A stretch of DNA of 31,136 nucleotides from Candidatus Odinarchaeia archaeon (GTDB taxonomy: Archaea; Asgardarchaeota; Odinarchaeia; Odinarchaeales; Odinarchaeaceae). A model generated the notes under the pieces. It saw only the letters and a list, made by a program, of their open reading frames with translations. It was not told the origin of the DNA and made no database searches. Positions within the stretch are counted from its first letter, which is position 1; each line of letters starts with the position of its first letter. This document shows positions 1 through 31,136 of the stretch, piece after piece. The stretch lies in the NCBI GenBank assembly GCA_029856525.1, contig JAHQXC010000005.1, forward strand, positions 1 through 31,136, read 5' to 3'. The position numbers and the translations under genes are program-made.

Positions 1-21
1 ATTAAACTAAGTTCTCTTTTT

Positions 22-405
22 TCAAGGGATTAAAAGCTTAACATACTCTATTCTACTACTGGTTCTGTAACGGTTTACAAGCTCTTTCACTCTTTCAGCG
101 TCTCCTTCTATTATAAATATTTCCAGGCATTTATTCTGTCTGGTTTGACTGTGTATTTGAGTGGTTATTATATCAGCGTATTCATGTTTTAACTGGCTTA
201 CAAAGTTTTCAGCTTCATGATCATGGATTAATAATAGAACTGAATGTATTCTCCCTTCTAGCTTTTCTTTCTCTAAACTATCAGCTATTAGCATTCTTAA
301 ACCAGCTCTTATAAGCTCTGATCTTCCAGTGAAACCTAATTCTTTCCGTAGTTTCTCTATTCGCTCTAATATCTCGTCGTTTAAGGATAAGCTGATTATA
401 GGCAT
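22..405 (-). CDS. NikR/CopG-family ribbon-helix-helix metalloregulator with NikR-type C-terminal metal-binding domain
   Basis: N-terminal RHH (IISLSLNDEILERIE...GFTGRSELIRAGLR). C-terminal domain KHEYADIITTQIHSQTRQNKCLEIFIIEG aligns with NikR QHxxHD...LHVHxxxxxCLE. Divergent from a metal ABC operon. Confidence 0.85.
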   Translation of the reverse strand: MPIISLSLNDEILERIEKLRKELGFTGRSELIRAGLRMLIADSLEKEKLEGRIHSVLLLIHDHEAENFVSQLKHEYADIITTQIHSQTRQNKCLEIFIIEGDAERVKELVNRYRTSSRIEYVKLLIP

Positions 406-448
406 AATTCAAACTATTATTAAGTTATTTATAAATTTACCTATAATT

Positions 449-479
449 ATTATTAACAAAATCCTTATAAGTTAATAAT
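449..479. promoter_or_regulatory. Inverted repeat ATTATTAAC-N13-GTTAATAAT enclosing a TATA-like element; candidate operator of the ABC operon
   Basis: Perfect 9-bp arms at 449-457 and 471-479. Spacer AAAATCCTTATAA contains TTATAA about 25-30 bp upstream of ATG 494. Confidence 0.5.
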
Positions 480-493
480 TTATAAGTGCTAAT

Positions 494-1363
494 ATGCTCG
501 ATAAGAAGATTCTAGCAGGGTTATTCACTATAATACTCGTCACCTCCACTGGTTTAGGCGCGTTCATCTTTCTGTTAAACCCGCAGGCCCCCTCATCCAG
601 CTCTAAAATACTGGTAGCCGTCACCATCCCCGTTCAATCTGAAATAGTGAATATGATCGGCGGTGAACATGTTCAGGTAACCGTTCTAGTCCCATCCGGC
701 GCGGACCCTCACTCTTATGAGCCGACTCCAAGCCAGCTTGCAGAGTTAAGTAAAGCTAAAATATACTTTTTCATCGGTTCAGGTTTAGAATTCGAGTTAA
801 CATGGTGGAATCAAATTTTATCCGTGAACCCTGATATAATACTGGTTAACGGAAGTGAAGGAGTTACTGTAATAAACAGGGACCCCCATATATGGACTTC
901 ACCTTTGAACGTGAAGATTATGGCGGAGAACTTTTATAACGCGATTATTCGAGTAGACCCGGCTCACAGAATAGACTACGAGTCTAATCTAGCCGCTTAT
1001 CTTAGAGCCCTCAGTTTTTTAGACGAGTATATTGTGAAAACTCTTAGCAATTACACTAACCGTGTATTTCTAATATTTCACCCCGCTTTCACCTACTTCG
1101 CTGAAGCGTATAATTTAACGCAGATAAGCATAGAAGAGGAGGGGAAACCTGTAACCCCTCAAACTCTTCAATGGGCTGTGGATAACGCTACTCTATATAA
1201 TTTAACTATAGTCTTCGCGTCTCCTCAATTCGACACTTCATACGCGGAAACCGTGGCTGAACAGATAAACGGACGCGTAGTGTTAATAGACCCGTTAAGC
1301 GAATATTACACTCTGACATTGATAAAATTTGTAGGCTATCTTATTGAAGAATTCGAGGCTTAA
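494..1363 (+). CDS. znuA: Zn/Mn ABC transporter substrate-binding protein (ZnuA/TroA family) with N-terminal membrane anchor
   Basis: Hydrophobic N-terminus. Metal-ligand motifs DPHSYEP, DPHIWTSP, FHPAFTYF and EEEGK. Confidence 0.9.
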   Translation: MLDKKILAGLFTIILVTSTGLGAFIFLLNPQAPSSSSKILVAVTIPVQSEIVNMIGGEHVQVTVLVPSGADPHSYEPTPSQLAELSKAKIYFFIGSGLEFELTWWNQILSVNPDIILVNGSEGVTVINRDPHIWTSPLNVKIMAENFYNAIIRVDPAHRIDYESNLAAYLRALSFLDEYIVKTLSNYTNRVFLIFHPAFTYFAEAYNLTQISIEEEGKPVTPQTLQWAVDNATLYNLTIVFASPQFDTSYAETVAEQINGRVVLIDPLSEYYTLTLIKFVGYLIEEFEA

Positions 1364-1373
1364 GGTGGTTTTA

Positions 1374-2132
1374 ATGACTGATGAAATTGTATCTTTACGT
1401 AATATCTGGGTTAAATACGACGGTTACAATGTTTTAGAGGATGTCTCACTTTCAATATTCGAAAACGATCTTATCGCTATCATCGGCGTGAACGGTGGCG
1501 GCAAATCCACGCTTCTAAAGGTTATCGCAGGCTTGGTTAAACCGTTTAAAGGCGAGGTTAAAGTTTTCAATAATAAACCGGAGAATGTGAGAGATCTTAT
1601 CGGTTATCTGCCTCAATATAGTCTTTTCGATTTAAACTTTCCTATAACGGTTTTAAACGTGGTTTTAACAGGTTTACTGGGCAGACGCCTTCTATTAAAA
1701 AGTTATTCGCGAGAACATGTGCAGGCTGCTTTAGAAGCGTTGAAAACTGTGAAAATGACTGGGTTCGAGAATAGACCGTTAAACTCTCTGTCCGGAGGTC
1801 AAATCCAGCGCGTTTTAATAGCTAGAGCCATAGTTAAAAAACCTAGACTGCTACTTCTAGACGAGCCTACATCTAGTCTCGACCCAGACATGCAGAATTC
1901 TTTTTACGAGCTGCTTTTACAGCTTAAAAAAGATATGAGCGTGGTAGTCGTCTCCCATGACATCGGTGTTATCTCATCTTATGTTGATAAGATGGCTTGT
2001 CTGAATAAACGTCTATACTACCACGGGCCTGTGGAAGGGGCTTTAAAGACTCTTCAAGAAGTCTACCAGTGTCCTGTTGAACTTATAGCTCACGGTATAC
2101 CGCATCGAGTTTTAGAGAGGCATGAAAAATGA
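1374..2132 (+). CDS. znuC: Zn/Mn ABC transporter ATP-binding protein
   Basis: Walker A GVNGGGKST, signature LSGGQ, Walker B LLLLDEP, H-loop SHD. C-terminal CPVELIAHGIPHRVL is typical of this family. Start moved from 1344 to ATG 1374, which follows an AGGTGG SD. Confidence 0.92.
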   Translation: MTDEIVSLRNIWVKYDGYNVLEDVSLSIFENDLIAIIGVNGGGKSTLLKVIAGLVKPFKGEVKVFNNKPENVRDLIGYLPQYSLFDLNFPITVLNVVLTGLLGRRLLLKSYSREHVQAALEALKTVKMTGFENRPLNSLSGGQIQRVLIARAIVKKPRLLLLDEPTSSLDPDMQNSFYELLLQLKKDMSVVVVSHDIGVISSYVDKMACLNKRLYYHGPVEGALKTLQEVYQCPVELIAHGIPHRVLERHEK

Positions 2133-2950
2133 TATTTGAAATTTTCGCTTACAGTTTTATGCGAAACGCGTTAATCGCCGCGATTATGGTTAGCGTAACC
2201 TGCGGTGTTGTAGGCACGCTTATAGTTTTAAAGAAGCTTGTTTTCATGAGCGGCGGTATATCTCACTCCGCTTTCGGTGGGATAGGATTAGGCTACCTAC
2301 TTGGTTTAAACCCTGTGTTAGTTGCAATCCCCTTCAGCTTAGCCGCATCTCTCACCATAGGATTGATAGGTAGAAGAGCGCGTGTAAGCGAGGATGTCGC
2401 TATTGGAGTACTATGGGCTGTAGGTATGGCTTCAGGTATAATATTCGTGAATTTAACTCCAGGATACGCTCCCGACCTTTTCAGTTATCTTTTCGGTAGT
2501 ATTCTAACCGTTCCGGTTTTTGATTTAATGATCATGTTCATATTGAATATGGTGATTTTAACAGTATTCCTCCTCTTTCATAAAGAATTCTACGCGATAT
2601 CATTCGACGAGGAATTCGCAACCGCTTCCGGTGTCCCTGTGAAACCGTTATATTATGCTCTACTAGGTATGATAGGCCTCAGCGTTGTAATACTTATACG
2701 CGTAGTTGGAATCATACTCGTTATAGCTCTTTTAACAATCCCCACGGTGATCAGCATGAAATTCACTCATGGAATAATAAAACTAAGCTTTGCGTCGTCT
2801 ATTACAGGTTTAATATGCACGATCACAGGGTTATTTCTCTCATATATTTTTAATTTAACCTCCGGGGCTACTATTGTCATGGTTTTAGCCGCTGCCTTTT
2901 TAATCTCCACTCTGATTAAACGTTTAAGAGTCCCTAGAAAAAAGCTTTGA
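2129..2950 (+). CDS. znuB: Zn/Mn ABC transporter permease (ABC-3 family)
   Basis: GISHSAFGG and YLFGSIL motifs, multiple TM segments, ATGA overlap with the ATPase gene. Confidence 0.92.
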   Translation: MIFEIFAYSFMRNALIAAIMVSVTCGVVGTLIVLKKLVFMSGGISHSAFGGIGLGYLLGLNPVLVAIPFSLAASLTIGLIGRRARVSEDVAIGVLWAVGMASGIIFVNLTPGYAPDLFSYLFGSILTVPVFDLMIMFILNMVILTVFLLFHKEFYAISFDEEFATASGVPVKPLYYALLGMIGLSVVILIRVVGIILVIALLTIPTVISMKFTHGIIKLSFASSITGLICTITGLFLSYIFNLTSGATIVMVLAAAFLISTLIKRLRVPRKKL

Positions 2951-3027
2951 AACTAATAAATCTTATAAACCTTTTTTTATTTTAATCATCTAATTAACAT
3001 ATTTCTCTATTATTTGAGGGTTCAGTA

Positions 3028-4944
3028 TTGTCTGATGAAACCGGTGCTCTTAAAAGAGACATAGGCTGGTATGGTTCGTTTGCTATGGGCTACGCGGATG
3101 TAGGCGCCGACATCTACGTAGCGCTCGGTCTTGTCGCATTCTACGCTGCAGGAGGCTCTCCTATAGCGTTCGCTATAGCTGCAACAACCTATGTGTGCAC
3201 GGGTTTAGCTTACGCTGAGCTTGCCACCGCTTATCCTTATGCAGGCGGCGCTCACGTCTACGCTATGAAAGCGTCGAATGATCTTTTAGGTTTCATAGCC
3301 GGCTGGGCTGTGATGTTAGATTACACTGTGAACATCGCGCTTTTTTCTCTAGCCACTTCAGGCTACCTAACTTTCTTCTTCCCAGCTCTCAGATATCTCT
3401 CACTAGATCTTAGTGTAATAGGTTTACCTTTCTCCATACCATATTTAGGGCTGATATCTTTCACTATCGTCATCTTTCTTATAATAATAAATATTATAGG
3501 GATTAAAGAGTCATCCACTCTTAACGTGATCTTAGTTACATTGAATATTCTAGTTTTATCAATGATCTTTTTAATGGGTTTAATACTAGCTTTTAACATC
3601 GGTGTCTTAGTGAATCAAATATTTATTTTAGGTAATCCTGTTCAGCTACCGAATGTCTCTTATATTTTCAGCTCAGACTACCAGTTTCAAAACTTTCTTT
3701 ACGGCGTAACTATTGCGATGTCTTCTTTCATAGGAATAGAGTCTATAGCTCAAGCTGCTGAAGAAACTAAGAAACCTTATAAATGGATTCCGAGAGCTAA
3801 TAAGCTTTCCATTCTAGCTGTGATCGTATTCGCGCTAGGGCTTTCAACTATTGGAATGGGTGTTCTCCCATGGAATGTTTTAGGATATTCGAAAGCTGAT
3901 CCTATGGCTACGCTAGCCTCCGCTATCCCGGTTATCGGACAGTTCATAGCTCCTTTAGTCGCGGTCACAGGGTTCGCTATATGCCTTGTATCCACTAACA
4001 CCGGGGTTATAGGAGTTTCCAGAGTAGTCTACTCTATGAGTCGCTTCAACCTCTTCCCTAAATGGTTTTATACCACTCATAAAAATTTTAAGACTCCATA
4101 TAAAACTATCATCGTATTCGGTTTAATCGGCGGCTTTCTGACAATGACTGGAACCCTTGAATTAATCGCAGACTTATATAATTTCGGAGCTCTTCTCTCC
4201 TATTTAATAGTGAATATCTCCCTTATCATACTTAGAAATCAGGACCCAGGCGCATACAGGTCTTGGAAGATACCAGGGGAATTAAAAATTAAATGGCGTG
4301 GTAGGAAAATTATAATTCCACCTATAAGTGTTTTCGGCGCTTTTATGTGCGCGGCTATCTGGTCTCTTATCATCTTATATCATCCGGAGGGTCGTCTTCT
4401 AGGAGCCCTGTGGATTCTCATCGGACTCTTAGGGTACACTGTTTACCGTATTAAGAGAAAACTGCCTATTCTATCTAAGGAGACAGGTAAAACAATTAAG
4501 CCGAGCGGTTATAATATGCATGCGGTTATCCTACTTCGAACACCGGAAGACGAGGAGAAAATCGTGAATATTATTAAAGAAGGCTTAGATAAACGTTTCT
4601 CAATAACCCTTTTAACAATACTCGACCCTGAAGATTATGGTTTACCTCCTGATAAAGTTGACTCCATTCTCGAAATGAAGAAATTAGAGGATGAAGTCTA
4701 CTCTGAGCTCTCCTCAATCGCTAATAGGCTGCAAAAACTAGGCTACCAGGTGAGTGTTAAAATTAGAATAGGATCATTTAATCATATTGTTATAAGCGAG
4801 CTTGAATCAGAGGATAACGATACTTTAGTCTTCATAAAGCGGAGATTATTTAAAAAAGACTTTAAAAAAGACTTTGATGAGTCAACTATTTTATATGTGA
4901 CGAGTAAATATCCTGGTAAAGTAATGGTTTTAAGGAGAGATTGA
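3028..4944 (+). CDS. APC-superfamily amino acid permease with C-terminal soluble USP-like domain
   Basis: Many TM helices. APC motifs YAELATAYPYAGG, GIESIAQAAEE and SRVVYSMSR. Hydrophilic C-terminal alpha/beta domain of about 140 aa. TTG start. Confidence 0.85.
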   Translation: MSDETGALKRDIGWYGSFAMGYADVGADIYVALGLVAFYAAGGSPIAFAIAATTYVCTGLAYAELATAYPYAGGAHVYAMKASNDLLGFIAGWAVMLDYTVNIALFSLATSGYLTFFFPALRYLSLDLSVIGLPFSIPYLGLISFTIVIFLIIINIIGIKESSTLNVILVTLNILVLSMIFLMGLILAFNIGVLVNQIFILGNPVQLPNVSYIFSSDYQFQNFLYGVTIAMSSFIGIESIAQAAEETKKPYKWIPRANKLSILAVIVFALGLSTIGMGVLPWNVLGYSKADPMATLASAIPVIGQFIAPLVAVTGFAICLVSTNTGVIGVSRVVYSMSRFNLFPKWFYTTHKNFKTPYKTIIVFGLIGGFLTMTGTLELIADLYNFGALLSYLIVNISLIILRNQDPGAYRSWKIPGELKIKWRGRKIIIPPISVFGAFMCAAIWSLIILYHPEGRLLGALWILIGLLGYTVYRIKRKLPILSKETGKTIKPSGYNMHAVILLRTPEDEEKIVNIIKEGLDKRFSITLLTILDPEDYGLPPDKVDSILEMKKLEDEVYSELSSIANRLQKLGYQVSVKIRIGSFNHIVISELESEDNDTLVFIKRRLFKKDFKKDFDESTILYVTSKYPGKVMVLRRD

Positions 4945-4945
4945 A

Positions 4946-5212
4946 ATGACGGTTGAAGTTATTATCAACATATATGTTATATCCGAGAAAATGGATTATG
5001 TGGTGGATAAACTTAAACTTCTATCTGAAGTAGTAGACTTATACGAGGTTACAGGGGAGTCTGATATAATCATACTAGTTAGAACAGAGGATATAAACAG
5101 CTTCCGAGAGTTTCTGAAAAACAGATTGATGAAAATCGACGGTGTTAGAAGCACTGTGACATCTGTAGTCCTACACAAGCATAAACGTGAAGGTGTCGTA
5201 ATAGAGGTTTGA
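4946..5212 (+). CDS. Lrp/AsnC ligand-binding-domain-only protein (no HTH)
   Basis: 88 aa with YEVTGESDIIILV and IDGVRSTVTSVVL, the AsnC_trans_reg pattern. Confidence 0.85.
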   Translation: MTVEVIINIYVISEKMDYVVDKLKLLSEVVDLYEVTGESDIIILVRTEDINSFREFLKNRLMKIDGVRSTVTSVVLHKHKREGVVIEV

Positions 5213-5217
5213 GTTAA

Positions 5218-5673
5218 ATGAACGTGTCTAAAAAAACTAGAATTCTCCTACCTGTCTCAACAAGAATTAACAGAGAACTCTTATTAAAAGGATTTGATAT
5301 ATTGAAAAGTTTAAAAAACCCTGATTTAACCATTTTCCATGTAATTGAGCTTCCTGTAACAGCTTCACTAGACATTTTAGAGCATAATAGAATCGTTCAA
5401 GAATTACAACAACAGTTAACTCCTATTATTAAATGGATAGAAGAACAATCTTTTAAAATATCAAGTAAGATCGTGGTTGCCCGTCATATATCTGAGGCGA
5501 TCGTGGAGGAGGCTAACAGCGGAGACTATGATCTGGTGGTTTTATCGAAAAGAGAGCCTCCTAAAGGTTTAAAACGAATATTTTATAGAAGCCACTCAGA
5601 TTATGTGACAGGTAAAATCAACTGTCCAGCTCTCATACTCGTGGATAAAAAATACTCGTCTTCAAGACTTTGA
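5218..5673 (+). CDS. Universal stress protein (UspA family)
   Basis: ILLPVS, TIFHVIE and AIVEEANSGDYDLVVL...SHSDYVTGKINCPALIL match the USP fold. Confidence 0.85.
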   Translation: MNVSKKTRILLPVSTRINRELLLKGFDILKSLKNPDLTIFHVIELPVTASLDILEHNRIVQELQQQLTPIIKWIEEQSFKISSKIVVARHISEAIVEEANSGDYDLVVLSKREPPKGLKRIFYRSHSDYVTGKINCPALILVDKKYSSSRL

Positions 5674-7059
5674 CAAGCTTATGAAAGGCGACGGTATCCG
5701 CCCTCCCCGCTGAATCAACTTCGATGATTTAAACCTACTAACCTCCATAACAGGAGCTCTTCCAAGTAAACCTCCATAGTCAACCCAGTCACCGGGCTTC
5801 TTACCGTAAACAGGTATAAGTCTAGCTCCAACCGTTTTACGATTGATAACTCCGAGAGCTATAATATCTCCTATTAGCGCAGCGATAGTATCCGGGCTTG
5901 TATCCCCAGGTATAGGGATCATGTCAAGACCTGTAGAGCAGACGCCGCTCATCGCTTTTAAATTATCTATCGTTAAAGCGCCTTCACCGGCTGCTTTAGC
6001 GATGACATCATCTTCTAAAACAGGTATGAAAACCCCGCTTTGACCTCCCACATATTTCGAAGCCATACTACCGCCTTTCTTTAACGCATCAGCTATAATC
6101 GCGATAGCTAAAACACTTCCAGGAGCTCCGAAGCACTCCACCCCCATACTCTCAACTATACCGCCGACACTGTTACCACCTTCCGGTGAAGGGGCTAGTG
6201 AAAGATCTACCCCCCCGAAATCAACTTTCATTTCTTCAGCTATCCTTCTCCCGATAAGCTCTCCTGCTCTGGTAACCTTGAAACTGGTTGACTTAATAGC
6301 TTCAACAACATCTCCAAGAGATGCAGCTTCATCTAAATTATTTAGCACAGAGTGAACTACACCGGGACCGCTTATACCAACAGTTAGAGACACGTCGCTG
6401 TCCCCTATACTATGAAATGCACCAGGCAGGAATGGGGTTCCCTCAGCCGCATTAGCCATCACCATAAGCTTCGCACAACCTACGCTGTTCTTATCTCTCG
6501 TATGGTAGGCTACATCTCTGATTACACCGCCCATTCGCTTAACCATATCCATGTTTATACCGCTCTCTGTTGACGCAACATTGACGAATGAGAAAACTCT
6601 CCCTGTAGTGGATAGTACAATGGGTAAGCTTTCTATAAGCGCTTCATCCGCTGCAGACGCCCCTCTGTGAACAAAACACGAGTAGCCTCCGATATAATCA
6701 ACCCCCGCGTCGACAACCGCTTTATCAAGGGTTTCAGCGATTTTTAAACATACTTTAATTCTTGCAGAATCATTCTCCCCCTTTAATAGGCTTCCAAGTA
6801 TTATGGAGATAGGGGTGACTGCGATACGCTTATTAACTATCGGAACACCGTATGATTTCTGAACCGTTCTACAGCTTTCATCAAACTGTTTAGAATAAGA
6901 CATTATCTTATAATATATTTTATCGCATGTCTCCTCGACGCTTCCAGTAATACAGTCTAGGAGGCTGATGCCTAAAGTAGCAGCTCTGATATTAAGCTTC
7001 TGCAGTGTGATCATCTTAATAGTTTCGATTATCTCCTCTGTATCCAGTAAAACAGGCAT
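5662..7059 (-). CDS. DUF711/UPF0210 (PFL-like) family protein
   Basis: LNIRAATLGISLLDC, PIVNKRIAVTPI, GISGPGVV, VDLSLAPSP and CSTGLDMIPIPGD are characteristic of UPF0210. Paired with an upstream ACT protein. Confidence 0.9.
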   Translation of the reverse strand: MPVLLDTEEIIETIKMITLQKLNIRAATLGISLLDCITGSVEETCDKIYYKIMSYSKQFDESCRTVQKSYGVPIVNKRIAVTPISIILGSLLKGENDSARIKVCLKIAETLDKAVVDAGVDYIGGYSCFVHRGASAADEALIESLPIVLSTTGRVFSFVNVASTESGINMDMVKRMGGVIRDVAYHTRDKNSVGCAKLMVMANAAEGTPFLPGAFHSIGDSDVSLTVGISGPGVVHSVLNNLDEAASLGDVVEAIKSTSFKVTRAGELIGRRIAEEMKVDFGGVDLSLAPSPEGGNSVGGIVESMGVECFGAPGSVLAIAIIADALKKGGSMASKYVGGQSGVFIPVLEDDVIAKAAGEGALTIDNLKAMSGVCSTGLDMIPIPGDTSPDTIAALIGDIIALGVINRKTVGARLIPVYGKKPGDWVDYGGLLGRAPVMEVSRFKSSKLIQRGGRIPSPFISLSKS

Positions 7060-7071
7060 TTTTTAAGCCTC

Positions 7072-7359
7072 CTAAACCCTGTGTAGGAATTTAAAAATCT
7101 CCTCTTTAAGCGCGATAAGTGTAACCCCTGTCTCCTCCTCCTTCTTTTTAAGAATGTTTTTAAGCTCATCATAACTTATCTTCGAATTACTCATATCCGC
7201 TATCATTATCATAGTGAATACAGGGGTTCCGGATTGAAGGATCGTGGAGCGCATATCCTCTATGTTAATATTGTTTTCAGCTAGTATATTAGCCACCATA
7301 GCAACTATCCCGGGGCGGTCAACCCCGACAACGGTTATAACAATTTTTTCCTCACCCAT
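7072..7359 (-). CDS. Stand-alone ACT-domain protein (UPF0237)
   Basis: VITVVGVDRPGIVA...NINIEDMRSTIL...FTMIMIAD. Start moved to ATG 7359, which follows a GGTGA SD. Conventional partner of DUF711. Confidence 0.9.
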   Translation of the reverse strand: MGEEKIVITVVGVDRPGIVAMVANILAENNINIEDMRSTILQSGTPVFTMIMIADMSNSKISYDELKNILKKKEEETGVTLIALKEEIFKFLHRV

Positions 7360-7455
7360 TAAACTCACCGGTAAACCAGCCAGTTAACTCATTAACTGAT
7401 TAAGTATATAAAAATATTTTAATACCATTGCAACCTTGATTCTTATGGTGGTTTA

Positions 7456-8697
7456 ATGTCTTATGTGAATCTTAACCTCCAAGTTGATAGCGAAAAATAT
7501 GTTATAGCAGATTACACTCTTGAAAGCGATCTGCCTTTAGAGATTGCAGCTGAGAAATTAGCGGCGGAGGAGAGCACAGGTACATGGACGGAAATCTCCA
7601 CGACTAATACTAAAATAGTGGAGGAGCTTGGAGCTAAAGTCTTCTATATTGATAAATCGAAAAACTTTGTTAGAGTAGCCTACCCGCTAGACGACTTCAG
7701 CTGGGATATAGGCGGTGTTCCTCAATTTCTAAGCGTGGTTGCAGGTAACTTCTTCGGTCTAGAACAGTTGAAGAACGCTAGATTACTGGATGTTCATCTT
7801 CCAAAACAGGTTATTAAATTATTTAAAGGCCCGAAATTCGGTTTACACGGTGTTAAAAAACTTATGAACTGTGAGCATAAGCCCTCTATAGGTGGAACAG
7901 TTAAACCGAAAATAGGTTTACCTCCTAGAAAATACGGGGAACTCGTTTATCTTTTCGGTTTAGGTGGTTTAACCGCGGGTAAAGATGATGAAACCCTGGT
8001 TAACCAAAGATTCTGCCCGCTTATAGACCGTGTTATAGCTGTGAGAGAGGCTATAGATAAAGTTAAAGATGAAACAGGTCAAAGCATGCTTTACTCTGTC
8101 AACGTGACCACGCGGGTCGATCAGATATTAGAAGTAGCTGATAAAGTCATCAGTCATGGAGCTAACCAGCTTTTAGTGGATGTGATAGTCGCTGGCTTTA
8201 GTGCTGTTCAAGCATTAGCTGAAGACGCGAGTATAAATGTACCTATCCACTGTCATAGAGCTATGCACGCAGCTTTCACAAGGAATCCTAAACATGGAAT
8301 ATCTATGAAAGTGATAGCTAAGCTATGCCGTTTAGTAGGCGGGGATATACTTCACGTGGGAACATGGGGCGTCGGTAAAATGCATGGTGAAGCTGATGAA
8401 ACACAGATATACGCGGACGCGATAACCCAGCCGATGGGTCATCTGAAACCGATGCTTCCTATGGCTAGCGGGGGGTTACATCCAGGTTCAGTGGAGGCTC
8501 TCGTTAGAAGAGCCGGCGTGGATATTCAGATACAGGCCGGCGGGGGGATTGCAGGACACCCTGACGGAGTGTTAGCCGGGGCTAAAGCTCTGCGACAAGC
8601 CGTCGACGCAGCTGTACAAGGGATCCCCGTTGAAGAATATGCGAAAACTCATATAGAGCTTAAAAGAGCCTTAGAACACTGGGGGGTTGTGAGATGA
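7456..8697 (+). CDS. rbcL: Ribulose-1,5-bisphosphate carboxylase, archaeal form III-type
   Basis: AAEESTGTWT, AGNFFG, KPKIG, KDDE, HCHRAMH, HVGTWGVGKM, ASGGL and AGGGIAGHP. All the usual catalytic residues are present. Confidence 0.93.
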   Translation: MSYVNLNLQVDSEKYVIADYTLESDLPLEIAAEKLAAEESTGTWTEISTTNTKIVEELGAKVFYIDKSKNFVRVAYPLDDFSWDIGGVPQFLSVVAGNFFGLEQLKNARLLDVHLPKQVIKLFKGPKFGLHGVKKLMNCEHKPSIGGTVKPKIGLPPRKYGELVYLFGLGGLTAGKDDETLVNQRFCPLIDRVIAVREAIDKVKDETGQSMLYSVNVTTRVDQILEVADKVISHGANQLLVDVIVAGFSAVQALAEDASINVPIHCHRAMHAAFTRNPKHGISMKVIAKLCRLVGGDILHVGTWGVGKMHGEADETQIYADAITQPMGHLKPMLPMASGGLHPGSVEALVRRAGVDIQIQAGGGIAGHPDGVLAGAKALRQAVDAAVQGIPVEEYAKTHIELKRALEHWGVVR

Positions 8698-8723
8698 AAT
8701 TTTTTAACCGCTAATATAAGCTG

Positions 8724-9701
8724 TTATATTACTTTATAATCTTCTAGAATCTGGTTTCTGAAACTCTTTTTAAAACCGTTTTTACTGTAGAAAACATCTT
8801 TATTCATTACTAGAAGAGGGTGGTCGAACGCGTCTCCGCAGAAATCTAAATCCGCTACAGGCGGTTTCACTAAAATCACTTTTCTATTAAATATTAACCG
8901 CTCTATTTTATCCACCATATATTCTTTAACTTCTTCAAACCCGCTTAATAATATGTTTAAAGGAATATCTAAAAATAGAGGTCTCAGCTTCACCACTGTT
9001 CTAGACGCTTTCCTCCGTCTAAGATCAGCGTTTTCAACTAGTATTTTAATATCTCCTTTACTATCAACAGGCGGAGCTATGAAAGCCATCTCTCCGTTTT
9101 TAAGATTAAAATCTTCGCGTAAAACAAGTCTCTCATAATCCCCTAAAATATTATCTAACTCTCTAAGCGATTTCAGAAAATCCTCTCTACTACGCTCTTC
9201 CCGTTGAACCGAAAAAAATTCACCGCCGGTTTTGATAAGCGCTTGAAGTTCACCGTTTAAAACCTTAATACTAGCTTCATCTAAATTCACTGGATTAACT
9301 CTGGTGACGGTGAAGCCTGCTTCTATAATCCGCTCTAAATCTATCTTTCTGTTAAAATAGAAAACCCAGCTGTCTCGTTTAAAATACGGGTGTCTGAGAA
9401 TATTTAAGGGCGCGTAAACTCTAAGATTCTCCTTTAAGCTGATTTCTCTTAGCGCGAATAATCTATGAGTTCCATCCGCTATAACATAATTTCTTCCAAG
9501 TTCAGTTACAAGTATCGGATGAAGGAATCCTTCTAAGTTGAAGCTTTCAATCAACTTTTTTATAACACTTTTATCTGAAACAGTACGCTCATGTTCAACT
9601 ATACGGCTGATATCCGATAAGCCGAATTCAACTATGAAATCATCGTTTAAATCCTCGAATTTAATCCTCCAAGAATATTCTCCGAGATTGAATGATATCA
9701 T
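8724..9701 (-). CDS. ParB/Sulfiredoxin-fold protein resembling SerK-type small-molecule kinase
   Basis: IVEHER...HPILV...YVIADGTHRL, then RDSWVFYF and RRKASRTVVKLRPLFLDIPLNIL. These parallel SerK motifs PHEQ, DGHHR, TWYP and PKTTRH..P..IDVKLEDL (compared from memory). GGTGAGG SD. Confidence 0.6.
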   Translation of the reverse strand: MISFNLGEYSWRIKFEDLNDDFIVEFGLSDISRIVEHERTVSDKSVIKKLIESFNLEGFLHPILVTELGRNYVIADGTHRLFALREISLKENLRVYAPLNILRHPYFKRDSWVFYFNRKIDLERIIEAGFTVTRVNPVNLDEASIKVLNGELQALIKTGGEFFSVQREERSREDFLKSLRELDNILGDYERLVLREDFNLKNGEMAFIAPPVDSKGDIKILVENADLRRRKASRTVVKLRPLFLDIPLNILLSGFEEVKEYMVDKIERLIFNRKVILVKPPVADLDFCGDAFDHPLLVMNKDVFYSKNGFKKSFRNQILEDYKVI

Positions 9702-10005
9702 AACCTCACCGATTATATTTTTCTATCAAACCCTCATTTTTATGAATTCAGTTTAACTATAGCCGACTTATCACTGAAATTTTTAATCTCTTCCAATTTA
9801 TATATTTCAGTTTTTAAAACTTTGACGGAGTTTATAATTATATGATTTTAACCGTGAATTGAGATCGCATCCACTCATATCGTTGAAGCTTATGCTTTGT
9901 TTAAAGTAGCTTACTATCTCTAACATTATTAAGCAGGCTTCGTCGGATAGTGTTCGGTAATTCTCTTAATATGTTTTTATATAAAACTGGTTTAATATTC
10001 ATAAA

Positions 10006-10938
10006 GTGATATTTATGGAGATTATTGAAAAAACAGCTGCTGATATTAAAAGGTTGAAGATTCAGGGTGCAACAAATATAGCTGTTAGCGCTTTAACCGC
10101 TATCACCGAGCAGTTGAAGGTTTTAAATCCTAAAACAGTTCAGGAAGCTCTCACCCTACTTTATAAGATGAAGGAGATATTGTTTCAAAGCAGGCCAACT
10201 GAACCTGCTATGAGAAACGGTGTTAAATATATACTATATAATTTTCAGCGTAATATCCGGGAGCCTGATGATATAAGTGAATTGATCTCTTCTTTAGCCT
10301 CCCAGTATATTAAAATGCTTAAAGAGGCTAAGACTAGAATTCAGTTAATCGGTGCTAAAAGGATCGTCGACGGGATGACTGTGATGACTCACTGTCACAG
10401 CTCTATTGTGAGCGGCATCATCATCAAAGCGTTTCAGGATGGTAAAAAATTCGATGTAGTGTGCACGGAGACTCGACCTTTATATCAAGGGCATATAACC
10501 GCAAGGGAGCTTACTGAGAAAGGTGTTAAAACCACGCTTATCGTCGACTCCGCGATGAGATGGGCTATTCGACAGAAAGAGGTTGATTTAATACTTGTGG
10601 GGGCTGACGCGATCACATCTGAGGGTGTTGTTTTAAATAAGATAGGGACAAGGCTGCTAGCCTTAGCTGCTGAAGAGTATAATGTTCCATTCTATGTAGC
10701 TACACCGTGTTTTAAGTTCTCGCCTGAAACAGTTATAGGAAACCTTGAAGAAATAGAGTTGAGGGATCCAAGGGAGGTTTGGGATAACCCTCCTGAGAAT
10801 CTTATAATCGATAACCCTGCTTTCGAAACAGTTGCTAGAAAGTATATTCACGGAATTATAACAGAGCTTGGAATACTTCCACCAGCTTATCTTTACGGGG
10901 CTGTTGTTGAAAAGTATCCTTTTATATTCTCAGATTAA
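10006..10938 (+). CDS. Ribose-1,5-bisphosphate isomerase (eIF-2B alpha/beta/delta family)
   Basis: IQGAT, SRPTEPAMRN, THCHSS (catalytic Cys), ETRP, GADAIT (catalytic Asp), NKIGT and NPAFETV. Directly upstream of AMP phosphorylase. Alternative start at ATG 10015. Confidence 0.9.
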   Translation: MIFMEIIEKTAADIKRLKIQGATNIAVSALTAITEQLKVLNPKTVQEALTLLYKMKEILFQSRPTEPAMRNGVKYILYNFQRNIREPDDISELISSLASQYIKMLKEAKTRIQLIGAKRIVDGMTVMTHCHSSIVSGIIIKAFQDGKKFDVVCTETRPLYQGHITARELTEKGVKTTLIVDSAMRWAIRQKEVDLILVGADAITSEGVVLNKIGTRLLALAAEEYNVPFYVATPCFKFSPETVIGNLEEIELRDPREVWDNPPENLIIDNPAFETVARKYIHGIITELGILPPAYLYGAVVEKYPFIFSD

Positions 10939-10963
10939 AACTATTCTTAAAGGGTGTTTGAAA

Positions 10964-12484
10964 ATGGTTGAGTACACTGTTAAGCCGATAGATATAGTAT
11001 GCGATTACAACCAGGTTGTGTTAAACGAGAAAGACGCTAAGAATATGAAGATCTCATCTAGAGGACGGGTTCAAATTAAATCTATTAATAAATCCTTCAC
11101 AGCTGTTTTACTTATAACTAAAAGTCTTCTAAGAGAGGGGGAGATCGGGTTAAGTGAGAAGCTTATGAGAGATCTACAAGTGAAGGAAGGGGGAATAGTC
11201 GAAGTCACCCCTGCTAAAACACCGGTCTCCTTATCGTATATTAAGAAAAAATTAAGCGGGGATTCCTTAACTCACGCTGAAATGACTCAAATCGTAGAGG
11301 ATATCGTCTCCATGACTTTAACCCCTGTTGAGATGGCCGCCTTCATATTAGCTCAACACTATCAGGAACTTTCTATGGCTGAAGTGGAGTATTTGACTAG
11401 AGCTATGGCGGAGACAGGGGTTACAATAGACTTCGAGGAGCCGGTTTACGATAAGCATTCTATCGGCGGCGTTCCAGGTAATAAAGTCTCTCTTCTAATA
11501 GTTCCCATAATCGCATCTATGGGTCTTTTAATACCTAAAACAAGTAGTAGAGCGATAACTTCACCTTCAGGAACCGCTGATACATTCGAGGTTTTAGCTC
11601 CAGTGAACTTTTCAGTCGAGGAGATTAAATCTCTGGTTAAAAAAACACGCGGCTGTCTTGTATGGGGTGGAACCCTTAACATCGCACCCGCAGACGATAT
11701 TTTAATTGAAACCGTGGAGTATCCTCTAAGTATAGATCCGATAAGTCAAATGCTAGCTTCAATAATGTCGAAGAAATTAGCTATAGGAGTAGACTCCCTT
11801 GTATTAGATATCCCGGTTGGTTTAAACGCTAAGGTTAAAACTAAAGATGAGGCTGTAGCTCTTTCAAGAAAGTTTGTTGAGCTAGGTGAAAGATTGAAGA
11901 TGAGAGTTGAAGTCGGGTTAACGTATGGTGATCAACCTGTCGGTCACACGGTCGGACCTGCTTTAGAAGCTAAGGAAGCTCTTGAAGCGTTAATGGGCAT
12001 CGGTTCATCCACATCTCTTATAGAGAAATCCACGGCTTTAGCCGGTATACTCTTAGAGATGGCTGGGCTTGCGAGCAGGGGTAGCGGTCAACAGCTTGCT
12101 TTAGAGTGCGTTAACAGCGGTAAAGCTCTTAAAAAAATGAGGGAGATTATTGAAAACCAGGGTGGTAATCCTAATATTAAACCTGAGGAGATTCCTTTAG
12201 GCGATGAAACCGAGGATATACTAGCCCCATTCTCAGGGTATATCGTGGAGGTGGATAATAAAGCGGTTAACGCGATCGCGAGAGCCGCAGGCGCCCCTGA
12301 GGATAAAGGTGCCGGCGTCTACCTTTATAAAAAAAGAGGCGGCTACGTGAAGAAAGGGGAGCCTATCATGAAAATCTATGCTGAAAAATCCTCTAAGCTC
12401 AGTGAAGCGATATCAGTGGCGAATAAATCTAACCCGGTGACAATCGAGGGCATGCTTCTTAAACATGTATCCGCTTTATACTAA
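10964..12484 (+). CDS. deoA: AMP phosphorylase (thymidine phosphorylase family, archaeal long form)
   Basis: N-terminal extra domain, DKHSIGGVPGNK, KTSSRAITSPSGTAD, GGTLNIAPADD, SIMSKK and ARAAGAPEDKGAG. Start moved from 10868 to ATG 10964 (506 aa). Confidence 0.93.
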   Translation: MVEYTVKPIDIVCDYNQVVLNEKDAKNMKISSRGRVQIKSINKSFTAVLLITKSLLREGEIGLSEKLMRDLQVKEGGIVEVTPAKTPVSLSYIKKKLSGDSLTHAEMTQIVEDIVSMTLTPVEMAAFILAQHYQELSMAEVEYLTRAMAETGVTIDFEEPVYDKHSIGGVPGNKVSLLIVPIIASMGLLIPKTSSRAITSPSGTADTFEVLAPVNFSVEEIKSLVKKTRGCLVWGGTLNIAPADDILIETVEYPLSIDPISQMLASIMSKKLAIGVDSLVLDIPVGLNAKVKTKDEAVALSRKFVELGERLKMRVEVGLTYGDQPVGHTVGPALEAKEALEALMGIGSSTSLIEKSTALAGILLEMAGLASRGSGQQLALECVNSGKALKKMREIIENQGGNPNIKPEEIPLGDETEDILAPFSGYIVEVDNKAVNAIARAAGAPEDKGAGVYLYKKRGGYVKKGEPIMKIYAEKSSKLSEAISVANKSNPVTIEGMLLKHVSALY

Positions 12485-12510
12485 CTTTACTAAAATTATA
12501 GTGGTCTAAT

Positions 12511-12882
12511 ATGATAGATATTGTAACCACTATTCTAGCTGTTATAATCTCCATGTTAATTTTAACCTGCTATCTTCTTATTAAACAGAATCGAAAACTG
12601 TCAAGAGATATTAGAGAGATGGAGGCTCAGCAGAAGAGTCTTTCAACAATTTACGGTCGGATAAGTGAGCAGTGGTTTCCTTTAATGAAAGAATACCCTT
12701 ATAACCCTCAAAACTTTCGCTTCATCGGCTCACCCGTCGACGGAATCCAATTCGAAGATGATAAGATAATTTTCTGCGAGTTTAAAGCGCATAAATCGCA
12801 GCTAAACGAGAATCAGAAAAAAATCAGAGAGTTGGTGAAGAATAGGAAAGTTGAGTGGGAGGAGTTCCACTTCAACATATAA
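12511..12882 (+). CDS. Membrane-anchored PD-(D/E)xK nuclease-like protein (Holliday-junction-resolvase-like, Endonuc_Holl type)
   Basis: N-terminal TM helix, a short coil, then GRISEQWFP, FRFIGSPVDGIQF and IFCEFK. Confidence 0.75.
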   Translation: MIDIVTTILAVIISMLILTCYLLIKQNRKLSRDIREMEAQQKSLSTIYGRISEQWFPLMKEYPYNPQNFRFIGSPVDGIQFEDDKIIFCEFKAHKSQLNENQKKIRELVKNRKVEWEEFHFNI

Positions 12883-12884
12883 TT

Positions 12885-14084
12885 TTACTCGAATTCTATG
12901 GTTGCAGGAGGCTTCTGCGTTATATCATAGTACACTGAGGCTACGCTTTCATTCTCCGACATTATCTCGGAGGCTAACTCTTCTAAAACATTCGGGGGAA
13001 TATCTGCTATAGAAGCAGTCATAAAATCTCTGGTGGTGATCGCTCTAACCGCGATTAAATAATTCCCCGCTCTTTTAGCTGATATTAAATATAGGATTCT
13101 AGTAAACTCAGGGTTTTTAGCCACCAGATCAACGTGGAGTCTAACTAATTCTCTCACTGGTGGAATATACACTTCACTGTTTTTGAAAACCTCTAAGACA
13201 GCTATATGACCGTAAGCTCGAACGTCTCCTTTAACCCCTGTTGCTTTATTTCTAAGAATTTGAACGTTTATATCTAAGCCTTTAGCTTGAAGCGCTGCCT
13301 CCGCTTCAAACTTCATTTTACTTATTTTATCAAGCATAATATCATTTATATTCGAATTGTCTAGTATCGCAGCGAAATACTGTTGCGTGTTAAACTGGGA
13401 GAGTTTTCCTTCAGTTAACCTAGTGACTTTTTTCAGAACCTTTATCTTCTCCTCGTTAAATCTCCCTACTAATCTGACCAGTAACCCTGGGCCTGGGAAA
13501 GGCTGTCGCTCGGATAAAACCTGTGGAATTTGAAGATATCTAGCTACTCTTCTAACCTGATCTTTATACAGGTACATTAAAGGTTCAATTACTTGGAAAC
13601 CATATTTCTCAACAGGGTTTATCCCAATCTGTGTGAGAATATTATGCTGGCTTTTAATACCGCCGCGGGTTTCAATCCAGTCTGGGGCGATTGTACCCTG
13701 AATTAGAAATCTACAATTCTCCTCTCTCGCGATATCCCCTAGCACCGTGTAAAATGTTTCTCTGAAAGCTTTACGCTTATCCTCCGCATCCTCTAAGCCT
13801 TTAAGCGCACTGTAAAACCGTTCCGCTTCATTATAAACTCGAACAGGCAGGTTTAAAGGCGGCTTAGATAAAAGCGCTGCAACCCACTGCGGTTCCCCCT
13901 CTCTCATAAAACCTGTGTCTATAGTCGCGCATATTAAATTATCCCCTAAAGCTTTATGCGCTAACACAGCGCATGTAGTGCTGTCAACACCGCCTGAAAC
14001 AGCTATCAACGCTTTCTCTCCGCCTAAAACTTTTCTAATCTCTTCAATCTGGGTTTTAACGAATTTCTCCTCGCTGAACACCAT
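12885..14084 (-). CDS. guaAB: GMP synthase, ATP-pyrophosphatase (B) subunit, with expanded C-terminal region
   Basis: SGGVDS PP-loop, LIQGTIAPDWIE, IKSQHN, RQPFPGPGL and C-terminal YDITQKPPATIEFE. No glutaminase domain. Confidence 0.93.
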   Translation of the reverse strand: MVFSEEKFVKTQIEEIRKVLGGEKALIAVSGGVDSTTCAVLAHKALGDNLICATIDTGFMREGEPQWVAALLSKPPLNLPVRVYNEAERFYSALKGLEDAEDKRKAFRETFYTVLGDIAREENCRFLIQGTIAPDWIETRGGIKSQHNILTQIGINPVEKYGFQVIEPLMYLYKDQVRRVARYLQIPQVLSERQPFPGPGLLVRLVGRFNEEKIKVLKKVTRLTEGKLSQFNTQQYFAAILDNSNINDIMLDKISKMKFEAEAALQAKGLDINVQILRNKATGVKGDVRAYGHIAVLEVFKNSEVYIPPVRELVRLHVDLVAKNPEFTRILYLISAKRAGNYLIAVRAITTRDFMTASIADIPPNVLEELASEIMSENESVASVYYDITQKPPATIEFE

Positions 14085-14197
14085 TAAATATCACGCCTAC
14101 ATGAACTCTATTTTAATTAGCTTTTAAGTTAAATATTAATATAACACTCATCTAAATAGAGTATCGAACTATTTAATATTAACTTAGGTGTTACTAC

Positions 14198-15448
14198 TTG
14201 AAGCTGATGGTTTACGAGCATTCTTCAGGTGGAGGCTACTGTGATAAAAATTTAACCCCATCCCTTTTCAGTGAAGGCTATGCGATGCTAAACGCGGCTG
14301 TCCAAGACTTTCAGCGAATTGAAAGCAGAGTGTACACTACACTCGATTATAGAATAGCGAATTTCACACCTCCTTTAAACGTTGAAGTTATTACGATTCT
14401 AAGACCTCCGCAGAAAATATTAAACGTATTCGATAAAGTCTGCAAGGATATAGATCAAATAATGATTATAGCCCCTGAGAGCGCGGATACACTTTACAAT
14501 CTCACTAAAATAGCTGAGAGAAACCAGCTTATCATCTTAGGTCCGACATCTGAAGCTGTGAAAGTTTTATCTAATAAATGGAGTGTGAAGGCAATCGCTG
14601 AAAACCTTGGTTTAAACGTTCCATTAATTGAAAAAATCTCGTTTAACACACCGCTTCAAGAGATTAAGGAAATACTAGATAACATCGGTTACCCTGTTGT
14701 TTTACGAAACCTTGACTCAGTGGGAGGGGAGGGTATAATCTTAGTCACTTCGACGAGTGATCTAAACAGAGCGGTAACGATGCTTAAATCTAGCACAAAT
14801 CACAGCGAGTTTATAGCGCATAAATATATTAAAGGAATCCCGGTTAGCGTGAGCCTTTTATCTAATGGTTTAACAGCGATCCCTATAAGTTTAAACGCTC
14901 AAGCTGCAAGCTTCAACCAGCAGACCGGTTTATTAGAGTATATAGGCGGCTACACTCCTCTTAAATATAAGATTTCCAAGCAGGTTAAGAAAGCCGCGGT
15001 GAAACTAGTGGAGAACATGTCAGGTGTGAGAGGCTACATCGGAGTCGACTTTGTAATAGATGAAGCAGATCAACCCTTTATTCTAGAAGTTAACCCTCGT
15101 TTAACAACAAGCTACATCGCTATTAGAAGAGTGGCAGACATTAACTTAATGGATGCTTTACGTAAAGCCGTGGTGGAGGGCTCGCTGCCTGAAAACATAA
15201 GTTTGAAAGGATACGCTTTCTTCTCTAAGGTTAGAATTAAAGTAACCGGGATGTTAACGATCACGAGAATGCAGCAGCTGGCTCAGATAAGCGGCGTCAT
15301 CACCCCGCCTTTCCCAACAGGCTTAGAATACTCTGAAGCGGTGATCGTAGCTGAAGGTAACACTTTAAAAGAAGCTCAAAACGCTTTTCAATATATGAGG
15401 AAAAACTTGGAGTCACTTGGGTCAATGGAATCTGAGGCTGGTTCGTAA
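14198..15448 (+). CDS. ATP-grasp ligase, tyramine-L-glutamate ligase (MfnD)-like
   Basis: N-terminal LMVYEHSSGGG, MIIAPESADTLYNLT, and ATP-grasp motifs GYIGVDFV and ILEVNPRLTTSY. TTG start. Confidence 0.7.
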   Translation: MKLMVYEHSSGGGYCDKNLTPSLFSEGYAMLNAAVQDFQRIESRVYTTLDYRIANFTPPLNVEVITILRPPQKILNVFDKVCKDIDQIMIIAPESADTLYNLTKIAERNQLIILGPTSEAVKVLSNKWSVKAIAENLGLNVPLIEKISFNTPLQEIKEILDNIGYPVVLRNLDSVGGEGIILVTSTSDLNRAVTMLKSSTNHSEFIAHKYIKGIPVSVSLLSNGLTAIPISLNAQAASFNQQTGLLEYIGGYTPLKYKISKQVKKAAVKLVENMSGVRGYIGVDFVIDEADQPFILEVNPRLTTSYIAIRRVADINLMDALRKAVVEGSLPENISLKGYAFFSKVRIKVTGMLTITRMQQLAQISGVITPPFPTGLEYSEAVIVAEGNTLKEAQNAFQYMRKNLESLGSMESEAGS

Positions 15449-15681
15449 CGGTTATCTAAGATACTCGCAGATAATTCTTAAGCTTTCTTAACTTATACAG
15501 GCTTACTAATAAACATCTTTCAATTCTTAACGATAGTTGAATTCTATCACACGTTTTTGAAGTTAAACGAAACTCTACTCGTGTTCCTTGAACTCTTATT
15601 AGAGCCAGTTAGCTGAGTGCTGGAACTGGAATATTGAACAGGATAATTATTTAACTTAGTTTAGTTACTATTTTAAATATA

Positions 15682-16209
15682 ATGGACGGTGGGTTAACTT
15701 TGAGTAGACCTAATAAAGACGAATATTATTTGAATATAGCTAAAGCTGTCTCCGCACGTTCGACGTGTATTAGAAGAAGGTTTGGAGCGGTTATCGTGAA
15801 GGATGATGTTATCGTGAGCACAGGGTATAATGGCCCTGCTAGAGGTGTAGTTAACTGTCAGGAGGTTGGCTGTCTTAAAAACCAGCTTAATATTCCAGCT
15901 TATACAGGTTACGATTACTGTATAGCGGTTCACGCAGAGGAGAATGCTATTATAAACGCTGCACGACACGGCGCTGAAGTGAAAGGCGGCACATTATACT
16001 TATACGGTGAGACGGTTGAAGACGGTAAAATCACCGAGGCTGATCCTTGTAAAAGATGCAGACGCGCTATTATCAATGCTGGTATAATCCGCGTTGTAAC
16101 TAGGAGGAGTGAAACTGAAATAAAGGAGTTTAATGTTTCAGACTGGGTTAAGGAGGATACTGAATACTATTTAAATGAGTTGAAAAAAGCGCTTCGGAAA
16201 AAAGACTAA
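15682..16209 (+). CDS. dCMP deaminase (ComEB-like zinc deaminase)
   Basis: RSTCIRRRFGAVIV, STGYNG, HAEENA and PCKRC zinc-deaminase motifs. Confidence 0.9.
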   Translation: MDGGLTLSRPNKDEYYLNIAKAVSARSTCIRRRFGAVIVKDDVIVSTGYNGPARGVVNCQEVGCLKNQLNIPAYTGYDYCIAVHAEENAIINAARHGAEVKGGTLYLYGETVEDGKITEADPCKRCRRAIINAGIIRVVTRRSETEIKEFNVSDWVKEDTEYYLNELKKALRKKD

Positions 16210-16316
16210 CCCCTATTTTTTAATAATAGTTTCCTGAGTTAAAACGCTCATTAAAGCCTCTCTAAACATCTTCTCTAATGTTAAATCTGAAACCTGTTTA
16301 TTAAAAGCTTCATCTA

Positions 16317-17249
16317 CTAGGATAGAAGAGTTTTTTTAATCTCCTCTTTTAACTGGTTGTCTAAACCCCCCTCCGGCGGTCTCCCTTTAAGCTCTCTTAT
16401 AAAACTTAGAATAGAGTTTATCCGCTCATCGAATTTATTAGTGTTCTTTAAATAATATAAAAGATCTAAAAGCGCATCGTACACTCGTTCATTTACCGCT
16501 TCACCCTCCAAGCTTTCTCTAAGCTTTTCAACAGCGTCTTCAACGCAGCCTACACGTTTCAAACCCGTCTCAGCTAGATCCCTTCTAATATTGTTTTCAA
16601 TCAGTTTTAAACCGTAAATGAAATTCTCTTCAGAGGATTCGATTAAAGCTCGAAGATCGAGAACAGCGGCAACTATTTTTTTAACAGCATCCTTGAAGTC
16701 GCCCAGCTCAGCTACACTACTCTGTTTTCCTATAAGACTGGTTAAACTATCATCTATTTTATTCAATTTTTCCAAAACTTCATCTAATCCTGTAATACTT
16801 CCACCTATCGGTTTAATATTCTCTAGTTTCGCATTAACGGTTTCTAACATACTCTGAACTGTTCGAGTTAACTGGTCAATATTGGATTGAAGGGCCTCGA
16901 ATCTGTTAAATATTTCATCTAAGCTAACGCCGCTCTCCCCGGCTCCTGGACCATGTTCTTTAAGCTCAGCTAATAATTCTTTTAACTCTTCAAACCCTGT
17001 TTTAATAGTCTGCTCTAAATTACTTGCCTGAAGTTTACCTAGCTCTTCGGTTAAAGCGGTGATAACGCTGGTTAAACCTTCAAGGTCTACTCCTCCTCCA
17101 GCTGATCCCGTAACACCCCCAGATTTAAGCTTCTCTATGAGTTCATCTACTGAAACCTTTAAGCTGCCGACCTGTCTTATAATATAGCGGCGCCCCTCAA
17201 CCATCTCCTCCATTTTCTTATTTATCTCTTCTAAAATATTTTGGCTCAA
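16317..17249 (-). CDS. Hypothetical all-helical coiled-coil protein with Gly-rich linkers
   Basis: 310-aa ORF rich in E/L/K with heptad-like periodicity. No recognisable family motif and no TM segment. Confidence 0.75.
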   Translation of the reverse strand: MSQNILEEINKKMEEMVEGRRYIIRQVGSLKVSVDELIEKLKSGGVTGSAGGGVDLEGLTSVITALTEELGKLQASNLEQTIKTGFEELKELLAELKEHGPGAGESGVSLDEIFNRFEALQSNIDQLTRTVQSMLETVNAKLENIKPIGGSITGLDEVLEKLNKIDDSLTSLIGKQSSVAELGDFKDAVKKIVAAVLDLRALIESSEENFIYGLKLIENNIRRDLAETGLKRVGCVEDAVEKLRESLEGEAVNERVYDALLDLLYYLKNTNKFDERINSILSFIRELKGRPPEGGLDNQLKEEIKKTLLS

Positions 17250-17357
17250 CTCAGCTACCCCTCGTAAATTACTTATCTATAAATTAATGTTTTAGGTTAA
17301 TTAATATTATCTTCGATCAAAATAAAACTTTAATTTTAAGCCTTTGGAAGTGGTTTT

Positions 17358-17819
17358 TTGATTATTAGAAGAGCTGTAAAAAAAGATTTAAATAAAGTTT
17401 ACTTAATTGAACTAGCCAGCTTCCCGGAGCCTTGGAGTAGAGAGTTCTTCGCTTACTTTATAGAAGCCGCTAACACGGTTTTCCTAGTCGCTGTTGAAGA
17501 CGACGTGGTCGGCTACGTTATCTGGATGCTTGAATCAACTAGTTTAATTAAACCGTCTGATGGTTTAAACATCGGGCATCTGCTGAATTTAGCGGTTAAA
17601 AGAGAATACCGGGGGAGAAAAATAGCCTCCAGCTTGCTCAGTGAACTTTTCAAAGAGATTGGTGAATATAAACCGGTGGCTACCTATCTTGAAGTCGCAT
17701 GCTCTAATCAAGCGGCTGTGAAGCTGTATCTTAAATTTAATTTTAAAATCATCTCTACGATTCCTAAATATTACAGGGTTGAAGGTGACGCGTATCTTAT
17801 GGTTCACACCTTGATTTGA
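17358..17819 (+). CDS. RimI/Ard1-like GNAT N-acetyltransferase
   Basis: IELASFPEPW, GHLLNLAV...RGRKIASSLL, YLEVACSNQAAVKLY and YYRVEGDAYLM. Confidence 0.88.
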   Translation: MIIRRAVKKDLNKVYLIELASFPEPWSREFFAYFIEAANTVFLVAVEDDVVGYVIWMLESTSLIKPSDGLNIGHLLNLAVKREYRGRKIASSLLSELFKEIGEYKPVATYLEVACSNQAAVKLYLKFNFKIISTIPKYYRVEGDAYLMVHTLI

Positions 17820-18333
17820 ATTCATCTCTTAATTCTTTAAGGATCGTATTTTTAACATTCAACCAGTTAAAGCGGTCGAGTGTATAGACTTTAGTGTCCG
17901 GTCTTTCCTTAATACTCTTAGTAAACTGGTTATCATATAACATGATTGAGGCGAGAACCCTCCCTGAGTCTAAGCATTTAATAATGAAGTCTCGAAAAAT
18001 CTTGGAAGCTAACTCCATTTTACCTATTTCATCAACTACTATTAAATCATAAACGCTGTTTTTTAATTCTTCTTCTAAAGTTCTCAGAATACTCTCAAGG
18101 TTATCTATGAAAACCCCGTATTTCCCTATGAATACATTCGCCTGTCGTTCATTCACAGAGGCGAGCATACTCTCTAAACCGGAGAAAGTCTTAATTTTAA
18201 AACCTATTCTTCTCCCCTGCTCTAAAACCTCTTCTGTTATAAATCCTACAACTTTTCTACCTAATTCTTCAACAACGCTTTTAACTAGAGTGGTTTTACC
18301 GGTTCTAGGAGCACCGGTAACCAGAATATTCAT
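17797..18333 (-). CDS. Nucleoside-triphosphatase, THEP1/NTPase_1 family
   Basis: NILVTGAPRTGKTT, GFITEEV...RIGFKI, GKYGV and IVVDEIGKMEL. Start moved to ATG 18333. Confidence 0.9.
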   Translation of the reverse strand: MNILVTGAPRTGKTTLVKSVVEELGRKVVGFITEEVLEQGRRIGFKIKTFSGLESMLASVNERQANVFIGKYGVFIDNLESILRTLEEELKNSVYDLIVVDEIGKMELASKIFRDFIIKCLDSGRVLASIMLYDNQFTKSIKERPDTKVYTLDRFNWLNVKNTILKELRDEFKSRCEP

Positions 18334-18474
18334 AGTGTATCCTCCGCTAAAAATTTTTAACACTTCTCCTTCTCTCTTAAAGTATCAGATTCTATTTAAA
18401 CAGACAGCTGCCTGTCTATAATTTTTTAAAAGCGGTTCAAATTTAACTTTTCTATGTTTAAACCGTTAAACATA

Positions 18475-19131
18475 TTACTTTAAACGTTTTACAAGTTTTA
18501 AAATACGGGTTTGAAAATCATTTAAATCTTTAACAGTAAACCTACCGCTTTTAACTCCATCTCTATCTAAGTAAAAAGATTTAACACCCAGTTTTCTCGG
18601 GATCAGATAATCTTGAAGCCAGCTATCCCCTACATGCGCAATCTCCTTCGATTCAACGTTCAGTTCTAAGCATACTCTTCTATAAACGCTTGGATCGCTT
18701 TTAGTAGAGTTGAAATCAGTTGACGCTGAGAAAACCCTGCTAAAATATTTTCTAATACGTTTAGTAGTTCTCTCTAAGAATTCGACAGCTGAATTCGAAA
18801 CAATAATTAAATCAAAATCACCTGCTAATCTTTCTAAAACACCCTCCACCTCAGGGTAATATGAAATCACACTCTCATATTTATCTAAAAGCTCATTGTA
18901 ACCTGTTAAACCGAACCTGTTAAACCAGTAGGTTATCTGATACCATTCAACCCTTTGATCCCCGATCTTCTCATATTCTCTCATAATAAAAGACTTAGCC
19001 TCCTGAAACTCAACCCCGTATTTTTCAGCATACAATCTGGGGATCGCCTCCTCCCATATTAAATCCGCATACCTTCTAGTCGCCAGCGTCCCATCCACGT
19101 CGAAGGATAAAACTTTAACCATAACACTCAA
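18475..19131 (-). CDS. HAD-superfamily hydrolase (possible nucleotidase/phosphatase)
   Basis: Motif I FDVDGTL, motif II VSNS, TKSDP and motif IV HVGDSWLQD. Alternative start at ATG 19122. Confidence 0.88.
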   Translation of the reverse strand: MSVMVKVLSFDVDGTLATRRYADLIWEEAIPRLYAEKYGVEFQEAKSFIMREYEKIGDQRVEWYQITYWFNRFGLTGYNELLDKYESVISYYPEVEGVLERLAGDFDLIIVSNSAVEFLERTTKRIRKYFSRVFSASTDFNSTKSDPSVYRRVCLELNVESKEIAHVGDSWLQDYLIPRKLGVKSFYLDRDGVKSGRFTVKDLNDFQTRILKLVKRLK

Positions 19132-19217
19132 CCGTTAATTTTCTGTAAAATCCTCTTATAATATAAGCAAGCTATAAGTAAAAAATTTATAAAAAATTTA
19201 AAAAATAGAGGATTTTT

Positions 19218-19448
19218 TTAGAAGGGCAATGTAATAGAGCTTAAAGTTCTAGTAACCCCTGGAATACTCTGAATCTTCTCAATAATGTTTTTAATACCTT
19301 CCATATCCTCCGCAGCAATCCGGACAATAATATCATAAGGCCCTGTAATAGCATAGTACTCTTTAACACCGTCAATACCCTTCAATTTTTCAAGCACATC
19401 ATGAATCTTCCCTGTTTCAACTTCAACCAACATGAAAACAATCGCCAT
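19218..19448 (-). CDS. Lrp/AsnC ligand-binding-domain-only protein (no HTH)
   Basis: MAIVFMLVEVETG...YAITGPYDIIVRI...IPGVTRTLSSI. Start moved to ATG 19448, which follows a GGTGG SD (76 aa). Confidence 0.88.
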   Translation of the reverse strand: MAIVFMLVEVETGKIHDVLEKLKGIDGVKEYYAITGPYDIIVRIAAEDMEGIKNIIEKIQSIPGVTRTLSSITLPF

Positions 19449-19697
19449 AAAACCACCTACCAGATTTTCCCCTCTTAGAGTATGAAGTTTAATAAACTTT
19501 GAAAGTTTCACACTCTAAGATGGCGGACTTTTATACTATATTAAACAATTGACAATATAATCCTATTGCTGAGTAATATTAAACTCTTAGAAAAATTATT
19601 GTTTAAAAAATTTTGAAGCTTATCCTATTAGCTAACAATATACTATCAAACATAAATTCGAAAAAACTTTATTAACTAGAATTATTAAAATATTTTC

Positions 19698-19746
19698 TTT
19701 AATTATAAGCTTTGAACTTAATTAAAGCTCAAGGCTTATAATTAAA
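19698..19746. promoter_or_regulatory. 49-nt near-perfect palindrome in the promoter of the second APC permease
   Basis: TTTAATTATAAGC (19698-19710) and GCTTATAATTAAA (19734-19746) are perfect 13-bp arms. Inner pairing TTGA/TCAA and CTT/AAG surrounds a 5-nt loop. Confidence 0.6.
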
Positions 19747-19763
19747 TTAAAGAAGGCTGAAAT

Positions 19764-21434
19764 ATGGCCGAAGAGAAAGGTGTTTTCGTTAGAAAAGCTT
19801 CAGGTCTTACCAGAGTTATAAGCGTTTGGGACGCTCTCATCTATGCTTTCTGTAACCCAGGTATCCTCTACTGTATGCTATACATTACTTGGGGTCCTTG
19901 GAGTGTTGGGCCTGGAGGCGATATGCCTTTCGCTGTATTAACTGTATTCCTACTCTTACCTATACAAGCCCTTTACTGGTTATTCTCGGTTAGCATGCCT
20001 AGGAGCGGTGCTGAATACTTGTATGTTAGTAGAATTATTACACCTGCATGGGGTTTATTCGCTTCCTGGACTATGACTATAATCGGTATATCTTGGACCG
20101 GTAACTGCGCTGTTTGGATGATTAATTACGGTATTTCACAGTTATTCTGGAATCAAGGTCTCCTTACAGGGAATAAAAGTTTATTAGACATAGGCTACGC
20201 TCTCAGCGATAATAGTATAATGCAATACGGCGGCCCTGTAGAGACAACAGCCTTAAACTGGGCGATACTAACAGTTGCGTTAATAACGATCTTCTATATT
20301 ATGGCTCGCGGTGCTAAAGCCTCTATGCGTCTAAGCTGGATCTCTACGGGACTAGCTACAATCGGAGTGATCGCATTCGCTATCGCTGCCTTAACAGCGG
20401 GTGAAAGCGTATTCATAAGCAGAGTTAACGCGCTCTGGAGTGACCCTGTTCTTCAATCAACCGGATACTTCGCATATACAAGCTATGCTGCATATCACTC
20501 TGATGTAGTAACGTTAGCCGGTTACCCGGGCGGGCCTTCGCTTATAGGGACAATATTCGCTGGAACTGCTTATGTTAACTTGAATACTTTAGGCTCCACA
20601 TATACTACAAGCGCTGCTGGTGAAATCAAATCAGTTTCAAAAGCTCAGGGTTTAGCTTTACTAGGGTCAATGTTCTTATTTATGGCTTACTGGGAGGCAT
20701 TCTATGGAACCGCCTACATCGGATGCGGTTCAGATTTCTGGTGGGGTATAGGCTACGCTGAACAGTTAGGATTAGACTATGCTGCGTTCGGTGGCATGGC
20801 CTCCGGGATGTCGATAGTCCCATATCTTACAGACAACTTAGTCTTAATCCACTTAACATCAATAGGCTTTATCGGCGCAACCTACGGTAGCTGTTTAGGT
20901 ATGTCCTTCGGACCTGTAAGAAACATGTTCGCATGGTCATTTGACGGTGTTCTACCGAGTTGGTGGAATAGAGTAGATAAACGCGGCTCACCTTACGTTT
21001 CAGTTGCAGCTGCAGGGGTTATTGCATGGGTATTCGGAACACTTTACCTTTGGACTAACTGGTTAACTATAAACTTATACTCTATAACAGTATGGTTTAT
21101 AGGATGGTGTGTTGTCGGAATAGCAGGTATAGTCTACCCTTGGCGAAGAAAAGATATATTCGAGAAATCGCCTCAACTTGTTAAAAGAAGAATAGCTGGA
21201 ATACCGGTTATCACCGTGCTAGGATCTCTAACACTAGGAATAAGCGCTTTCACAGTTTGGGTTACACTAGCCCCGTCAATAATCTACGGTATAGGCGTCA
21301 ACTCAACAGGTTTAATAGGCTCAGTCTCCTTCCTGATAATAATACCGTTCGTAATCTACTATGCAGCGTACTTTATAAATAAGCGTAAAGGCGTCCCGAT
21401 GGAACTCAGATTTAAAGAAATTCCCCCAGACTAA
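19764..21434 (+). CDS. APC-superfamily amino acid/amine permease
   Basis: VFVRKASGLTR, SMPRSGAEYLYVSR, AGEIK and RNMFAWSFDGVLP motifs; many TM helices. Confidence 0.88.
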   Translation: MAEEKGVFVRKASGLTRVISVWDALIYAFCNPGILYCMLYITWGPWSVGPGGDMPFAVLTVFLLLPIQALYWLFSVSMPRSGAEYLYVSRIITPAWGLFASWTMTIIGISWTGNCAVWMINYGISQLFWNQGLLTGNKSLLDIGYALSDNSIMQYGGPVETTALNWAILTVALITIFYIMARGAKASMRLSWISTGLATIGVIAFAIAALTAGESVFISRVNALWSDPVLQSTGYFAYTSYAAYHSDVVTLAGYPGGPSLIGTIFAGTAYVNLNTLGSTYTTSAAGEIKSVSKAQGLALLGSMFLFMAYWEAFYGTAYIGCGSDFWWGIGYAEQLGLDYAAFGGMASGMSIVPYLTDNLVLIHLTSIGFIGATYGSCLGMSFGPVRNMFAWSFDGVLPSWWNRVDKRGSPYVSVAAAGVIAWVFGTLYLWTNWLTINLYSITVWFIGWCVVGIAGIVYPWRRKDIFEKSPQLVKRRIAGIPVITVLGSLTLGISAFTVWVTLAPSIIYGIGVNSTGLIGSVSFLIIIPFVIYYAAYFINKRKGVPMELRFKEIPPD

Positions 21435-21460
21435 ACCTCTTCTTTTTTATTTTTTAAAAG
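21435..21460 (+). terminator. Probable oligo-T archaeal terminator after the permease
   Basis: CTCTTCTTTTTTATTTTTT directly follows the stop codon. Confidence 0.4.
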
Positions 21461-21555
21461 TTAAGTAAGTAATAAACCACTATTCTCGATTTTAAATAAA
21501 ATATTTTTTCACGTTTAAACTTTTATTTCAGTTAACTATCAACGTTATGATGCGA

Positions 21556-22446
21556 TTATATTTTCTCTATCGCTTTTATTATGTTAGCTTGCTCTGTGAT
21601 ATTCTTCCACGGGTTCTGTGTTTTTTCTATGTGGTTGAATATGTTTTTTATATTGTATGTTTTAGCGTTGAGGTTTTTGTTTTCTAGTTGCTGCCATGTT
21701 ATCGGTGTTGCTACTGGAGCTGTTTTTTTAGCTCGGAGGGCGTATGGTGCTACTGAGGTTTGAGCGTATGCGTTTCTAGTTGTGTCTATGAATAGTTTTC
21801 CGGTTCTCTTATTTTTTCTTTGCTCTATTGTAGTTTTCTCAGGGTTGTTTTTTACTATTTTTTTTGCGATTATCTGGGCGAATTGTCTGGTTTGCTCGAA
21901 TGTGTACTCTCTTTGTATGGGGATGATTACGTGGACTCCTTTGGATCCGGTGGTCATTACAAGACTGGTTAGTTCTAGTCTGTCGAGTACTTCTTTTAAT
22001 TGTAGTGCGGTTTCTCTGACTGTTTCAAAGTCTTCTGGGTTAGCCGGGTCTAGGTCGAATACTATTTTATCAGGGTGGTTTGGTTTATCATATCTGGCCA
22101 GCCAGATGTGGGGTGTGATGCAGGCTTGCTCAGCTATGTATACTAGTGTTTCCTTGTTCTGGCAGAGTAGATATGTGGTGTCTCCTCCTGTTTTATTCTC
22201 TAATTTCACTCTCTCTACCCAGCTTGGAAAGTATTCCGGAATCTCTTTTTGGAAGAATCCTTCCACGCTTATTCCATCAGGGAACCTGTGCATGGTGAGG
22301 GGGCGGTCTTTTAAATATGCTAGCATTAAGGAGGCTATCCTCTCATAGTATTGTATTACCTGTAGCTTGGTGATTTTATCATCCGGGTATATTATTTTAT
22401 CCGGGTTGTTGACTTGTATTATTTTATCTCCTATTTTTAATTGCAT
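21556..22446 (-). CDS. LigD-type NHEJ polymerase domain (archaeo-eukaryotic primase family), stand-alone
   Basis: NPDKIIYP, RPLTMHRFPDGI, FFQKEIP, IVFDLDP (DxD), TTGSKGVHV and FIDTTRNAYAQTSVAPYALRA. Confidence 0.92.
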   Translation of the reverse strand: MQLKIGDKIIQVNNPDKIIYPDDKITKLQVIQYYERIASLMLAYLKDRPLTMHRFPDGISVEGFFQKEIPEYFPSWVERVKLENKTGGDTTYLLCQNKETLVYIAEQACITPHIWLARYDKPNHPDKIVFDLDPANPEDFETVRETALQLKEVLDRLELTSLVMTTGSKGVHVIIPIQREYTFEQTRQFAQIIAKKIVKNNPEKTTIEQRKNKRTGKLFIDTTRNAYAQTSVAPYALRAKKTAPVATPITWQQLENKNLNAKTYNIKNIFNHIEKTQNPWKNITEQANIIKAIEKI

Positions 22447-22448
22447 TT

Positions 22449-23459
22449 CTAAGCCTCAGGTGTTTCTTTAACCACTGTTTTAGGGTCTTTGTCGCGTCTT
22501 AAGCCTACTAGACGCGGATGCCGGAGTTTCCCTGTTTTAGTCCACTCTGTGAAGCCTACTTCTACAACTATTTCAGGTTTCACCCAGGTGACGTTTTTCT
22601 CGCCGATTTCTCCGGTTATCTGAGGTTTGTCTTCTTTCAACGAATTTAACTCTTTTACTAGTTGTGTGAGGATTGTACGATTGAAACCGGTTCCAACTTT
22701 CCCAGCGTATTTTAATTGTTTATCTTCATAATAGCCGATGAGTATTGCGCCTAAACCGATTCTGCTGCCTTTAGGTGGTGTATAACCTATGATGATGAAT
22801 TCCTGCTGGTTTACGCATTTGAATTTAAGCCAGTCTGTGGATCTTTTATGCTGGTATTCGCTGTCCATTCTTTTAGCGATAACACCCTCCCAGCCTTTTC
22901 TGCATGCTTCTTGATAGTATTTTACGCCTTCCTTCCAAATATGCTCGGTGTATCTTAACGGATCTTGGTAGTCTAAATATTTTTTTAATAATTTTTTTCT
23001 CAGTATTAAAGGAAGCTTATCGATTAGATAGTTTTCAATATAGATTAAGTCGAATATATAGTAGTAGACTTTTATCTTAGATTTTAAAGCTTCCTCTCTG
23101 TTTTTTATTCCGATTCTCTCCTGTAGTATAGTGAAACTCGTGTTTTCGCCTTGGAAGGCGACTATTTCACCGTCTACTATGAAGTTTTCTGTTCTCTGTT
23201 TTTTAAGAGCTTCAACGATTTCCGGATAGGTGTCGCTGATATCTTTTCTATTTCTAGATAGAAGTTTAACTTCATCCTTTTTTTTGAAGGCTAGGCATCT
23301 TTCGCCGTCTAGTTTACGCTCATAAATCCAGTTTTCATCCGAGAATCTTTTACTGGTTAGAGTTGCCAGCATCGGTTCAATCCAGTCTGGCATGCTTGTT
23401 TCTACTGCTAGATTCCGGTGTTTTTCCTCGATTTCTTTTAGAAAGCTCATTTCAGTCAC
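22449..23459 (-). CDS. LigD-type ATP-dependent DNA ligase (adenylation + OB domains), stand-alone
   Basis: PMLATL, ERKLDGER (motif I KxDG), VDGEIV, FDLIY, EGVIAK, WLKFK, YAGKVGTGF and LRHPR. Confidence 0.93.
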   Translation of the reverse strand: MTEMSFLKEIEEKHRNLAVETSMPDWIEPMLATLTSKRFSDENWIYERKLDGERCLAFKKKDEVKLLSRNRKDISDTYPEIVEALKKQRTENFIVDGEIVAFQGENTSFTILQERIGIKNREEALKSKIKVYYYIFDLIYIENYLIDKLPLILRKKLLKKYLDYQDPLRYTEHIWKEGVKYYQEACRKGWEGVIAKRMDSEYQHKRSTDWLKFKCVNQQEFIIIGYTPPKGSRIGLGAILIGYYEDKQLKYAGKVGTGFNRTILTQLVKELNSLKEDKPQITGEIGEKNVTWVKPEIVVEVGFTEWTKTGKLRHPRLVGLRRDKDPKTVVKETPEA

Positions 23460-23595
23460 TATTAGTTAATTTATTATTTGATTAATAATAATGTTTATAA
23501 ATAATTATTCTTTAATATCTGTAGAGCTGTTTAGCTTATTAACATTTTATATGTTAAGAAGCCCGGCTCTGAAAAATTCAATAAGGTGGTTGAAT

Positions 23596-23781
23596 ATGGT
23601 TGTTGACCCTGTTTGCGGAATGGAGTTCTCTGAAAAAGACGCTAAATTGAAATATACTTATGAAGGTAAAGTCTACTACTTCTGTTGTGAAATGTGCATG
23701 GAGAAATTTGTTAAAAACCCTGGTAAATACACTGGTTCAAAATCTGTAAGACGTAGCGGCTGCGGTTGCTGTGGTTTTTAA
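23596..23781 (+). CDS. YHS/TRASH-domain small metal-binding protein with Cys-rich tail
   Basis: VDPVCGM...[17 protein letters not shown]...P and C-terminal SGCGCCGF. Start moved to ATG 23596, which follows an AGGTGG SD. Confidence 0.85.
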
Positions 23782-23840
23782 TTTAATATTTTTAAACCAT
23801 TTATTTTTAATTTAAACCTTATTTTAATCTTAATTTTAGA

Positions 23841-23873
23841 ATAAACTTTAATAATGGATGTGTTAAAGTTTAT
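23841..23873. promoter_or_regulatory. 11-bp inverted repeat overlapping a TATA-like box
   Basis: ATAAACTTTAA (23841-23851), an 11-nt spacer, then TTAAAGTTTAT (23863-23873). TTTATAA lies about 26-32 bp upstream of ATG 23901. Confidence 0.4.
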
Positions 23874-23900
23874 AACATAGATTTCAAAGGGTGTTTGTTT

Positions 23901-24107
23901 ATGTCTGATATTGCTGAGAATCTTAATAGGCTTGGTTTGAAGGTGCCTGAGCTTTTTTTAGCGGTTTTAGCGATTGTTTTCGGTGTGCTTATCATCGTGT
24001 TCCCGTTTTTAATCGCATGGTTTATCGGCTTATTCCTGATTATTATGGGTGTTCTCCTCTTGATTCGGTATATGGAGCGGGAGTTGAAGTCCAGTAGCTC
24101 TAGTTGA
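23901..24107 (+). CDS. Small membrane protein (DUF3096-like two-helix hairpin)
   Basis: LAVLAIVFGVLIIVFPFLIAWFIGLFLIIMGVL resembles DUF3096. ATG at 23901. Confidence 0.65.
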   Translation: MSDIAENLNRLGLKVPELFLAVLAIVFGVLIIVFPFLIAWFIGLFLIIMGVLLLIRYMERELKSSSSS

Positions 24108-24189
24108 TTGGTTTTCCTCTAATTTTTTTATGTTTTTATTTTTCTGGTAAGGTTTTTATATCAGAATATAACATTGTTATGTGATAAAT

Positions 24190-24426
24190 ATGAGTGAGCC
24201 CACCCCAAACTTGAAAGTCGACTGCACCGGCTTATACTGTCCTCAACCTGTTTTCATAACCAGAACAACTTTAGATGAAATGGCTTCAGGTGAGATACTA
24301 GAGGTGTTAGCGGACGACCCGGCTGCTGAATCTGATATTAAAGCTTTAGTGGAGGCTCTAGGCCACGAGTTACTCGCTTTCAAGAAGGAGGGCGGGGTTT
24401 TAAAATTTCTTATTCGTAAAAGGTGA
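24190..24426 (+). CDS. tusA: TusA/SirA-family sulfur carrier
   Basis: VDCTGLYCPQPV (CPxP with Cys), GEILEVLADDP...DI. ATG at 24190, alternative GTG at 24181. Confidence 0.9.
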   Translation: MSEPTPNLKVDCTGLYCPQPVFITRTTLDEMASGEILEVLADDPAAESDIKALVEALGHELLAFKKEGGVLKFLIRKR

Positions 24427-24432
24427 AATAAA

Positions 24433-24801
24433 GTGAATGGTGTTAAACATATTTTATACGTGCAGACAAGCGGCCCTGACACTCCTGAACGCCTCTACGC
24501 TCCCTTCATTTTAGCTGCCACAGCTAGAGCAATGGGTTATAATGCTACAATATATTTTCTGATAAAAGGTGTTGAAACAGTTAAGAAAGGTGTAGCTGAC
24601 AGAATTAAACTGGGCAGCTTCCCCTCTCTAAGAGAGGTGATGGATCAAGCTTTAAAAGCAGGTGTTAAAATTCAAGTCTGCGAGCAATCTTGCGCTCTCC
24701 TAGGTATACCTAGAGGCGAGTTCATCCCTGAAGCTGAGATTGTCGGAGCAGCTACTTTAAATAAGCTTTGCCTTGAAGCTGATGCGACCTTATTCTTCTA
24801 A
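24433..24801 (+). CDS. DsrE/DsrF-family sulfur-transfer protein
   Basis: APFILAATARAMG...IYFLIKGV...GVKIQVCEQSC...IVGAAT, with the family Cys conserved. Confidence 0.85.
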   Translation: MNGVKHILYVQTSGPDTPERLYAPFILAATARAMGYNATIYFLIKGVETVKKGVADRIKLGSFPSLREVMDQALKAGVKIQVCEQSCALLGIPRGEFIPEAEIVGAATLNKLCLEADATLFF

Positions 24802-24817
24802 AGACGGATGGTTTAAT

Positions 24818-26002
24818 ATGAGTAGAGTCTACTTAGATTACGCTGGAGCCAGTCCGGTGGATGAAAGAGTTTTAGAAGCGATGAAACCTTTTATTCTGAA
24901 ACCTGGGAATCCTTTAGCCCTACACGAGGAGGGTCAGCTTGCTAAGAGGAAGATCGAAGAGGCACGGCAGTATATCGCCCACCTTATAAACGCTGATAAC
25001 CCTGACGGTGTTATCTTCACAAGCGGGGCTACTGAATCTAATAATTTAGCTATTATAGGGATGGGTGAGCGTTTAAAAAATGAGGGTAGACATATCGTAA
25101 CCTCGAATATTGAGCATATATCTGTTATCAACTCTTTGAAGAAGCTTGAGAAGAACGGTTTCGAAGTAACTAGGGTTCCTGTAGACGAACAGGGTATTAT
25201 TCGCCTAGACTTATTAGAGGAGGCTGTTAGAGAGGATACTGTGTTGATTACGATTCAAGCCGCTAACTCGGAGATCGGTGTCATTCAACCTTTAGAGGAA
25301 ATAGGTCGTATAGCTGAACAGCATAATATTCTATTTCACTGTGATGCGACAGCAGGATTAGGGCAAATGCCTTTAGATGTTAAGAAAGCGAATATAAGCT
25401 TACTGACCATGTCCGCTAACAGTATTTACGGTCCTCAAGGCGTAGGAGCATTATACCTTGCTTCTAATGTCCGCCCGATTCCTCAGATTTTAGGCGGCGG
25501 CCAGCAGCGAGGCTTCAGATCAGGAACAGAGAATGTGGCCGGTATTATAGGGATGGGTGAAGCGGCTAAAATAGCTGCTCTTGAAATGAGAGGTGAATGG
25601 GAGCGGCTTAAATCTTTAAGAGACCGTCTTATCAGAGAAATCCCTGTAAGAGTTAGAGACGCTCATCTTAACGGTCACCCTGTGAAGAGAACACCGAATA
25701 ACGTGAATTTTAGAATAGACTATGTGGAAGGTGAATCGATTGTTTTAAGCTTGGATATTCTAGCAGGTATCGCTGTTTCAACAGGGGCTTCCTGCGCTAG
25801 CCTAACCTTGGAGCCCAGCCATGTTATTCTAGCTTTAGGTGTCCCCCCTGAGAAAGCTCAAGGTCTTCTCCAGGTTACGATGGGCCGCTTCACGTTAGAG
25901 GATGATGTGAACCGGCTTTTAGAAGCTCTTCCAAGTGTTGTAGATAGGCTTAGGAGAATGTCTCCTTTAACACCAGCTAACTATTTTGAAAAGGAGGGAT
26001 GA
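24818..26002 (+). CDS. iscS: IscS/NifS-family protein lacking the PLP-binding lysine
   Basis: YLDYAG, FTSGATESNN, EHISV, HCDAT, RSGTENV and STGASCAS...EPSHV are present, but SANSIYGPQG replaces SAHKxYGPKG. Start moved to ATG 24818. Confidence 0.92.
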   Translation: MSRVYLDYAGASPVDERVLEAMKPFILKPGNPLALHEEGQLAKRKIEEARQYIAHLINADNPDGVIFTSGATESNNLAIIGMGERLKNEGRHIVTSNIEHISVINSLKKLEKNGFEVTRVPVDEQGIIRLDLLEEAVREDTVLITIQAANSEIGVIQPLEEIGRIAEQHNILFHCDATAGLGQMPLDVKKANISLLTMSANSIYGPQGVGALYLASNVRPIPQILGGGQQRGFRSGTENVAGIIGMGEAAKIAALEMRGEWERLKSLRDRLIREIPVRVRDAHLNGHPVKRTPNNVNFRIDYVEGESIVLSLDILAGIAVSTGASCASLTLEPSHVILALGVPPEKAQGLLQVTMGRFTLEDDVNRLLEALPSVVDRLRRMSPLTPANYFEKEG

Positions 26003-26394
26003 ATATTTCTAAAACATATAGTAAGAAAGTGTTAGATCACTTCACTAACCCGAGGAATGTAGGCGTGTTAGATAACCCGGATGGTGTAGGAGTGGTCGGT
26101 AACCCTGTGTGCGGCGACTTAATGGAGATTCAGATTAAAGTGAAAGATGACGTGATAACAGATATTAGATTCAGAACATTCGGATGCGGTGCAGCTATCG
26201 CAACAAGCAGTATGATCACGGAGATGGCTAAAGGTATGCGGATCGATGAAGCTTTGAAATTAACTAGGAAGGATGTAGCAGAGGAGCTGGAAGGGTTACC
26301 GCCTATAAAAATGCATTGCTCGAATCTAGCCGCCGATGCTTTACACGCAGCTATAAAAGACTATCTTAAAAAAACAGGGAGGCAGGCTCCCTGA
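25999..26394 (+). CDS. iscU: IscU/NifU-N Fe-S cluster scaffold
   Basis: YSKKVLDHFTNPRNVG, CGD, FGCGAAIA and LPPIKMHC. ATGA overlap with iscS. Confidence 0.95.
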   Translation: MNISKTYSKKVLDHFTNPRNVGVLDNPDGVGVVGNPVCGDLMEIQIKVKDDVITDIRFRTFGCGAAIATSSMITEMAKGMRIDEALKLTRKDVAEELEGLPPIKMHCSNLAADALHAAIKDYLKKTGRQAP

Positions 26395-26683
26395 AAAAAT
26401 TCTATTTTCTCTTTTCATCTATTAATATTTGTTAAAGTAGAATAGATGGACGTTAAGGTTTGAAGGCTAGTGTTTTTCGATTGAAAAACCAGTGGAGAGT
26501 AAGCGTTATTCTCTAATAGAATAATAAACGCTATTTTAATCCTAGTTTACAATCTCCCTCCCCTGTGGGATAAAGACCATTGTGTTATAGTGTACACTTA
26601 GATTATTAAAATACAGCTGGGGCCTTATCGTTAAGTAATAGATAGTGTCAAATTTTTATTTTAGGATACGCTAAATTTACTCG

Positions 26684-27451
26684 GTGTTTCATGTGATTCC
26701 GTTAGGTGTTTTTCTACTCGGCCCTGGAGGTGTCGGTAAAACTTCTCTTATGAAGTCTCTTATCGATTTAACTGTTGAAAATAGTATAAGCTGCGCTGCT
26801 GTCAACCTTGATCCAGGCTGCTCATCTCTTCCTTTTCAGACGATTTTCGATGCACGGGATATCGTAACCGTTGATGCTTTAATGGCTGAAGAGAAGGTTG
26901 GGCCTAACTATGCTATGATAGAAGCGTTTACACGTGTAATCGAGGAGCGGGTTAAAATCTTTAATATTATAGCTGAGCTTAAACCTGAAATCGTGTATTT
27001 TGACACACCTGGTCAGATGGAGGTTTTTCTATTTAACCGTGAGACTCCTGTATTCTTATCTGAAGTATCTAGTTGCGTGAAGCCGATCGGTGTTTTCATC
27101 ATGGATAATATGATGGTTAAAGATGCTTGTAAACTCGTTGTCACCGAGCTTCTCAGTTTAAGTTTTCAACTCCACTTAGAGATTCCGATGGTGACAGTTA
27201 TAAATAAAGTTGATTTAGGTGTCCCGGAGGATATAGATAAACTGGTTAAAGACACAGGATATCTGATTAGTAAAGTGGAGGCGGAGAAAACCGGTTTAGA
27301 AAAGGATTTAATACTCGGCTTAATACCGAGTCTTAGAGATGTTCGAGGTTCAACTAGAGTTGTTTACACTTCAACTCGAACAGGTTCAGGTATCCGAGAT
27401 TTATTTAATATTATTCATGAGGCTTTCTGCGCGTGCGGTGATCTCACTTAA
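26684..27451 (+). CDS. GPN-loop GTPase
   Basis: GPGGVGKT, NLDPG, GPN loop, DTPGQME, NKVD and C-terminal CACGDLT typical of archaeal members. Confidence 0.9.
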   Translation: MFHVIPLGVFLLGPGGVGKTSLMKSLIDLTVENSISCAAVNLDPGCSSLPFQTIFDARDIVTVDALMAEEKVGPNYAMIEAFTRVIEERVKIFNIIAELKPEIVYFDTPGQMEVFLFNRETPVFLSEVSSCVKPIGVFIMDNMMVKDACKLVVTELLSLSFQLHLEIPMVTVINKVDLGVPEDIDKLVKDTGYLISKVEAEKTGLEKDLILGLIPSLRDVRGSTRVVYTSTRTGSGIRDLFNIIHEAFCACGDLT

Positions 27452-27934
27452 AAGCGCATCATAATATGTGTCTTTGAAATTCTCGTACTCTTCTATTCCT
27501 ATTTCAAAGAGTTTATCGAAGTCGACTTCTTCTCCTACCCCTAAACCGGGGCAGTTTAACCCTATTATCGCTAGATGGAATACTTCCCCTTCCTCTGTTT
27601 TTCTAGTAGCAATTATTTTATACGGTCTTTTAGGTTTAACCTCCTCCGGTAAAACTAGAAAGGGGAAGATCCTGCATATTAGCGGTCTAAGTGTGTAAAC
27701 TGTGCATTTATTGTCTTTAAGAAAACAGCATGGGTATCTTTCTCTCACACCCATAAGAGAGTTAGTTGAATAGACGAGGTTTCCTTTAGCTTGGCGGGGT
27801 TGATGCTTTTTTAAAATTTCCTCTCTTATCCGCTCGTCTTCTGATAAGCGGTACACATCCGCGTAGCTTACTATAACCTCTGCTCCGCAGCATTTACCGC
27901 ATTTTTGACATGTAAACCTTATTTTCTCGCTCAC
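27401..27934 (-). CDS. YkgJ-family (CxxCxxCC) Zn/Fe-S cluster protein
   Basis: FTCQKCGKCC, CCFLKDNKCTVYTLRPLICRIFPF and NCPG. Confidence 0.85.
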   Translation of the reverse strand: MSEKIRFTCQKCGKCCGAEVIVSYADVYRLSEDERIREEILKKHQPRQAKGNLVYSTNSLMGVRERYPCCFLKDNKCTVYTLRPLICRIFPFLVLPEEVKPKRPYKIIATRKTEEGEVFHLAIIGLNCPGLGVGEEVDFDKLFEIGIEEYENFKDTYYDALLSEITARAESLMNNIK

Positions 27935-27936
27935 AG

Positions 27937-28326
27937 TTATTCTTCTCCGTTAACGCGTTTAACTGTTCTGGTCGCTATTAAATTCGCTCCTAAATCTAGG
28001 ATATTCTCTACGATGATTTCACCTCTTTTAACCGGGGCGTTGACTTGAAGATTTTTAATAATATTCATTACGTCGAATATTCTCTTTTTAGGTATAGGTT
28101 TATCTGTTCGAACACTTAGAAGCGGTAGATCACCGTTCACGACTCTAATTGAAGATGTAACTGTTCTAACCGGGTTCTCAACCTCTTCTCTAGCCCAGAA
28201 CTCTCCTCTAGCGCATTTAGCCCCTTCCACGCTGATCACGTTTACTGTTCCAAGCTCGTTTTCAGTATAATCCACGCTGATAGGGCATCCCTGGGGGCAG
28301 AGAATACATACTAGCTTCTTATTCAT
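27937..28326 (-). CDS. DUF1667 metal-binding small subunit
   Basis: VCILCPQGC, GAKCARG, NPVRTVTSSI and APVKRGEII. True start is ATG 28326, in an ATGA overlap with the upstream gene. Confidence 0.88.
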   Translation of the reverse strand: MNKKLVCILCPQGCPISVDYTENELGTVNVISVEGAKCARGEFWAREEVENPVRTVTSSIRVVNGDLPLLSVRTDKPIPKKRIFDVMNIIKNLQVNAPVKRGEIIVENILDLGANLIATRTVKRVNGEE

Positions 28327-29573
28327 TCGCAAACCTCCACGTGAATCTTCTCCGCGTTTAACGTGTATTCTCCTTTCAAATCAGCTTTCAACATTTCAGA
28401 CGGGGTTACTGAAGGGCAATGTTTCTGGATTATCTTATTTCCGTCTACTATAATATTTAGTGTTTTATTCTTTCCCGGTTTATAGACTCTGAAGAAAAGG
28501 CTTGTATCTAAGCCTGGTATTATTTTCTGGGGGACTGCGCTTCTCACATTCTCGCCGAGTGTGATAGTTATCTCTTTTCTATCAGGCTCAGGAAGCTGGT
28601 TTAAAGCATATTTAGCAGCCCATAACCCTGCTTTCCGCGCTTCCACAGTTACATAATCTACAAGATCGTTTACATGGAGTACATTACCGCATGCGAATAT
28701 TCCTTTAACAGATGTTTGAAGCATACTGTTAACCACAGGGCCCTGTGTTCTCGGATCTATCTCCACTCCAGCTTGACGGCTTAACTCGTTTTCCGGGATT
28801 AACCCAACTGAGAGTAGGACTGTGTCGCATGGAATTATCTTCTCAGTTCCAGGTATGGGTTTAAGATTTTCATCCACTTTAGCGATTTTAACCGCTTCCA
28901 CTCTATCTCTGCCAAGTATCTCTGTTACAGTGTGGCTTAGATATAAGGGTATGTTATAGTCTTCTAAGCATTGCACTACGTTTCTTCTTAGACCGTATGG
29001 GAAGGGCATGATTTCAACTACAGCTTGGATTTTCACGCCTTCAAGTGTTAGTCTTCTAGCCATTATAAGACCTACATCCCCTGACCCTAATATTACAGCG
29101 GTTCTCCCGATCATTAAATTCTGAAGGTTTATGAAGTTTTGAGCTAAGCCTGCGGTGTAAACTCCGCTAGGCCTGGAGCCGGCTATCTTAATAGCTCCTC
29201 TAGTTCTCTCCCTGCACCCCATCGCTAAAACAACTGCTTTAGCTTTAATCAAGTGATATCCGTTTTTATTAGCTACATATAATTTCTTGGAGGGTGTTAA
29301 CTCTAGTACCATGGAGTTAAGCATGTAATCTATTTTTAATTCTAAAAGTTTTTCAATGAATATCTCCGCGTATTCCGGTCCTGTTAAAGATTTATTGAAT
29401 AAAACTAAGCCGAATCCGTCGTGTATACACTGATTTAATATACCTCCGAGGCGGCTCCCCCTCTCTATTAAGAGTACTTTTTCAGCTCCGTTTTCTTTCG
29501 CTGAAATAGCTGCGGCTAAACCAGCCGGCCCTCCGCCTATAACCGCCACGTCGACTTCAATCTCGTTTAGCAT
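28323..29573 (-). CDS. NAD(P)/FAD-dependent oxidoreductase (pyridine nucleotide-disulfide family; NADH-oxidase-like partner subunit)
   Basis: GGGPAGLAAA, GGILNQCIHDGFG, LAMGCRERTRG, GSGDVGLIMARRL and FACGNVLHVNDLVD. Confidence 0.9.
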   Translation of the reverse strand: MLNEIEVDVAVIGGGPAGLAAAISAKENGAEKVLLIERGSRLGGILNQCIHDGFGLVLFNKSLTGPEYAEIFIEKLLELKIDYMLNSMVLELTPSKKLYVANKNGYHLIKAKAVVLAMGCRERTRGAIKIAGSRPSGVYTAGLAQNFINLQNLMIGRTAVILGSGDVGLIMARRLTLEGVKIQAVVEIMPFPYGLRRNVVQCLEDYNIPLYLSHTVTEILGRDRVEAVKIAKVDENLKPIPGTEKIIPCDTVLLSVGLIPENELSRQAGVEIDPRTQGPVVNSMLQTSVKGIFACGNVLHVNDLVDYVTVEARKAGLWAAKYALNQLPEPDRKEITITLGENVRSAVPQKIIPGLDTSLFFRVYKPGKNKTLNIIVDGNKIIQKHCPSVTPSEMLKADLKGEYTLNAEKIHVEVCE

Positions 29574-31038
29574 CGTCTTCCTCCTCCTCTCGAACCCGCC
29601 CTGTGAAAAGATATGAACCCGGGCTCTTCAACGTGATTTCCTTGTATGGTGTTTTCAAATCGTTTTGTAGAATTGAAATTATTTTCGCAGTGCAGAATCC
29701 ACCTTGACATCTCCCCATCATAACACGTGCACGGTATTTTAACCCGCTTAATGTTTTAACTCCTAAAATATTATTATAAGCGTCTAACACTTCTTTTTTA
29801 GATACATGCTCGCATCTGCAAACAATCTCCCCGTATAATGGTTCTTTTCTTATCAGCTCAGCTCTCTGCTCATGTGAAAGCTCAGCTAATCTTATAGGCG
29901 CCGGCCTGATCGGGTTGAAGTCTTCTCTAACACTTAACTTGAGCACTTCGCTTATCATCTCGGTAACATGTTTAGCTATCGGTGTTGAAGCTGTTAAACC
30001 AGGTGATTCTATTCCAATCAAGTTTATGAAGTAGCTGTCTTTTCTATTTTCAATCACATAGTCTCCTAGACCCCCCTCTTCTTTACTTTTATTTTTAGCT
30101 CTAATCCCTGCGAAAGCGGTTATAGAATCATGCGAGGGGAGTTCTGGAAGGATTTTTCTAGCCTCCTCTATTATCTGGTTTATTCCAGGCATAGTCGTAG
30201 AAGTGTCATCGCGGTCATCGATGAAATCCGCAGTCGGTCCTAGCAGTATAGGGCCTTCAACAGTTGGCGTAATATGTACGCCTAATACAGATTTATCTTT
30301 AGGCGGGACATGATAGATCATTCTAGTTAAAAGATGACTCCACCTTTTATCCACTAAAACGTATTCTCCGCGGCATGGATAGATTTTATACTCTGTGTAG
30401 CCGATCATAGACGCTATTCTATCAGCTTGACAGCCTGCGGCGTTTACTACAAGCTCCGCTCGCGTGTAGTCTCCTCCATGATATATTTTGAAGTAACCGT
30501 TTCTCTTATCTATACCTGTGACTTCACTGTTAAACTTGAATTTAACGCCGTTCATCGCCGCGTTTTCAGCGTACGCTATTGTTAAAAGATAAGGGGATGT
30601 TATCGCGCTGTTAGGCGAATATAAGGCTGCAACACCCTCTACACCCGGCTCCATCATCTTCACGGTTTTCCGATCTACTATGCTTAAACCTTTAACACCG
30701 TTTTTTAACCCGGTTTCTAACAGGTTTTCTAACTCTTTAATATCCTCATCATTCTGCGCTATTACTAGTTTACCTATCCTCTTATACGGTACACTTAGCT
30801 CTCTGCAAAGATTCTCGAATATTTCATTTCCTTGAACGCAAAACCTTGCTTTCAAAGAGTTAACCGCATTATTAAAACCCGCGTGCACAACCCCGCTGTT
30901 AGCTTTACTAGCACCGCTGCAAACATCTGATCCTCTCTCTAAAACGATTGTTTTCAAATTATACTTGGACAGCTCTCTAGCGATAGCGCAGCCTACTACG
31001 CCTGCGCCTATAACAGCGACGTTAAATATTTCCTTCAA
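29557..31038 (-). CDS. GlpA/LhgO-like FAD oxidoreductase with C-terminal BFD-like [2Fe-2S] domain (probable glycerol-3-phosphate dehydrogenase subunit)
   Basis: GAGVVG, SKANSGVVHAG, PCRGEY, GIESPGLTAS, and C-terminal CRCEH...GRCQGGFC. TTG start. Confidence 0.85.
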   Translation of the reverse strand: MKEIFNVAVIGAGVVGCAIARELSKYNLKTIVLERGSDVCSGASKANSGVVHAGFNNAVNSLKARFCVQGNEIFENLCRELSVPYKRIGKLVIAQNDEDIKELENLLETGLKNGVKGLSIVDRKTVKMMEPGVEGVAALYSPNSAITSPYLLTIAYAENAAMNGVKFKFNSEVTGIDKRNGYFKIYHGGDYTRAELVVNAAGCQADRIASMIGYTEYKIYPCRGEYVLVDKRWSHLLTRMIYHVPPKDKSVLGVHITPTVEGPILLGPTADFIDDRDDTSTTMPGINQIIEEARKILPELPSHDSITAFAGIRAKNKSKEEGGLGDYVIENRKDSYFINLIGIESPGLTASTPIAKHVTEMISEVLKLSVREDFNPIRPAPIRLAELSHEQRAELIRKEPLYGEIVCRCEHVSKKEVLDAYNNILGVKTLSGLKYRARVMMGRCQGGFCTAKIISILQNDLKTPYKEITLKSPGSYLFTGRVREEEEDDAKRD

Positions 31039-31136
31039 GCTTTATCACTTTTATCTTTTGAATATTTAACGCAGTATTATAAAAACAGATATATACTTTA
31101 CGATGACGTGACGGCATAGTTTTAAAATTCTCCGTC

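Follow-up and report, generated by a model that had tools for sequence, protein, structure and literature searches.

Gene X, at positions 8724..9701 on the minus strand of the 31,136-nucleotide stretch of Candidatus Odinarchaeia DNA analysed here (the window), encodes a 325-residue protein (P0001) with the two-domain fold of the serine kinases SerK and SbnI, and is a distant relative, so far unstudied, of the free-serine-phosphorylating enzymes. X is most likely a small-molecule kinase linking serine and O-phosphoserine (Sep) to 3-PGA. The narrower proposal, that X is a divergent free-serine kinase converting L-serine to Sep, we hold to be about evenly balanced. To our knowledge, only two families of free-serine kinases have been characterised (SerK and SbnI), with one further family proposed (DUF1015). 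The open reading frame and its translation represent a real gene under purifying selection (dN/dS of 0.10–0.23 among four Odin genomes), and X has diverged more rapidly than any neighbouring gene (in the most distant Odin genome, 42% identity compared with 57–86%). As the sequence-only reading of this DNA had anticipated, automated annotation stops at the ParB-like domain, with the X orthologue named by NCBI only as 'ParB N-terminal domain-containing protein'.

Only SbnI and Tk-SerK match the AlphaFold (AF2) model of X (pLDDT 94.5, pTM 0.90) over both domains, with VIA-align Z scores of 18.4 for SbnI (245 residues aligned, within model residues 1–288) and 15.4 for SerK (211 aligned), and 7.2 for the next fold. 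Foldseek places all SerK/SbnI entries at E values of 5.8e-13 to 4.7e-11, the former for 5x0k, and the profile of the X clade searched against the PDB aligns residues 24–251 of X with residues 15–239 of the 242 in SerK (E 4.8e-7), with 1vk1 matched at 3.3e-7 and SbnI, over the N-domain, at 6.7e-7. The similarity of X to SerK and SbnI is well beyond chance, and the SerK-like fold suggested from sequence extends past the ParB core in the model and in both structural comparisons. Tk-SerK (TK0378 of Thermococcus kodakarensis; PDB 5x0b, 5x0e-k) and PF0380 (1vk1) are ADP-dependent kinases of free L-serine, whereas SbnI of Staphylococcus (PDB 5ujd, 5uje, 6nr6), the best structural match, is a bacterial protein of a siderophore operon, 15–18% identical to X, that acts as an ATP-dependent serine kinase and as a regulator of the staphyloferrin B genes.

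The NCBIfam SerK model is matched by 54 of the 57 members of the extended family, with X itself falling below the curated thresholds of the SerK equivalog NF053625 (23.9 bits against a cut-off of 380, over the N-domain only) and the SbnI equivalog NF033589 (18.1 bits, cut-off 350), and Pfam SerK_C (PF18231) giving no match to P0001 at E values up to 1. The DUF1015/'SerBK' proteins share a related fold (an Atlas DUF1015 cluster aligns with TM 0.55 over 217 residues), however they are bacterial and larger, and their sequence similarity to X is not significant (PF06245, 11.2 bits, E 0.17, gathering score 25.8). Three other assignments were rejected. ParB/Spo0J/Noc partition proteins carry HTH DNA-binding and C-terminal dimerisation domains after the N-domain; X scores 25.1 bits on TIGR00180 against a cut-off of 58.45, and ParB and Noc structures align with only ~81–87 residues of its N-domain, the remainder following SerK/SbnI. 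Sulfiredoxins consist of one domain of roughly 100 aa, whose GCHR motif supplies the catalytic Cys; the corresponding DGTHR of X lacks the Cys, and Srx likewise matches the N-domain only (Z 7.2). A PfkB ribose-1-phosphate kinase was dismissed, with no PfkB match to X in the profile search.

The N-terminal ParB/Srx (ParB-CTPase-fold) domain, delimited by profile and structure matches, spans approximately residues 24–105 (9387..9632, minus strand), with residues 24–92 matching ParB_N (E 0.012), TIGR00180 (E 1.2e-5) and the SerK model (E 2e-5). Within this domain, H37-E38 (9588..9593, minus strand; V-E-H-E-R-T context) aligns with H29-E30 in the PHEQ motif of Tk-SerK, and is invariant within the X clade; of 27 sequences spanning the clade and its sister family, 26 have it. 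A 2017 study by Nagata reportedly identified E30 of Tk-SerK as the catalytic base, and E20 is said, in work by Verstraete from 2018, to be the SbnI counterpart of this glutamate. The second motif, D76-G-T-H-R (residues 76–80 in A-D-G-T-H-R; 9462..9476, minus strand), aligns with VDGHHRW of SerK and is the counterpart of its DGHHR, the phosphate-binding box of the ParB/Srx fold, with D76, G77, H79, and R80 invariant in sets of 57 and of 27 sequences. The parallel between EHER and DGTHR of X and PHEQ and DGHHR of SerK, drawn in the sequence-only reading, is borne out by the profile-to-PDB alignment, which pairs these motifs and continues through the second domain.

In the C-domain, K231-A-S-R-T (8997..9011, minus strand) occupies the position of K-T-T-R-H in SerK and in the wide ~290-aa sister family, with hhalign pairing KgSRT of the X clade with KtTRH of the latter. 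K231 (27/27) and R234 (26/27) are retained across both families, whereas S233 and T235 are clade-specific, replacing Thr and His of SerK, and the preceding F/Y-x-P is replaced by R-R. W112 and R240 are likewise conserved in both families, together with the N-domain motif residues above, and R109, R172, R229, D213, and D217 are conserved only in the X clade. A C-terminal region of about 73 residues (253–325; 8727..8945, minus strand), modelled as a helix and a small strand/helix unit and holding the invariant D293, extends past the end of SerK. The extension of ~80 aa described from the sequence is thus present, and is not unique to X, with the SbnI alignment reaching residue 288 and hhalign pairing the region with the sister family. 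At 21–24% identity, X shares with Tk-SerK the two-domain fold, the H-E motif with its catalytic Glu, DGxHR, a conserved Trp, and the C-domain K..R motif, and differs from it in KASRT, the C-terminal region, and the additional conserved residues R109, R172, and R229.

The clade that contains X is small and deep within the Asgard archaea and is characterised by K-x-S-R-T in place of K-T-T-R-H; a metagenome scan for further members yielded only 5 short loci. Its sister group is a larger, uncharacterised family of SerK-like proteins of ~290 aa found in Asgard archaea, Nitrososphaerota, Thermoproteota, and Chloroflexota (alignment A4), homologous to the X clade across 290 aligned columns (probability 100% and E 1.7e-39 in hhalign) and separated from it by a branch of 1.78 changes per site (SH-aLRT 99), with identities of 18–22%. 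Both share the C-terminal region and Atlas models of the sister family align with X at TM 0.67–0.69, a 284-aa model covering residues 6–321, however the sister family keeps the SerK-type KxTRH and WYR motifs. At E up to 0.01, SerK_C matches none of the 19 X-clade proteins and 3 of the 39 in the sister family. Asgard genomes with a match hold either the X form or the sister form, one each, with one exception that has two matches; X is the sole SerK-like form in the present genome.

Genes of serine metabolism adjoin the sister family rather than X, with serA/HPR-like genes near 7 loci in 3 GTDB families, an aminotransferase near 4 loci in 3 families, and SerRS near 3 loci in 2 families. At locus L047 they form the string serA-like, c7, SerK-like, c18, AGXT-type aminotransferase. 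One neighbour considered as SepRS was reassigned as a methanogen-type SerRS. As the long branch and 18–22% identity part the two groups, this context is borrowed evidence where X is concerned, and outside Odinarchaeia the genes beside X-clade members are unrelated to serine, being ThyX/HflX or showing no recurrence. In Chloroflexota, a 617-aa Atlas cluster with 2-Hacid_dh domains aligns over 263 model residues (TM 0.66), the SerK-like fold being apparently fused to a SerA-type dehydrogenase; a search at 656–2000 aa, above the length of this fusion, found no long fused forms.

By analogy with SerK and SbnI, X would be a soluble small-molecule kinase with two domains, belonging to the SerK/SbnI (ParB/Srx-fold) superfamily. 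Its N-domain may bind the nucleotide donor through D76-G-T-H-R, E38 may serve as the base towards the hydroxyl of the substrate, and K231 and R234 of the C-domain may hold the acceptor in the interdomain cleft. We infer this catalysis, together with the serine acceptor, the nature of the donor, and any functional coupling to RuBisCO. The characterised or proposed relatives of X (SerK, SbnI, and DUF1015 'SerBK') all act on Ser/Sep (SerK, PMC5120207; 'SerBK' as proposed, PMC13759103). The genome contains genes that use and genes that form Sep, encoding SepRS (523 bits, cut-off 381), SepCysS (438, cut-off 365), a short PGDH-like SerA, and an AGXT-type aminotransferase. Sep made by X could serve SepRS/SepCysS in the formation of Cys-tRNA, or could be turned by the aminotransferase and the short SerA into 3-PGA, the product of the adjacent RuBisCO; an earlier proposal places a route from serine to 3-PGA through SerK, PSAT, and SerA downstream of the oxygenation reaction of RuBisCO in archaea (PMC11032457). 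Were X to use ADP as its donor, like SerK of Thermococcus, it would also release AMP, the substrate of the adjoining deoA-e2b2-rbcL pathway, and both products would then end as 3-PGA. Of the two roles offered in the sequence-only reading, the link from serine to 3-PGA fits the serA-like, AGXT, and SerRS neighbours of the sister family and the SepRS/SepCysS of this genome, whereas the supply of R15P is not supported, because R15P comes straight from AMP phosphorylase and the genome has, elsewhere, a PfkB gene resembling ribose-1-phosphate (R1P) kinases.

Several observations run against a serine kinase. The changed acceptor-side motif (TRH to SRT, F/Y-x-P to R-R) and the clade-specific residues could indicate another substrate, and the failed curated thresholds, the long branch, the fast evolution of X, and the lack of coupling to SepRS also count against the serine-kinase reading. 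Among 400 Asgard genomes, RuBisCO occurs in 349, SerK-like genes in 81, and SepRS in 83, with no phyletic coupling of SerK-like genes to RuBisCO, nor to SepRS, with which the overlap is only partial. The genome can also make Sep from 3-PGA without a kinase, and has SerB. SepRS as the only route to Cys was considered and rejected: this MAG, 93% complete, lacks CysRS, but two other genomes of its genus, one of them a single contig, have it.

X lies between the type III RuBisCO large subunit gene rbcL (7456..8697, plus strand; RuBisCO_large 3.6e-76, TIGR03326 410.5 bits) and the ribose-1,5-bisphosphate isomerase gene e2b2 (10006..10938, plus strand; IF-2B 6.9e-72, TIGR00511 273 bits; likely start ATG at 10015), in agreement with the placement given in the sequence-only reading. 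It converges with rbcL, 26 bases separating the two stop codons, and diverges from e2b2 across about 300 bp (9702..10005), with the AMP phosphorylase gene deoA (10964..12484, plus strand; TIGR03327 693.8 bits, cut-off 535) following e2b2. The deoA product is 506 aa when read from M33 of the listed ORF, as in its orthologues. Comparison of the X/e2b2 intergenic region in the window and four related loci (L001, L011, L012, and L004) shows conservation only of an AT-rich, TATA-like stretch near e2b2, and no conserved palindrome or operator, with the length varying from 78 to 300 bp; consensus promoter and terminator scans of the region were at chance level, and Rfam gave no match. All Odinarchaeial genomes found show the linkage of X to rbcL, e2b2, and deoA, even where X is only 42% identical, however X-clade members outside Odinarchaeia have no adjoining RuBisCO genes. 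The recurrent synteny looked for on the basis of the sequence therefore holds within Odinarchaeia and is confined to them, and it may be merely inherited, since the whole block GMPS-Hjc-deoA-e2b2-X-rbcL is syntenic.

This position suggests readings in which X serves RuBisCO itself. X could be a kinase of the pentose bisphosphate/AMP pathway, phosphorylating R1P (or R5P, ribose, or a nucleoside) and passing R15P to e2b2 and RuBisCO, which would be a non-PfkB solution to the TK2029 step of Thermococcus. The conserved position, the promoter region divergent with e2b2, an acceptor-side motif unlike that of SerK, and the clade-specific R109, R172, and R229, which could bind a substrate phosphate, are consistent with such a role. 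We nevertheless consider it unlikely, as AMP phosphorylase yields R15P directly, making the RuBisCO cluster complete without a kinase, and the genome holds an MTAP gene and, on other contigs, two PfkB genes, one of them ribokinase-like and scoring 128 and 123 bits on the two R1P-kinase models (TK2029-type NF041134 and haloarchaeal NF053626, functional analogues if the pentose reading is right, with a fold unrelated to that of X). The window contains no PfkB kinase, in line with the earlier remark that an R1P kinase is missing from it. Furthermore, X-clade members elsewhere lie away from RuBisCO-pathway genes, X-type genes occur in a small minority of Asgard genomes, most of which have RuBisCO, and in one Asgard family a SerK-like gene is present in 5/5 genomes and RuBisCO in 0/5. 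That X forms a dedicated fourth component of the Odinarchaeial RuBisCO module strikes us as rather unlikely in either of two forms. In one, X would be an ADP-dependent, AMP-forming kinase, whose AMP would enter deoA-e2b2-rbcL and whose phospho-product would pass through PSAT/SerA, both reaching 3-PGA; in archaea, this would correspond to the glycerate-kinase reaction by which the C2 cycle is closed. In the other, a kinase of ParB/Srx fold would phosphorylate a pentose phosphate and represent a new family of R15P-supplying enzymes. The divergent arrangement would also suit a non-enzymatic, nucleotide-binding switch that regulates the e2b2-deoA operon or RuBisCO, comparable to the transcriptional role of SbnI, which is annotated as a bifunctional regulator and kinase, and X does evolve faster than its neighbours. 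However, strict conservation of the catalytic Glu and Asp speaks against it, the model holds no HTH or other DNA-binding domain, X shows no sign of DNA or haem binding, pI values within the clade span 4.95 to 9.27, and the intergenic region, as described above, lacks a conserved palindrome and varies in length, leaving a regulator quite improbable.

Two further readings keep X within serine metabolism or close to it. A kinase of another serine-like hydroxy compound (D-glycerate, L-threonine, homoserine, or D-serine), with a substrate changed relative to SerK, would account for the altered C-domain motif, the extra conserved charged residues, and the long branch to the sister family, whose hydroxypyruvate/glyoxylate-reductase-like and AGXT-type neighbours also fit a non-phosphorylated route from serine to glycerate. 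The conservation of K231 and R234 with SerK and the serine specificity of all characterised relatives count against it, with threonine and homoserine rejected by Tk-SerK (PMC5120207), and glycerate is weakened as a substrate because a canonical MOFRL glycerate 2-kinase gene directly follows the glyoxylate/hydroxypyruvate reductase gene in this genome. We regard such a kinase as a minor possibility. Alternatively, X may run from Sep to serine and either replace SerB or work alongside it. DUF1015 'SerBK', an SbnI-like fold encoded beside serA/serC, complements E. coli serB and has been proposed to interconvert Ser and Sep (GapMind 2026; PMC13759103), and no SerB match was found in 3/3 genomes (81–83% complete) of an Asgard family with serA-linked SerK-like genes. 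Those genes belong to the sister family, outside the X clade, the reverse reaction is thermodynamically unfavourable (PMC13759103), and the idea is weakened in Odin by the genome's own SerB (189 bits, above the curated cut-off of 144), so that this direction seems very unlikely.

X and its sister family represent a further uncharacterised branch of SerK-like proteins, which gene order ties to serA, a serC-type aminotransferase, and SerRS and, in Odinarchaeia, to RuBisCO. Should the substrate of X prove to be a pentose phosphate, the branch would contribute a new kinase family to the pentose bisphosphate pathway. If X is instead the free-serine kinase proposed here, it would fill the serine/phosphoserine/3-PGA node in Asgard metabolic reconstructions and supply SepRS-dependent cysteine coding with phosphoserine, and the proposal made for Thermococcus, a C2-type salvage loop around archaeal RuBisCO with SerK as its closing step, could then be tested.

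In this Odinarchaeon, the minus-strand ORF X (8724-9701, 325 residues) lies tail-to-tail with the type III RuBisCO large subunit gene rbcL (7456-8697, plus strand; RuBisCO_large 3.6e-76, TIGR03326 410 bits), and is divergent from the ribose-1,5-bisphosphate isomerase gene e2b2 (TIGR00511, 273 bits), which is followed by the AMP phosphorylase gene deoA (TIGR03327, 694 bits, above cut-off). X is a real gene, with dN/dS values of 0.10-0.23 among four Odin genomes (0.05 for rbcL), and its closest homologue, that of Ca. Odinarchaeum yellowstonii LCB_4 (76% identity), is named by NCBI merely as a “ParB N-terminal domain-containing protein”. Between X and e2b2 lies an intergenic region (9702-10005) of ~300 bp; four related genomes have 78-175 bp at this place, and the additional ~180 bp matches nothing in Rfam and holds no listed ORF. 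The listed deoA ORF begins at a TTG and overlaps the end of e2b2 (10868-10963); the family model and 506-aa orthologues indicate that the gene really starts with the ATG at 10964. A minus-strand gene pair (5662-7368) divergent from rbcL encodes a 98-aa protein with an ACT domain (NF001220), which hints at an amino-acid ligand, and a 465-aa DUF711/UPF0210 protein; the Odin genomes LCB_4 and J65 retain this pair.

The X sequence alone yields only weak matches, all N-terminal, to ParB_N (E 0.012) and to the SerK model of NCBIfam (E 2e-5; 23.9 bits, where the cut-off is 380). A profile built from seven orthologues for the PDB search matches the P. furiosus orthologue 1vk1 and the Thermococcus kodakarensis free-serine kinase Tk-SerK (5x0b) at 3-5e-7, spanning SerK residues 15-239 of 242 and placing H37-E38 opposite PHEQ, ADGTHR opposite VDGHHR, W112 opposite the SerK Trp, and K231..R234 opposite KTTRH. 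The AlphaFold model of X, derived from 57 sequences, is confident (pLDDT 94.5, pTM 0.90); in Foldseek the entries that rank before any ParB, with E-values from 6e-13 to 5e-11, are all SerK or SbnI, and a second, independent structure aligner ranks SbnI (Z 18.4) and SerK (Z 15.4) before sulfiredoxin (7.2). The SerK-like character proposed in the sequence-only reading therefore stands, as does the additional C-terminal region, which extends ~73 residues past the end of SerK.

An exhaustive search for relatives of X recovered only 63 representatives with E-values of 1e-3 or below, of which 16 reached 1e-10. A phylogeny of 76 sequences divides into two groups, the branch between them measuring 1.78 changes per site (SH-aLRT 99). 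X falls in a narrow clade of 22 sequences from Odinarchaeia, “Ranarchaeia”, one “Hodarchaeota”-labelled MAG, and unnamed metagenomic sources; the other group is a wider family of ~290 aa. The narrow clade carries the signature ADGTHR, R109-x-x-W, R172, PPxDxxxD, and LRRxK(G/A)SRT, whereas the wide family retains the SerK-like LDGMHR, WYR, and KxTRH. The two are homologous over 290 columns including the C-terminal region (hhalign probability 100%, E 1.7e-39), so the “extension” is common to a larger uncharacterised family and no peculiarity of X. Across residues 6-321, X is matched by Atlas structures from Nitrososphaerota, Thermoproteota, and Chloroflexota (TM 0.67-0.69). Pfam SerK_C matches none of 19 narrow-clade members and 3 of 39 in the wide family, and the narrow clade reaches no curated family threshold.

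Recurrent linkage to RuBisCO and AMP-pathway genes, also expected from the sequence-only reading, holds inside Odinarchaeia but not beyond. All Odinarchaeial contigs found share the arrangement GMPS-like, Hjc, deoA, e2b2, X, rbcL, even where the X orthologue is just 42% identical, against 57-86% for its neighbours in that comparison; among the genes of this block, which as a whole is conserved, X thus evolves fastest, and its linkage to RuBisCO could simply be inherited with the block. Outside Odinarchaeia, narrow-clade members lie between ThyX and HflX or amid unrelated genes, contexts that are uninformative. Nor do the two gene types match across 400 Asgard genomes, with RuBisCO-like genes nearly universal (349) and SerK-like genes in 81, and one family having a SerK-like gene in 5/5 genomes and RuBisCO in 0/5. 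The placement of X beside RuBisCO is specific to Odinarchaeia.

For the wide family, ORFs of 20 loci from other Asgard genomes were clustered jointly with those of seven narrow-clade loci. Three neighbour types recur: a short PGDH-like or hydroxypyruvate-reductase-like dehydrogenase (seven loci in three families of GTDB), a class V aminotransferase of AGXT type (four loci, three families), the kind that acts as phosphoserine aminotransferase in Methanococcales, and a methanogen-type SerRS (three loci, two families). This SerRS (NF002120, 493-512 bits; L058-L060, families f33 and f28) adjoins the SerK-like gene or lies one gene away, and both families possess SepRS too. At locus L047:4877-10567 (minus strand), five co-directional genes run serA-like, c7, SerK-like, c18, aminotransferase. 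This string occurs in two other Asgard families (L047, also L046 and L054-L056) and comprises a short PGDH-like SerA, a 157-aa protein weakly matching OST3/OST6, the ~290-aa SerK-like protein, a 605-aa protein that matches neither Pfam nor NCBIfam, and the AGXT-type aminotransferase, making up a candidate operon for serine/phosphoserine in which two members have no assigned role. In the ESM Atlas, Chloroflexota proteins of 617 aa bearing 2-Hacid_dh and 2-Hacid_dh_C form a cluster that aligns with the X model over 263 residues (TM 0.66), suggesting a SerA/SerK-like fusion. The wide-family context parallels that of DUF1015 “SerBK”, which has an SbnI-like fold, lies beside serA/serC, and complements serB (PMC13759103). 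Ties to the serine/phosphoserine/3-PGA node thus recur across the superfamily, with transfer to X spanning just ~20% identity. In three genomes of family f27 (G295-G297, 81-83% complete), which carry a serA-linked SerK-like gene, no SerB-type match was found, P-type ATPase fragments alone scoring, and neither RuBisCO nor SepRS was matched; here the SerK-like protein may replace SerB, as proposed for DUF1015.

X is the sole SerK-like gene of its own genome, which encodes SepRS and SepCysS (each above cut-off), a short PGDH-like SerA, an AGXT-type aminotransferase, and a bona fide SerB, and O-phosphoserine (Sep) is therefore a required metabolite of the organism. CysRS was not found in this MAG; SepRS as the sole route to Cys-tRNA is ruled out by the CysRS of two same-genus genomes, one assembled as a single contig. 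The genome also encodes a glyoxylate/hydroxypyruvate reductase (476.7 bits, above cut-off; contig C91, L065:1444-3805) whose gene slightly overlaps that of a MOFRL glycerate 2-kinase directly after it, the pair making up a compact hydroxypyruvate-to-2-PGA module. With SerB and a glycerate kinase present, these two alternative roles for X become less necessary. The suggestion that X supplies ribose-1,5-bisphosphate gains no support, since AMP phosphorylase yields this compound directly and leaves no gap in the pentose pathway for X to fill; a PfkB ribokinase-like candidate elsewhere scores on both ribose-1-phosphate kinase models, and a second PfkB and an MTAP are also encoded. A regulatory function for X is less likely, with its catalytic residues strictly retained, no DNA-binding domain, a pI ranging across the clade from 4.95 to 9.27, and no conserved operator in the X/e2b2 intergenic region.

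If X works like SerK and SbnI, its N-domain would bind nucleotide via DGTHR, E38 would deprotonate the acceptor hydroxyl, and K231 and R234 of the C-domain would hold the acceptor. L-serine is the most likely acceptor, at about an even chance. The altered motif on the acceptor side, together with arginines and aspartates specific to the clade, may reflect a different substrate. Phosphoserine could pass to 3-phosphoglycerate via the aminotransferase and SerA, which would link X to its neighbouring genes; this same route has been put forward for Thermococcus, acting after RuBisCO oxygenation, and in it “phosphorylation precedes transamination and reduction” (PMC11032457). Known relatives use ADP or ATP, with ADP the donor of Tk-SerK (PMC5120207) and CTP bound by one archaeal SerK-like protein (PMC12704722); were ADP the donor for X, the by-product AMP would be a substrate of deoA. 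X is an unannotated, conserved member of the SerK/SbnI superfamily, belonging to a distinct Asgard clade, and is best read as a candidate divergent free-serine kinase.

Follow-up and report, generated by a model that had tools for sequence, protein, structure and literature searches.

The window analysed here is a 31,136-nucleotide stretch of DNA from a Candidatus Odinarchaeia archaeon, and the locus under study comprises the following features:

24153..24162, + strand: putative archaeal promoter, an A/T-rich TATA-like box (tttttatatc) 28-37 nt 5' of the tusA ATG, read from sequence
24190-24426, + strand: tusA, a 78-aa sulfur carrier with its active-site Cys in CPQP (PF01206, E 9.3e-24)
24433-24801, + strand: dsrE, a 122-aa DsrE3-like sulfur carrier with its conserved Cys in VCEQS (PF02635, E 6.4e-18)
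24818-26002, + strand: iscS*, a 394-aa protein of IscS/NifS fold lacking the PLP lysine (PF00266, E 1.5e-74)
25999-26394, + strand: iscU, a 131-aa Fe-S scaffold in which every cluster ligand is present (PF01592, E 2e-51)

The four genes form a single tight operon, in which the start and stop coordinates bear out the intergenic gaps given by an earlier, sequence-only reading of this DNA: 6 bp separate the tusA stop (24426) from the dsrE GTG (24433) and 16 bp the dsrE stop (24801) from the iscS* ATG (24818), while the iscS* and iscU reading frames share 4 bp (ATGA, 25999-26002). The TATA-like box is possibly an archaeal promoter, with a leader that would be short or absent, and no sHdr or rDsr genes flank the operon. 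Purifying selection acts on each of the four genes, with dN/dS values of 0.02-0.10 in comparison with a genome of the same genus (tusA 0.055, dsrE 0.10, iscS* 0.067, iscU 0.022).

The product of the third gene, IscS*, has the Aminotransferase class-V fold (PF00266, residues 4-367), and every NCBIfam desulfurase cut-off lies above its score (422.6 vs 530.75 bits for NifS, 389.9 vs 643.2 bits for IscS). At bases 25412-25423 the codons tcc gct aac agt encode S199-A200-N201-S202 (numbered from the ATG at 24818), which HMMER alignment places over the SSND of A. fulgidus IscS2 and the SAHK of an active desulfurase, confirming the claim that S-A-N-S stands here in place of S-x-H-K. Ser202 thus occupies the position of the PLP Schiff-base lysine (E. 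coli K206), and the PLP- and substrate-contacting residues His205, Gln183 and Arg354 are represented by N201, A179 and Q352; the replacement of Gln by Ala in the DAxQ motif, which reads DATA, had also been recognised correctly. Among 96 lysine-bearing sequences the same three columns hold His in 96%, Gln in 92% and Arg in 92%. Because the Schiff-base Lys, the preceding His, the PLP-contacting Gln and the substrate Arg are all absent, IscS* is predicted to be unable to draw sulfur from cysteine. The mobile-loop Cys326 (tgc 25793-25795, within STGASC) is nevertheless kept in an intact reading frame, as had been noted, and is invariant in alignment A1; across the lysine-less clade described below, seven pocket positions are altered jointly and this cysteine does not vary. 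A sequencing error, which the earlier reading had argued against, is excluded by the presence of N-S at the same place in independent assemblies at 90, 89, 84 and 76% identity.

The loss of the lysine reaches well beyond this operon and is ancient and clade-wide: all 120 of the 120 closest database homologs of IscS* (371-416 aa) lack it. In a sample of 149 IscS genes with gene context, of which 49 belong to the lysine-less clade and 100 lie outside it, the lysine-less type is monophyletic (49/49, support 0.998) and includes IscS*. The residue at the Lys position within the clade is Asp in 42 members, Ser in three, Gln in three and Asn in one, so that Asp is typical of this position and not required. 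Ser202 is the only lineage-specific part of the pocket among the lysine-less proteins, and Odinarchaeia relatives of IscS* have Gln there. The best PDB match is A. fulgidus IscS2 (4EB5, E 8e-125, ~55% identity), which together with the tree upholds the view that IscS* is the same kind of protein; the resemblance lies in membership of the S-x-N-x clade and in the adjacent IscU, not in the Asp, which is Ser in IscS*. An iscU gene adjoins most members of the clade.

The remaining three proteins match characterised families. TusA carries its expected domain (PF01206, 83.5 bits vs a cut-off of 28.6) and has E. coli TusA as its best solved relative (1DCJ/3LVJ_C, E 4e-13), with CPQP aligned to CPEP and the Cys matched; it falls short of the cut-off for the E. 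coli-type equivalog (66.5 vs 78). The motifs D-x-x-G-x-x-C-P-x-P and ADDP are shared without change by 34 TusA sequences from related cassettes. DsrE has the DsrE fold (PF02635, 65.5 bits vs 22.7), is not a DsrE2 equivalog (47.7 vs 210), and finds its best solved relative in S. solfataricus SSO1125 (3MC3, E 4e-17), a protein named DsrE3A in PMC11094781; with VCEQS aligned to VCVQS, the match and the shared Cys place it as probably DsrE3-like. Of the two cysteines highlighted earlier in CEQSC, the first is indeed conserved (kept, by motif, in 27/28 cassette DsrE sequences), whereas most relatives have K, T or S in place of the second. IscU passes TIGR03419 (203.4 bits vs a cut-off of 187.9), and alignment to the solved chains 7C8M and 4EB5_C verifies that its ligand set is complete: Cys/Asp in GNPVCGD, Cys in FGCGA and His-Cys in MHCSN. 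A complex prediction for IscS* with TusA (alignments A1 and A2) scored 0.00, a value that counts neither for nor against their interaction.

Examination of gene neighbourhoods demonstrates that the link between TusA/DsrE and a lysine-less IscS is no local accident, since it runs throughout the clade and is essentially absent at lysine-bearing IscS loci. A tusA gene lies directly upstream of iscS in 43 of the 47 readable lysine-less-clade loci and upstream of none of the 100 IscS genes outside the clade, counts that do not represent independent events, given that the lysine-less type forms one clade; a Fisher-type test on them was dropped as misleading for this reason. In 29 loci dsrE lies between tusA and the lysine-less iscS, and DsrE is dispensable to the cassette, being absent from 13 of the 43. 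The linkage of tusA with lysine-less iscS is one inherited trait, kept across archaeal and bacterial phyla, with cassettes in Asgard families, Bathyarchaeia, Thermoplasmata, an Archaeoglobales relative, Nitrospinota and Actinomycetota. Exceptions occur in both directions: tusA is missing near four members of the clade (L113, L116, L128, L132), and at two lysine-bearing IscS-IscU pairs it lies downstream (L049, L145). Further lysine-less IscS types of independent origin in Asgard genomes (L146, L148, L149, L152) are accompanied by IscU and not by tusA. The notion that any lysine loss brings TusA was rejected on the D-x-H-[H/R/V] and D-S-H-A types, and the co-occurrence with tusA/dsrE that the sequence-only reading proposed to check holds within the clade but not for lysine-less IscS in general.

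Related cassettes also contain fusions that bring in sulfane-sulfur and reductase modules, namely a 796-aa Pyr_redox_2 + rhodanese + TusA + rhodanese protein at seven loci and a pyridine-nucleotide disulfide reductase joined to IscU. No fusion of TusA or DsrE to IscS was found among the long relatives (691-2000 aa), which are NifS-SelD and NifS-molybdopterin-oxidoreductase fusions at identity <=43%, or among the 120 nearest relatives of normal length, and Rosetta-stone support is therefore absent. A search of the open full-text literature, with subscription papers outside its reach, returned no link between TusA/DsrE and lysine-less IscS, its five-term match concerning Fervidobacterium SUF. 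The operon is a real, conserved and, as far as the open literature goes, previously undescribed variant of the known A. fulgidus dead-IscS system.

We lean towards viewing the four genes as an Fe-S assembly module in which the presumably dead IscS* supports IscU and TusA/DsrE supply sulfane sulfur; no better clue to the sulfur source of IscS* is at hand than these two carriers. Since IscS* is predicted to be unable to make persulfide, any sulfur flow in the operon would have to start elsewhere. IscS* would be a structural partner of IscU, most likely acting like A. fulgidus IscS2, which according to work quoted in open papers is inactive and provides its Cys as a cluster ligand (PMC7585200, PMC13066941). 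In IscS*, the mobile-loop Cys326 may carry or ligate sulfur at the scaffold. TusA, with a DsrE3-like helper in most lineages, would bring sulfane sulfur (persulfide or thiosulfonate) to Cys326 or to IscU, and reductive release would yield the sulfide of the cluster. Such a relay presumes physical contact and the passage of sulfur from TusA to IscS*, opposite to the E. coli direction, as the sequence-only reading had supposed. TusA and DsrE3 proteins load from polysulfide or thiosulfate and then pass sulfur on (PMC11094781). The source may be sulfane sulfur, inorganic or of low molecular weight, that is loaded via DsrE or rhodaneses; equally possibly, the sulfur may come from a stand-alone SufS-type desulfurase encoded by the same genome.

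The earlier claim was stricter, namely that DsrE/TusA load environmental sulfide, polysulfide or thiosulfate for IscS*-IscU and that no desulfurase takes part. We regard this as a real possibility, if a doubtful one, and hold the same opinion of its extension to a widespread cysteine-free route, in which polysulfide or thiosulfate sulfur on DsrE3/TusA would pass to the loop Cys of a dead IscS and be reduced onto IscU. The predicted catalytic death of IscS* is consistent with it, as are the proximity of DsrE to the thiosulfonate carrier type 3MC3 (PMC11094781), the rhodanese proteins on contig C125 of this genome, the persulfide-reductase-like fusions in related cassettes, the presence of SepCysS as in sulfide-using methanogens, and the use of sulfide instead of cysteine that is established for SMS systems (PMC13066941, PMC7585200). 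Against it, this genome, which is 93% complete, yielded no thiosulfate carrier of the YeeE/YedE type, and a check of the genome for another desulfurase revealed a SufS-type gene on contig C13 whose Lys and catalytic Cys are intact (SGHK, RAGYHCA). Enzymes of this type with both residues are encoded in 5/5 other near-complete cassette genomes checked, and in two of these, G012 and G023, the sufS-type gene is linked to the cassette; cysteine independence as originally asserted is not supported. Class II desulfurases need a dedicated acceptor protein (SufS-SufE/SufU), which would suit a split, cysteine-dependent relay, a rather doubtful arrangement in our estimation, in which the SufS-type enzyme makes persulfide and TusA/DsrE accept it and hand the sulfur to IscS*-IscU. 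Best PDB matches of the C13 protein to cysteine desulfurases (E 3e-88) and the gene string tusA-dsrE-iscS*-(120 aa)-sufS-type in G012 and G023 favour this arrangement. That linkage was, however, seen in one family of genomes only, and in the window's genome the gene is unlinked to the cassette, with RPA and a Mut7-C RNase as its neighbours on a different contig, and scores below the NCBI SufS cut-off (368 vs 475 bits).

Sulfur could also flow outward, with the module serving tRNA or cofactor thiolation, IscS* acting as a persulfide hub and IscU feeding Fe-S-dependent thiolases. We consider this unlikely: although TusA is nearest to E. coli TusA, a receiver of IscS sulfur (3LVJ), and DsrE belongs to the TusD homolog family, IscS* itself is predicted to be unable to generate persulfide, IscU is the most conserved partner in the cassette, and a separate TusA + DsrE2-like + DsrEFH-like cluster on contig C83 is a better fit to thiolation. 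Quite unlikely, too, is a linkage that involves no direct transfer, TusA/DsrE buffering or detoxifying sulfane sulfur, or regulating, beside an oxygen- or sulfur-sensitive scaffold. Certain DsrE groups have been suggested to serve in detoxification (PMC11094781) and loss of dsrE from the cassette is frequent, but the tight operon spacing and translational coupling, the position of tusA immediately upstream across phyla and the invariance of the active-site cysteines argue against it. That IscS* is still an enzyme, using non-covalent PLP or another cofactor, seems very improbable; the fold, the PLP-stacking His100 and Asp176 are kept, whereas the equivalents of the Lys, His205, Gln183 and Arg354 are replaced clade-wide and the A. 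fulgidus ortholog is reported, in work quoted by PMC7585200, to be inactive.

Reviews describe archaeal IscS/IscU-type systems as the least studied (PMC13066941), and the A. fulgidus IscS-IscU pair has posed a puzzle since its structures were solved, because it assembles a cluster with no means of making sulfide. The carrier pair that accompanies the lysine-less IscS in archaea and several bacterial phyla provides concrete candidate sulfur donors, and the question of the sulfur source becomes testable with four small proteins. The answer bears on how anaerobes, including Asgard archaea, route sulfur without toxic free sulfide or the cost of cysteine. The SufS-type gene inside some cassettes is a warning that cysteine may still be involved; a cysteine-free route, if true, would account for the sulfur supply of the crystallised A. 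fulgidus IscS2-IscU pair, and would constitute a further sulfur supply beside desulfurase-based and free-sulfide-based assembly.

In E. coli, IscS is the active desulfurase, and the sulfur that it hands to TusA goes on to TusD and ends up in tRNA thiolation. The IscS-TusA-TusBCD relay (PDB 3LVJ) and the present operon have in common homologous IscS, TusA and DsrE/TusD-family proteins whose active cysteines correspond. A DsrE3-like and TusA pair is likewise common to the window and to the DsrE3A/TusA cascades of sulfur oxidisers (Metallosphaera, sHdr; PMC11094781), although those cascades feed dissimilatory oxidation (sHdr, rDsr) whereas the partner in the window is an Fe-S scaffold. Like the operon, the MIS (MisS-MisU) and SMS (SmsCB) systems have a two-gene IscS/IscU-like core without chaperones (PMC13066941), and the SufC-SufB encoded by the window's genome may be compared with SmsCB. 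MIS is defined by an active desulfurase and no carriers (PMC13066941), in contrast to the presumably dead IscS and two carriers of the window's cassette, which with its lost pocket and two carrier genes in the operon falls outside that type. An uncharacterised protein, Methanosarcina acetivorans IscS1, reportedly has no catalytic lysine either, and a role similar to that of A. fulgidus IscS has been suggested for it (PMC7585200).

The closest known system is that of A. fulgidus, for which IscS2-IscU structures are available (PDB 4EB5, 4EB7 and 4HVK, and 4R5F for the D199K variant). Published work on A. fulgidus IscS2, as quoted in open papers, makes no mention of neighbouring carriers; an Archaeoglobales ortholog ~75% identical to 4EB5 shows the same tusA-dsrE-iscS-iscU order as the window. 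A. fulgidus IscS2 and IscS* have in common the clade, the fold, S-x-N-x without Lys, DATA, the loop Cys and an adjacent IscU, and they differ in that A. fulgidus has Asp199 where IscS* has Ser202, a Ser derived within the window's lineage.

The iscS-like gene of the window and its neighbours lie on the forward strand of contig C65, part of a 1.32-Mb genome (93% complete, 38% G+C), arranged as follows.

Cassette (tusA-dsrE-iscS*-iscU) in the window
24153-24162: A/T-rich, TATA-like box about 30 nt 5' of the tusA ATG (sequence reading only)
24190-24426, + strand: tusA (Pfam TusA, E 9e-24)
24433-24801, + strand: dsrE (Pfam DsrE, E 6e-18)
24818 (ATG) to 26002, + strand: iscS*, the IscS-like gene without the PLP lysine (Pfam Aminotran_5, E 1.5e-74)
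25999-26394, + strand: iscU (Pfam NifU_N, E 2e-51)

Because the tusA/dsrE and dsrE/iscS* gaps are 6 and 16 bp and iscS* overlaps iscU by a 4-bp ATGA, the four genes form a translationally coupled operon. Two genes 5' of tusA is a gene for a small YHS-domain protein with a Cys-rich CGCCGF tail (23596-23781, + strand; PF04945, E 4e-16); locus L009 likewise has an upstream YHS gene, and an FTR1 iron permease gene directly precedes tusA in the Archaeoglobales-like locus L093. On the 3' side of iscU, 26684-29573 holds a GPN-loop GTPase gene (PF03029) and, on the opposite strand, genes for CxxCxxCC, DUF1667 and FAD/NAD disulfide-oxidoreductase-type proteins, an opposite-strand set that adjoins the cassette also in L009, L010 and L012 (IscS* 66-76% identical).

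A sequence-only reading had held that IscS* carries S-A-N-S for S-A/G-H-K and lacks the Gln of DAxQ while keeping the loop Cys, and both the codons and HMMER alignments confirm this. Residues 199-202 (tcc gct aac agt, 25412-25423) stand opposite S-S-N-D in A. fulgidus IscS2 and S-A-H-K in an active desulfurase, DAxQ has become DATA, and Cys326 (codon 25793-25795) sits within the usual STGASC loop. When 49 lysine-less sequences were compared column by column with 96 lysine-bearing ones, seven columns conserved in the latter were found replaced in the former; in the E. coli numbering of the 1P3W structure, the changes include the ATT motif near the N-terminus, the Met preceding the NNE motif, Gln183 (to Ala), His205 (to Asn, 49/49), Lys206 (to Asp, Ser, Gln or Asn) and Arg354 (to Gln, Leu or Glu), and the loop Cys, PLP-stacking His100 and Asp176 are kept. 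IscS* does not reach any of the curated NCBIfam cut-offs for desulfurases (NifS, 423 vs 531 bits; IscS, 390 vs 643 bits). Sequencing error, already argued against from the sequence, and a decaying gene are both ruled out by retention of N-S in independent assemblies at 90, 89, 84 and 76% identity and by low dN/dS against a same-genus genome (iscS* 0.067, tusA 0.055, dsrE 0.10, iscU 0.022).

The best solved relative of IscS* is A. fulgidus IscS2 (4EB5, 4EB7 and 4HVK; E 8e-125, about 55% identity; 4R5F is its D199K variant), so that the parallel originally drawn with this protein holds. IscS2 is reported to have no desulfurase activity because Asp stands for the lysine, and to contribute its cysteine to the ligation of the IscU [2Fe-2S] cluster (PMC7585200, PMC13066941). 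The nearest named relatives of IscS* are from Odinarchaeia (66% identity), with other Asgard lineages next. Within a collection of 5.8 billion proteins, all 120 nearest homologs lack the lysine, having at the His-Lys position N-D (108), N-S (4, the window's group), N-Q (3, Odinarchaeia) or N-E, N-N or N-T (4), with one motif not matched by the pattern; the loss is therefore ancient and clade-wide, and the sole lineage-specific feature is Ser instead of Asp, a state that the tree shows as derived inside the clade.

IscS-type loci with their flanks were gathered from a scan limited to a single genome for each species (80 loci), contigs encoding close homologs, 60 places in 151 same-phylum genomes, and the window; iterated profile searches, with the proteins of the window as seeds, located TusA, DsrE and IscU. 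In a tree of 149 IscS sequences, the 49 of A. fulgidus type form one clade (support 0.998, no intruder). The proposed co-occurrence check placed a same-strand tusA directly upstream of iscS* in 43 of 47 clade loci with readable upstream sequence (L113, L116, L128 and L132 lack tusA) and upstream of 0/100 IscS genes outside the clade, figures that represent one inherited association rather than many independent ones, so that a contingency test would overstate them. A dsrE gene lies between tusA and iscS* in 29 of the 43, and its match overlaps iscS* in one further locus; no fused TusA/DsrE-IscS forms were found among the relatives searched. Carriers include several Asgard families, Bathyarchaeales, Thermoplasmata, a Nitrospinota genome, two Actinomycetota genomes and an Archaeoglobales relative (about 75% identity to 4EB5). 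Linkage and gene order have thus been preserved across very deep divergence and through transfers into bacteria, the usual signature of functional coupling. An intein containing a LAGLIDADG homing-endonuclease domain splits the iscU gene of L128 (4722-6305, +; 527 aa).

Other Asgard IscS types without the lysine represent independent losses; they have IscU, and no tusA or dsrE was found at their loci.

Other lysine-less IscS types
L146:3461-4756, - strand: D-[GA]-H-[H/R/V] at the S-x-H-K position
L148:3491-4777, + strand: same type
L149:3457-4746, - strand: same type
L152:3210-4400, + strand: D-S-H-A

The PLP-stacking His is also altered in three of the four, and the D-x-H-[H/R/V] proteins have an acidic, His-rich C-terminal tail, with iscU next. 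Outside the clade, tusA occurs downstream of iscU in L049 and L145; in the latter (2402-4714, -), a lysine-bearing, apparently active IscS that groups in the tree with the D-x-H-x lysine-less type precedes genes for IscU, a 114-aa TusA and a DrsE_2-type protein.

All 34 cassette TusA sequences that were aligned keep the active-site Cys (C-P-x-P). For the CEQSC motif highlighted in DsrE, the first Cys is conserved (VC-x-x-S, 27/28) and the second is not. The closest solved relatives are E. coli TusA (1DCJ; chain C of the IscS-TusA complex 3LVJ; E 4e-13) and S. solfataricus SSO1125 (3MC3; E 4e-17), the latter listed as DsrE3A, an archaeal thiosulfonate carrier type; TusA and DsrE3 proteins take up sulfur from polysulfide and hand it on (PMC11094781).

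Cassette variants and a second sulfur-relay cluster
L020:2345-4735, + strand: 796-aa protein with Pyr_redox_2, Pyr_redox_dim, rhodanese, TusA and rhodanese domains
L020:1308-2111, + strand: IscU with a shorter C-terminal Rossmann-like piece (about 265 aa)
L114:5410-6756, + strand: IscU with a C-terminal pyridine-nucleotide disulfide oxidoreductase (448 aa)
L121:1843-5517, - strand (G012; same in G023): tusA, dsrE, iscS*, 120-aa protein and SufS-type gene, no iscU
C83:728-2587, contig end: three small DsrE/F/H-like genes (-); 148-aa DsrE-family (DsrE2-like) gene and second tusA (+)

The 796-aa protein, which resembles CoA-disulfide/persulfide reductases in its predicted build, is encoded immediately after iscS*-iscU in seven Asgard cassettes (L020, L107, L108, L109, L111, L112 and L115), and the 265-aa form is the usual IscU of Asgard cassettes. 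These reductase/rhodanese modules fit handling of sulfane sulfur that needs reduction before cluster entry.

On balance, we favor the operon being an Fe-S assembly module, in which TusA would supply a non-catalytic IscS*-IscU pair, with DsrE a frequent but dispensable helper, and a carrier cysteine would hand its sulfur on to either Cys326 or IscU. An inorganic source for that sulfur is possible, if tentative: the genome encodes rhodanese proteins (one apparently fused to a metallo-beta-lactamase-like region), SufC-SufB and SepCysS (C123:628-1818, +; TIGR02539, 438 bits vs cut-off 365), a set recalling sulfide-using methanogens, and the SepCysS gene indicates that the organism can make Cys-tRNA by the tRNA-dependent route. 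However, the search for another desulfurase or a SUF system, as originally proposed, also recovered a SufS-type gene on C13 (F-S-G-H-K, R-A-G-Y-H-C-A; best PDB matches cysteine desulfurases, E 3e-88, yet below the NCBI SufS cut-off), and SufS-type genes with Lys and Cys in 5/5 further near-complete cassette genomes, which weakens the initial claim of cysteine independence to the point that it is not supported. That such an enzyme is itself the source is a comparably tentative possibility, to which the C13 gene and the intact SufS-type gene (FSIHK, RSGRHC) within the G012 and G023 strings lend some weight; the 120-aa protein there (P0121) has three Cys and no Pfam match. A SufS-type paralog on C62 (7058-8275, +; L002:1432-2649; PF00266, E 3e-82; best PDB match 5B7S) is a second dead desulfurase, with F-S-G-C-I for F-S-G-H-K and R-S-G-M-Q-C-S for R-x-G-H-H-C-A; it is flanked by a Roadblock/LC7 gene and endonuclease V, and it has a conserved counterpart in G001 (L170), a genome of the same genus.

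Outward flow of sulfur for thiolation is unlikely, the C83 cluster, which adjoins an AsnC-type regulator, being the better candidate for such pathways. We consider it improbable that the genes are linked without any sulfur transfer, and residual catalysis by IscS* is very hard to credit.

Both the lysine-less IscS-IscU pair and TusA/DsrE relays are known already; in the open literature we found no paper linking the two. To these known systems the window adds the single-clade caveat, independent lysine-less types without carriers, SufS-type genes that weaken the case for cysteine independence, and a Ser variant of IscS* where A. fulgidus IscS2 has Asp.
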